Part shown: positions 1 to 24,000 of the stretch, in pieces | Layout: each line of letters begins with the position of its first letter | Position numbering within the stretch: position 1 is the first letter of the stretch | Assembly (NCBI GenBank): GCA_020027345.1 | Contig: JAHRAH010000140.1 | Location: 1-24,000 of the forward strand | DNA length: 24,000 nucleotides | Reading direction: 5' to 3' | From: Gammaproteobacteria bacterium | Lineage (GTDB): Bacteria > Pseudomonadota > Gammaproteobacteria > Tethybacterales > Persebacteraceae | Program-made: the position numbers and the translations under genes | Notes under the pieces: generated by a model | What the model was told of the DNA's origin: nothing | The model's database searches: none | What the model saw: the letters and a program-made list of their open reading frames with translations, nothing else

Positions 1-88
1 AAACCATCCCGGACTTCCCGTCCGCCACCAGCAATCCCTCATCGCCCATCTGCTCCTCTCCAAATGCCCGAAAAAAGCTCCACGAAAT

Positions 89-296
89 GTTACTTAACTC
101 TCTCCAGAGGTGTAACGCATCCAAAAATAGCGGGCGTCCCCGCCCGCTCAAACTAACCGTCATTCCCGCACTCCTATTAAAAGGCGGGAATCCAGCAAAT
201 CAACGCATCATCCCCACACCCCCATCAAAAAGCGGGAATCCCCTTTCCGTGTCATTCCCGCACTCTTCCTAAAAGGCGGGAATCCAGCAAATTAAA
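89..296. repeat. Mosaic intergenic repeat, copy A1 (three-hairpin composite with third module duplicated)
   Basis: Closely matches 6716-6826. Contains an imperfect palindrome at 89-116 (GTTAC..AGAGGTGTAAC) and the hairpin AGCGGGCG-TCCC-CGCCCGCT at 129-148. Two copies of GTCATTCCCGC-N14-GCGGGAATCCAGCAAAT follow (ATTCCC..GGGAAT cores at 162-191 and 254-283), plus a GCGGGAAT half-site at 232-239. Confidence 0.8.
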
Positions 297-342
297 AAAA
301 ACCACAACAACCCCCGATAAATTATATTAAAATCCCAAGCAA

Positions 343-1449
343 ATGCTAATCATCAACCACCACAAAACCGCAACCGGAAAAATAATCGCGGAAGCGACCC
401 TTTCGGCGGAAAAATCCTTAAACGCGCTTAATGAAAAAATGGCGCGCGCGCTCCTTTCCGCCGTTGACGAATGGCAAAACGACGACGCCGTCGCGGCGGC
501 GCTCATCAACGGCGCCGGCGAGCGCGCCTTTTGCGCCGGCGGCGATGTGCGCGAGATTTATGCGGCGGTAAAAGCGGGCGACGCCGATGCCGCGGGGCGG
601 TATTTCGCCGCCGAATACGAGACCGACTTTGCCTTGCATTGTTTTTCCAAACCGCTGATATGCTGGGCCGGCGGCATAGTTATGGGCGGCGGCGCGGGGA
701 TTATGCAAGGATGCAATCTGCGCGCGGCGACGGAAACGACGAAGATGGCGATGCCGGAAACGGCAATCGGCGCGCTCCCCGATGTCGGCGCGGCGTATTT
801 TCTGCGCGGCATCTCCGGCGGCGGCGGTTTTTTTCTCGGCGCAAGCGGCGCGCCGGTAAACGGCGAAGAAGCCCGCGCGCTCGGACTCGCCGACACAGTC
901 ATCGCCGCCGCCGCCCGCCCGCAGTTGTTGGATTCCCTGCTCGCCGCAAAATGGCGCGGCGACGCAAACGACGACATAAAAACCGCGCGCGAAGTTTTGC
1001 GCGAACTCGCCCGCAAAAACCCCCCGCCGCAAATGCAAACGCCGATGCTGCGCGCGCAAAAAACAATCGCAAAAATACAAACTGCGGAAGATGCGCTCGC
1101 AATACCGCCAAACTGCGACTTCACAAAACGCGCGGCGAAGCGCCTGCAATCGGCGTCGCCTTCTTCTCTTGCGCTTTGGCAGCGGCATTTTCACTCCCTG
1201 CAAAACGCGACTCTCGCCGAAGTTTTCGCCGCCGAATACAGCGCAATGTGCGCGACAGTCGCAATGGGCGATTTTTGCGAGGGAGTGCGCGCATTGCTAA
1301 TAGAAAAAGACAACGCCCCGAAGTGGATGCACAACTCCCCGGCAACAGTCCCCCAGGAATGGCTCCGCGCCGCCGCCGAATACGACAACAAAAACGCAAA
1401 AGTCCTAACCCAAACCCTAACCCTCCGCGCCCCCGCAAAACACAATTAA
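343..1449 (+). CDS. Enoyl-CoA hydratase/isomerase family protein, 3-hydroxyisobutyryl-CoA hydrolase-like
   Basis: 368-aa ORF starting at ATG 343. Crotonase-fold motifs are visible (ERAFCAGGDV, GGIVMGGGAG, PETAIG), with a long C-terminal domain as in ECH_2-type hydrolases. The TAA stop (1447-1449) lies inside the AATTAAC leader of the downstream repeat. Confidence 0.85.
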   Translation: MLIINHHKTATGKIIAEATLSAEKSLNALNEKMARALLSAVDEWQNDDAVAAALINGAGERAFCAGGDVREIYAAVKAGDADAAGRYFAAEYETDFALHCFSKPLICWAGGIVMGGGAGIMQGCNLRAATETTKMAMPETAIGALPDVGAAYFLRGISGGGGFFLGASGAPVNGEEARALGLADTVIAAAARPQLLDSLLAAKWRGDANDDIKTAREVLRELARKNPPPQMQTPMLRAQKTIAKIQTAEDALAIPPNCDFTKRAAKRLQSASPSSLALWQRHFHSLQNATLAEVFAAEYSAMCATVAMGDFCEGVRALLIEKDNAPKWMHNSPATVPQEWLRAAAEYDNKNAKVLTQTLTLRAPAKHN

Positions 1450-1536
1450 CTATACCCCCCGCCGCGAAGCGGGGGGGGGGGTCGGAGCGTTCCCCGACGA
1501 AAACGTCGTCGGGGAACGCTCCGGGGGGTTGGAGAA
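1444..1536. repeat. Mosaic repeat, copy C1 (AATTAAC leader, C6/G11 hairpin, 17-bp perfect hairpin, G6-TTGGAGAA tail)
   Basis: CCCCCCGC (1455-1462) pairs with GCGGGGGG (1469-1476). CGGAGCGTTCCCCGACG (1483-1499) pairs perfectly with CGTCGGGGAACGCTCCG (1507-1523). It sits between two convergent genes and has the same architecture as 3696-3790. Confidence 0.8.
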
Positions 1537-1578
1537 CGCCCGCAAAATAACAGTTCACCCCGTATAAATAACAGTCCC

Positions 1579-2496
1579 CTATTCCGGTTCTTCGTTTCGG
1601 GTTCTCAGGAATACGGGGAATCTTGGGATTCCGTTTTCGGTAAATCCCTGGTGTTTGTATGTCACCGTCGCGCCGACGGGCGGGGGGTTTTTGCGTTGCG
1701 CGTCCTTTAATCCGCTGCCGATGGAAAACTCTTTTCCGTCGGCGAGGGCGCGGGCGCGCAGCGAGCCGGTCATTCCCGCGTATTTTCCCTTGCCCGGATT
1801 GTGCCCGATGACGACCGCCTCGGCGTCGGCAAACGGTTTATACTTCAACAAATCGTCGCTGCGTCCGACTCGGTGCAAAGATTCAATCCGCCGCAGCATC
1901 AAACCCTCGCCGCCTTCATCAACTATCTTCGCAAACCGCATTTCCAATTCTTCGGAGGAACCGGCCGCTTTTTGTTCAACAACACTCCAATATTTGTTTT
2001 CCGAATCCGCCGCGTATTCTTTCAGTTTTGCGTAACGCTCGCGAAAAACCCCGCCGTGTTCGGGCAAGTCAAAAACCATATACCGAATCTTCCGCCATCC
2101 CTCGTGCGGTTTTTTCCGGCGCACCGTCCCCGATGCGTATTCAAACTTTCCGCGCCCCGCCCAGAGTTCGCCGTCCAGCCGCGCGCCCGGAAAGCCGGCG
2201 GTAAACCATTCCGGCGCCGCAAAAACCTTACCCCCGCGCGAGACCAGCCGGCGACCGTCCCAGAATGCGCGAACGCCGTCGTATTTTTCGCTCACCCAAT
2301 ATTCTTCCAGCACCGCGACACCGTCGGAACGATACTCGCGCGCCAAAGAAAACCCCGGCTTTTGCGCCTTAAGTAAATTAACCCCCGGCTTTGCGACATT
2401 CTCCCCGGCAAAAACAAAACCGCAAACAACCGCCGCCGCGACAACCGCAACAACCCCGCGAGTCATCCCCCGAAAAAACCCCGCGAAAAAAACCAT
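1579..2496 (-). CDS. ATP-dependent DNA ligase, minimal Lig E-type with N-terminal signal peptide
   Basis: 305-aa ORF. The adenylation motif I is present (SEKYDGVR, KxDG lysine), and a C-terminal OB-like region ends in ENGIPRFPVFLR. The N-terminus MTRGVVAVVAAAVVCGFVFAGE looks like a signal peptide. Start is ATG 2496, or ATG 2466 as an alternative. Confidence 0.85.
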   Translation of the reverse strand: MVFFAGFFRGMTRGVVAVVAAAVVCGFVFAGENVAKPGVNLLKAQKPGFSLAREYRSDGVAVLEEYWVSEKYDGVRAFWDGRRLVSRGGKVFAAPEWFTAGFPGARLDGELWAGRGKFEYASGTVRRKKPHEGWRKIRYMVFDLPEHGGVFRERYAKLKEYAADSENKYWSVVEQKAAGSSEELEMRFAKIVDEGGEGLMLRRIESLHRVGRSDDLLKYKPFADAEAVVIGHNPGKGKYAGMTGSLRARALADGKEFSIGSGLKDAQRKNPPPVGATVTYKHQGFTENGIPRFPVFLRTRNEEPE

Positions 2497-2508
2497 CCCC
2501 GCAAAAAA

Positions 2509-2952
2509 TCAATTCAACGAAGCCGGCACCGCAAGCGAAAACATCGGTATTTCCACTTCCAGTTCGCCCGCGTCGTCGCGCCGCATAATGTAGGCGCCGT
2601 TCATTGTCCCCACCGGCGTGGGCATATCCACATAACTCGCGTATTCGTAGCGCGCCCCCGGGCGCAAATACGGCTGCTCGCCCACGACGCCCTCGCCCTT
2701 CACTTCGCGCACCCGGTTGTCGCCGTCCGTTATCGTCCACCGCCGCGAAATCAGCCGCAGCGGAACCTCCCCCAGATTCTCAATCCGTATGTGATACGCA
2801 AACCAAAAATCGTCATCGTCCTCTATCGGCGGCTCCGGCAGGTGTTCCCAGCGCACCCGCACGCAAACCCGCACCCCGTCCTTTTCCGTAACCGCCGACG
2901 CAACCTTGCGCGAAAGTTTTTCCCCCTCGTCCGTCCCGCTCATCTTTTGCAT
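2509..2952 (-). CDS. apaG: ApaG (DUF525) domain protein
   Basis: ApaG-like sequence is visible (FWFAYHIRIENLG...LISRRWTITDG...V.GEGVVGEQP.L.PG..YEY.S). The start is ambiguous among 2982, 2952 and 2943. I chose 2952 to avoid a head-to-head overlap with rpe. It lies 12 nt upstream of the ligase gene on the same strand. Confidence 0.8.
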   Translation of the reverse strand: MQKMSGTDEGEKLSRKVASAVTEKDGVRVCVRVRWEHLPEPPIEDDDDFWFAYHIRIENLGEVPLRLISRRWTITDGDNRVREVKGEGVVGEQPYLRPGARYEYASYVDMPTPVGTMNGAYIMRRDDAGELEVEIPMFSLAVPASLN

Positions 2953-2958
2953 TATAAT
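2953..2958 (+). promoter_or_regulatory. Candidate -10 box (TATAAT) for rpe
   Basis: Perfect TATAAT hexamer 17 nt upstream of the rpe ATG, in the short divergent apaG/rpe region. No convincing -35 was seen. Confidence 0.3.
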
Positions 2959-2975
2959 ACCCCCACCGCGCCCGA

Positions 2976-3647
2976 ATGCCAATCACCGTCGCCGCCAGTT
3001 TGCTCGCCGCGGATTTCGCCCGACTCGGCGAAGAAGCCGCAGCCGCCCTCGCAGCCGGCGCCGACTGGCTGCACCTGGATGTGATGGACAACCACTATGT
3101 CCCCAATCTCACCTTCGGCGCACTCGCCTGCCGCGCCCTGCGCAAGCACCCGCAAACGGCGGACGCCTTTTTGGACGCCCACCTGATGACCGAACCCGTG
3201 GATTCGCTCATCACCCCCTTCGCCGAAGCCGGCGCGAACCGCCTCACCTTCCACCCCGAAGCCAGCCGTCATCCCCACCGCACCGCCGCCGCCATCAACG
3301 CCGCCGGAATGCGATGCGGCATCGCTCTCAACCCGGCGACACCCCTCGCCACTCTCGCGCATCTCCTCCCCCTCGCCGACTTGGTTTTGTTGATGACAGT
3401 CAACCCCGGCTTTGGCGGGCAGCCGTTCATCGCCGACTCCCCCCGCAAAATCCGCGAAACCCGGCAACTGTTGGATTCCACCGGCAACGAAAAAATCCTC
3501 CTCCAAACAGACGGCGGAATCAACCCAAAAACCGCAAAACTCTGCGCCACCGCCGGCGCAAATGTCCTAGTAGCCGGCAACGCCATCTTCGCCGCCCCCA
3601 ACTACCAAACCGCCATAACCTCCCTCCGCCAAGGCGAGAAAGATTAA
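2976..3647 (+). CDS. rpe: Ribulose-phosphate 3-epimerase
   Basis: 223-aa ORF with hallmark Rpe motifs (SLLAADF, LHLDVMDNHYVPNLTFG, DAHLM, MTVNPGFGGQ.F, DGGIN). It is followed by gph, as in many proteobacteria. Confidence 0.93.
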   Translation: MPITVAASLLAADFARLGEEAAAALAAGADWLHLDVMDNHYVPNLTFGALACRALRKHPQTADAFLDAHLMTEPVDSLITPFAEAGANRLTFHPEASRHPHRTAAAINAAGMRCGIALNPATPLATLAHLLPLADLVLLMTVNPGFGGQPFIADSPRKIRETRQLLDSTGNEKILLQTDGGINPKTAKLCATAGANVLVAGNAIFAAPNYQTAITSLRQGEKD

Positions 3648-3695
3648 CAGCCAAGGCAAGAAAGAGTAACGGCAACCGTGTCATCGCCCCTCCCC

Positions 3696-3790
3696 CAACC
3701 TATACCCCCCGCCGCTTGCGGGGGGGGGTCGGAGTTTGTCGTCCGCATCTACGATGCGAACGGCAAACTCCGGGGGGGTGGAGAAGGTGA
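3696..3790. repeat. Mosaic repeat, copy C2
   Basis: The TATACCCCCCGCCGC..GCGGGGGGGG hairpin pairs 3705-3712 with 3718-3725. A long hairpin is closed by CGGAGTTTG (3730-3738) and CAAACTCCG (3764-3772), with a different interior from C1 (CGCATC/GATGCG inner stem). The tail is G7-TGGAGAAGG. Confidence 0.8.
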
Positions 3791-3810
3791 AGAACACCAT
3801 CAGTCAAAAC

Positions 3811-3862
3811 AAACCAACCCCCCCCCATCTCCGATGGGGGGGGGCTGGGGGGGGGAAACCCC
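3811..3862. repeat. Poly-C/poly-G hairpin element, copy B1
   Basis: Layout is C9-ATC (3818-3829), TCC loop, GAT-G9 (3833-3844), CT, G9 (3847-3855), AAA, CCCC. This gives a 12-bp stem. Related copies lie at 6658-6710 and 6871-6922. Confidence 0.85.
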
Positions 3863-4592
3863 AAAAACCAACCCCGCCGCCCTCTTTGACTTAGACGGCA
3901 CCCTAGTCAACACCGCCCCCGACATCCACGCCGCCGCCTCTGCAATGTTAAAAGAGTTATCCCTCCCCTCTCTCCCCTTCGCCGAAGCGCGACAGTTCAT
4001 CGGCGACGGCATCACGCGATTCGTCAAACGCGCGCTCACCCGCCAGTGGTGGGGCGAGCCAACCCCCGAACTCCTAAGCCGCGCCGAAGAGTCCATGCGC
4101 CGACACTACGCCCGCGAATGCGTCGCCCGCCTTTTGTGTTACGACGGCGTCCCCGAAACCCTGCGCGCGCTCAAAGAATCCGGGCTGCCGATGGCATGCG
4201 TCACAAACAAACCCGCCCGCTTTTCGCAGCCCCTCCTCGCCGCTTGCGGATTGAACGAATACTTCGCCGCAGTCGTCAGCGGCGACACCCTCCCCGTCAA
4301 AAAGCCAAACCCCGAACCACTCCTCGCCGCCATAACCACCCTCGGCGCGGACCCCGGTCAAACATGGATGATTGGCGATTCCGCCGCCGACGCCAAAGCC
4401 GCAAGCGCAGCCGGCTGCCGTTTTGCCGTAGTCGCCTACGGTTACCACCGCGCCGGTCAACTCCCCCCGGCGGACGCCGTTTTGCAAACATTCCCCGAAA
4501 CCCTCCCCCTCCTCGCCCCGCAAACCCCCGCCGAAGAAAAGCAAAAAAAACAAAAACAAAAAACGCCGCAAGCCGCCCCGCAAACTGTATAA
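3834..4592 (+). CDS. gph: Phosphoglycolate phosphatase (HAD superfamily)
   Basis: HAD motifs are present: FDLDGTLVNT (motif I), VTNKP (motif II), GDS..D (motif IV). It sits downstream of rpe. The nearest in-frame start before motif I is ATG 3834, inside the B1 hairpin stem. The track ORF starting at 3678 (GTG) reads through repeats C2 and B1 and is not credible. The protein has a low-complexity Lys/Gln-rich C-terminal tail. Confidence 0.8.
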   Translation: MGGGWGGETPKTNPAALFDLDGTLVNTAPDIHAAASAMLKELSLPSLPFAEARQFIGDGITRFVKRALTRQWWGEPTPELLSRAEESMRRHYARECVARLLCYDGVPETLRALKESGLPMACVTNKPARFSQPLLAACGLNEYFAAVVSGDTLPVKKPNPEPLLAAITTLGADPGQTWMIGDSAADAKAASAAGCRFAVVAYGYHRAGQLPPADAVLQTFPETLPLLAPQTPAEEKQKKQKQKTPQAAPQTV

Positions 4593-4593
4593 T
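4588..4593 (+). promoter_or_regulatory. Candidate -10 box (TATAAT) overlapping the gph stop codon
   Basis: Perfect TATAAT 7 nt upstream of the ABC ATPase ATG at 4601. If functional, it would give a leaderless or nearly leaderless transcript. Confidence 0.2.
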
Positions 4594-4600
4594 TAAAAAG

Positions 4601-5341
4601 ATGCAGGCACTGCTCGTCAAGGATTTGCATAAGGCGTATCTTTCCGCCCCCGTCCTGCGCGGGATAGACCTCGCCGTGCAAGCTGGCGACTCTTTCGGCT
4701 TCGCCGGCGCGAACGGCGCCGGAAAAAGCACCCTCCTCAAATGCGTGCTCAACTTCATCCACTACGAGCGCGGCGAAATATCCTTTTTCGGCATCTCCGC
4801 AAAAAACCGCGAGGCGCGCAAGCGCATCGCCTTTTTGCCCGAGCGCTTTATCCCCCCCTACTACCTCAGCGGCGAGCAATTCCTCCGCCTGATGATGAAA
4901 CTGCAGGGCGAAACCTACGCCCGCCCCGCCGCCGAAGAAATGCTCGCCGGGCTGGATTTGGACCTCACCGCCCTCGCAAAATCCGTCCGCTCTTTCTCCA
5001 AGGGTATGACGCAAAAACTCGGGCTCGCCGCCTGCTTTCTCGCCAAGCGCGATTTCTACCTGCTGGACGAACCCATGAGCGGGCTGGACCCGAAAGCCCG
5101 CGCCCTCGTCAAGCGGCAATTTATAAAACTCAAAGAACGCGGCGCCACTTTGTTTTTTACCTCGCACGCCCTCGCCGACATTGACGAAATGTGCGCGCGC
5201 GTCGCCGTCCTCCACGACGGAAGAATATGCTACGACGGCGAACCCGCCGCGATGCGCGCCGCTTTTTCCGGCGCCGAAACGCTGGAAGAAGCGTATCTCC
5301 GCGCCATCGGCGACAAAAACGGAAACGCAAAAAATGATTGA
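4601..5341 (+). CDS. ABC transporter ATP-binding protein (ABC-2/NatA-like), no adjacent permease
   Basis: Walker A GANGAGKST, signature-like FSKGMTQK, Walker B FYLLDEP and H-loop TSHAL are present. ATG at 4601 is in the frame of track ORF 4046-5341. The upstream part of that ORF is an Arg-rich shadow over gph. Confidence 0.85.
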   Translation: MQALLVKDLHKAYLSAPVLRGIDLAVQAGDSFGFAGANGAGKSTLLKCVLNFIHYERGEISFFGISAKNREARKRIAFLPERFIPPYYLSGEQFLRLMMKLQGETYARPAAEEMLAGLDLDLTALAKSVRSFSKGMTQKLGLAACFLAKRDFYLLDEPMSGLDPKARALVKRQFIKLKERGATLFFTSHALADIDEMCARVAVLHDGRICYDGEPAAMRAAFSGAETLEEAYLRAIGDKNGNAKND

Positions 5342-6620
5342 CCCGTCGCTGCTGCGGGGCGACTTCGCGGCGGCGGCAAAAAACTTCGCACGCCGCGGAC
5401 TGCATATATCCGAACGCGAATTCGCCGCCGCCGGCGAACTCCGCAAAAACGCGCAAAACAAATGCGAAACCCTGCGCGCAAAACGCAACGAACTCTCCCG
5501 CGAAATCGGAAAAGCAAAATCCGAAGGCGAAAGCGATGCCGCAAAAAAACTCCTCGCCCAAGCCGCCGCCCTCGGAGACGATTTGCAAAATGCCGAAAAA
5601 GAATTCGCCAAGGCGCGCGGGGACGAAGCGCGCCTGCTCCACGAACTGCCGAATCTTCTGCAGGAGACCGTCCCCGAAGGCGCGACTTCCGAAGACAACA
5701 AAGAACTGCGCCGATGGGGGGGAGCGCCCGTTTTTGATTTCGCCCCCGCCGACCACGCCGAACTCGGCGCCGCTTTGGAAATGATGGATTTCGCCCGCGC
5801 CGCAAAAATGGCATCCGCAAGATTCGTCGCGCTCTCCGGCGAACTCGCGCAAATGCACCGCGCCCTCGCCCAGTGGATGATGGACTTGCATTCGCAAAAG
5901 CATGGTTACCGCGAAGCGTATCTGCCGATGCTCGTCAACCCCCGCGCCGTTTTCGGCGCCGGGCAACTGCCGAAATTCGCAAACGAACTCTTCTTCGCCG
6001 AACGCGATTCGCTCTATCTGATTCCCACCGCCGAAATACCCGCGACAAACTGGGCGCGCGAAAGAATCATCCCCGAAAGCGAACTGCCAATTAAAATTGT
6101 CGCGCACACCCCGTGCTTTCGCCGCGAAGCCGGCGCCCACGGAAAGGACACCCGCGGAATGCTCCGCCAGCACCAGTTTGACAAAGTGGAACTCGTCCAT
6201 ATAACCGCCCCCGAAAACTCCGAAAAAGCGCACGAAGAAATGACCGCACACGCCGAAACCGTTTTGCAGGAACTGCAACTGCCCTACCGCGTAGTCGTCC
6301 TCTGCGCCGGCGACACCGGATTCGCCGCCGCAAAAACTTACGATTTGGAAGTGTGGCTGCCCGGACAAAACACCTACCGCGAAATATCCTCCTGCAGCAA
6401 CTGCGGCGACTTTCAGGCAAGAAGAATGCAAACGCGCGTCAAAAACAAGGACGGAAAAATAAACCTAGTCCACACGCTCAACGGTTCCGGCGTAGCCGTC
6501 GGCCGCGCCCTCATCGCCGTCATGGAAAACCACCAAACCAAAGACGGCAACATAACCGTCCCCAACCCCCTGCGCCCCTACATGCAAAACAAAAAAACAA
6601 TCCCCTCCCCCCCCCAATGA
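5334..6620 (+). CDS. serS: Seryl-tRNA synthetase
   Basis: Starts MIDPSLLRGDF, followed by an N-terminal coiled-coil arm and class II motifs (FRRE.G..G.DTRGM.R.HQF.KVE, GSG.AVGR...A..EN.Q). ATG 5334 overlaps the ABC gene stop by 8 nt (ATGATTGA). Confidence 0.93.
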   Translation: MIDPSLLRGDFAAAAKNFARRGLHISEREFAAAGELRKNAQNKCETLRAKRNELSREIGKAKSEGESDAAKKLLAQAAALGDDLQNAEKEFAKARGDEARLLHELPNLLQETVPEGATSEDNKELRRWGGAPVFDFAPADHAELGAALEMMDFARAAKMASARFVALSGELAQMHRALAQWMMDLHSQKHGYREAYLPMLVNPRAVFGAGQLPKFANELFFAERDSLYLIPTAEIPATNWARERIIPESELPIKIVAHTPCFRREAGAHGKDTRGMLRQHQFDKVELVHITAPENSEKAHEEMTAHAETVLQELQLPYRVVVLCAGDTGFAAAKTYDLEVWLPGQNTYREISSCSNCGDFQARRMQTRVKNKDGKINLVHTLNGSGVAVGRALIAVMENHQTKDGNITVPNPLRPYMQNKKTIPSPPQ

Positions 6621-6657
6621 AAAACAACCCAACCCCCCCTCCATCTTTGATGGAAAA

Positions 6658-6710
6658 CAAATTAACCCCCCCCCCATCTCCGATGGGGGGGGTGGGGGGG
6701 GGGAAACCCC
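6658..6710. repeat. Poly-C/poly-G hairpin element, copy B2 (preceded by degenerate copy at 6628-6657)
   Basis: Layout is CAAATTAAC, C10-ATC (6666-6678), TCC, GAT-G8 (6682-6692), T, G10 (6694-6703), AAA, CCCC. A degenerate copy with the stem TCCATC-TTT-GATGGA lies at 6640-6654. Confidence 0.85.
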
Positions 6711-6715
6711 TCGCT

Positions 6716-6826
6716 CTCGTTACACCTCTCCAGAGGTGTAACGCATCCAACAATAGCGGGCGTCCACGCCCGCTCAAACCAGCGTCATTCCCGCACTCTC
6801 CCAAAAGGCGGGAATCCAGCAAATTA
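6716..6826. repeat. Mosaic intergenic repeat, copy A2 (three-hairpin composite)
   Basis: Perfect palindrome GTTACACCTCT-CC-AGAGGTGTAAC at 6719-6742. Hairpin AGCGGGCG-TCCA-CGCCCGCT at 6755-6774. GTCATTCCCGC-N13-GCGGGAATCCAGCAAATTAA with the core at 6787-6815. Confidence 0.85.
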
Positions 6827-6870
6827 ATTGGAACGGCGGAGACACCGTCCCCCAAAAACAACCCCCAAAA

Positions 6871-6922
6871 CAAATTAACCCCCCCCCCATCTCCGATGGG
6901 GGGGGCTGGGGGGGGGAAACCC
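6871..6922. repeat. Poly-C/poly-G hairpin element, copy B3
   Basis: Layout is CAAATTAAC, C10-ATC (6879-6891), TCC, GAT-G8 (6895-6905), CT, G9 (6908-6916), AAA, CCC. Confidence 0.85.
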
Positions 6923-8347
6923 AAACCCCAAAAAATCCGCACCCGCTTCGCCCCCTCCCCCACCGGAAACCTCCACATCGGCGGCGCCCGCACGGCCCTC
7001 TTCAATTGGATATGCGCCCGCCAAACCGGCGGAGAATTCATCCTCCGCTTTGAAGACACCGACACAGCCCGCAGCACAAAAGAATTCGCCGAATCCATTA
7101 AAAAAGATTTGCAGTGGCTCGGACTGCACTGGGACGGCGAACCCCAAAAACAAAGCGCGCGCGCGAACCGTCACCGCGAACTCGCCGAACAACTGTTGCA
7201 AAGCGGCGCCGCATACCGCTGCTATTGCGCCCCCGAAGAACTCGCCGCAATGCGCGAAGCCCAACTCGCCCGCGGCGAAAGCCCCCGCTACGACCGCCGC
7301 TGGCGCGATTCCAAAAAAAGCCCCCCGCCCGGAATAAAACCCGCGCTGCGTTTGAAAGCCCCGCTAAGCGGCGAAAGCGTTTTTGCCGACGCCGTCAAGG
7401 GAAAAATGACCGTCGCCAATTCCGAACTGGACGATTTTGTTTTGCTGCGCGCAAACGGCGCCCCGACTTACAATCTGGCGAATGTCGCCGACGATATGGA
7501 CGGCGAAATAACGCACATCATCCGCGGCGACGACCATCTGATGAACACGCACCGTCAATTGCAATTGTTTTCCGCCCTCGGAAAAAAGCCGCCGGTTTTC
7601 GCGCACCTGCCGATGATTCTCGCGCGCGCGCAAAACGAAAGCGGCGAAACAATAAAGGACAAAAAAGGCGAAACGGTATACGAAAGAATGTCCAAGCGCG
7701 CCGCCGCCGCCGGCATCGCCGAATGCCGCGAAAACGGATTTTTGCCGGAAGCCGTCGTCAACTACCTCGCGCGATTGTCGTGGGCGAAAGGCGACGCCGA
7801 AATCTTTGATGCCAACTTTCTGCTCGCCCACTTCTCGCTCGCGACGGTAACCCCCTCCCCCGCGCGCCACAACCCCGAAAAAATGCAATGGCTCAACCGC
7901 GAACATCTGCACAACCTCCCCCCCGAAGAAGCAAACCGCCGCGCAAAAAAACTCACAAACGGCGAACTGCAAATCAGCGACGAAGCCGCCGCATTAATCC
8001 TCCCCCGCGCCGAAACCCTGCGCGACTTCGCCCACCGCGCAAAATTCTTCCAAACCGCCCCTCCCCCGAACAAGGAATTACTTGTGCAACACCCCCTCCC
8101 CGATTCCTTCCCCGCCCTAATCGCCGCATTGGATGCAATCCCCGAAAGCGAATGGCATCCCCCCGCCATCAAAACCGCCATCCAAAAAACCGCAAAAGCG
8201 TCCGGATTAAAATTCCCCCAACTCGCAATGCCCCTCCGCGTCCTCCTAACCGCCCAAAAAGAATCCCCCGACATAACCCAAACCACCGCCCTCCTAGGCA
8301 AACCCGAAACCTTAAAACGGCTGTCGGCTTTTTCCGAAATCGGATAA
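6896..8347 (+). CDS. gltX: Glutamyl-tRNA synthetase
   Basis: KIRTRFAPSPTGNLHIGGARTALFNW carries the HIGH-type motif, and MSKR is a KMSKS-like motif. GluRS-like sequence continues throughout. The only in-frame start near the conserved N-terminus is ATG 6896, inside the B3 hairpin. The track ORF from 6353 overlaps serS and reads through the repeats. Confidence 0.85.
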   Translation: MGGAGGGKPKPQKIRTRFAPSPTGNLHIGGARTALFNWICARQTGGEFILRFEDTDTARSTKEFAESIKKDLQWLGLHWDGEPQKQSARANRHRELAEQLLQSGAAYRCYCAPEELAAMREAQLARGESPRYDRRWRDSKKSPPPGIKPALRLKAPLSGESVFADAVKGKMTVANSELDDFVLLRANGAPTYNLANVADDMDGEITHIIRGDDHLMNTHRQLQLFSALGKKPPVFAHLPMILARAQNESGETIKDKKGETVYERMSKRAAAAGIAECRENGFLPEAVVNYLARLSWAKGDAEIFDANFLLAHFSLATVTPSPARHNPEKMQWLNREHLHNLPPEEANRRAKKLTNGELQISDEAAALILPRAETLRDFAHRAKFFQTAPPPNKELLVQHPLPDSFPALIAALDAIPESEWHPPAIKTAIQKTAKASGLKFPQLAMPLRVLLTAQKESPDITQTTALLGKPETLKRLSAFSEIG

Positions 8348-8356
8348 AATCCCGGA

Positions 8357-9178
8357 ATGCAGTCGCAGCACGGAAAAAAATGGACGCGGAAAGAAACGCT
8401 GGCGGCGTTTAACCATTACTTTCGCATTCCCTTCGGCAAATTTCACCGTAGCAATCTGGAAGTTATTCGGATTGCCGGATTGATGGGGCGCAGCCCCGGC
8501 TCGGTGTCAATGAAATTGTGCAACCTCGCCAGCCACGACGCCAAAATCAAAGGCAAAGGCAAGGCGGGATTGAAACACGCGTCCAAAATGGACGCGCAAG
8601 TGTGGGAGGAGTTTTACGCCAACCCTGACATACTTGTCCGCGAAAGCGAACAAGCCGCGGCCGCGCTGGAAAACCAAACGGTTGAGGAACACGCGCTCGC
8701 GCATTGCTTAACCGGAACTGCGGACATCCCCGAAGGGCGGGAGCAGGAGCGGGTTGTCCGGGTTCGGATTCATCAATCGTGGTTCCGCCGCGCAATTCTT
8801 TCCGACTACCGCAACCGTTGTTGTGTTACGGGGCTTGCCGTGCCGGGATTGCTGAACGCCAGCCACATCGTCCCGTGGAGCGAAAACACCAAAAATCGGC
8901 TGAACCCGGAAAATGGGCTATGCCTAAATATCCTGCACCACCGCGCTTTTGACCTGGGGATGATGACAATCACGCCGGACGGCGCGATAAAAATATCCCC
9001 CTCCCTGCGCGCCGCCGCGCGCCCCAACTCCCGCGCATCCTTCATCGCCGAAGTCCACGGCAAAAAAATAGAAATGCCCCGCAACCACCCGCCCTCCCCC
9101 GAATTCCTGAAATACCACAACCGCCAAATCTTCCAAGAAAATCTCGGCCCCGGCGGAACACCGCATTTGCCATTGTAA
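8357..9178 (+). CDS. HNH endonuclease family protein (HNH_2-type, putative restriction-like nuclease)
   Basis: 273-aa ORF. The C-terminal half reads HQSWFRRAILSDYRNRCCVTG....LNASHIVPW.....RLNPENGLCLN.LHHRAFD.G, typical of the HNH_2 family. The N-terminal region KWTRKETLAAFNHYF looks like a small helical or wHTH domain. It starts 9 nt after the gltX stop. Confidence 0.85.
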   Translation: MQSQHGKKWTRKETLAAFNHYFRIPFGKFHRSNLEVIRIAGLMGRSPGSVSMKLCNLASHDAKIKGKGKAGLKHASKMDAQVWEEFYANPDILVRESEQAAAALENQTVEEHALAHCLTGTADIPEGREQERVVRVRIHQSWFRRAILSDYRNRCCVTGLAVPGLLNASHIVPWSENTKNRLNPENGLCLNILHHRAFDLGMMTITPDGAIKISPSLRAAARPNSRASFIAEVHGKKIEMPRNHPPSPEFLKYHNRQIFQENLGPGGTPHLPL

Positions 9179-9265
9179 ACCCACGCCTTTACAAGCATTT
9201 GTCTGCGGTGTTTGCAGTCAAACCCCATAGGAGGGCGGATTTTTGTTTTGAGAGACGAATTGTTG

Positions 9266-9271
9266 TATAAT
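9266..9271 (+). promoter_or_regulatory. Candidate -10 box (TATAAT) with strong Shine-Dalgarno AGGAGG at 9279-9284
   Basis: The sequence TTGTATAATGTGCATAGGAGGATATCCGATG contains a perfect -10 hexamer, and AGGAGG lies 6 nt before ATG 9291. The surrounding 110-nt spacer is visibly AT-richer than the rest of the window. Confidence 0.35.
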
Positions 9272-9290
9272 GTGCATAGGAGGATATCCG

Positions 9291-10274
9291 ATGCTGAAAC
9301 AACCCTTGGGAAAATTAATGTCTGTCAACTTGCAGGATGTGTGGGAAACGGAAGCCGGGGGCTTTACGCCCTGGCTGGCGGCGCACATTGGAATTCTCGC
9401 CGACGCCATTGGCTTGGAACTCGAGAACCCGGAAAAAGAAAAACAGGTGGGTGCGTTCAGTGCGGACATTTTGTGCAAGGATGCCAGCGACGGCTCGCTA
9501 GTGGTGGTGGAAAACCAAATGGGGAAATCCGACCACAAACACCTGGGGCAAATTCTGACTTACGCGACGGGCTTGCACGCAAAAACAGTTGTCTGGATTG
9601 CGCGTGAATTTCGCGAAGAACACCGTGCCGCGCTGGACTTGCTCAACGCCAACATGAAGGAGGAATACCGTTTTTTTGGGTTGGAAGTGGAGTTGTGGAA
9701 AATCGGCGATTCCAAACCCGCGCCAAAGTTGAGCGTCGTTGTCAGCCCCAACGATTGGAGCAAGGATGTGTTTCGCGCAAGCAAGGGTGAAATGTCCGAG
9801 TCCGAAGCGCGGTGGTTGCTTTACTGGACGGAGTTTGCTAAGTACCTGGACGAATCGGCTTTTCATCTTTCCGCTCGGAAGCCGCGTCCTAGCAATTGGA
9901 TGAATTTCGCAGTTGGGCGCAGCGGCGTAAAAATATCCGCTTGCTGGAAAAACAGTGGGCGCCGATTGGAAGTGCAACTTCGCGCAACCGACCAAAACGC
10001 CGAGGCGTTTTACGGTTTGCTTGCCGAAGAGGCGCAGGCGATTGACAGGCAAATCGGCTTTTCGCTGGATTGGGAAGCCGGGCGCCCCGCCTCCGGCAAA
10101 AAAAGGGCGTATATTTGCGCTGGCAAGGACGACGCCGACATCAAAGTCAAAAGCAAGTGGAAAAACCAGCATCAATGGCTGGCGGACACCGTGCGGAAAT
10201 TTGACAGCGTTTTTCGCGAGCGCGTCAAAGAACTAAACCCCGAAGATTGGGATGCCAATCAAGAGAACGATTGA
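9291..10274 (+). CDS. PD-(D/E)xK (NucS/DUF91-like) nuclease-fold N-domain fused to a DUF4268-like C-domain
   Basis: The N-terminal motif FSADILCKD...LVVVENQMGKSDHKHLGQILTYA is the D...ENQ...HLGQ..TY signature of NucS-like PD-(D/E)xK modules. The C-terminal about 170 aa (WLLYWTEF..YL....R....NWMNF..G..G......W) resembles DUF4268. ATG 9291 has a canonical SD. The track start at 9270 lies inside the -10 box. Confidence 0.8.
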   Translation: MLKQPLGKLMSVNLQDVWETEAGGFTPWLAAHIGILADAIGLELENPEKEKQVGAFSADILCKDASDGSLVVVENQMGKSDHKHLGQILTYATGLHAKTVVWIAREFREEHRAALDLLNANMKEEYRFFGLEVELWKIGDSKPAPKLSVVVSPNDWSKDVFRASKGEMSESEARWLLYWTEFAKYLDESAFHLSARKPRPSNWMNFAVGRSGVKISACWKNSGRRLEVQLRATDQNAEAFYGLLAEEAQAIDRQIGFSLDWEAGRPASGKKRAYICAGKDDADIKVKSKWKNQHQWLADTVRKFDSVFRERVKELNPEDWDANQEND

Positions 10275-10285
10275 CGGCGAGAGCG

Positions 10286-10313
10286 AGGCAGGACTAGCCG
10301 CCCTGTCCTGCTT
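10286..10313 (+). terminator. Weak hairpin downstream of the DUF4268-like gene
   Basis: GCAGGAC (10288-10294) pairs with GTCCTGC (10305-10311), extendable by two pairs, with a 10-nt loop. It is followed only by TTT, so it is not a strong intrinsic terminator. Confidence 0.25.
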
Positions 10314-10397
10314 TCCGCCGTTGTTGGTGGAGAGCATCGCCGTGCGGGGGGATAAAACCTTCGGGCATTGGGAACGCAGAGTATAACCGCCAAACGG

Positions 10398-10486
10398 CGG
10401 AGAGGGAGGGATTCGAACCCTCGATGGAGTTTTTGCCCCATACTCCCTTAGCAGGGGAGCGCCTTCAGCCGCTCGGCCACCTCTCC
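10398..10486 (-). tRNA. tRNA-Ser (anticodon GCU)
   Basis: The reverse complement reads GGAGAGGTGGCCGAGCGGCTGAAGGCGCTCCCCTGCTAAGGGAG..long variable arm..GAGGGTTCGAATCCCTCCCTCTCCG. It has a 7-bp acceptor stem, a D-loop with GG, the anticodon loop CT-GCT-AA, a long extra arm typical of Ser, and a T-loop TTCGAAT. CCA is not encoded. Confidence 0.9.
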
Positions 10487-10496
10487 TTTTTATATT

Positions 10497-11750
10497 CTAT
10501 TCCCCGCGCGGGGTTTGTGTTGTTTCTTCTTCGGCGCCGTTTTCCAGGCCGAAGGCGTCGTGCAGCAAACGGACGGCGTCGTCCACGCGCGATTCTTCAA
10601 TCACCGCGGATATTTTTATTTCCGAAGTGGAAATCATTTGTATGTTTATTCCGCCTTCGGCGAGCGCGGCGAACATTTTCGCGGCGACACCGGCGTGCGA
10701 GCGCATTCCGACTCCGACTACGGAAACTTTGCCGATGCCTTCGTCGCCGGTAACCGTCTCCGCGCCGATATCCCCGCCCGCGCCGCGCGCGCATTCCAAA
10801 GCCGCCGCATAATCGCCGCGGTCCACGGTAAAGGAAAAATCCGTGCGCCCGTCGTGCGATATGTTTTGCACTATCATATCCACATTGATGTTTTCCGCGC
10901 CCAGCCGCGCCAGCAAACGCCCGGCGACGCCCGGACGGTCGGGAACGCGCACGAGAGTTATTTTCGCCTCGCCCCTGTTGAAAGCGATGCCGGTGATAAT
11001 CGGTTCCTCCATTGCGCTGCTCCTGCTGCATAAAACAAGCGTGCCGCCGTTTTTGTTTTCTTCCGCCGACGACAAAACGCGCAGCGGCACGCGGTATTTT
11101 CCGGCGAAGGCCACCGCGCGCGGCTGCAATACTTTGGAACCGAGCGACGCCATTTCCAGCATTTCCTCAAAATGCACGGTCTTAAGCCGCCGCGCTTTTT
11201 CGCAAACGCGCGGGTCGGTCGTGTGGATGCCGTCCACATCGGTGTAGATTTGGCATTCGTCGGCGGCGAGCGCGGCGGCGAGCGCGACCGCAGTCGTGTC
11301 CGAGCCGCCGCGCCCGAGCGTTGTCGTGTCGCCGTTCGCCGCGCGCCCCTGAAAGCCGGCGACGACGGGCGTGATTCCTTCCGCGACCGCCGCGCGCAAA
11401 GCCGCCGTGTCTATGCCGAGTATGCGCGCTTTGCCGTGCGCTTCGTCGGTGAGAATGCCCGCCTGTTTGCCGCTGAAACTCTTCGCCGCGACGCCGATTT
11501 TGCGCAGTGCCAAAGCCGTCAGTCCGGCGCAAATCTGTTCGCCGCTCGCCAAAACCGCGTCGTATTCGCGCGCGTCGTCCGCGCCCCATTCTTCGCAGGC
11601 GGCGAGCAGGCGGTCGGTCTCGCCGCCCATCGCCGAAACGACGACGACGACATCCGCGCGCGCGCGCGACTCCCGCACCCGCCGCGCCGCCGCCGCGATG
11701 CGCGCGGAATCCCCCACGGAAGTCCCCCCGAATTTTTGCACAACCAGCAT
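10497..11750 (-). CDS. lysC: Aspartate kinase (monofunctional, two ACT domains)
   Basis: Motifs present: MLVVQKFGGTSV, VVVVSAMGG.TD, TTLGRGGSDTTA, IYTDVDG..T.DPR. The C-terminal ACT repeats include an internal MEEPIITGIAF. Stop TAG is at 10497-10499, 10 nt from the tRNA-Ser 5' end. Confidence 0.93.
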   Translation of the reverse strand: MLVVQKFGGTSVGDSARIAAAARRVRESRARADVVVVVSAMGGETDRLLAACEEWGADDAREYDAVLASGEQICAGLTALALRKIGVAAKSFSGKQAGILTDEAHGKARILGIDTAALRAAVAEGITPVVAGFQGRAANGDTTTLGRGGSDTTAVALAAALAADECQIYTDVDGIHTTDPRVCEKARRLKTVHFEEMLEMASLGSKVLQPRAVAFAGKYRVPLRVLSSAEENKNGGTLVLCSRSSAMEEPIITGIAFNRGEAKITLVRVPDRPGVAGRLLARLGAENINVDMIVQNISHDGRTDFSFTVDRGDYAAALECARGAGGDIGAETVTGDEGIGKVSVVGVGMRSHAGVAAKMFAALAEGGINIQMISTSEIKISAVIEESRVDDAVRLLHDAFGLENGAEEETTQTPRGE

Positions 11751-11772
11751 TTCTTAATTCTAACAAACCAAC

Positions 11773-11892
11773 CGTCATTCCTGCGAAAGCCGGAATCCAT
11801 ACGGAGCCGGCGGAAAAGGTGAATTCCCCCCCCGCGCGAAAACAACGAGAAGGCAAAGCAAGTATGGATTCCTGCTTTCGCAGGAATGACGG
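11773..11892. repeat. dRS3-like inverted pair D1 (MITE/NIME-like unit)
   Basis: CGTCATTCCTGCGAAAGCCGGAATCCATACGG (11773-11804) is matched by its inverted copy GTATGGATTCCTGCTTTCGCAGGAATGACGG (11862-11892), with a 57-nt spacer. Each arm is itself an ATTCC-N-GGAAT palindrome. It lies in the divergent lysC/phyH-like intergenic region. Confidence 0.85.
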
Positions 11893-11984
11893 CCGCGCAA
11901 AAAAAAAACCGAAAAAACTTGCGCGGCGGGGGTTTTTTTGCGCCATAATTCAAAAAAGCCCAAAGCAAAGCGGAGGGAAAAACA

Positions 11985-13019
11985 ATGACAACGCTGACGC
12001 AAGAACAACTGGCGGAGTTTCACAAAACCGGCGCGCTAGTCGTGCCCGGCGCATTGGATGCGGGATGGCTGCGGCGCGTGCGCGCGGAATACGAAGCGCG
12101 CGCCGAATATTTGCTCGCGCGCCTTGGCTTGTCCGCGGCGGGCGGCTTTGACGAAAAAATGTCGCGCCTTATCGTCAGCCGCCCGGAGTCCTACGAGCAT
12201 CTGGACATTTCGCTGCCGATGATTTCCGACATGGCCTCGCGCGCGCGCGATTGGGAAAAACTCTTCGGCGAAAAATGGCGCGAAGAAGCCGGAATATTCG
12301 CGCCGAATTCGGTTATGGAATTGCTCGCGCATCCGAACATCGTCGCAATCGCAAAACAAACGCTGGGCGAAACTTCCGTCGCCGCGAGTCCGGTGCAGCA
12401 CGCGCGCATAAAACCGCCGCAGCGGTTGCTGCCGGAAGCGGCGGCGGGGGACGCGAATATGTCGCGCACGCTTTGGCATCAGGACGAAGCCGTCGTAACC
12501 GAAGACGCGCGCGGCGTGGAAATTCTCACGGTGTGGGCGGCGGTAACGGAAGCGACATTGGAAAACGGCTGCATGTTCGCCGTCGCCGGCAGCCATCTCG
12601 CCGAAGACAGCGAAAACGCGCCCGACTTCGGTTTGACAACGCACTGCCCGGGCAAAAAACTCGCCGCCGAAATATACATTCCCGATTCGCTGGTTAAAAG
12701 CGGAAAGGTAATTCCGTTAATCGCAAAACCCGGCGACATCGTTTTGCTGAATAAGCGGACGATACACGGCGCGGGCGAAAACCGTTCGCGGGGACTGCGA
12801 TGGAGTTTTGACTTGCGCTATCAGAAAGCCGGAACGCCGAGCGGGCGCGAATGTTTTCCCTCCGCCCCCGTCGCCGGCGAAGGCGCGCTGACGGCGGCCG
12901 ACGCGGAATACTACCGCGAAAGTTGGCTGCGCGCGCGCGATAAAATAATCGCCGGAGAAATCCCCGCGGTGTTTAACGACCGCTGGAACAAATACCACAG
13001 CGCGCAAATTTGCGCGTGA
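11985..13019 (+). CDS. Phytanoyl-CoA dioxygenase (PhyH) family Fe(II)/2-oxoglutarate dioxygenase
   Basis: 344-aa ORF with SD GGAGGG 7 nt upstream. The facial-triad candidates are WHQDE (HxD) and TIHGAGEN (distal His). The N-terminal LTQEQLAEFHKTGALVVPG is typical of PhyH-family proteins. Confidence 0.85.
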   Translation: MTTLTQEQLAEFHKTGALVVPGALDAGWLRRVRAEYEARAEYLLARLGLSAAGGFDEKMSRLIVSRPESYEHLDISLPMISDMASRARDWEKLFGEKWREEAGIFAPNSVMELLAHPNIVAIAKQTLGETSVAASPVQHARIKPPQRLLPEAAAGDANMSRTLWHQDEAVVTEDARGVEILTVWAAVTEATLENGCMFAVAGSHLAEDSENAPDFGLTTHCPGKKLAAEIYIPDSLVKSGKVIPLIAKPGDIVLLNKRTIHGAGENRSRGLRWSFDLRYQKAGTPSGRECFPSAPVAGEGALTAADAEYYRESWLRARDKIIAGEIPAVFNDRWNKYHSAQICA

Positions 13020-13036
13020 ACGCGAAAGGAAAAACA

Positions 13037-13609
13037 ATGACAGGCGAACAAAAAACGGTGTCGTTCACGCAAATGAAAAACGGCACCCGCGAAGATTACG
13101 AACTGCTCGGCGAATACGAGGAGGAATACGCGCGCGAACTGCCCGGGCGCGTTCTCGCCTCGCTGCGCGCGCTGGAACATTCCCTCGGCGGATACAAAGT
13201 TTCTCGCTTGGAACATTCGCTGCAGTCGGCGACGCGCGCTTTCCAAGCCGGCGAAAGCGAAGAACTAATAGTCGCCGCGCTCCTGCACGACATCGGCGAC
13301 GAACTCGCGCCGCATTCGCACAGCGAACTCGCCGCCGCCGTTTTGCGCCCTTTCGTTTCCGATAAAACGCACTGGATAATTAAACACCACGGCGTTTTCC
13401 AAACGGTGTATTACGCGCACCACATCGGCGGCGACCAAAACGCGCGCGAGCGTTTTCGCGGGCATAAATGGTTTGACGACGCCGCGAAGTTTTGCGAGGA
13501 TTACGACCAGAATTGCTTTGACCCCGAATTCCAAAGCAAGCCGCTGGAATTTTTTGAACCGATGCTGCGCCGCGTCCTCTCCGCCCCCCGCCCCGAATTC
13601 GTTCTATAA
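13037..13609 (+). CDS. HD-domain protein, PhnZ/TmpB/MIOX-like putative diiron oxygenase
   Basis: 190-aa ORF with SD GAAAGGA before ATG 13037. The motif string LEHSLQSA.RA...G......VAALLHDIG...H.H......IKHHG....EDYD matches my recollection of the PhnZ family (..LEHSLQ.A..A...G......LAALLHDLG..). Confidence 0.75.
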   Translation: MTGEQKTVSFTQMKNGTREDYELLGEYEEEYARELPGRVLASLRALEHSLGGYKVSRLEHSLQSATRAFQAGESEELIVAALLHDIGDELAPHSHSELAAAVLRPFVSDKTHWIIKHHGVFQTVYYAHHIGGDQNARERFRGHKWFDDAAKFCEDYDQNCFDPEFQSKPLEFFEPMLRRVLSAPRPEFVL

Positions 13610-13621
13610 CCGTCCCCCGCG

Positions 13622-13779
13622 CAAATTAACTATGCCTCCCGCCGCTTGCGGGGTAATTCGTCATTCCCGCGAAAGCGGGAATCCATACGGTCATTGTTTT
13701 TCCGCTGGATTTCGGGCGGTATAAAGTTCTGCGGTTTTCGCGGGCGAGTTATGGATTCCCGCCTTCGCGGGAATGACGG
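13622..13779. repeat. Hybrid repeat: C-type leader/hairpin fused to dRS3-like inverted pair D2
   Basis: The leader and hairpin CAAATTAACTATGCCTCCCGCCGCTTGCGGGG occupy 13622-13653. The left arm CGTCATTCCCGCGAAAGCGGGAATCCATACGG is at 13659-13690, followed by a 59-nt spacer. The inverted right arm TATGGATTCCCGCCTTCGCGGGAATGACGG is at 13750-13779. The ATTCCC-N8-GGGAAT cores are at 13663-13682 and 13755-13774. Confidence 0.85.
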
Positions 13780-13814
13780 TTAAATGCCGGGACGGTGATA
13801 TAATCCGCGCCGTT

Positions 13815-14192
13815 ATGAGTTTTCCCCTCGGCGATTTTGACGGCATGCGCGGCGGCATCGGCTCGCTTTCGCCGCTGGCGCTTGTTTGCGCGGTTGTCGC
13901 GGCGGTTTTCGCGTACAACAGCGCCGCATACCTGCGCGAATTAGCTTTGGCAAACGGCACCGACTTCACTTCCGCCGTTCCTTTCTTCGCCGTGCTCGGC
14001 ATTTTTCTCGTCGTCTACAAAACCTGCGTCTACGCCGCAAAAAATTTTCATCACGGCATAATGCTTTCGCTCGCCGTCGTCGCAGTCGCCGCCGGAATCG
14101 TCCGCGCCGTGGAATACGGAGTTTTGCTTTTTTGGTTCGGCGCGGAAGTCGCGATTAAGCGCTGGATTGAAATCTGGAATCTGCCGCTTTAA
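13815..14192 (+). CDS. Hypothetical small integral membrane protein (3-4 predicted TM helices)
   Basis: The ORF has hydrophobic stretches LSPLALVCAVVAAVFAY, AVPFFAVLGIFLVVY, IMLSLAVVAVAAGIV and VLLFWFGAEVAI, and host-like codons. The start is uncertain: 13773 lies inside the repeat arm, and 13815 or 13845 are more plausible. I recognised no homolog. Confidence 0.5.
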   Translation: MSFPLGDFDGMRGGIGSLSPLALVCAVVAAVFAYNSAAYLRELALANGTDFTSAVPFFAVLGIFLVVYKTCVYAAKNFHHGIMLSLAVVAVAAGIVRAVEYGVLLFWFGAEVAIKRWIEIWNLPL

Positions 14193-14209
14193 TCGGCGGC
14201 GCAATCGCG

Positions 14210-14215
14210 TATAAT
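14210..14215 (+). promoter_or_regulatory. Candidate -10 box (TATAAT) upstream of ald
   Basis: Perfect TATAAT 32 nt before ATG 14248, with the purine-rich SD region AAAGGAAAAAGGA in between. The -35 is weak (TTTAAT at 14188-14193). Confidence 0.3.
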
Positions 14216-14247
14216 AACCGCGCAAAACGGGGAAAGGAAAAAGGACA

Positions 14248-15366
14248 ATGATTATCGGCGTTCCCAAGGAAATAAAAAACCACGAATACCGCGTGGGGCT
14301 CACGCCCGAAGCGGCGCATCAGGCGGCGGCGCAGGGGCATCGCGTTGTCGTCCAGTCCGGCGCCGGCGCGGGCATCGGCGCCGCCGATTCCGATTACAAA
14401 AAGTTCGGCGCCGCCGTCCTGCCGAAAGCCGCCGATGTTTTTGCCCGCGCCGAAATGATAGTCAAAGTCAAGGAGCCGCTCGCGCCCGAACGCAAAATGC
14501 TGCGCCGCGGGCAGATACTTTTCACTTACCTGCATCTCGCCGCCGACAAAAAACTCACGCGCGAATTGATGGCAAGCGGCGCAATATGCATCGCCTACGA
14601 AACGGTTACCGACAACGCCGGGCGGCTGCCGCTGCTCGCGCCGATGTCCAAAGTCGCCGGGCGGCTGGCGGCGCAGGCGGTCGCGCATTACCTGCAAAAA
14701 TTCGCCGGCGGCGCGGGAATGCTCGTCGGCGGAGTCCCCGGCGTCCCCGCAGCGAAAGTTCTGATACTCGGCGGAGGAGTAGTCGGGCGCAACGCCGCGC
14801 GCATCGCAATCGGAATGGGCGCGCGCGTCTCCGTTTTGGAAAAAAGCGCGGAAGTGATGGATTCCATAAACGCCGAATTTGACGGGCGCGCCGCCACCGT
14901 GTATTCCTCGCAGGCGAATTTGGAAAACCTGATTGCCGAAGCCGACGGCGTCGTCGGCGGAATACTCGTCGCCGGCGAAGCCGCGCCGAAAATAGTCAGC
15001 GAAGCGATGATTAAATCCATGCGCCCCGGGCGCGTCGTCGTGGATGTCGCAATAGACCAGGGCGGATGCATCGCCACAGCAAAACCGACGACGCACGACA
15101 AACCGGTTTTTGTCAAGCACGGAGTCGTGCATTATTGCGTCGCAAATATGCCCGGCGCCGTCCCCCGCACTTCCACTTACGCGCTGAACAATGCGACATT
15201 GCCTTTTGTTTTGCAAATCGCAAAAAAAGGATGGCGGCGCGCGATAGGCGAAAACGCGCATTTGCGAAACGGGCTCAGCGTCGCCGATGGCGCGCTCACA
15301 TGCGCGCATTCCGCGTTGTCGCTGGCGATGAAGCACACGCCCGCCGAATCCTTCGCCGATGGCTGA
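14248..15366 (+). CDS. ald: Alanine dehydrogenase
   Basis: Starts MIIGVPKEIKN.E.RVGLTP and contains the Rossmann motif VLILGGGVVG, VDVAIDQGG and HYCVANMPGAVPRTST. At 372 aa it is the typical Ald length. Confidence 0.93.
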   Translation: MIIGVPKEIKNHEYRVGLTPEAAHQAAAQGHRVVVQSGAGAGIGAADSDYKKFGAAVLPKAADVFARAEMIVKVKEPLAPERKMLRRGQILFTYLHLAADKKLTRELMASGAICIAYETVTDNAGRLPLLAPMSKVAGRLAAQAVAHYLQKFAGGAGMLVGGVPGVPAAKVLILGGGVVGRNAARIAIGMGARVSVLEKSAEVMDSINAEFDGRAATVYSSQANLENLIAEADGVVGGILVAGEAAPKIVSEAMIKSMRPGRVVVDVAIDQGGCIATAKPTTHDKPVFVKHGVVHYCVANMPGAVPRTSTYALNNATLPFVLQIAKKGWRRAIGENAHLRNGLSVADGALTCAHSALSLAMKHTPAESFADG

Positions 15367-16630
15367 GAACGAAAAAGCGCGCAAGCCCGAATGGTTTGAC
15401 GCGCTTATTTTTGACATCAACGGCATCGCCCGCGTTTTGCGCGCGCCCAAATCGCGAATGGACGCGATTATGCGCGACGGCGTCACATTTCCGTTTTCGG
15501 TTTTTGCGATGCGCTACGACGGCGCGGCAGTGGAAGAAACCGGAATCGCATTGGCGAAGGGCGACCCCGACGGCGCTTGTTTTCCGCTGGAAGGAACGCT
15601 TTCGGAAACGCCGTGGCGTCCCGGCGGAATGCAGGCGGTTTTCGCAATGCGGCGCGAAGGCGGCGGCGCGCATTTCGCCGACCCGCGCGGAGTTCTGGCG
15701 GCGGTCGCGCGGCGCTTTGCCGACAACGGTTTGCGCCCCGCGCTGGCGGCGGAATTGGAGTTTTATTTAAGTTCCGCCGATATGCCGCTGACAAAACCCG
15801 CGATGCCGGAGTTGTATTCTCCGGAACCGCTTTCGCGCCATTCCGAGTTTTTGGATTTGCTCGCCGAAGCGATGAGCGCCGCCGGAATCCGCGGCGGATT
15901 TGTCGTTTCCGAATACGGCGGGGGACAATTGGAATTGAACTTTGAACATACCGGCCCCGAACGCGCATGTTTGGAAGGCGCGCTTTTCCGCTATCTCGCG
16001 CGCCGGTGCGCCGAAACTTGCGGAATGCGCGCGACATTCCTCGCCAAACCCCGCGCCGGAGCGTCCGGCAGCGGAATGCATTTTCATTTCAGCGCGGCGG
16101 CGGAAGGCGGGCATCTTTTCGCCGACGACGAAAAACTGAAAAACGCAATCGCCGGCGCGCTCGCAATCGCAAACGAAGCGATGGCGTTTTTTGCGCCTTT
16201 CGCAAACTCCTACCGGCGCATAATGCCCGGCGGTTACGCCCCCGCCGCGCCGACATGGGGAAGCGAAAACCGCGCCGCCGCCGTGCGCATTCCGATGGCA
16301 AAAACCGCGCCCGAAAAGCGTTTTGAATTCCGCATCGCCGGCGCGGATGCAAACCCCTTTCTCGCCGCCGCCGCAATCCTCGCCGGCGCGCATTGGGGAC
16401 TGCAAAACAAAACAGCGCCCCCGCCCGAACAAAAAGGAAAATCCGAAAAAGCCGCCCTGCCCCTCACATGGCGCGCCGCGCTGGACGAACTCGCGCGGGC
16501 AAAAATCCTCCCCGCCTATCTCGGCGCCGAATTCATAAGCCACTACCAAACCGTAAAAGAAAGCGAATGGCACCACCACCGCGACCACATCTCCGACTAC
16601 GACCGCAACTTCTACGCCGCCGTAATCTAA
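15359..16630 (+). CDS. Glutamine synthetase family protein (gamma-glutamyl-amine ligase, PuuA/GlnA3-like)
   Basis: GS catalytic-domain motifs are present: AAELEFYL, SGSGMHFHFS, NSYRR, WGSENRAAAVRIP, EFRIAGADANP. It is shorter than a canonical GlnA. ATG 15359 overlaps the ald stop by 8 nt (ATGGCTGA). Confidence 0.88.
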   Translation: MAENEKARKPEWFDALIFDINGIARVLRAPKSRMDAIMRDGVTFPFSVFAMRYDGAAVEETGIALAKGDPDGACFPLEGTLSETPWRPGGMQAVFAMRREGGGAHFADPRGVLAAVARRFADNGLRPALAAELEFYLSSADMPLTKPAMPELYSPEPLSRHSEFLDLLAEAMSAAGIRGGFVVSEYGGGQLELNFEHTGPERACLEGALFRYLARRCAETCGMRATFLAKPRAGASGSGMHFHFSAAAEGGHLFADDEKLKNAIAGALAIANEAMAFFAPFANSYRRIMPGGYAPAAPTWGSENRAAAVRIPMAKTAPEKRFEFRIAGADANPFLAAAAILAGAHWGLQNKTAPPPEQKGKSEKAALPLTWRAALDELARAKILPAYLGAEFISHYQTVKESEWHHHRDHISDYDRNFYAAVI

Positions 16631-16647
16631 TTCCACCTATCCCCGCC

Positions 16648-16672
16648 ATTCCCACTTGCGCGGGAATGACGG
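16648..16672. repeat. Single dRS3-like site D3
   Basis: ATTCCC-ACTTGCGC-GGGAAT-GACGG in right-arm orientation, located in the 48-nt gap between the convergent GS-like and yidD genes. Confidence 0.75.
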
Positions 16673-16678
16673 TTTGTT

Positions 16679-16930
16679 TTAATGTTCGGGGGGGAAATCT
16701 TCGCCGCCTTTGCATAGGGGGTGGCATCTTCCCAAGCGGCGCGCGCTGAGCCAGAAAGCGCGGGGGAAGGAAAAGCGCGCGAAGGCCAACTTTGCGTATT
16801 GCGAGCAACTCGGATAGAAGCGGCAACGGCCGGCGAAAAAGGGCGAAAGCAGCGCCTGATACAGCGCGAGCAATCCGAGCGCGGCGCGGCGCAAAAGGCA
16901 ATCCAAAAAACTCAGGAAGCGGAGCGCCAT
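16679..16930 (-). CDS. yidD: Membrane protein insertion efficiency factor YidD
   Basis: 83-aa ORF with the YidD signature CRFYPSCSQYA...F......W....R..RCHP...GG.D. Its start overlaps the cysS 3' end by 19 nt. Confidence 0.85.
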   Translation of the reverse strand: MALRFLSFLDCLLRRAALGLLALYQALLSPFFAGRCRFYPSCSQYAKLAFARFSFPRAFWLSARRLGRCHPLCKGGEDFPPEH

Positions 16931-18279
16931 TTTGTTCCTTCGGGCGAATCTTCCAAAACGATTCCGCGCGCGGCGAGTTGTTTGCGTATATCATCGGCGG
17001 CGGAAAAGTCGCGGTTTTCGCGCGCCCGGCGGCGGCGTTCAATCAGTTCTTCAATTTCGGAATTGTCCGCCGCAGCATCGCCGCCCTTAAACCATTCGTC
17101 TGGGTTTTGCGAAAGGAATCCCATTAAATTCGCGCCGGACAAAAACGCGCGCTTTTCTTCTTCGCCAGCTTTTCCGCGCTGAATATCGCCCGCCGCGGAA
17201 TGCAGCGCGGCGAAAGCGGCGGGCGTGTTTATGTCGTCGGCGAGCGCATCGGCGAGCGCATCGGAGGGCGGCGCATCTTCTTTTGCGGAGAGGGGGGTTA
17301 CCGCGGCGGCGGCGCGATACAAAGAATCCAGCGCGCGCTTTGCTTCCGACAAAAGCGATTCCGACCAATTAAGCGGATGGCGGTAATGCGTCGCAAGCAG
17401 CGCGTAGCGAACCGCTTCGCCGGGATGTTTTGCGAGCGCGCCGGAAATAGTCAATGTGTTGCCGAGGGACTTTGACATTTTTTCCCCGGCGAGCGCGAGA
17501 TGGCCGTTGTGCATCCAGTATTTTGCAAAAACGGCTTTGCCGCTCGCGCAGCAACTTTGCGCGATTTCGTTTTCGTGGTGCGGGAATATTAAATCCTGCC
17601 CGCCGCCGTGTATGTCAATCGTTTCGCCGAGGCATTGCGCCGCCATCGCCGAGCATTCAATGTGCCAGCCGGGGCGCCCTCTTCCCCAGGGGCTTTCCCA
17701 GCCGGGCGCTTCCGGCGGCGAGGGTTTCCACAAAACAAAATCGGCGGGGTCGCGTTTGTATTCTCCGGCTTCCACTCGCGCGACCGCCGGCGCGTCGCCG
17801 TCTCGCCGGTTGGAAAGCGCGCCGTAAGCGGGAAAGGACGCCGCCGAAAAAAGAACATTGCCGCCGGATTCGTAGGCGTTTTCTTTTTTTATCAGCAGCG
17901 AAATCATTTTTATCATCGCGCCGATGCATTCCGTCGCCGCCGGGGCGAATGTCGGCGGCAGAACAAAAAGCCGCCGCATATCGCGCTCGTATTCTCCGCG
18001 CCAGCGCGCCGCGACCGCCGCCGTTTCCTCGCCGGATTTTTCGGCGGCGGCTATTATTTTGTCGTCAATGTCCGTTATGTTGCGCGCGTAGGCGACATTC
18101 GGATATGCGCGCGAAAGCAGGCGGAACAAAACATCAAAAACCGCCGCCGGGCGCGCGTTGCCGAGATGCGAGGGGCCGTGCACCGTCGGGCCGCAAACAT
18201 ACATCGTAACCCGCTCCGGGTTTGCGGGCGCAAATTCTTCGCGGCTGTTGCTCAGCGTGTTGTGGAGGGTTATCCGCAT
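16912..18279 (-). CDS. cysS: Cysteinyl-tRNA synthetase
   Basis: Starts MRITLHNTLSNSREEF, matching the CysS N-terminus. Contains MYVCGPTV....HLGNAR (a HIGH variant), WHIEC, KMSKSLGN and the C-terminal ...GIVLEDSPEGTKWR. The 114-codon upstream extension in the track ORF overlaps nadB and is Arg-rich, so ATG 18279 is preferred. Confidence 0.92.
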   Translation of the reverse strand: MRITLHNTLSNSREEFAPANPERVTMYVCGPTVHGPSHLGNARPAAVFDVLFRLLSRAYPNVAYARNITDIDDKIIAAAEKSGEETAAVAARWRGEYERDMRRLFVLPPTFAPAATECIGAMIKMISLLIKKENAYESGGNVLFSAASFPAYGALSNRRDGDAPAVARVEAGEYKRDPADFVLWKPSPPEAPGWESPWGRGRPGWHIECSAMAAQCLGETIDIHGGGQDLIFPHHENEIAQSCCASGKAVFAKYWMHNGHLALAGEKMSKSLGNTLTISGALAKHPGEAVRYALLATHYRHPLNWSESLLSEAKRALDSLYRAAAAVTPLSAKEDAPPSDALADALADDINTPAAFAALHSAAGDIQRGKAGEEEKRAFLSGANLMGFLSQNPDEWFKGGDAAADNSEIEELIERRRRARENRDFSAADDIRKQLAARGIVLEDSPEGTKWRSAS

Positions 18280-20063
18280 TGTTTTTCCGCAACGGTTTCC
18301 TCGTCCAATTTGCCGCGCGCCGCCAGAATGCAATCGTCGGCGTTGGCAAAACCATTTTTCGCCGCGTGCGCGAAAAGATCGCGGCATTCCGGATTGCAAA
18401 AGCCGACCCATTTTCCTTTGTATTCGGCCAAGGCGCCGGCGACGATTTCGTCTCCGGAAAAAGGGCAGCGGCGGTTTGCCGCGTTCGCTTTTGCCGCAAA
18501 CATTTTCCGCGAAAGAACCGTCCCGCGCGCATTTGCGCGCGGTTTGGGAAAATCCGTTATCTGATGCAGCCCGCGGCTTTCGCGCCGCGCGAGCGCGCCT
18601 TCCACAATAAGTTCCGCGCATTGCGCGAGATTGCGGAGTTCCAGAAAATCGCGGTCCACTGCAAAGCGGCGGTAGTAATCTTCAATTTCCCCGCGTATCA
18701 GCGCGATGCGGCGGCGCGCGCGGCGCAAACGCGCGCCGCTGCGGACGATGCCGACATAGTTCCACATAACGCGGCGCAGTTCTTCCCAGTTGTGCGCGAC
18801 GGTTACGGCTTCGCCGCTTGCCGTTATGCGGCGTTCGTCCCAGGGCGGCATTTGCGGCTGCGCCTTGCGGTTTTCGTTTGCTATTTGCGCGCCCGCGCGG
18901 CGACCCATCACGACGCATTCCAAAAGCGAATTGCTGGCAAGGCGGTTTGCGCCGTGCAATCCGGTGGAAGCGACTTCGCCGGCGGCGTAAAGCCCGGGGA
19001 CATTTGTTTTTCCGCGCGCGTCGGTAACGATTCCGCCGCAGGAATAATGCGAAGCCGGCACGACCGGCAGCGGATCTTTTGGAATTGCAAAACCGAGTTT
19101 CGCGCAAAACTCCACAATCCCCGGAAAACGCCGCCGCCAAAACGCGGCCGGGCGCGCGCTGTGTTCCAGAAAAACGCAGTCGGCTCCGCTCGCTTTCATT
19201 TCGGCGTCTATCGCGAGTGCGACGACATCGCGCGGGGCGAGTTCCGCTTGCGGATGCGCGCCTTCCATAAAACGCGCGCCGGATTTGTTTATCAGTTTCG
19301 CGCCTTCGCCGCGCATCGCTTCGCTGATTAAAAAAGCGCGCGCCGAAGGATGATACAAACATGTCGGATGAAACTGCGTGAATTCCATATCCGCGATTTC
19401 GCAGCCGGCGCGGTAGGCCATCGCTATGCCGTCTCCGGTCGCGTTTTCCGGCGCGGTGGAATATAAATAGGCCTGCGCCGCGCCGCCGCTGGCGAGAACG
19501 ACAAAGCGCGCGTCCGCGGCAAAAACTTCGCGCCCGCGCAAATCCAGCGCGTACAATCCGCGGCAACCCCCCTCGTGCAGCGAAAGATTAACCGCCATCC
19601 ACGGTTCGCGCAGGGTTATATTTTTTTTTGCGCGCGCGGCTTTAAGCAATGCGCCGGTCAGCGCCGCGCCGGTGCGGTCGTCAATATGCAAAATGCGCCG
19701 TTCGCCGTGTCCGCCCTCGCGCGCGAGTTGCCATTTTTTGTTTTCGCGATTAAACAAAACTCCTTTTTCTTCCAGCCATTTCGCCGCCGCTTCGCCGTCG
19801 GCGAGCAAATCGGCGACGGCGGCTTCGTCGCAAAGCCCGGCGCCGGATGCGACGGTGTCGGCTGCGTGTTTGGCGACGGCGTCGCCCTCGCCGACGGCCG
19901 CCGCCATTCCGCCTTGCGCGCGCATGCTGGCGCTGTAATCAAAAGCGCGTTTGGCGAAAACCGCGACGGAAAAAGAATCCGGAAGGGAAAGCGCCGCGGT
20001 CAGCCCGGCGGCGCCGGCGCCGACTACGGCGACATCGCAAACAATGCGCCCTTTTTTTTGCAT
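18270..20063 (-). CDS. nadB: L-aspartate oxidase with about 65-aa Cys-containing C-terminal extension
   Basis: Contains the FAD-binding CDVAVVGAGAAGLTAAL, plus RAQGG, HPT, NRLASNSLLE and RRESRGLH. At 597 aa it is longer than the roughly 530-540 aa I expect for NadB. The tail contains CPFSG-X19-CNPEC. Confidence 0.9.
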   Translation of the reverse strand: MQKKGRIVCDVAVVGAGAAGLTAALSLPDSFSVAVFAKRAFDYSASMRAQGGMAAAVGEGDAVAKHAADTVASGAGLCDEAAVADLLADGEAAAKWLEEKGVLFNRENKKWQLAREGGHGERRILHIDDRTGAALTGALLKAARAKKNITLREPWMAVNLSLHEGGCRGLYALDLRGREVFAADARFVVLASGGAAQAYLYSTAPENATGDGIAMAYRAGCEIADMEFTQFHPTCLYHPSARAFLISEAMRGEGAKLINKSGARFMEGAHPQAELAPRDVVALAIDAEMKASGADCVFLEHSARPAAFWRRRFPGIVEFCAKLGFAIPKDPLPVVPASHYSCGGIVTDARGKTNVPGLYAAGEVASTGLHGANRLASNSLLECVVMGRRAGAQIANENRKAQPQMPPWDERRITASGEAVTVAHNWEELRRVMWNYVGIVRSGARLRRARRRIALIRGEIEDYYRRFAVDRDFLELRNLAQCAELIVEGALARRESRGLHQITDFPKPRANARGTVLSRKMFAAKANAANRRCPFSGDEIVAGALAEYKGKWVGFCNPECRDLFAHAAKNGFANADDCILAARGKLDEETVAEKQCG

Positions 20064-20067
20064 CGCC

Positions 20068-20122
20068 CGCCGCCCGCCGCCGTCGGGTTAATAAAAGAAG
20101 AAAGGTTTTTCGGCGGGCGGCG
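20068..20122. repeat. 12-bp all-GC inverted repeat with AT-rich 31-nt loop
   Basis: CGCCGCCCGCCG (20068-20079) is perfectly complementary to CGGCGGGCGGCG (20111-20122). It lies between the cytochrome b561 stop (20125) and the nadB start (20063). Confidence 0.6.
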
Positions 20123-20124
20123 CT

Positions 20125-20733
20125 TTACCGTTTGCCGCGTTTGGACGCGTATTCGGGCTGGTAGCCGAACCACATCCGGCGCAGCAACCCCGTTCCTTCC
20201 AGCGCGTGCCATATCGCGGCGAGGGAATGCAGCGCTATCAGCCCGATAATAAAGTAGCCGCAAAACCAGTGCCATTCGCGCAGTATTTCCGCGGCGTTTT
20301 TTGCGCCTTCGCCGATGACAAATTCCGGCAGGGGGACATACCCTTTCGCCCCGGCGATAACGGGAAGTTCCAGCCCCAGAAAAACGACATCGCGCCCCGA
20401 CAACTGCGACATCGCGATGCCGATGAGCGCCTGCGAAATCACCGCCAAATACATCAGCAGCGCGACTACGCCGGCCATAAACTGGTAAAAACTTTCCACG
20501 AGGGATTCCACGCCGCGGTTTATCAGCCGCCATATCAGGCGGAAAAGCATCAGCGCCAAAACGGCGACGCCCATCTGCTTGTGAATGGAAATCAGCATCG
20601 TGTTTTTCCCGCCCGGCGGCAGGGAATCGGAATAAATGCCGCCGGCGAGCATTCCCGTTATCAGCAGGAACAAAAGCCAGTGGAGAACGATAGTCCCCCA
20701 GCCGTAAGTGTCGCGCGTGTTGAAAGCCCCCAT
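20125..20733 (-). CDS. Cytochrome b561 (CybB) family membrane protein
   Basis: Four hydrophobic helices carry His-containing motifs (VLHWLL, SIHKQMG, REWHWF, LHSLAAIWHAL), and the protein ends LLRRMW as CybB-like proteins do. ATG 20733 is preceded by GGAGAA. The upstream extension in the track ORF overlaps the CoA-transferase gene. Confidence 0.7.
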   Translation of the reverse strand: MGAFNTRDTYGWGTIVLHWLLFLLITGMLAGGIYSDSLPPGGKNTMLISIHKQMGVAVLALMLFRLIWRLINRGVESLVESFYQFMAGVVALLMYLAVISQALIGIAMSQLSGRDVVFLGLELPVIAGAKGYVPLPEFVIGEGAKNAAEILREWHWFCGYFIIGLIALHSLAAIWHALEGTGLLRRMWFGYQPEYASKRGKR

Positions 20734-20755
20734 AGCGAATTCTCCTTGCGGCGAA

Positions 20756-21931
20756 TTATACCACCGCCGCCGTTTTTTTTCGCCCTTTTTCGGCGCGGCG
20801 GGAGCGGGCGAGTTCCGCCAGAATCTCCCCGTTGTGCTCGCCCTTTTTCGGCGGCGGCAGGCGGGCGCTCTTGGCCGCGCCGTCAAACAGCGGCGGAAAG
20901 CGCAGCCCCTCGGTGCCGCCGACGGCAACGCGCATTTTGCGGGCGCGAACCTGTTTTTCGGCGAACGCTTCGGCGACGGTGTTTACGGGTCCGGCGGGGA
21001 CTCCGGCGGCGGCGAGTTTTGCAAGCCAGTGCCGGCGCGGTTTTTGGCGCGTTTTTTCTTCAATTGCTTTTGCCAGAGCGCGGCGGCGGCGCAGGCGCAG
21101 CGCGTTGCTTGCGAATTCTTTCCGTTCCGCGATTTCCAAAGCGGCGCACAGTTTCTTAAACTGCCCGTCGTTGCCGCAGGCGATGATGAGTTCGCCGTCC
21201 TTCGCCGCGAATGCCTGATAGGGCGCGATGTTCGGATGACGGTTGCCCAGCCGCGCGGGCGGGCTGCCGGCGAAAAAGTTTTGCGCCTGATTCGCCAAAA
21301 CGCCGACCATGCAATCCAGCAGCGATATGTCTATGCTTGCGCCCTTCCCCGTTTGCGCGCGTTCGGCGAGCGCCGCCTGCACTGCGAGCGCGCCGTACAT
21401 TCCGGAAAATATGTCGGCGAAAGCCACGCCCATTTTTTGCGGGGCGCCGTTTTCTTCGCCGGTCAAATCCATCACGCCGCTCATTCCCTGAGCGATAAAA
21501 TCGTAGCCGGGCTGCGCCGCGCGCGGGCCCGTCTGCCCGAAGCCGGTAAGCGAGCAATACACCAGCGCGGGGTTTTTCCGCCGCAATGTTTTCGCGTCCA
21601 AGCCGCGTTTTTTGAGCGCGCCGGTTTTGAAATTTTCCACGACGACATCGGTGCGCAATGCGAGTTCGCGCACCGCATCCAAATCCTGCGGATGATTAAA
21701 ATCCGCGATGAAGGAACGCTTGCCGCGATTGCACGAACAAAAATACGCCGCCGTTTTTTCGCCGCGCAAACTGACAAAGGGCGGGCCCCAGGAGCGCGTT
21801 TCGTCCCCTTCCGGATGCTCCACTTTAATCACATCGGCGCCCAAATCCGCGAGTATTTGGCAAAGCCACGGCCCGGCAAGCACCCGCGCAAGTTCCAAAA
21901 CCCTCAGCGGGCGCGGTTTTTCTTTTCGCAT
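20756..21931 (-). CDS. Family III CoA-transferase (CaiB/BaiF family)
   Basis: The N-terminal PLRVLELARVLAGPWLCQILADLGADVIKVE.P.GD.TR is the family hallmark. The protein is 391 aa and sits directly downstream of gcdH, consistent with glutarate/glutaryl-CoA metabolism. Confidence 0.88.
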   Translation of the reverse strand: MRKEKPRPLRVLELARVLAGPWLCQILADLGADVIKVEHPEGDETRSWGPPFVSLRGEKTAAYFCSCNRGKRSFIADFNHPQDLDAVRELALRTDVVVENFKTGALKKRGLDAKTLRRKNPALVYCSLTGFGQTGPRAAQPGYDFIAQGMSGVMDLTGEENGAPQKMGVAFADIFSGMYGALAVQAALAERAQTGKGASIDISLLDCMVGVLANQAQNFFAGSPPARLGNRHPNIAPYQAFAAKDGELIIACGNDGQFKKLCAALEIAERKEFASNALRLRRRRALAKAIEEKTRQKPRRHWLAKLAAAGVPAGPVNTVAEAFAEKQVRARKMRVAVGGTEGLRFPPLFDGAAKSARLPPPKKGEHNGEILAELARSRRAEKGRKKTAAVV

Positions 21932-21965
21932 TCGCGCCGCGGACTGTTGCCGGAAAACAAAAAAA

Positions 21966-23210
21966 CTAAAAAGCGGAAAAGCCCGTTTGCGCGCGCCCCA
22001 AAATGAGCGCGTGTATGTCGCAGGTGCCTTCGTAAGTGTTCACCGATTCCAAATTAACCAAATGGCGGATGATGTGAAACGCTTCGCTGACGCCGTTTGC
22101 GCCGTGCATGTCGCGGGATTCGCGCGCGATGTTCAGCGCTTTCGCGCAGTTGTTGCGCTTGACGAGCGATATTAATTGCGGCGGGCATTTTCCCTCCCGC
22201 ATCATTCGCCCCAAGCGCAAAGCCGCCTGCAAGCCGAGCGCGATTTCCGTTTGCATATTCGCGAGTTTGTTTTGGAACAACTGCGTTTGCGCGAGGGGTT
22301 TTCCGAATTGCCGGCGGTTCATTCCGTAATCGCGCGCCGCCTGCCAGCAAAATTCCGCCGCGCCCATACTCCCCCAGCAGATGCCGTGCCGGGCGCGGTT
22401 CAGACATTCAAAAGCACCCTTTAATCCTTCCGCCGAAAGCAGCGATTCGTCGGGCGCAAAAACGCCGTCCATCAAAATCTCCCCGGTCGGGCAGGAGCGC
22501 AGCGACGCCTTTTCCGCAATCGCCGGCGCCGAAAGTCCCTTTGCGTTTTTTTCCAAAACAAAGCCGCGCGTTTCGCCGTTGTGTTCTTCGGATTTCGCCC
22601 AGACGACAAAAACATCCGCCGCCGGACTGTTGCTTATCCACATCTTTGCGCCGCTGAGTGTGTAACCGCCGCGCGTTTTTTTCGCGACCGTGCGCATTCC
22701 CGCGGGGTCGCTGCCGGCTTCGGGTTCCGTCAGGCCAAAGCAGCCGAGGGCGTCGCCGGCAATCATCGCCGGCAGCCATTTTTGTTTGAGCGATTCCGAA
22801 CCGAAAGAATAAATCGCATGCATCGCCAGCGCGGTTTGCACGGAAAATATGGAACGGTAACCGGAATCCGTGCGTTCAATTTCGCGCGCAATCAATCCGC
22901 AAGCAACAGTCCCCGCGTCCGAACCGCCAACGGATTCCGGCAGCGCCGCGCCCAAAAAACCGGCATCGCCCATCGCTTTGATAACGGTTGCCGCGTCGCC
23001 CCCGCTTTTGCAATCTTCGGCAAGGCGCGGCTGCAAAAACTTGCGCGCGAAAGCCGCAGCCGAATCGCGCGTTTGTTTTTCTTCTTCGCTGAGTTGTTCT
23101 TCCAGCGAAAAAGGATCGCGCCAGTCAAAGCGCGGCGCGCTTTGTTTTTTCGCCCGCGGCGTTGTTTGCGCGGGATGCGAATCGGCGCGCACGGTTTGCG
23201 CCGCCGTCAT
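21966..23210 (-). CDS. gcdH: Glutaryl-CoA dehydrogenase (acyl-CoA dehydrogenase family)
   Basis: Contains FDWRDPFSLEEQL, GLTEPEAGSDP, ISLVKRNNC.KAL.IAR..RDM.GANG and NLESVNTYEGT.DIHALILGRA.TG..AF. ATG 23210-23208 shares one nucleotide with the rpoC stop (TGATG). The longer track ORF overlaps rpoC and is rejected. Confidence 0.88.
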   Translation of the reverse strand: MTAAQTVRADSHPAQTTPRAKKQSAPRFDWRDPFSLEEQLSEEEKQTRDSAAAFARKFLQPRLAEDCKSGGDAATVIKAMGDAGFLGAALPESVGGSDAGTVACGLIAREIERTDSGYRSIFSVQTALAMHAIYSFGSESLKQKWLPAMIAGDALGCFGLTEPEAGSDPAGMRTVAKKTRGGYTLSGAKMWISNSPAADVFVVWAKSEEHNGETRGFVLEKNAKGLSAPAIAEKASLRSCPTGEILMDGVFAPDESLLSAEGLKGAFECLNRARHGICWGSMGAAEFCWQAARDYGMNRRQFGKPLAQTQLFQNKLANMQTEIALGLQAALRLGRMMREGKCPPQLISLVKRNNCAKALNIARESRDMHGANGVSEAFHIIRHLVNLESVNTYEGTCDIHALILGRAQTGFSAF

Positions 23211-24000
23211 CAGCCCGCGGATGCGTCGGCGGCGGGTTCGGCGGCGGGTTCGGCCGGTTCGGAAAGTTCGGCGCGCATTATTTCCTCGGCTTCTTCCGCC
23301 TGCCGCTCGTTTTCGGAAACGCGGTAATGCACATATCCCGTGCCGGCGGGTATCAGCCGCCCGACGATGATGTTTTCCTTCAAGCCGCGCAAACTGTCGC
23401 GCCGCCCGCGCACTGCGGCGTCGGTGAGAACCCGAGTCGTCTCCTGAAAGGACGCTTCGGAAATAAACGAATCGGTCTCCAAGGAGGCCTTCGTTATTCC
23501 CAAAAGCACGCGCTTGTAGCGCATTTGCTTTTTGCCGTCCTCGGCGAGTTTTGCGTTCTCTTCCAAGCATGCGACAAAGCTCATTTTGTCGCCCGGCACT
23601 TTGACCGAATCGCCGGCGTCGGTGATTTCCACCGAGCGCATCATCTGCCGCACAATCACTTCAATGTGCTTGTCGTTTATGCTCACGCCCTGCAGCCGGT
23701 ACACTTCCTGCACTTCTTTGACGATGTGCTTGACCAGCGCTTCCAGCCCGCGCATCGCCAGAATCTCGTGCGGGTTGCTGTCGCCGTCGACGATTTCCTC
23801 GCCCTTATTAACGATGCTGCCGTCCTGCACGCGAATCGTCCGCCCTTTGGAAACGAGATGCTCGTGCTCGTCGTAAAAAACAAGCGCGCGCGCGCCGCCG
23901 CTTTCTTCGCCTTCTTCCACGCGCCCGGCAATCGGCGCCCGCATCGCTTCCAATGCGACGGCCACTTCCTGCCCCTCCTGCACTTCGTCGCCTTGTTTGA
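23210..24000 (-). CDS. rpoC: DNA-directed RNA polymerase subunit beta' (3' end; gene continues beyond the window)
   Basis: Contains [53 protein letters not shown] and [20 protein letters not shown]. The reading frame is open to position 24000. The M at the track ORF start is an internal GTG. Confidence 0.93.

Follow-up and report, generated by a model that had tools for sequence, protein, structure and literature searches.

The window, by which we mean the whole 24,000-nt stretch of DNA that was analysed, carries on its plus strand the gene of ribulose-phosphate 3-epimerase (rpe, 2976-3647) and, downstream of it in the same reading frame, that of the HAD phosphoglycolate phosphatase (gph), the conserved body of which begins with AALFDLDGT and occupies positions 3876-4592. 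The gph frame was open from the rpe stop onward. Across the two genes (2976-4592), the single TAA of rpe at 3645-3647 was the only stop that intervened, and its read-through would fuse Rpe to Gph. The body of gph was intact over 239 codons, all HAD domains scored strongly, and the identity to relatives was 69-71%. The closest named homologue belonged to Candidatus Persebacteraceae, which are host-associated bacteria of the Tethybacterales type, and the next relative was 71% identical.

The spacer between rpe and gph contains the element B1, a 56-nt palindromic repeat with G/C-homopolymer arms (3806-3861, plus strand), the sequence of which is AAAACAAACCAAC-C9-ATCTCCGAT-G9-CT-G9-AAACCC. Its left part consists of a C9 run at 3818-3826 and ATC TCC GAT at 3827-3835, and its right part of G9 at 3836-3844, CT at 3845-3846, a second G9 at 3847-3855, AAA at 3856-3858 and CCCC at 3859-3862, so that the layout C9-ATC TCC GAT-G9-CT-G9-AAA-CCCC given by the initial annotation was confirmed by the sequence of the window. 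RNA folding of positions 3800-3880 gave -43.5 kcal/mol (z = -2.8 relative to shuffles). The hairpin (3815-3848, plus strand) contained a 12-bp C9AUC/GAUG9 stem, three outer pairs and a UCC loop, and its right arm contained the ATG at 3834-3836, a candidate in-frame start of gph that would give MGGGWGGETPKTNPAALFDLDGT. The sequence and the fold thus bore out the earlier statements that a 12-bp G/C stem holds this ATG in its right arm and that the codon is buried in a very stable hairpin with two G9 tracts behind it. These two homopolymer tracts (G9-CT-G9, 3836-3855, plus strand) are present in any translated 5' end of gph. The C-run had also been proposed to pair with either G-run; pairing with the second run is possible, but it was far weaker than pairing with the first (-22.8 versus -40.8 kcal/mol). 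The direct repeat AAACCAACCCC (11 nt), with copies at 3811 and 3865, flanked B1.

B1 was not alone in the window. Two further 56-nt copies were found between serS and gltX, B2 at 6654-6709 and B3 at 6867-6922, directly 5' of gltX, together with a degenerate B-like copy at 6621-6654, AAAACAACCCAAC-C7-TCCATC-TTT-GATGGA (all on the plus strand). The 11-nt direct repeat around B1 had no equivalent at B2 and B3. The three full copies shared one orientation, were 79-100% identical and extended over exactly 56 nt each, from AAAACAAA to AAACCC. Their tract lengths differed (C9/G9/CT/G9 in B1, C10/G8/T/G10 in B2 and C10/G8/CT/G9 in B3) with the total length remaining equal, and this constancy hints at selection on frame, whereas a switch would need the opposite. 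The window contained four matches to the pattern C6-N9-G6, compared with an expectation of 0.00 from 100 shuffles. The core of the B elements, from the C-run to the G-run, was free of stop codons in all six frames. In the left flank of B2 and B3, the TAA within ATTAAC shut one frame per strand. The tandem period of the B element was 57 nt, a multiple of three. Thus, as in repeats of the MITE or Rickettsia palindromic element type, similar short non-coding copies were dispersed (three of 56 nt and one degenerate in 24 kb) and folded into palindromic hairpins with stems of 12-15 bp and, for B1, the -43.5 kcal/mol given above. No clear terminal inverted repeats and no consistent target-site duplication were found in the B copies, and no transposase was seen within the 24-kb window.

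Each of the three B copies (3814-3848, 6668-6692 and 6881-6905) scored as terminator-like on the minus strand, with a GC stem followed by TTGGTTTGTTTTG, GGTTAATTTG or GGTTAATTTGTTTT, whereas on the gene strand none did, and the total of terminator-like structures in the region was not above that of shuffles. Antisense transcription could perhaps be stopped by them. In the scan of the window against Rfam at gathering thresholds, tRNA was the sole match and the B1 hairpin matched no known RNA family. The promoter scan found no sigma-70-like site in or near the elements.

The window also contained other hairpin repeats. A-type repeats are composite hairpins built of CTATA-C6GCCGC-loop-GCGG-G9/11, TCGGAG-(variable perfect palindrome)-CTCCG and G5-7-T(T)GGAG. 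A1 (1450-1534, plus strand) lay between the convergent genes of enoyl-CoA hydratase and DNA ligase. A2 (3700-3783, plus strand), a composite double hairpin in the rpe/gph spacer, had CTATA-C6GCCGC-loop-GCGG-G9, TCGGAG and CTCCG around a palindrome, and G7-TGGAG. The inner palindrome differed between A1 and A2, while the surrounding frame was conserved, and a degenerate left part of an A-type repeat was found at 13620-13655. Several spacers were filled with further hairpin repeats, including units of the dRS3/NIME type, ATTCCCGC...GCGGGAAT. The dRS3/NIME-like repeats of the form GTCATTCCCGC...GCGGGAATCC were located at 159-295, 6783-6827, 11772-11802, 11862-11892, 13659-13687, 13750-13778 and 16643-16672, and in the relative L009 at 2838-2862. 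In relatives, dRS3-like repeats with the translation VIPAQAGI... lengthened the annotated C-termini of Gph (P0006, P0124 and P0126). A 54-nt repeat with two hairpins (CTCTCCAGAGGTGTAACGC...AGCGGGCGTCCxCGCCCGCT) occurred at 100-153 and 6726-6779 with 96% identity, and it was followed at both sites by a dRS3-like unit, which indicated that the same mosaic block was present twice.

Comparison with relatives showed what the junctions look like without the elements. In the relative represented by L006-L008, the Gph of which is 69% identical, the same gene order lig-apaG-rpe-gph-ABC-serS-gltX-HNH was tightly packed, rpe and gph overlapped as ATGA, the serS-gltX spacer measured 13 nt, and the C/G hairpins were not found. 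The elements were absent at both the rpe/gph and the serS/gltX junctions in L006-L009, so that their presence and absence could be followed at orthologous sites, here as well as in the acsB homologues described below. In the window, A- and B-type elements fill about 220 nt at the rpe/gph junction, compared with the 4-nt ATGA overlap of relatives. Since the elements were missing from the orthologous junctions, they represent insertions specific to this lineage, by which a translationally coupled junction was opened. Among the homologues of gph, 19 of 21 start 2-5 residues before ALFDLDGT; the corresponding N-terminal region in the window is TNPAALFDLDGT, with no start codon where the relatives start, which implied that the native ATG of gph is gone. 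Three inserted genes of unknown function lay at the rpe/gph junction of L009 (736-2959), and insertions seem to recur at this place. Downstream of gltX, the region 8357-10486 of the window contained a gene of an HNH_2 endonuclease, which is syntenic in the element-free relative, and past it a DUF4268 gene and tRNA-Ser(GCT) (10396-10486, minus strand), where the synteny with the relative ends.

The loss of the native start leaves two candidates for gph. The ATG at 3834 was in frame with the HAD domain and was the only ATG, GTG or TTG between the element and FDLDGT, in agreement with the earlier claim that it is the sole canonical in-frame start between the repeat and HAD motif I. No near-cognate codon (CTG, ATH, ACG, AAG or AGG) was found between it and FDLDGT, and a non-canonical start downstream of B1 was rejected for this reason. 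A leaderless transcript beginning at the stem ATG was rejected as well, as the -10 region would fall in the C-run. The second candidate, absent from the initial annotation, is the GTG at 3678-3680 (plus strand), 31 nt past the rpe stop, which was in frame with gph with no intervening stop and is the start of the NCBI model P0001 of 304 aa. The Shine-Dalgarno-like AAAGAG of this GTG was weak and badly spaced.

The accessibility of the two candidates was very different. Unfolding the region from -18 to +12 relative to the start was calculated to cost 29.9 kcal/mol for ATG 3834 and 31.4 and 27.9 kcal/mol for the two remaining stem ATGs, while the values were 0.1-11.4 kcal/mol for 11 other starts of the window, including GTG 3678 (6.8 kcal/mol) and the ATG at 6617 discussed below (0.1 kcal/mol). 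According to the thermodynamics of initiation, unaided initiation is negligible where opening takes about 30 kcal/mol. With this cost the B1 stem is too stable for a reversible gate; gating hairpins and RNA thermometers are marginally stable, and B1 folded with -43.5 kcal/mol and required about 30 to open. The suggestion that the hairpin is a structural translational gate of gph was therefore not upheld, the opening cost being far beyond that of reversible gating hairpins and GTG 3678 being accessible. Based on these calculated costs, read-through from upstream appears more likely than initiation within the stem, and initiation at the buried ATG 3834 appears to be the less likely alternative.

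A parallel arrangement was found at gltX. Its conserved body (6935-8347, plus strand) begins at a near-cognate ATC in the position of native codon 3, and the native start of the relatives (MSFVRTRF, MSKTTPLIRARF) was missing in the window. The stem ATG of B3 at 6896 was in frame with gltX and would give MGGAGGGKPKPQKIRTRFAPSPTG. Further upstream, an ATG that overlaps the serS stop as ATGA (6617-6619, plus strand) shared the reading frame of gltX across 104 repeat codons; the distance from this ATG to ATC 6935 was 106 codons, of which about 104 were inserted repeats, with no stop among them. In the 318-nt spacer between serS and gltX, the gltX frame contained 0 stops versus 5 and 2 in the other frames. 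If ATG-AAA were joined to ATC-CGC, it would give MKIRTRF, which resembles a typical GltX N-terminus, and the ATC at 6935 itself is a possible start of gltX. At the 3' end of serS (6600-6620) there was a C9 run, and the protein was about four residues longer than in relatives (…KKTIPSPPQ, then the stop), which suggested that the remodelling of the junction had reached the upstream gene too.

Copies of the element were also found inside other genes. Translated copies were present in the NCBI proteins P0127, P0128 and P0129. In P0127, a hydantoinase B protein, four tandem 19-aa units NKLTPPPSPMGGAGGGKTP added about 70 residues to the interior of the conserved domain. In P0129, an ApbE protein, an internal insertion of about 42 aa contained copies in both orientations, and further copies were located at the N-terminus, where the stem ATG would give a plausible lipoprotein signal peptide of 29 residues. 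The annotated N-terminus of a GDPD protein likewise included element copies. For three genes, those of Gph, GltX and ApbE P0129, the stem ATG was in frame and no canonical start followed it ahead of the conserved N-terminus, which, together with the signal peptide of ApbE, fits the idea that the element donates starts, an alternative that retains some weight. The six-frame peptide search, in which low-complexity candidates dominated, yielded at least three proteins, and the exhaustive one-frame profile search yielded two relevant proteins; in both cases the proteins were located via annotated ORFs, so that the sample is biased toward in-frame cases.

Outside this group, the scan of the genome collection for C7-ATCTCCGAT-G7 gave a single match, in a Chloroflexota MAG (L001; JBDRTP010000284.1), which contained the identical 36-nt core C8-ATCTCCGAT-G8-CT-G9. 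The core sat within a 51-nt (17-codon) perfect palindrome with full 22-nt arms, in frame in a variable loop of acsB, and was absent from acsB homologues with 82-90% identity. This copy is symmetric, while the B copies of the window are asymmetric at the left end. The insertions in P0127, P0129 and the acsB of L001 all kept the frame and were free of stops. The acsB gene that bears the element (L001 3769-7758, minus strand) encodes 1329 aa and has, as judged by eye, an apparent large intein-like insertion (…ACLTEDANVLVDG … NGIHVKNCG). The metagenome scan for C6...G6 gave four contigs with one locus type, in which convergent genes flank a related but shorter hairpin. At this locus (L002 2328-2362 and 2433-2470, also in L003-L005; JGI metagenome), two hairpins, C6ATCG-loop-CGATG6 and C6-ATCTCCGAT-G6-ATTGA-G6, lay beside tandem copies of the motif GCTTGTTCCGCTGATCTACGCGGA, and the second of them shared the layout of the B element, namely C-run, loop, G-run, spacer and G-run. 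No match to the hairpin was found in the viral contigs that were scanned.

Taken as a whole, these results are best explained by a dispersed selfish palindromic repeat that is tolerated in frame, with gph read from upstream, and we regard this explanation as probable, with a fair amount of doubt left. B1 would be one copy of a dispersed 56-57-nt palindromic family with G/C-homopolymer arms, which may behave like MITEs or Rickettsia palindromic elements in occupying gene junctions and in being tolerated as in-frame insertions within coding sequences. The stem ATG would be a by-product of the CATC/GATG palindrome, which has ATG-GGG on both strands, and no device that evolved for gph. The hydantoinase, ApbE and AcsB must be read through their repeats, and the same route is proposed for gph and gltX. 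Translation of gph would begin at the accessible in-frame GTG 3678, possibly via re-initiation after rpe, and elongating ribosomes would unwind both hairpins, producing a Gph with a Pro/Gly-rich N-terminal extension that would include the peptides SSPLPQPIPPAACGGGSEFVVR and LRGGGEGEEHHQSK. Likewise, gltX would be read from ATG 6617 at the serS stop, maybe with the help of terminating ribosomes. The open frames themselves could be due to chance in T-poor sequence, with rough p values of about 0.07 for gltX and about 0.4 for gph. Such tolerated selfish DNA fits a lineage that may be under weak selection, and B1 is probably a tolerated insertion rather than a dedicated switch of gph.

The competing explanation that kept the most support holds that the stem ATG 3834 is the true start of gph and that the hairpin and the G9 tracts work as a gate, as a phase-variation switch or as both. 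It draws on the observations that, this ATG apart, no canonical or near-cognate start lies in frame between the element and FDLDGT, that the native ATG of gph is absent, that the arrangement recurs at gltX and ApbE P0129, and that the tract lengths vary at constant total length, as would fit frame-preserving slippage. However, with an opening cost of about 30 kcal/mol and no Shine-Dalgarno sequence, unaided initiation at this ATG would be extremely inefficient, and an accessible in-frame GTG lies upstream. The element is a dispersed insertion that is missing in relatives, and it recurs in the 5' part of the normally essential gltX and inside enzyme domains, where a switch makes no sense. We consider this explanation unlikely.

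The phase-variation part of this reading deserves closer comparison. The poly-G and poly-C contingency tracts of Neisseria and Haemophilus are locus-specific and belong to surface, restriction-modification and host-interaction genes. Like them, the B elements place G9-G10 tracts just after a candidate start, where a change of one base would switch the frame, and those of B1 are part of the 5' coding region whether gph begins at ATG 3834, which they directly follow, or farther upstream at GTG 3678. Unlike them, the tracts of the B elements belong to a mobile repeat, and the genes concerned are housekeeping genes (gph, gltX, apbE and hyuB). Instead of a locus-specific tract in a dispensable gene, we found dispersed tracts at gltX, hyuB, apbE and GDPD, with gph and gltX both being housekeeping genes. 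The proposal of a slipped-strand contingency locus dedicated to gph thus did not hold up against a dispersed insertion that also lies before gltX and inside enzymes. Because the G9/C9 tracts are translated whichever start is used, a change of one base in them would abolish Gph. The tracts would therefore be a frameshift liability that may cause accidental on/off changes and no adaptive switch; accidental on/off heterogeneity from frameshifts in G9 is physically plausible. This liability is shared with gltX and with the copies inside enzymes, which argues against an adaptive contingency locus, and such a locus at gph is unlikely.

A wider proposal gives the element a role in gene expression at all these sites. 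According to it, a stop-free palindrome of 51-57 nt moves between phyla, here between a Tethybacterales-like symbiont and an Anaerolineales-like member of the Chloroflexota, inserts in frame and donates its stem ATG where the native start has been displaced (gph, apbE and perhaps gltX). The lengths of two G9 tracts and the melting of a hairpin of about -40 kcal/mol would then decide the expression of housekeeping genes, with stochastic on/off states as the result. We consider this proposal decidedly unlikely.

It is very unlikely that the insertions have inactivated gph, or are inactivating it, as a recent pseudogene or a poorly expressed gene of a symbiont in which purifying selection is weak. 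Such decay would fit the loss of the native start, the burial of the one ATG that is left, the frameshift-prone tracts in the 5' region and the relationship of the lineage to the host-associated Tethybacterales/Persebacteraceae. Against this, gph is intact over its 239 codons, with strong HAD domains and the high identity to relatives given above; the same situation exists at gltX, which is normally indispensable, and the frames stay open through the repeats.

An origin of the poly-C/poly-G elements, or of their tract lengths, in sequencing or assembly errors is highly improbable. The source is a MAG contig (the NCBI contig that encodes P0001 measures 37 kb), homopolymers are prone to error, and the identical 36-nt core in an unrelated Chloroflexota MAG could mean a shared technical origin. 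But the flanks differ among the copies, degenerate variants and a related A-type family exist, the three copies keep exactly equal total length, and the reading frame is preserved in gltX, hydantoinase B, ApbE and acsB. An adapter origin was also considered, and no adapter-like sequence was recognised in ATCTCCGAT or in the elements. The plus strand of the window was C-rich from 1500 to 9000 (GC skew of -0.25 to -0.30, versus about 0 in the remaining window). This strong skew was rejected as a sign of artefact, as it came mainly from a preference for C at third codon positions of rpe-gltX, which were 49-62% C and 14-20% G; the element-free relative had no skew at the same genes.

The least probable explanation, one we give almost no weight, is that the element is skipped by translational bypassing, as in T4 gene 60 or byp, or by excision at the RNA level to give a protein without the repeat peptide: the elements are stable hairpins inside coding sequences, and GC-rich hairpin insertions in coding sequences of Magnusiomyces mitochondria are bypassed, but no stop codon followed a take-off site, the gph and gltX frames had no in-frame stop within the element or behind it, bypass signals were not found, and plain read-through requires just such elements, free of stops and with a tandem period divisible by three.

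Several known systems resemble the B elements in part. Ogata et al. (2000) reportedly described Rickettsia palindromic elements in protein-coding genes. These are selfish palindromic repeats that lie in frame within protein-coding genes (PMC10969869). Like them, the B elements are dispersed, palindromic and of non-coding size; they lie in intergenic regions and in unrelated metabolic genes, in frame and free of stops, where they add a conserved peptide, and they too occur in a host-associated lineage. Unlike the Rickettsia elements, which are AT-rich and of about 100-150 bp, the B element has 51-57 nt, G/C-homopolymer arms and a hairpin near -40 kcal/mol, is found at gene starts without native ATG, and has an identical core in another phylum. 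The mobile GC clusters or byp elements of yeast mitochondria, which according to Lang et al. (2014) are reportedly bypassed by ribosome hopping, are similar in that short GC-rich hairpins have spread into coding genes without destroying them, but they belong to an organelle and depend on hopping, whereas the B elements need only plain in-frame translation and no bypass signals were seen in them. REP and BIME sequences are abundant short extragenic palindromes that often follow the 3' end of a gene or separate the genes of an operon; they have a conserved GTAG head and are associated with RAYT transposases. The B elements may, like them, affect the mRNA stability and the translation of neighbouring genes; the B consensus contained no GTAG, some copies were intragenic, and no Y1 transposase or RAYT was found in the window. 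The Correia elements and the NIME/dRS3 mosaics of Neisseria are alike in that several short hairpin families are packed into spacers (PMC10969869). As with Correia and NIME sequences, the repeats lie directly upstream of genes and would be co-transcribed as stable RNA hairpins, and units like dRS3 (ATTCCCGC..GCGGGAAT) are present in the window too. The 26-bp terminal inverted repeats, TA target duplication, promoters and IHF sites of Correia elements were not found here, and insertions of Correia elements in genes usually disrupt them (PMC10969869), unlike those of the B elements. The literature searches found no description of the B element.

The B elements appear to be a new family of short palindromic repeats with G/C-homopolymer arms that are tolerated in frame, similar to Rickettsia palindromic elements and MITEs, and as a regulatory device specific to gph, B1 is probably not significant. 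For annotation, the elements mean that gene callers extend ORFs through repeats, as in the 304-aa Gph and in the N-termini of ApbE and GDPD, and that the starts assigned to such genes are predictions. The identical core in an unrelated phylum would mean either the horizontal spread of an element of less than 60 nt or a recurrent artefact. If the family is real, selfish DNA within genes, which is best known from Rickettsia, extends to another lineage and to G/C arms that are incapable of forming stops, and tightly coupled operon junctions can be split open while their genes survive.

Follow-up and report, generated by a model that had tools for sequence, protein, structure and literature searches.

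Where does translation of gltX begin when the position expected to hold its start codon is occupied by CAA (6929), preceded by CCC, and the spacer upstream is built from repeats? The locus lies in a window of 24 kb (the whole stretch of DNA analysed here) from a single 37-kb MAG contig of an organism described as an uncultured betaproteobacterium. Gene order is rpe-gph-ABC-serS-gltX, and stop/start overlaps are usual elsewhere in the window (e.g. 8 nt for ABC/serS). serS stops at TGA 6618–6620, its final codons (I-P-S-P-P-Q-stop) crossing a C9 tract (6607–6615), and SerRS ends 11 residues past RPYM, versus 8–9 residues past RPYM/RPYL in relatives. The serS tail (MQNKKTIPSPPQ) was considered as a further B unit and rejected, as the tandem array found by TRF begins at 6617 and the tail matches those of relatives codon for codon; judged from the sequence, it is more likely to be ancestral and to have drifted toward A and C. 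The gltX body is intact and conserved, with catalytic and anticodon domains recognised by Pfam, and the GluRS N-terminus, K-I-R-T-R-F-A-P-S-P-T-G, begins at 6932. The best non-self matches to its product (62–66% identical) are all uncultured MAG proteins, while the best named GluRS matches are Nitrosomonadales-type (~47% identity), and each of the five products looked up occurs as a singleton in a collection of 15 billion proteins. No second gltX paralog was found within the 24-kb window.

From the serS stop to the gltX K codon the spacer measures 311 nt, and almost every base belongs to a repeat or hairpin, in the order B0-B2-A2-hairpin-B3 (Table 1). B0 is the first full unit of a 33-nt tandem array (6617–6686; 2.1 copies, 81% matches, no indels by TRF) and carries an ATG (6650) in the gltX frame. 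Core hairpins of the B copies fold at -23.6 (B2) to -26.6 kcal/mol, with G/C stems of 11–12 bp, and the ATGs of B1 (3834) and B3 (6896) each sit in the 3′ arm of their stem. Tract formulas are C9/G9-CT-G9 for B1, C10/G8-T-G10 for B2 and C10/G8-CT-G9 for B3, counting the G of the ATG in the first G tract, and B2 and B3 are spaced 213 nt apart. A tail, GGGAAACCCCAAAAA, is common to B1 and B3, with an additional AAACCC (6-nt duplication) in B3, and ends about where relatives place the ATG of the gene; in B3 it reads AAACCC-AAACCCC-AA and adjoins the K codon of gltX (6932). A2 is ~95% identical to A1 (~95–203), and its third hairpin (6783–6819) has NTS/dRS3-like flanks (CGTCATTCCCGC...GCGGGAATCCAG). 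The window contains 3.5 copies of B, two of A and two of C; a 42-nt B core has two matches in the window at ≤3 mismatches, versus 0.00 expected from shuffles. The first-pass annotation, made from the sequence alone, had read the spacer as a B-B-A-B repeat mosaic and had noted a first G tract of G9 in B1 versus G8 in B2 and B3; coordinates and content agreed with ours to within a few bases, and the tract lengths exactly. It had also given GGGWGGE as the translation of B1, which reads MGGGWGGE in frame with gph.

Table 1 Genes, repeats and control loci in the 24-kb window, in order of position.
Feature	Position	Strand	Content and basis
A1 and further NTS-like hairpins	95–295	+	Upstream of enoyl-CoA hydratase (ECH) gene with own ATG (343); control
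C element, second copy	1441–1540	+	G11 tract at 1471; between convergent genes
rpe-gph spacer	3648–3875	+	GTG 3678; C element ~3697–3790; B1 3804–3867 with ATG 3834
serS	5334–6620	+	Translation and ORF list; exact product present in public protein collection
B0, degenerate 5′ half of B	6620–6652	+	AAAAACAACCCAA-C7TCC-ATCTTTG-ATG; TRF period 33, 81% matches; alignment
B2	6653–6710	+	Leader GAAAACAAATTAA, C10 6666–6675, ATCTCCG, ATG 6683, G8, T, G10 6694–6703, AAACCCC
A2	~6719–6827	+	Three hairpins (6719–6742, 6755–6774, 6783–6819; MFE fold); 3′ end GCAAATTAA
Small hairpin GGAACGGCGGAGACACCGTCCC	6830–6851	+	MFE fold
12-nt tandem CCCCAAAAACAA x2	6850–6873	+	Repeat scan
B3	6866–6931	+	Leader, C10 6879–6888, ATCTCCG, ATG 6896–6898, G8 6898–6905, CT, G9 6908–6916
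gltX conserved body	6932–8347	+	Class I GluRS; Pfam PF00749 and PF19269; HIGH-type NLHIGG and MSK motifs

The gltX start region reads CCC-CAA-AAA-ATC-CGC, versus ATG-AAC/AGC-AAA-GTC in relatives. ATC 6935 thus aligns with Val4 of the relatives (M-N-K-V-R) and not with their Met, which argues that the ancestral ATG was replaced and not merely mutated. Initiators in the gltX frame of the spacer are ATG 6617, TTG 6647, ATG 6650, ATG 6683, GTG 6692 and ATG 6896. ATG 6617 overlaps the serS stop as ATGA (6617–6620, + strand), is also the first base of the 33-nt array, and is followed by the gltX frame with no stop between; the gene call in the public record begins here and gives a 576-aa product. 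ATG 6896 would translate to MGGAGGGKPKPQKIRTRF, the N-terminus of the product then reading fMet-GGAGGGKPKPQK. The first-pass annotation had rightly observed that a conventional gltX start is absent, that the nearest in-frame initiator is ATG 6896 in the B3 stem and that ATG 6683 of B2 is in frame too, but its statement that the repeat alone supplies gltX with a start codon is not supported in that form, as ATG 6617 at the serS stop is in frame, without an intervening stop, and more accessible (see below). It had overlooked that the gltX frame of the spacer is open, that ATG 6617, ATG 6650 and GTG 6692 are in frame as well, and that ATG 6617 overlaps the serS stop; its model has ATG 6896 as the actual start.

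Stops are absent from the gltX frame of the spacer, versus four and two in the other two frames. By mononucleotide shuffling, the chance of a stop-free gltX frame is P = 0.05 over 6621–6931 and 0.07 when only the sequence before ATG 6896 is counted; since T is scarce on this strand, a stop-free frame is not very improbable. The rpe-gph spacer has the same character, with no stop in the gph frame versus one in each of the others (P = 0.12 and 0.17). The joint probability that both spacers are open is about 0.006–0.012, or 1/9 if it is asked only whether the single open frame is the frame of the gene at both spacers. Upstream of the ECH gene, where the A1 repeats serve as a control, stops occur in all three frames.

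At gph, the conserved N-terminus (A-A-L-F-D-L-D-G) begins at 3876. Relatives have an ATG directly before (T/R)-A-A-L-F-D, i.e. ATG-(ACC/CGC)-GCC-GCC-...-TTT-GAT, where the window has ...AAA-ACC-AAC-CCC-GCC-GCC-CTC-TTT-GAC right after the B1 tail (B1 being C9-ATCTCCG-ATG, then G9-CT-G9), and the conventional start is lost here too. The in-frame gph starts are GTG 3678 and ATG 3834, of which the public gene call uses the former (304 aa).

Five syntenic loci from relatives retain serS-gltX adjacency; most retain more of rpe-gph-ABC-serS-gltX, and one also retains the downstream DUF4268 gene and lysC. Their GluRS starts are of the M-(N/S)-K-V-R-T-R-F type, and the closest GluRS relatives (62–66% identical) all begin M-(N/S)-K-V-R-T-R-F, M-S-F-V-R-T-R-F or similar. 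At the serS/gltX junction, loci L002 and L003 have a GTGA overlap (-4 nt) and L012 an ATGA overlap (-4 nt), while the genes are separated by 12 nt in L001 and 41 nt in L011; the rpe/gph junction is an ATGA overlap in L001 and 15 nt in L002. No B-like hairpin (C6-N9-G6) was found in the loci of the relatives. Such compact, hairpin-free junctions identify the mosaics as insertions into a compact operon, presumably one that was translationally coupled, and the comparison with relatives, which the first-pass annotation had put forward as a check, bears out displacement of the ancestral gltX start by repeats, with conventional starts and compact junctions at all five loci. The left (AATGA/AAAACAACCC) and right (CCCCAA/AAAATCCGC) junctions of the mosaic would fit an insertion into AATGAACAAAATCCGC as the ancestral sequence (cf. 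L012), in which case gltX would originally have started at ATG 6617. The ATGA of the window lies 2–3 codons further downstream in serS than the overlap of the relatives, and may be a part of the repeat array and not ancestral.

Candidate starts were compared by local folding with 14 homology-supported starts of the window, for which mean local dG is -14.3 kcal/mol and mean P(start region unpaired) 0.56; these supported starts mostly lack a Shine-Dalgarno (SD) motif and often have A-rich leaders. By predicted folding, no start region in the window is more accessible than that of ATG 6617 (local dG -5.5 kcal/mol; P(start codon unpaired) 0.95; P(start region unpaired) 0.99). The corresponding values are -6.4 kcal/mol, 0.32 and 0.55 for GTG 3678, -39.6 kcal/mol, 0.00 and 0.14 for ATG 6896, and -40.8 kcal/mol, 0.00 and 0.14 for ATG 3834. 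The C10 tract of B3 can pair with either the inner G8 (-24.0 kcal/mol) or the outer G9 (-23.2 kcal/mol, with the ATG in the loop), and since these energies are nearly equal the hairpin is not an absolute block to ATG 6896. Consensus scans detected no sigma-70-like promoter in 3500–7100, and the 20 nt preceding each B ATG contained no SD-like motif. Read on the minus strand, the three B copies all resemble intrinsic terminators (hairpin followed by TTAATTTGTTTT), the region having 12 such sites versus 9.8 expected. Spacer matches to Rfam reached ≤24 bits, versus thresholds of 40–110, and gave no family. tRNA-Ser, at about 10396–10486, is the sole Rfam family above threshold.

The open frame, the ATGA overlap, the predicted accessibility and the compact junctions of relatives together favour translation from ATG 6617, and we give an even chance to the reading that repeats invaded a coupled operon within the first gltX codons and that ribosomes starting at this ATG read through the mosaic. 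The choice of ATG and the history of insertion are the parts that we infer; that ATG 6617 is the more accessible is a prediction of the folding model. B (a C/G-homopolymer hairpin), A (an NTS/dRS3-like hairpin) and C families would have invaded the junctions of rpe-gph-ABC-serS-gltX, the mosaic at gltX landing inside its first codons, leaving ATG 6617 upstream and the body (K-I-R-T-R-F) downstream. GluRS being essential, only arrangements with a 312-nt insert that was stop-free and a multiple of three would have survived; units of 33 nt and the B2-B3 spacing of 213 nt preserve the frame. Ribosomes ending serS would then re-initiate at ATG 6617 and translate the mosaic, opening its hairpins on the way, to give GluRS with a Pro/Gly/Lys-rich, low-complexity N-terminal extension of ~105 residues that would include peptides such as LALVTPLQR and ESSKLIGTAETPSPK. 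gph would be made likewise from GTG 3678, and the ATGs of the B units (6650, 6683 and 6896 for gltX; 3834 for gph) would probably act as internal starts of minor or fallback use. The GluRS family tolerates domains appended at the N-terminus, such as those of eukaryotic GluRS and GlnRS. The independent gene calls at ATG 6617 and GTG 3678 weakly support this reading, which is in keeping with reports that coupling is best at minimal stop-start distance, that re-initiating or scanning ribosomes use the nearest start and that elongating ribosomes unwind structure (PMC12548453), and with the in-frame fusion of palindromic repeats into ORFs known for Rickettsia RPEs (PMC10969869, PMC3184786). Against it, read-through looks costly, as it brings three PPP motifs and seven G/C tracts (7–10 nt) into an essential frame, and the window offers no more than 3.5 copies of B to judge from.

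Read-through also leaves unexplained that the B copy next to each gene carries an in-frame ATG, despite G9 in one and G8 in the other and the AAACCC duplication in B3, and that both lie within ~12–14 codons of the conserved N-terminus. These observations would be accounted for if B were a portable translation-start cassette, with ATG 6896 the real start of gltX (3834 for gph) and the upstream mosaic untranslated, which we regard as possible but doubtful. No other canonical start lies within ~200 nt, the common tail of B1 and B3 ends near the ATG position of relatives, pairing of C10 with the outer G9 would loop out the ATG at little cost, and Neisseria REP2 provides a precedent for a repeat with promoter, RBS and ATG fused to ORFs (PMC3184786). 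However, ATG 6896 is buried in a 12-bp G/C stem, has neither an SD-like motif nor the A-rich leader seen at other genes, and has no sigma-70-like promoter in the region scanned; two in-frame ATGs are expected by chance in 1/9 of cases; and the stop-free, frame-preserving structure upstream and the retained ATGA are left without explanation. A start within B thus carries about half the weight of read-through, and the two are not mutually exclusive: a frameshift in an upstream tract would lead to termination at TAA 6876, 18 nt before ATG 6896, where a restart may be possible. A bolder version, in which B is a mobile bistable start module whose C10/G8/G9 folds hide (-24.0 kcal/mol) or expose (-23.2 kcal/mol) the ATG, which has replaced native starts of housekeeping genes and whose core moves between phyla, is improbable; if true, expression of housekeeping genes would depend on tract length and RNA conformation. 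Homopolymer tracts within the 5′ part of coding sequences provide the classical switch of Neisseria, Haemophilus and Campylobacter, and here every candidate start is separated from the gene body by G8–G10 and C9–C10 tracts, a one-base change past ATG 6896 being enough to frameshift gltX. Phase variation of gltX and gph, tolerated through a second GluRS or transcriptional slippage, is nevertheless very unlikely, given that gltX is a housekeeping gene, normally essential, with no paralog in the window and an intact, conserved body, and that purifying selection on an essential gene would equally leave tract lengths in frame. Slips in the B3 tracts that inactivate gltX would be a mutational load and not a plausible switch.

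Equally remote is initiation at a non-canonical codon beside the conserved N-terminus, e.g. ATC 6935, with the repeats acting as REP-like mRNA stabilisers or antisense terminators. This codon is in frame, predicted to be accessible (P(unpaired) 0.98) and preceded by CCCCAAAAA (55% A upstream), like the A-rich leaders of other genes, and the terminator-like B copies on the minus strand would suit an antisense role, but it occupies the place of Val4 in relatives, gph has no near-cognate codon at the matching place, and bacterial initiation at AUC is very weak. It is also unlikely that the gene is decaying, or that errors of assembly or sequencing produced the mosaic or its tract lengths and the real genome has a normal start. 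The spacer is represented by a single MAG contig without a second assembly, and the B loop has 9 nt (TCGGAGATG) in common with what we take to be a Nextera adaptor sequence, a match estimated at ~5% by chance; an adaptor/poly-G origin was rejected, the match being only 9 nt and the element recurring with conserved flanks and being rare in public data. The same architecture occurs independently at gph, and the B copies have common non-homopolymer flanks and differing tract lengths, as real copies would. Homopolymers of at least 6 nt number 58 (20 of them at least 7 nt) inside 17 intact ORFs without a frameshift, and an independent Logan assembly of run SRR27685851 is identical to the window over 8255–10395 (2,141 nt), a stretch downstream of the spacer. 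A scan with the B core (CCCCCCATCTCCGATGGGGGG) over 185,579 genomes, 241 million metagenome records and viral contigs found it nearly absent, as a common artefact would not be, with three loci in genome contigs, four in metagenome contigs and none in viral contigs, none of them from the source organism. Because the query pattern is a palindrome, six of the seven matches, all plain terminator-like hairpins, are probably due to chance. The seventh, in contig JBDRTP010000284.1 (L006) of an unrelated Chloroflexota MAG, reads C8-TCTCT-C8-ATCTCCGAT-G8-CT-G9 and has 36 nt identical to the B3 core, an identity that could favour an artefact. It lies in frame and in opposite orientation inside an acetyl-CoA synthase gene, within an insertion of ~35 residues by comparison with PDB 6yua, and may stem from a mini-element that spread horizontally, from convergence or from an artefact.

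Several known repeat systems resemble the mosaic in part. Like Rickettsia RPEs, the units are short multi-copy palindromes in stop-free coding frames, tolerated in housekeeping genes (PMC10969869, PMC3184786), and the RPE hallmarks of multi-copy palindromes, a stop-free host frame and empty sites in relatives were all found here. However, B, A and C are obviously dissimilar to RPEs in sequence, are built of C/G homopolymers, and lie at the extreme 5′ end of genes, stacked at operon junctions with the start codon displaced and with translation predicted. Neisseria REP2 and Borrelia IR-A/IR-B share with B a position upstream of genes, an ATG fused to the ORF and internal stem-loops (PMC3184786), and fusion of an ATG in frame is seen at both ATG 6896-gltX and ATG 3834-gph. 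REP2 is 120–150 bp long with a promoter and RBS, whereas B is ~65 nt, has its ATG inside the stem and gave no promoter or RBS in consensus scans. NIMEs (RS units flanked by dRS3) are likewise mosaics of differing short units, and the third hairpin of A has the flanks of the Neisseria transformation sequence (NTS) (PMC1797815, PMC11893778). Near-canonical NTS copies (one mismatch) occur at 13659 and 13751, on both strands, and strict dRS3 (ATTCCC-N8-GGGAAT) at 11868, 13663, 13755 and 16648, with none in the spacer. Unlike the NIME arrangement, the loop of the A2 hairpin is longer than N8, and NIMEs are intergenic and not in frame. As far as checked, no description of the B and C units was found among neisserial RS elements, and the source organism is not close to Neisseria, judging by its best named GluRS matches.

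MIRUs also lie between genes of polycistrons, with ORF ends overlapping their neighbours (PMC3184786), and the mosaic ORF begins on the serS stop, but a MIRU ORF stops at or over the next start whereas the mosaic ORF has no stop and is fused to gltX. Poly-G/C contingency loci have tracts between start and gene body, as here (G8–G10 and C9–C10), but the genes concerned here are housekeeping genes and the tracts belong to a hairpin repeat instead of standing alone. B lacks the GTAG or CGTC head of REP/BIME elements, CGTC does begin the third hairpin of A, and no transposase gene was found within the 24-kb window. As for MITEs, the ends of B (AAAACAAATTAA and AAACCCCAAAAA) are not inverted repeats of each other and no clear target-site duplication was seen. 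B corresponds fully to none of NIME, RPE, MIRU or REP2, being without internal dRS3, TIR/TSD, promoter/RBS or an Rfam family.

In-frame repeats (RPE) and start-carrying repeats (REP2) are already known, and the locus opens no long-standing question. If confirmed, selfish hairpin repeats would have rebuilt, within an operon, the 5′ end of a gene for an essential aminoacyl-tRNA synthetase, and GluRS would be forced to bear an N-terminal tail encoded by repeats or to depend on a start codon that a repeat supplies. This would bear on the choice of starts by gene callers in repeat-rich MAGs, on how translational coupling limits where repeats persist and on the tolerance of essential genes to junk insertions.

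The B3 element, the copy of the B hairpin repeat abutting gltX, has a match in L006 (contig JBDRTP010000284.1, a Chloroflexota MAG), where 36 nt within 7,217–7,265 are identical to its core, C8-ATCTCCGAT-G8-CT-G9. The L006 copy has one more C8 arm on its outer side. Here the core lies in frame (AAPPQPPPSEMGGERGGGDG) within an acsB-like ORF, in an insertion of ~35 aa that shows when the protein is compared with solved ACS structures. This identity is cross-phylum.

Hairpins matching the Neisseria transformation sequence (NTS) and the neisserial repeat unit dRS3 are also found in the window, with 1–3 mismatches from the published NTS motif, and two inverted pairs of this type bracket PhyH and HD-domain genes. 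Copies of the form ATTCCCGC..GCGGGAAT are also present in the syntenic relatives L002, L003 and L011. The gph ORF of L002 and L003 is ~40 codons longer than that of L001 (263 vs 219 aa), and this 3′ extension represents a repeat fused to the C-terminal end, within the operon that in the window holds the gltX mosaic (the repeat-filled serS-gltX spacer). A third repeat family, C, is represented by two copies in the window. Separately, a G23 homopolymer run lies at 614–636 of L001 (877-kb contig), flanked by an intimin/invasin-like gene on one side and a small ORF on the other.

Repeats, tracts and variable segments in the window and syntenic relatives
Feature	Locus	Position	Description
NTS/dRS3-matching hairpins	window	11773–11800, 11864–11891, 13659–13686, 13751–13778; also 16643–16672	CGTCATTCCCGCGAAAGCGGGAATCCAT
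C repeat	window	1441–1540	between convergent genes; ACCCCCCGCCGC-loop-GCG9-11, then TCGGAG...long hairpin...CTCCGGGGGGG-TGGAGAA
C repeat	window	3693–3790	between rpe and gph; same structure
C9 tract	window	6607–6615	within final serS codons
gph 3′ extension	L002/L003	1340–1455	passes through dRS3-type hairpins
Post-gltX slot	window	8357–9178	HNH_2 endonuclease gene
Post-gltX slot	L001		Abi_alpha + type ISP restriction enzyme
Post-gltX slot	L011		type ISP enzyme
Post-gltX slot	L002		type I R-M cluster, opposite strand, convergent
Post-gltX slot	L012		nothing extra

Directly 3′ of gltX, gene content varies between the window and the homologous position in four relatives, and this slot looks like a small defence-gene hotspot.

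Positions 2,000–9,000, across the rpe-gph-ABC-serS-gltX operon, show strong strand asymmetry, with GC skew down to −0.30 and AT skew up to +0.35, and the coding strand there is therefore C- and A-rich, with few stop codons as a consequence of the asymmetry. The skew disappears beyond ~9,000, plus-strand genes included. A +1 slip in the serS C9 tract would bring serS into the stop-free gltX frame, with a predicted 1004-residue SerRS-mosaic-GluRS fusion as product, while a −1 slip would lengthen SerRS to 468 residues.

What the first reader, a model, noticed from the sequence alone, without database searches (positions are those of the whole stretch)
8357..10397. Compositionally foreign two-nuclease islet (HNH + PD-(D/E)xK/DUF4268-like) next to tRNA-Ser: candidate defence module
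Two predicted nucleases sit between the housekeeping gltX and the tRNA-Ser(GCU)/lysC pair. The first is an HNH_2-type protein with an N-terminal helical domain. The second has a NucS-like D...ENQ...HLGQ..TY PD-(D/E)xK module fused to a DUF4268-like domain. The second gene uses AAG, GAG, CAG, GAT, TTG and GTG freely, whereas the neighbouring genes almost never do. It has its own TATAAT and a perfect AGGAGG SD in an AT-richer spacer, and it ends about 120 nt from the 3' side of a tRNA gene, a classic island insertion point. The first two-thirds of the HNH gene are also atypical, while its last third is host-like, suggesting a recombination junction near 8990. Paired nucleases with sensor-like extra domains are a recurrent architecture of restriction-like and abortive-infection systems. 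I do not recognise this pairing as a named system.
Basis: partly seen in the sequence, partly recalled or inferred. Interest (0 to 1): 0.65.

Follow-up and report, generated by a model that had tools for sequence, protein, structure and literature searches.

The report
Two unrelated defence nucleases in hotspot
Two intact nuclease genes lie side by side in a variable anti-phage gene slot between gltX and a tRNA-Ser gene, but they are two separate, already catalogued single-gene defence families and not a new two-gene system.

Summary
The sequence facts hold. ORF A (8357-9178) is an HNH_2 nuclease with an all-helical N-terminal domain. ORF B (true start probably 9291, end 10274) is a NucS/RecB-like PD-(D/E)xK nuclease fused to DUF4268. 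tRNA-Ser(GCU) lies 121 nt downstream.

Both proteins match PADLOC models over their full length: ORF A the 'HNH' model (6e-90) and ORF B 'PDC-S11' (4e-109).

The pairing is not conserved. No ORF A relative occurs near 80 ORF B homologues, and no ORF B relative near 80 ORF A homologues.

Relatives with the same flanks carry different cargo after gltX: HNH without B, PDC-S11 without A, Type I or Type ISP R-M, Abi_alpha, IetAS or HerA. The gltX / tRNA-Ser-lysC interval is therefore a defence hotspot. The closest homologues of each gene sit in this same slot in relatives.

There is no integrase and no att repeat. 'Compositionally foreign' is overstated, because the compositional outliers are serS and gltX.

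The most likely mechanism is two independent restriction-type nucleases. ORF B is probably modification-dependent, like the DUF4268 nuclease MdgA. ORF A is a mostly MTase-less HNH enzyme whose family stays intact beside decayed C5-methylase genes.

Verdict: new members of known kinds, of modest interest.

The parts
6950..8347 (+). gltX (glutamyl-tRNA synthetase), the conserved upstream flank of the variable slot. The exact start is uncertain.
   Evidence: Pfam tRNA-synt_1c and Anticodon_2. It is 61-66% identical to GltX of relatives that share the ligase-DUF525-rpe-HAD-ABC-serS-gltX synteny.
8357..9178 (+). ORF A: HNH_2-family restriction-type endonuclease, 273 aa. It starts 9 nt after the gltX stop codon.
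   Evidence: PADLOC HNH model PDLC04132 at 6.4e-90 over the full length, and PDLC03546 at 1e-44. Pfam HNH_2. 1625 homologues. All 29 invariant family residues are present. Model pLDDT 88.
8357..8740 (+). ORF A N-terminal all-helical domain (about residues 1-128), a presumed DNA or modification reader of unknown fold class.
   Evidence: Helices H11-116 in the model. Conserved W9, N19, Y21, R45 and N56. No significant PDB match by sequence, profile or fold.
8819..8971 (+). ORF A HNH (beta-beta-alpha-Me) catalytic core, residues 155-205.
   Evidence: Pfam HNH_2. Invariant C155, C156, H170, N186 and N191, and near-invariant H194. Nearest structures are VcaM4I 6yex (profile E 2.6e-17; Foldseek 4.5e-5) and TagI 6ghs.
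8987..9178 (+). The last ~63 codons of ORF A, with a serS/gltX-like C-rich, G-poor third position. This is a compositional break inside the gene.
   Evidence: G3/(G3+C3) is 0.18 here against 0.48 upstream. The best split is at 8987, and 1 of 300 permutations was as extreme. Homologues in relatives do not show the same sharp break.
9266..9283 (+). TATAAT (9266-9271) and AGGAGG (9278-9283) ahead of ORF B, within the 112-nt A-B spacer.
   Evidence: Read directly from the sequence. The scan found no full sigma-70 site. ORF B homologues in relatives also carry their own TTGACT-N17-TATAAT and GGAGG (L171/L172), or TATAAT and GGAGG (L173).
9291..10274 (+). ORF B: PDC-S11-family protein, 327 aa. It is a RecB/NucS-like PD-(D/E)xK nuclease fused to DUF4268.
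   Evidence: PADLOC PDC-S11 model PDLC04911 at 3.7e-109, matching residues 11-321 against profile positions 3-314 of 318. More than 6355 homologues. Model pLDDT 87.
9315..9743 (+). ORF B nuclease domain (about residues 9-151), with E50, D59, E74-N-Q76 and Q87xxxY91.
   Evidence: These residues are invariant in the family alignment. Foldseek to NucS 2vld gives E 8e-4 and rmsd 3.0. The NCBIfam NucS match is weak: residues 49-104, 15 bits, far below the cut-off of 216.
9822..10223 (+). ORF B DUF4268 domain.
   Evidence: Pfam PF14088 at 7.6e-26. The fold resembles YbjN / type III chaperone-like alpha-beta domains (6vu7 E 1.7e-4, 5fr7).
10396..10486 (-). tRNA-Ser(GCU). Together with lysC (10497-11750, minus strand) it forms the conserved downstream flank of the slot.
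   Evidence: ARAGORN and Rfam. The same tRNA bounds the slot in relatives L172 and L173. lysC in L172 is 77% identical.

Best explanation
The stretch holds two independent single-gene restriction-type nucleases. They are parked next to each other in a variable defence slot between gltX and tRNA-Ser(GCU)/lysC in an undersampled proteobacterial lineage.

ORF B:
- It is a full-length member of PADLOC candidate family PDC-S11.
- Its N-terminal RecB/NucS-like PD-(D/E)xK domain (E50, D59, ExQ at 74-76, QxxxY at 87-91) is the cutter.
- The C-terminal DUF4268 domain is the likely DNA or modification reader.
- It most likely acts alone as a modification-dependent (Type IV-like) nuclease on phage DNA.

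ORF A:
- It is a member of a large HNH_2/COG3440 'putative restriction endonuclease' family, with an uncharacterised helical N-terminal reader domain and an HNH cutter.
- In this genome it has no methylase partner. It probably works as an MTase-independent restriction nuclease, co-transcribed with gltX.

Shown: domain content, family membership, intact catalytic motifs, lack of co-occurrence, and the hotspot.
Inferred: the anti-phage role, dependence on DNA modification, and which domain reads the DNA.
For: -
- The two families do not co-occur. There were 0 true ORF A relatives near 80 ORF B homologues, and 0 ORF B relatives near 80 ORF A homologues.
- Relatives with the same upstream synteny (GltX 61-66% identical) carry different cargo after gltX: HNH plus other genes (L082), an MTase remnant plus HNH plus HerA (L086), Abi_alpha plus Type ISP R-M (L087), Type I R-M (L088/89), Type ISP R-M (L090), PDC-S11 plus a three-gene cluster then tRNA-Ser-lysC (L171/172), and PDC-S11 plus IetAS then tRNA-Ser (L173).
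- ORF B homologues have no conserved partner. About 15% sit between hsdS and hsdR of Type I R-M operons.
- DUF4268 is fused to GmrSD Type IV enzymes (PMC4619093).
- The DUF4268 nucleases MdgA and MdgB protect E. coli against T4 but not unmodified T4-GT7. MdgA E77A is inactive (PMC12366544). The ORF B catalytic Glu is E74.
- Most ORF A family members lack a C5 methylase nearby: only 1 of 17 loci with at least 1.5 kb on both sides had one.
- Intact HNH genes sit beside truncated C5 methylase genes in L086 and in N. gonorrhoeae.
- The nearest solved nuclease domains are the modification-dependent enzymes VcaM4I and TagI.
Against: - No experiment exists on these exact proteins.
- PDC-S11 is an unpublished candidate category.
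- C5 methylases and Vsr are the most frequent immediate neighbours of ORF A family members (9 and 6 of 123 neighbour ORFs). Close homologue L085 has an operon-like M-to-R arrangement. A classical Type II role for ORF A therefore remains possible.
- Only 24 kb of the genome was seen, so a cognate methylase could lie elsewhere.
- The reader domains of VcaM4I and TagI (EVE, SRA) are absent from ORF A.
Confidence: 0.7

Rival explanations
1. The two nucleases form one cooperative two-gene defence system. One would sense and the other execute, or the two would cleave together.
For: They are adjacent on the same strand, 112 nt apart, with no predicted terminator between them. Both are nucleases with extra domains.
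Against: - Co-occurrence is zero in 80 plus 80 loci from diverse taxa.
- Each gene occurs alone in this same slot in relatives.
- ORF B and its homologues carry their own promoter-like and SD elements.
- PADLOC treats both as single-gene entities (PMC13656390).
Confidence: 0.05
2. ORF A is the restriction half of a Type II C5-methylase/HNH R-M system that has lost its adjacent methylase. It would be protected by a methylase elsewhere in the genome, or be on its way to decay.
For: - Close homologue L085 has a 360-aa C5 methylase ending 8 nt before the HNH gene.
- L086 keeps a 44-aa N-terminal methylase remnant (DLFSGAGGFSLG) between gltX and HNH.
- C5 methylase, Vsr and other Type II enzymes are the commonest neighbours of the family.
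- The related PADLOC profile PDLC03546 is described as a 'Type II restriction enzyme'.
Against: - Most family members have no methylase nearby.
- The HNH gene is intact, with all invariant residues, in three methylase-less or methylase-dead settings: the window, L082/L086 and gonococcus. This is not expected for an orthodox REase that has lost its protection.
- In several loci another REase (HpaII, EcoRII or Eco47II type) is already present beside the methylase.
Confidence: 0.25
3. One or both genes are housekeeping DNA-repair enzymes and not defence genes. ORF B would be a NucS/EndoMS-like mismatch endonuclease. ORF A would be a Vsr-associated nuclease linked to 5-methylcytosine damage.
For: The ORF B nuclease fold resembles NucS. 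ORF A family members neighbour Vsr in 6 cases. ORF A sits directly behind gltX in three lineages.
Against: - ORF B lacks the NucS N-terminal domain and scores 15 bits against a cut-off of 216.
- Both genes are patchily present among close relatives and are replaced by R-M, Abi or Iet systems.
- ORF B homologues occur inside Type I R-M operons and on plasmids.
Confidence: 0.07

Closest known systems
PADLOC phage-defence candidate PDC-S11 (single-gene candidate; DUF4268 proteins)
   Same: ORF B matches three PDC-S11 profiles end to end (E 4e-109, 3e-104 and 1e-80). Like the candidate it is a single gene with no conserved partner.
   Different: Nothing structural differs. The category itself is an unpublished computational candidate (PMC13656390), so 'known' here means catalogued, not characterised.
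MdgA / MdgB modification-dependent nucleases (Cell Host Microbe 2025, PMC12366544)
   Same: Both are described as a predicted nuclease plus DUF4268, acting as a single gene and widespread across phyla. The MdgA catalytic Glu is at position 77, and the ORF B Glu is at 74. MdgA degrades glucosyl-hmC T4 DNA far better than T4-GT7 DNA.
   Different: The authors say MdgA lacked homology to known defences, whereas ORF B is recognised by PADLOC.
GmrSD-type Type IV restriction enzymes carrying DUF4268
   Same: They share the C-terminal DUF4268 accessory domain, which is predicted to bind DNA (PMC4619093, PMC5714182).
   Different: ORF B has a RecB/NucS-like PD-(D/E)xK nuclease. It has no DUF262 (ParB-like NTPase) or DUF1524 (His-Me) domain.
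NucS / EndoMS mismatch endonuclease
   Same: The nuclease fold is the same, with matching D...ExK-type and QxxxY motifs.
   Different: ORF B has no NucS N-terminal DNA-binding domain, and K is replaced by Q (E74-N-Q76). The score is far below the family cut-off. The DUF4268 fusion and the variable, defence-linked genomic context also differ.
HNH_2 / COG3440 restriction endonucleases; PADLOC 'RM type HNH'
   Same: ORF A gives a full-length match to PADLOC HNH model PDLC04132 and has the HNH_2 catalytic core. Sources name family members 'putative restriction endonuclease'.
   Different: No member of this subfamily with this helical N-terminal domain was found to be biochemically characterised. 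The specificity and the Type II versus Type IV nature are unknown.
Modification-dependent HNH enzymes VcaM4I (EVE-HNH), TagI (SRA-HNH) and PT-DNA-dependent ScoMcrA-like enzymes
   Same: These are the nearest solved or curated relatives of the ORF A nuclease domain. They are also solitary, methylase-less enzymes.
   Different: The ORF A N-terminal domain is all-helical, with no EVE, SRA or sulphur-binding domain. NCBIfam PT-DNA_restrict scores 62 bits against a cut-off of 180, and only the C-terminal two-thirds aligns.

Membership tests
PADLOC PDC-S11 | Full-length match to the family profile | tested here: met
   PDLC04911 at 3.7e-109, residues 11-321 against profile positions 3-314 of 318. 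Two further PDC-S11 profiles also match.
PADLOC PDC-S11 | Stand-alone gene with no obligatory partner | tested here: met
   Immediate neighbours in 61 loci fall into 88 Pfam families. The commonest are hsdS (9) and hsdR-type genes (about 8). No conserved partner was found.
PADLOC PDC-S11 | Demonstrated anti-phage activity | not testable with these tools
   The candidate class is described as unpublished (PMC13656390). A preprint that mentions PDC-S11 six times could not be opened.
Pfam DUF4268 (PF14088) | Score above the gathering threshold | tested here: met
   91.2 bits against a cut-off of 27.
MdgA-like modification-dependent nuclease | Nuclease domain plus DUF4268 in one polypeptide, with a catalytic Glu near residue 77 | tested here: met
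   PD-(D/E)xK domain plus DUF4268. The invariant Glu is E74. The description of MdgA is from PMC12366544.
MdgA-like modification-dependent nuclease | Sequence homology to MdgA itself | not testable with these tools
   The MdgA sequence sits in Table S7 and BioProject PRJNA1262520, neither of which is held.
MdgA-like modification-dependent nuclease | Restricts modified (T4) DNA but not unmodified (T4-GT7) DNA | not testable with these tools
   This needs an experiment.
NucS/EndoMS | NCBIfam equivalog score and the two-domain NucS architecture | tested here: not met
   15.2 bits against a cut-off of 216. Only residues 49-104 align. Fold similarity is limited to the nuclease domain.
RecB-like PD-(D/E)xK nucleases | Motifs E, D, ExK and QxxxY | tested here: inconclusive
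   E50, D59, E74 and Q87xxxY91 are invariant, but the Lys is replaced by an invariant Gln76. ExQ variants exist in BglII (own knowledge). Activity was not tested.
GmrSD Type IV | DUF262 and DUF1524 domains | tested here: not met
   Pfam reports only DUF4268 in ORF B.
Pfam HNH_2 / PADLOC HNH (RM type HNH) | HNH_2 core above threshold and a full-length PADLOC HNH profile match | tested here: met
   47.4 bits against a cut-off of 21. PDLC04132 at 6.4e-90, residues 5-262.
Type II restriction-modification system | Cognate DNA methyltransferase encoded next to the endonuclease | tested here: not met
   The gap between gltX and ORF A is 9 nt. No methylase domain occurs in any major ORF of the 24-kb window. 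tblastn with a C5 methylase gave only noise. A methylase elsewhere in the genome cannot be excluded.
PT-DNA-dependent restriction endonuclease (NF045808, ScoMcrA-like) | Score above the curated cut-off, including the N-terminal sulphur-binding region | tested here: not met
   62.4 bits against a cut-off of 180. Only profile positions 100-284 align.
Type IV EVE/SRA-HNH enzymes (VcaM4I, TagI) | PUA-superfamily (EVE/SRA) modified-base reader domain | tested here: not met
   The model's N-terminal half is all-helical. The alignments to 6yex and 6ghs cover the HNH part.
tRNA-targeted integrative genomic island | Integrase gene and a direct repeat of the tRNA 3' end at the far border | tested here: not met
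   No integrase occurs between gltX and lysC. The tRNA 3' segment occurs once in the window. No flanking repeats were found.

The most novel reading that the evidence does not exclude
The ORF A subfamily (a conserved helical reader domain plus HNH_2) may not be an orthodox Type II enzyme. It may be an uncharacterised class of methylase-independent nuclease that is genomically tied to C5-methylase/Vsr loci yet outlives them.

Intact copies sit beside truncated methylases in L086 and in N. gonorrhoeae, and methylase-less copies sit directly behind gltX in the window and in L082. The family could be a new Type IV-like reader, or a guard that responds to loss or alteration of cytosine methylation.

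In the window it might complement the neighbouring DUF4268 nuclease by covering a different class of DNA modification.
Probability: 0.2. Interest if true: 0.55.

Novelty: new member of a known kind. Interest (0 to 1): 0.3.

Why it matters
The finding removes a false lead. The 'two-nuclease system' is a chance juxtaposition of two catalogued single-gene families.

It leaves three useful points:
- The gltX / tRNA-Ser(GCU)-lysC interval is a well-defined defence hotspot in a poorly sampled proteobacterial lineage. At least eight different cargo types were seen, and some have no PADLOC or Pfam match. That makes it a good place to look for new systems.
- ORF B adds a clean, intact example of the RecB/NucS-like nuclease plus DUF4268 architecture. 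Recent functional work links this architecture to restriction of hypermodified phage DNA.
- The ORF A family repeatedly stays intact next to dead C5 methylases. This is an inexpensive, testable clue that the widespread, uncharacterised HNH_2 subfamily is not an orthodox Type II enzyme.

Tried and rejected
- Co-occurrence was tested with tblastn and with profile HMMs in both directions, and was negative.
- I looked for att-like repeats of the tRNA and for an integrase, and found none.
- The sigma-70 and terminator scan gave no full promoter and nothing useful.
- Rfam on the window found only the tRNA.
- Sequence and profile searches of the PDB for ORF B found nothing. For the ORF A N-terminal domain they gave only insignificant CAP-like hits (E 0.2-0.6).
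- I tried to obtain the MdgA sequence or accession from the paper, but no supplements are held.
- I tried twice to read the H-NS preprint that mentions PDC-S11, and it is not held.
- I considered R.NmeDI as a characterised relative of the neisserial pheS-pheT HNH gene. I rejected it because R.NmeDI is a different 351-aa protein.
- I considered a recombination junction at about 8990. The compositional break is real. Relatives do not share it, and protein conservation runs through it, so its cause stays open.
- 'Foreign composition' as evidence of recent transfer was rejected, because the closest homologues of both genes lie in the same slot in relatives.
Full report
**What is at the coordinates**

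The + strand carries two long ORFs between gltX and a tRNA gene. They are 8357-9178 (273 aa, ORF A) and 9270-10274 (334 aa, ORF B). tRNA-Ser(GCU) lies at 10396-10486 on the minus strand and is followed by lysC at 10497-11750, also on the minus strand.

ORF A has a Pfam HNH_2 core at residues 155-205. ORF B has a DUF4268 domain in its C-terminal half.

Family alignments and profile matches for ORF B start at the second ATG, 9291. That codon is preceded by AGGAGG (9278-9283) and TATAAT (9266-9271). I therefore take 9291-10274 (327 aa) as the gene.

The antisense ORFs in the region have no support. The + strand products have thousands of homologues.

**Family assignment**

Against PADLOC-DB, ORF A matches the 'HNH' model PDLC04132 end to end (6.4e-90). 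It also matches a second HNH model described as a Type II restriction enzyme (1e-44). ORF B matches three PDC-S11 models end to end (3.7e-109, 3.1e-104, 1.2e-80).

PADLOC's 'RM type HNH' is a single-gene HNH category, and the PDC classes are unpublished candidates (PMC13656390).

In NCBIfam, ORF A scores 62 bits against the phosphorothioate-dependent restriction model, whose cut-off is 180. ORF B scores 15 bits against NucS, whose cut-off is 216. Neither is a member of those families.

**Structures**

Both AlphaFold models are confident, with pLDDT of 87-88.

In ORF B, the N-terminal alpha/beta domain superposes on the nuclease domain of P. abyssi NucS (2vld, E 8e-4, rmsd 3.0 over 114 columns). 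The DUF4268 domain resembles YbjN / type III chaperone-like folds (6vu7, E 1.7e-4).

The family alignment shows invariant E50, D59, E74-N75-Q76, H82, H84, Q87 and Y91. This is the RecB-type motif set (E, D, ExK, QxxxY) with Gln in place of Lys. An ExQ active site is known from BglII (my own knowledge).

In ORF A, the first ~120 residues are all-helical and have no significant structural or sequence match. The HNH part is closest to the modification-dependent enzymes VcaM4I (6yex; profile E 2.6e-17) and TagI (6ghs). All 29 invariant positions of the ORF A family are present, including C155, C156, H170, N186 and N191. H194 is near-invariant.

**Is the pair a system?**

No.
- I fetched 80 species-level genome loci around ORF B homologues (1.11 Mb, many phyla) and 80 metagenome loci around ORF A homologues (0.36 Mb).
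- tblastn and profile HMMs found no ORF A family member near any ORF B homologue. The only hit was a 55-bit HNH-domain match about 6 kb away in L041.
- No ORF B homologue was found near any ORF A homologue.
- The immediate neighbours of ORF B homologues fall into 88 Pfam families. The commonest are hsdS (9 of 117 ORFs) and hsdR-type proteins (about 8). Roughly 15% of ORF B homologues are therefore embedded in Type I R-M operons, and there is no conserved partner.
- The neighbours of ORF A homologues fall into 77 families, led by C5 DNA methylase (9 of 123), Vsr (6), PIN (4), and HpaII, EcoRII and Eco47II endonucleases.

**The locus in relatives**

The closest GltX proteins are only 61-66% identical, so the lineage is undersampled. 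The best named hit is a gammaproteobacterial MAG, and Nitrosospira is at about 47%.

These relatives share the upstream order ligase, DUF525, rpe, HAD, ABC, serS, gltX with the window. What follows gltX differs in each:

| Locus | Cargo after gltX |
|---|---|
| L082 | HNH (57% identical to ORF A), then a 351-aa unknown protein, an E1/ThiF-like protein and two small ORFs |
| L086 | 44-aa C5-methylase remnant, HNH (60%), then HerA (PADLOC 9e-131) |
| L087 (near-identical flanks to L082) | Abi_alpha, then Type ISP R-M |
| L088/L089 | Type I R-M with a SLFN/AlbA_2 gene |
| L090 | Type ISP R-M |
| L171/L172 | PDC-S11 (53% identical to ORF B), then a three-gene cluster, tRNA-Ser(GCU) and lysC (77% identical) |
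| L173 | PDC-S11 (55%), IetS/IetA, then tRNA-Ser(GCU) |

The gltX / tRNA-Ser-lysC interval is therefore a defence hotspot. The best database hits for both window genes are the copies in this same slot in relatives. Each gene occurs there without the other. This argues for long residence or exchange within the lineage, and against a recent arrival from far away.

There is no integrase and no repeat of the tRNA end. The tRNA is a flank, not a shown integration site.

**Composition**

Those two genes are the outliers, with G3/(G3+C3) of 0.27 and 0.23 and GAG in 1 of 37 and 0 of 35 Glu codons. lysC, PhyH, ligase, CoA-transferase and others range from 0.35 to 0.54 and use GTG, TTG, CAG and GAT freely.

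ORF B has the lowest G+C in the window (53.7%) and ties with the ligase gene for the least typical codon choice. It is mildly atypical and not outside the window's range.

The break inside ORF A near 8990 is real. The best split is at 8987, and 1 of 300 permutations was as extreme. Homologues in relatives lack it, and protein conservation continues through it. A recombination junction is possible but unproven.

**Mechanism of ORF B (inferred)**

- DUF4268 is a recurrent accessory domain of GmrSD Type IV enzymes and is predicted to bind DNA (PMC4619093, PMC5714182).
- Two DUF4268-containing nucleases, MdgA and MdgB, were selected from metagenomes. They protect E. coli against T4 but not T4-GT7.
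- Purified MdgA degrades T4 DNA much better than unmodified DNA, and MdgA E77A is inactive (PMC12366544).
- ORF B has the same described architecture, and its catalytic Glu is at position 74. I could not obtain the MdgA sequence, so membership is untested.

I therefore propose that ORF B is a stand-alone modification-dependent nuclease.

**Mechanism of ORF A (inferred, less certain)**

There are two readings.

(a) It is the endonuclease of a C5-methylase/HNH Type II pair.
- L085 has a methylase ending 8 nt before the HNH gene.
- C5 methylase and Vsr are far more frequent among its neighbours than any other family.

(b) It is a methylase-independent, possibly modification-dependent nuclease.
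- Only 1 of 17 loci with at least 1.5 kb on both sides has a C5 methylase nearby.
- The window and L082 have none.
- L086 keeps only a 44-aa methylase stub (DLFSGAGGFSLG...) before an intact HNH gene.
- N. gonorrhoeae carries Vsr, a truncated C5 methylase and an intact 249-aa homologue (41% identical) between pheS and pheT.
- This gonococcal locus is probably NgoAXIII, whose methylase is truncated in all strains (PMC6789123).

An orthodox restriction enzyme should not stay intact after losing its methylase, so I favour (b). I give (a) about 0.25.

**Verdict**

The 'paired system' and 'foreign island at a tRNA' readings are not.

The stretch contains new members of two known, catalogued kinds, sitting in a defence hotspot. 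Interest is modest. The two leads worth following are the hotspot itself and the persistence of the HNH gene beside dead methylases.

Noticed in passing
window 6654-6709 and 6867-6922 (also 6594-6643): A 56-nt element occurs twice (96% identical, 213 nt apart) between serS and the catalytic part of gltX. It contains a C10 run, a 9-nt spacer and a G8-G10 run, so it could form a hairpin. The long gltX ORF and gene call (576-664 aa) read through both copies, so the true gltX start is probably downstream of them, near 6935-6950.
   Followed up: partly
window 5340-8347 and 8987-9178: serS, gltX and the last 63 codons of ORF A share an extreme C-over-G bias at third codon positions (G3/(G3+C3) 0.18-0.27). 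The other 14 window genes range from 0.35 to 0.54. serS and gltX of relatives do not show the bias (0.40-0.56). The cause is unknown.
   Followed up: partly
L171 9120-11214 and L172 1932-3915: A three-gene minus-strand cluster (148 aa, DUF4325 104 aa, 409-446 aa) fills the hotspot between the PDC-S11 gene and tRNA-Ser in a relative. It has no PADLOC hit, and only the DUF4325 gene has a Pfam hit. It is a candidate uncharacterised defence system.
   Followed up: partly
L082 8865-12145: In another relative the HNH gene is followed by a 351-aa protein with no Pfam or PADLOC match. After that come a 486-aa ThiF/E1-like protein (weak PADLOC E1-E2 hits, 1e-17) and two small ORFs (130 and 131 aa). This may be a ubiquitin-like conjugation defence module.
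   Followed up: partly
L086 1304-3998: A 44-aa N-terminal stub of a C5 methylase (motif I only) lies between gltX and an intact HNH gene. A HerA-type ATPase (PADLOC PDLC04105, 9e-131) follows 39 nt downstream. Whether HNH and HerA work together there is unknown.
   Followed up: partly
L175 (N. gonorrhoeae NZ_CP119142.1 369359-380099), 3956-5747: Between pheS and pheT lie Vsr, a truncated C5 methylase and an intact 249-aa HNH_2 protein that is 41% identical to ORF A. This is probably the NgoAXIII locus. The record is a 2.17-Mb chromosome filed as a plasmid in PLSDB, and this region has no annotation there.
   Followed up: partly
L173 1899-4450: IetS of an IetAS system in the hotspot is split into two ORFs (431 and 413 aa) that match the N- and C-terminal halves of one PADLOC IetS profile. 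This is either a frameshift or a natural split. A transposase (rve) lies just beyond the tRNA-Ser.
   Followed up: no
window 10288-10312: A GC-rich hairpin (GGCAGGAC...GTCCTGC) lies 14 nt after the ORF B stop codon, without a clear T-run. It may be a terminator. The scan's criteria did not detect it.
   Followed up: no
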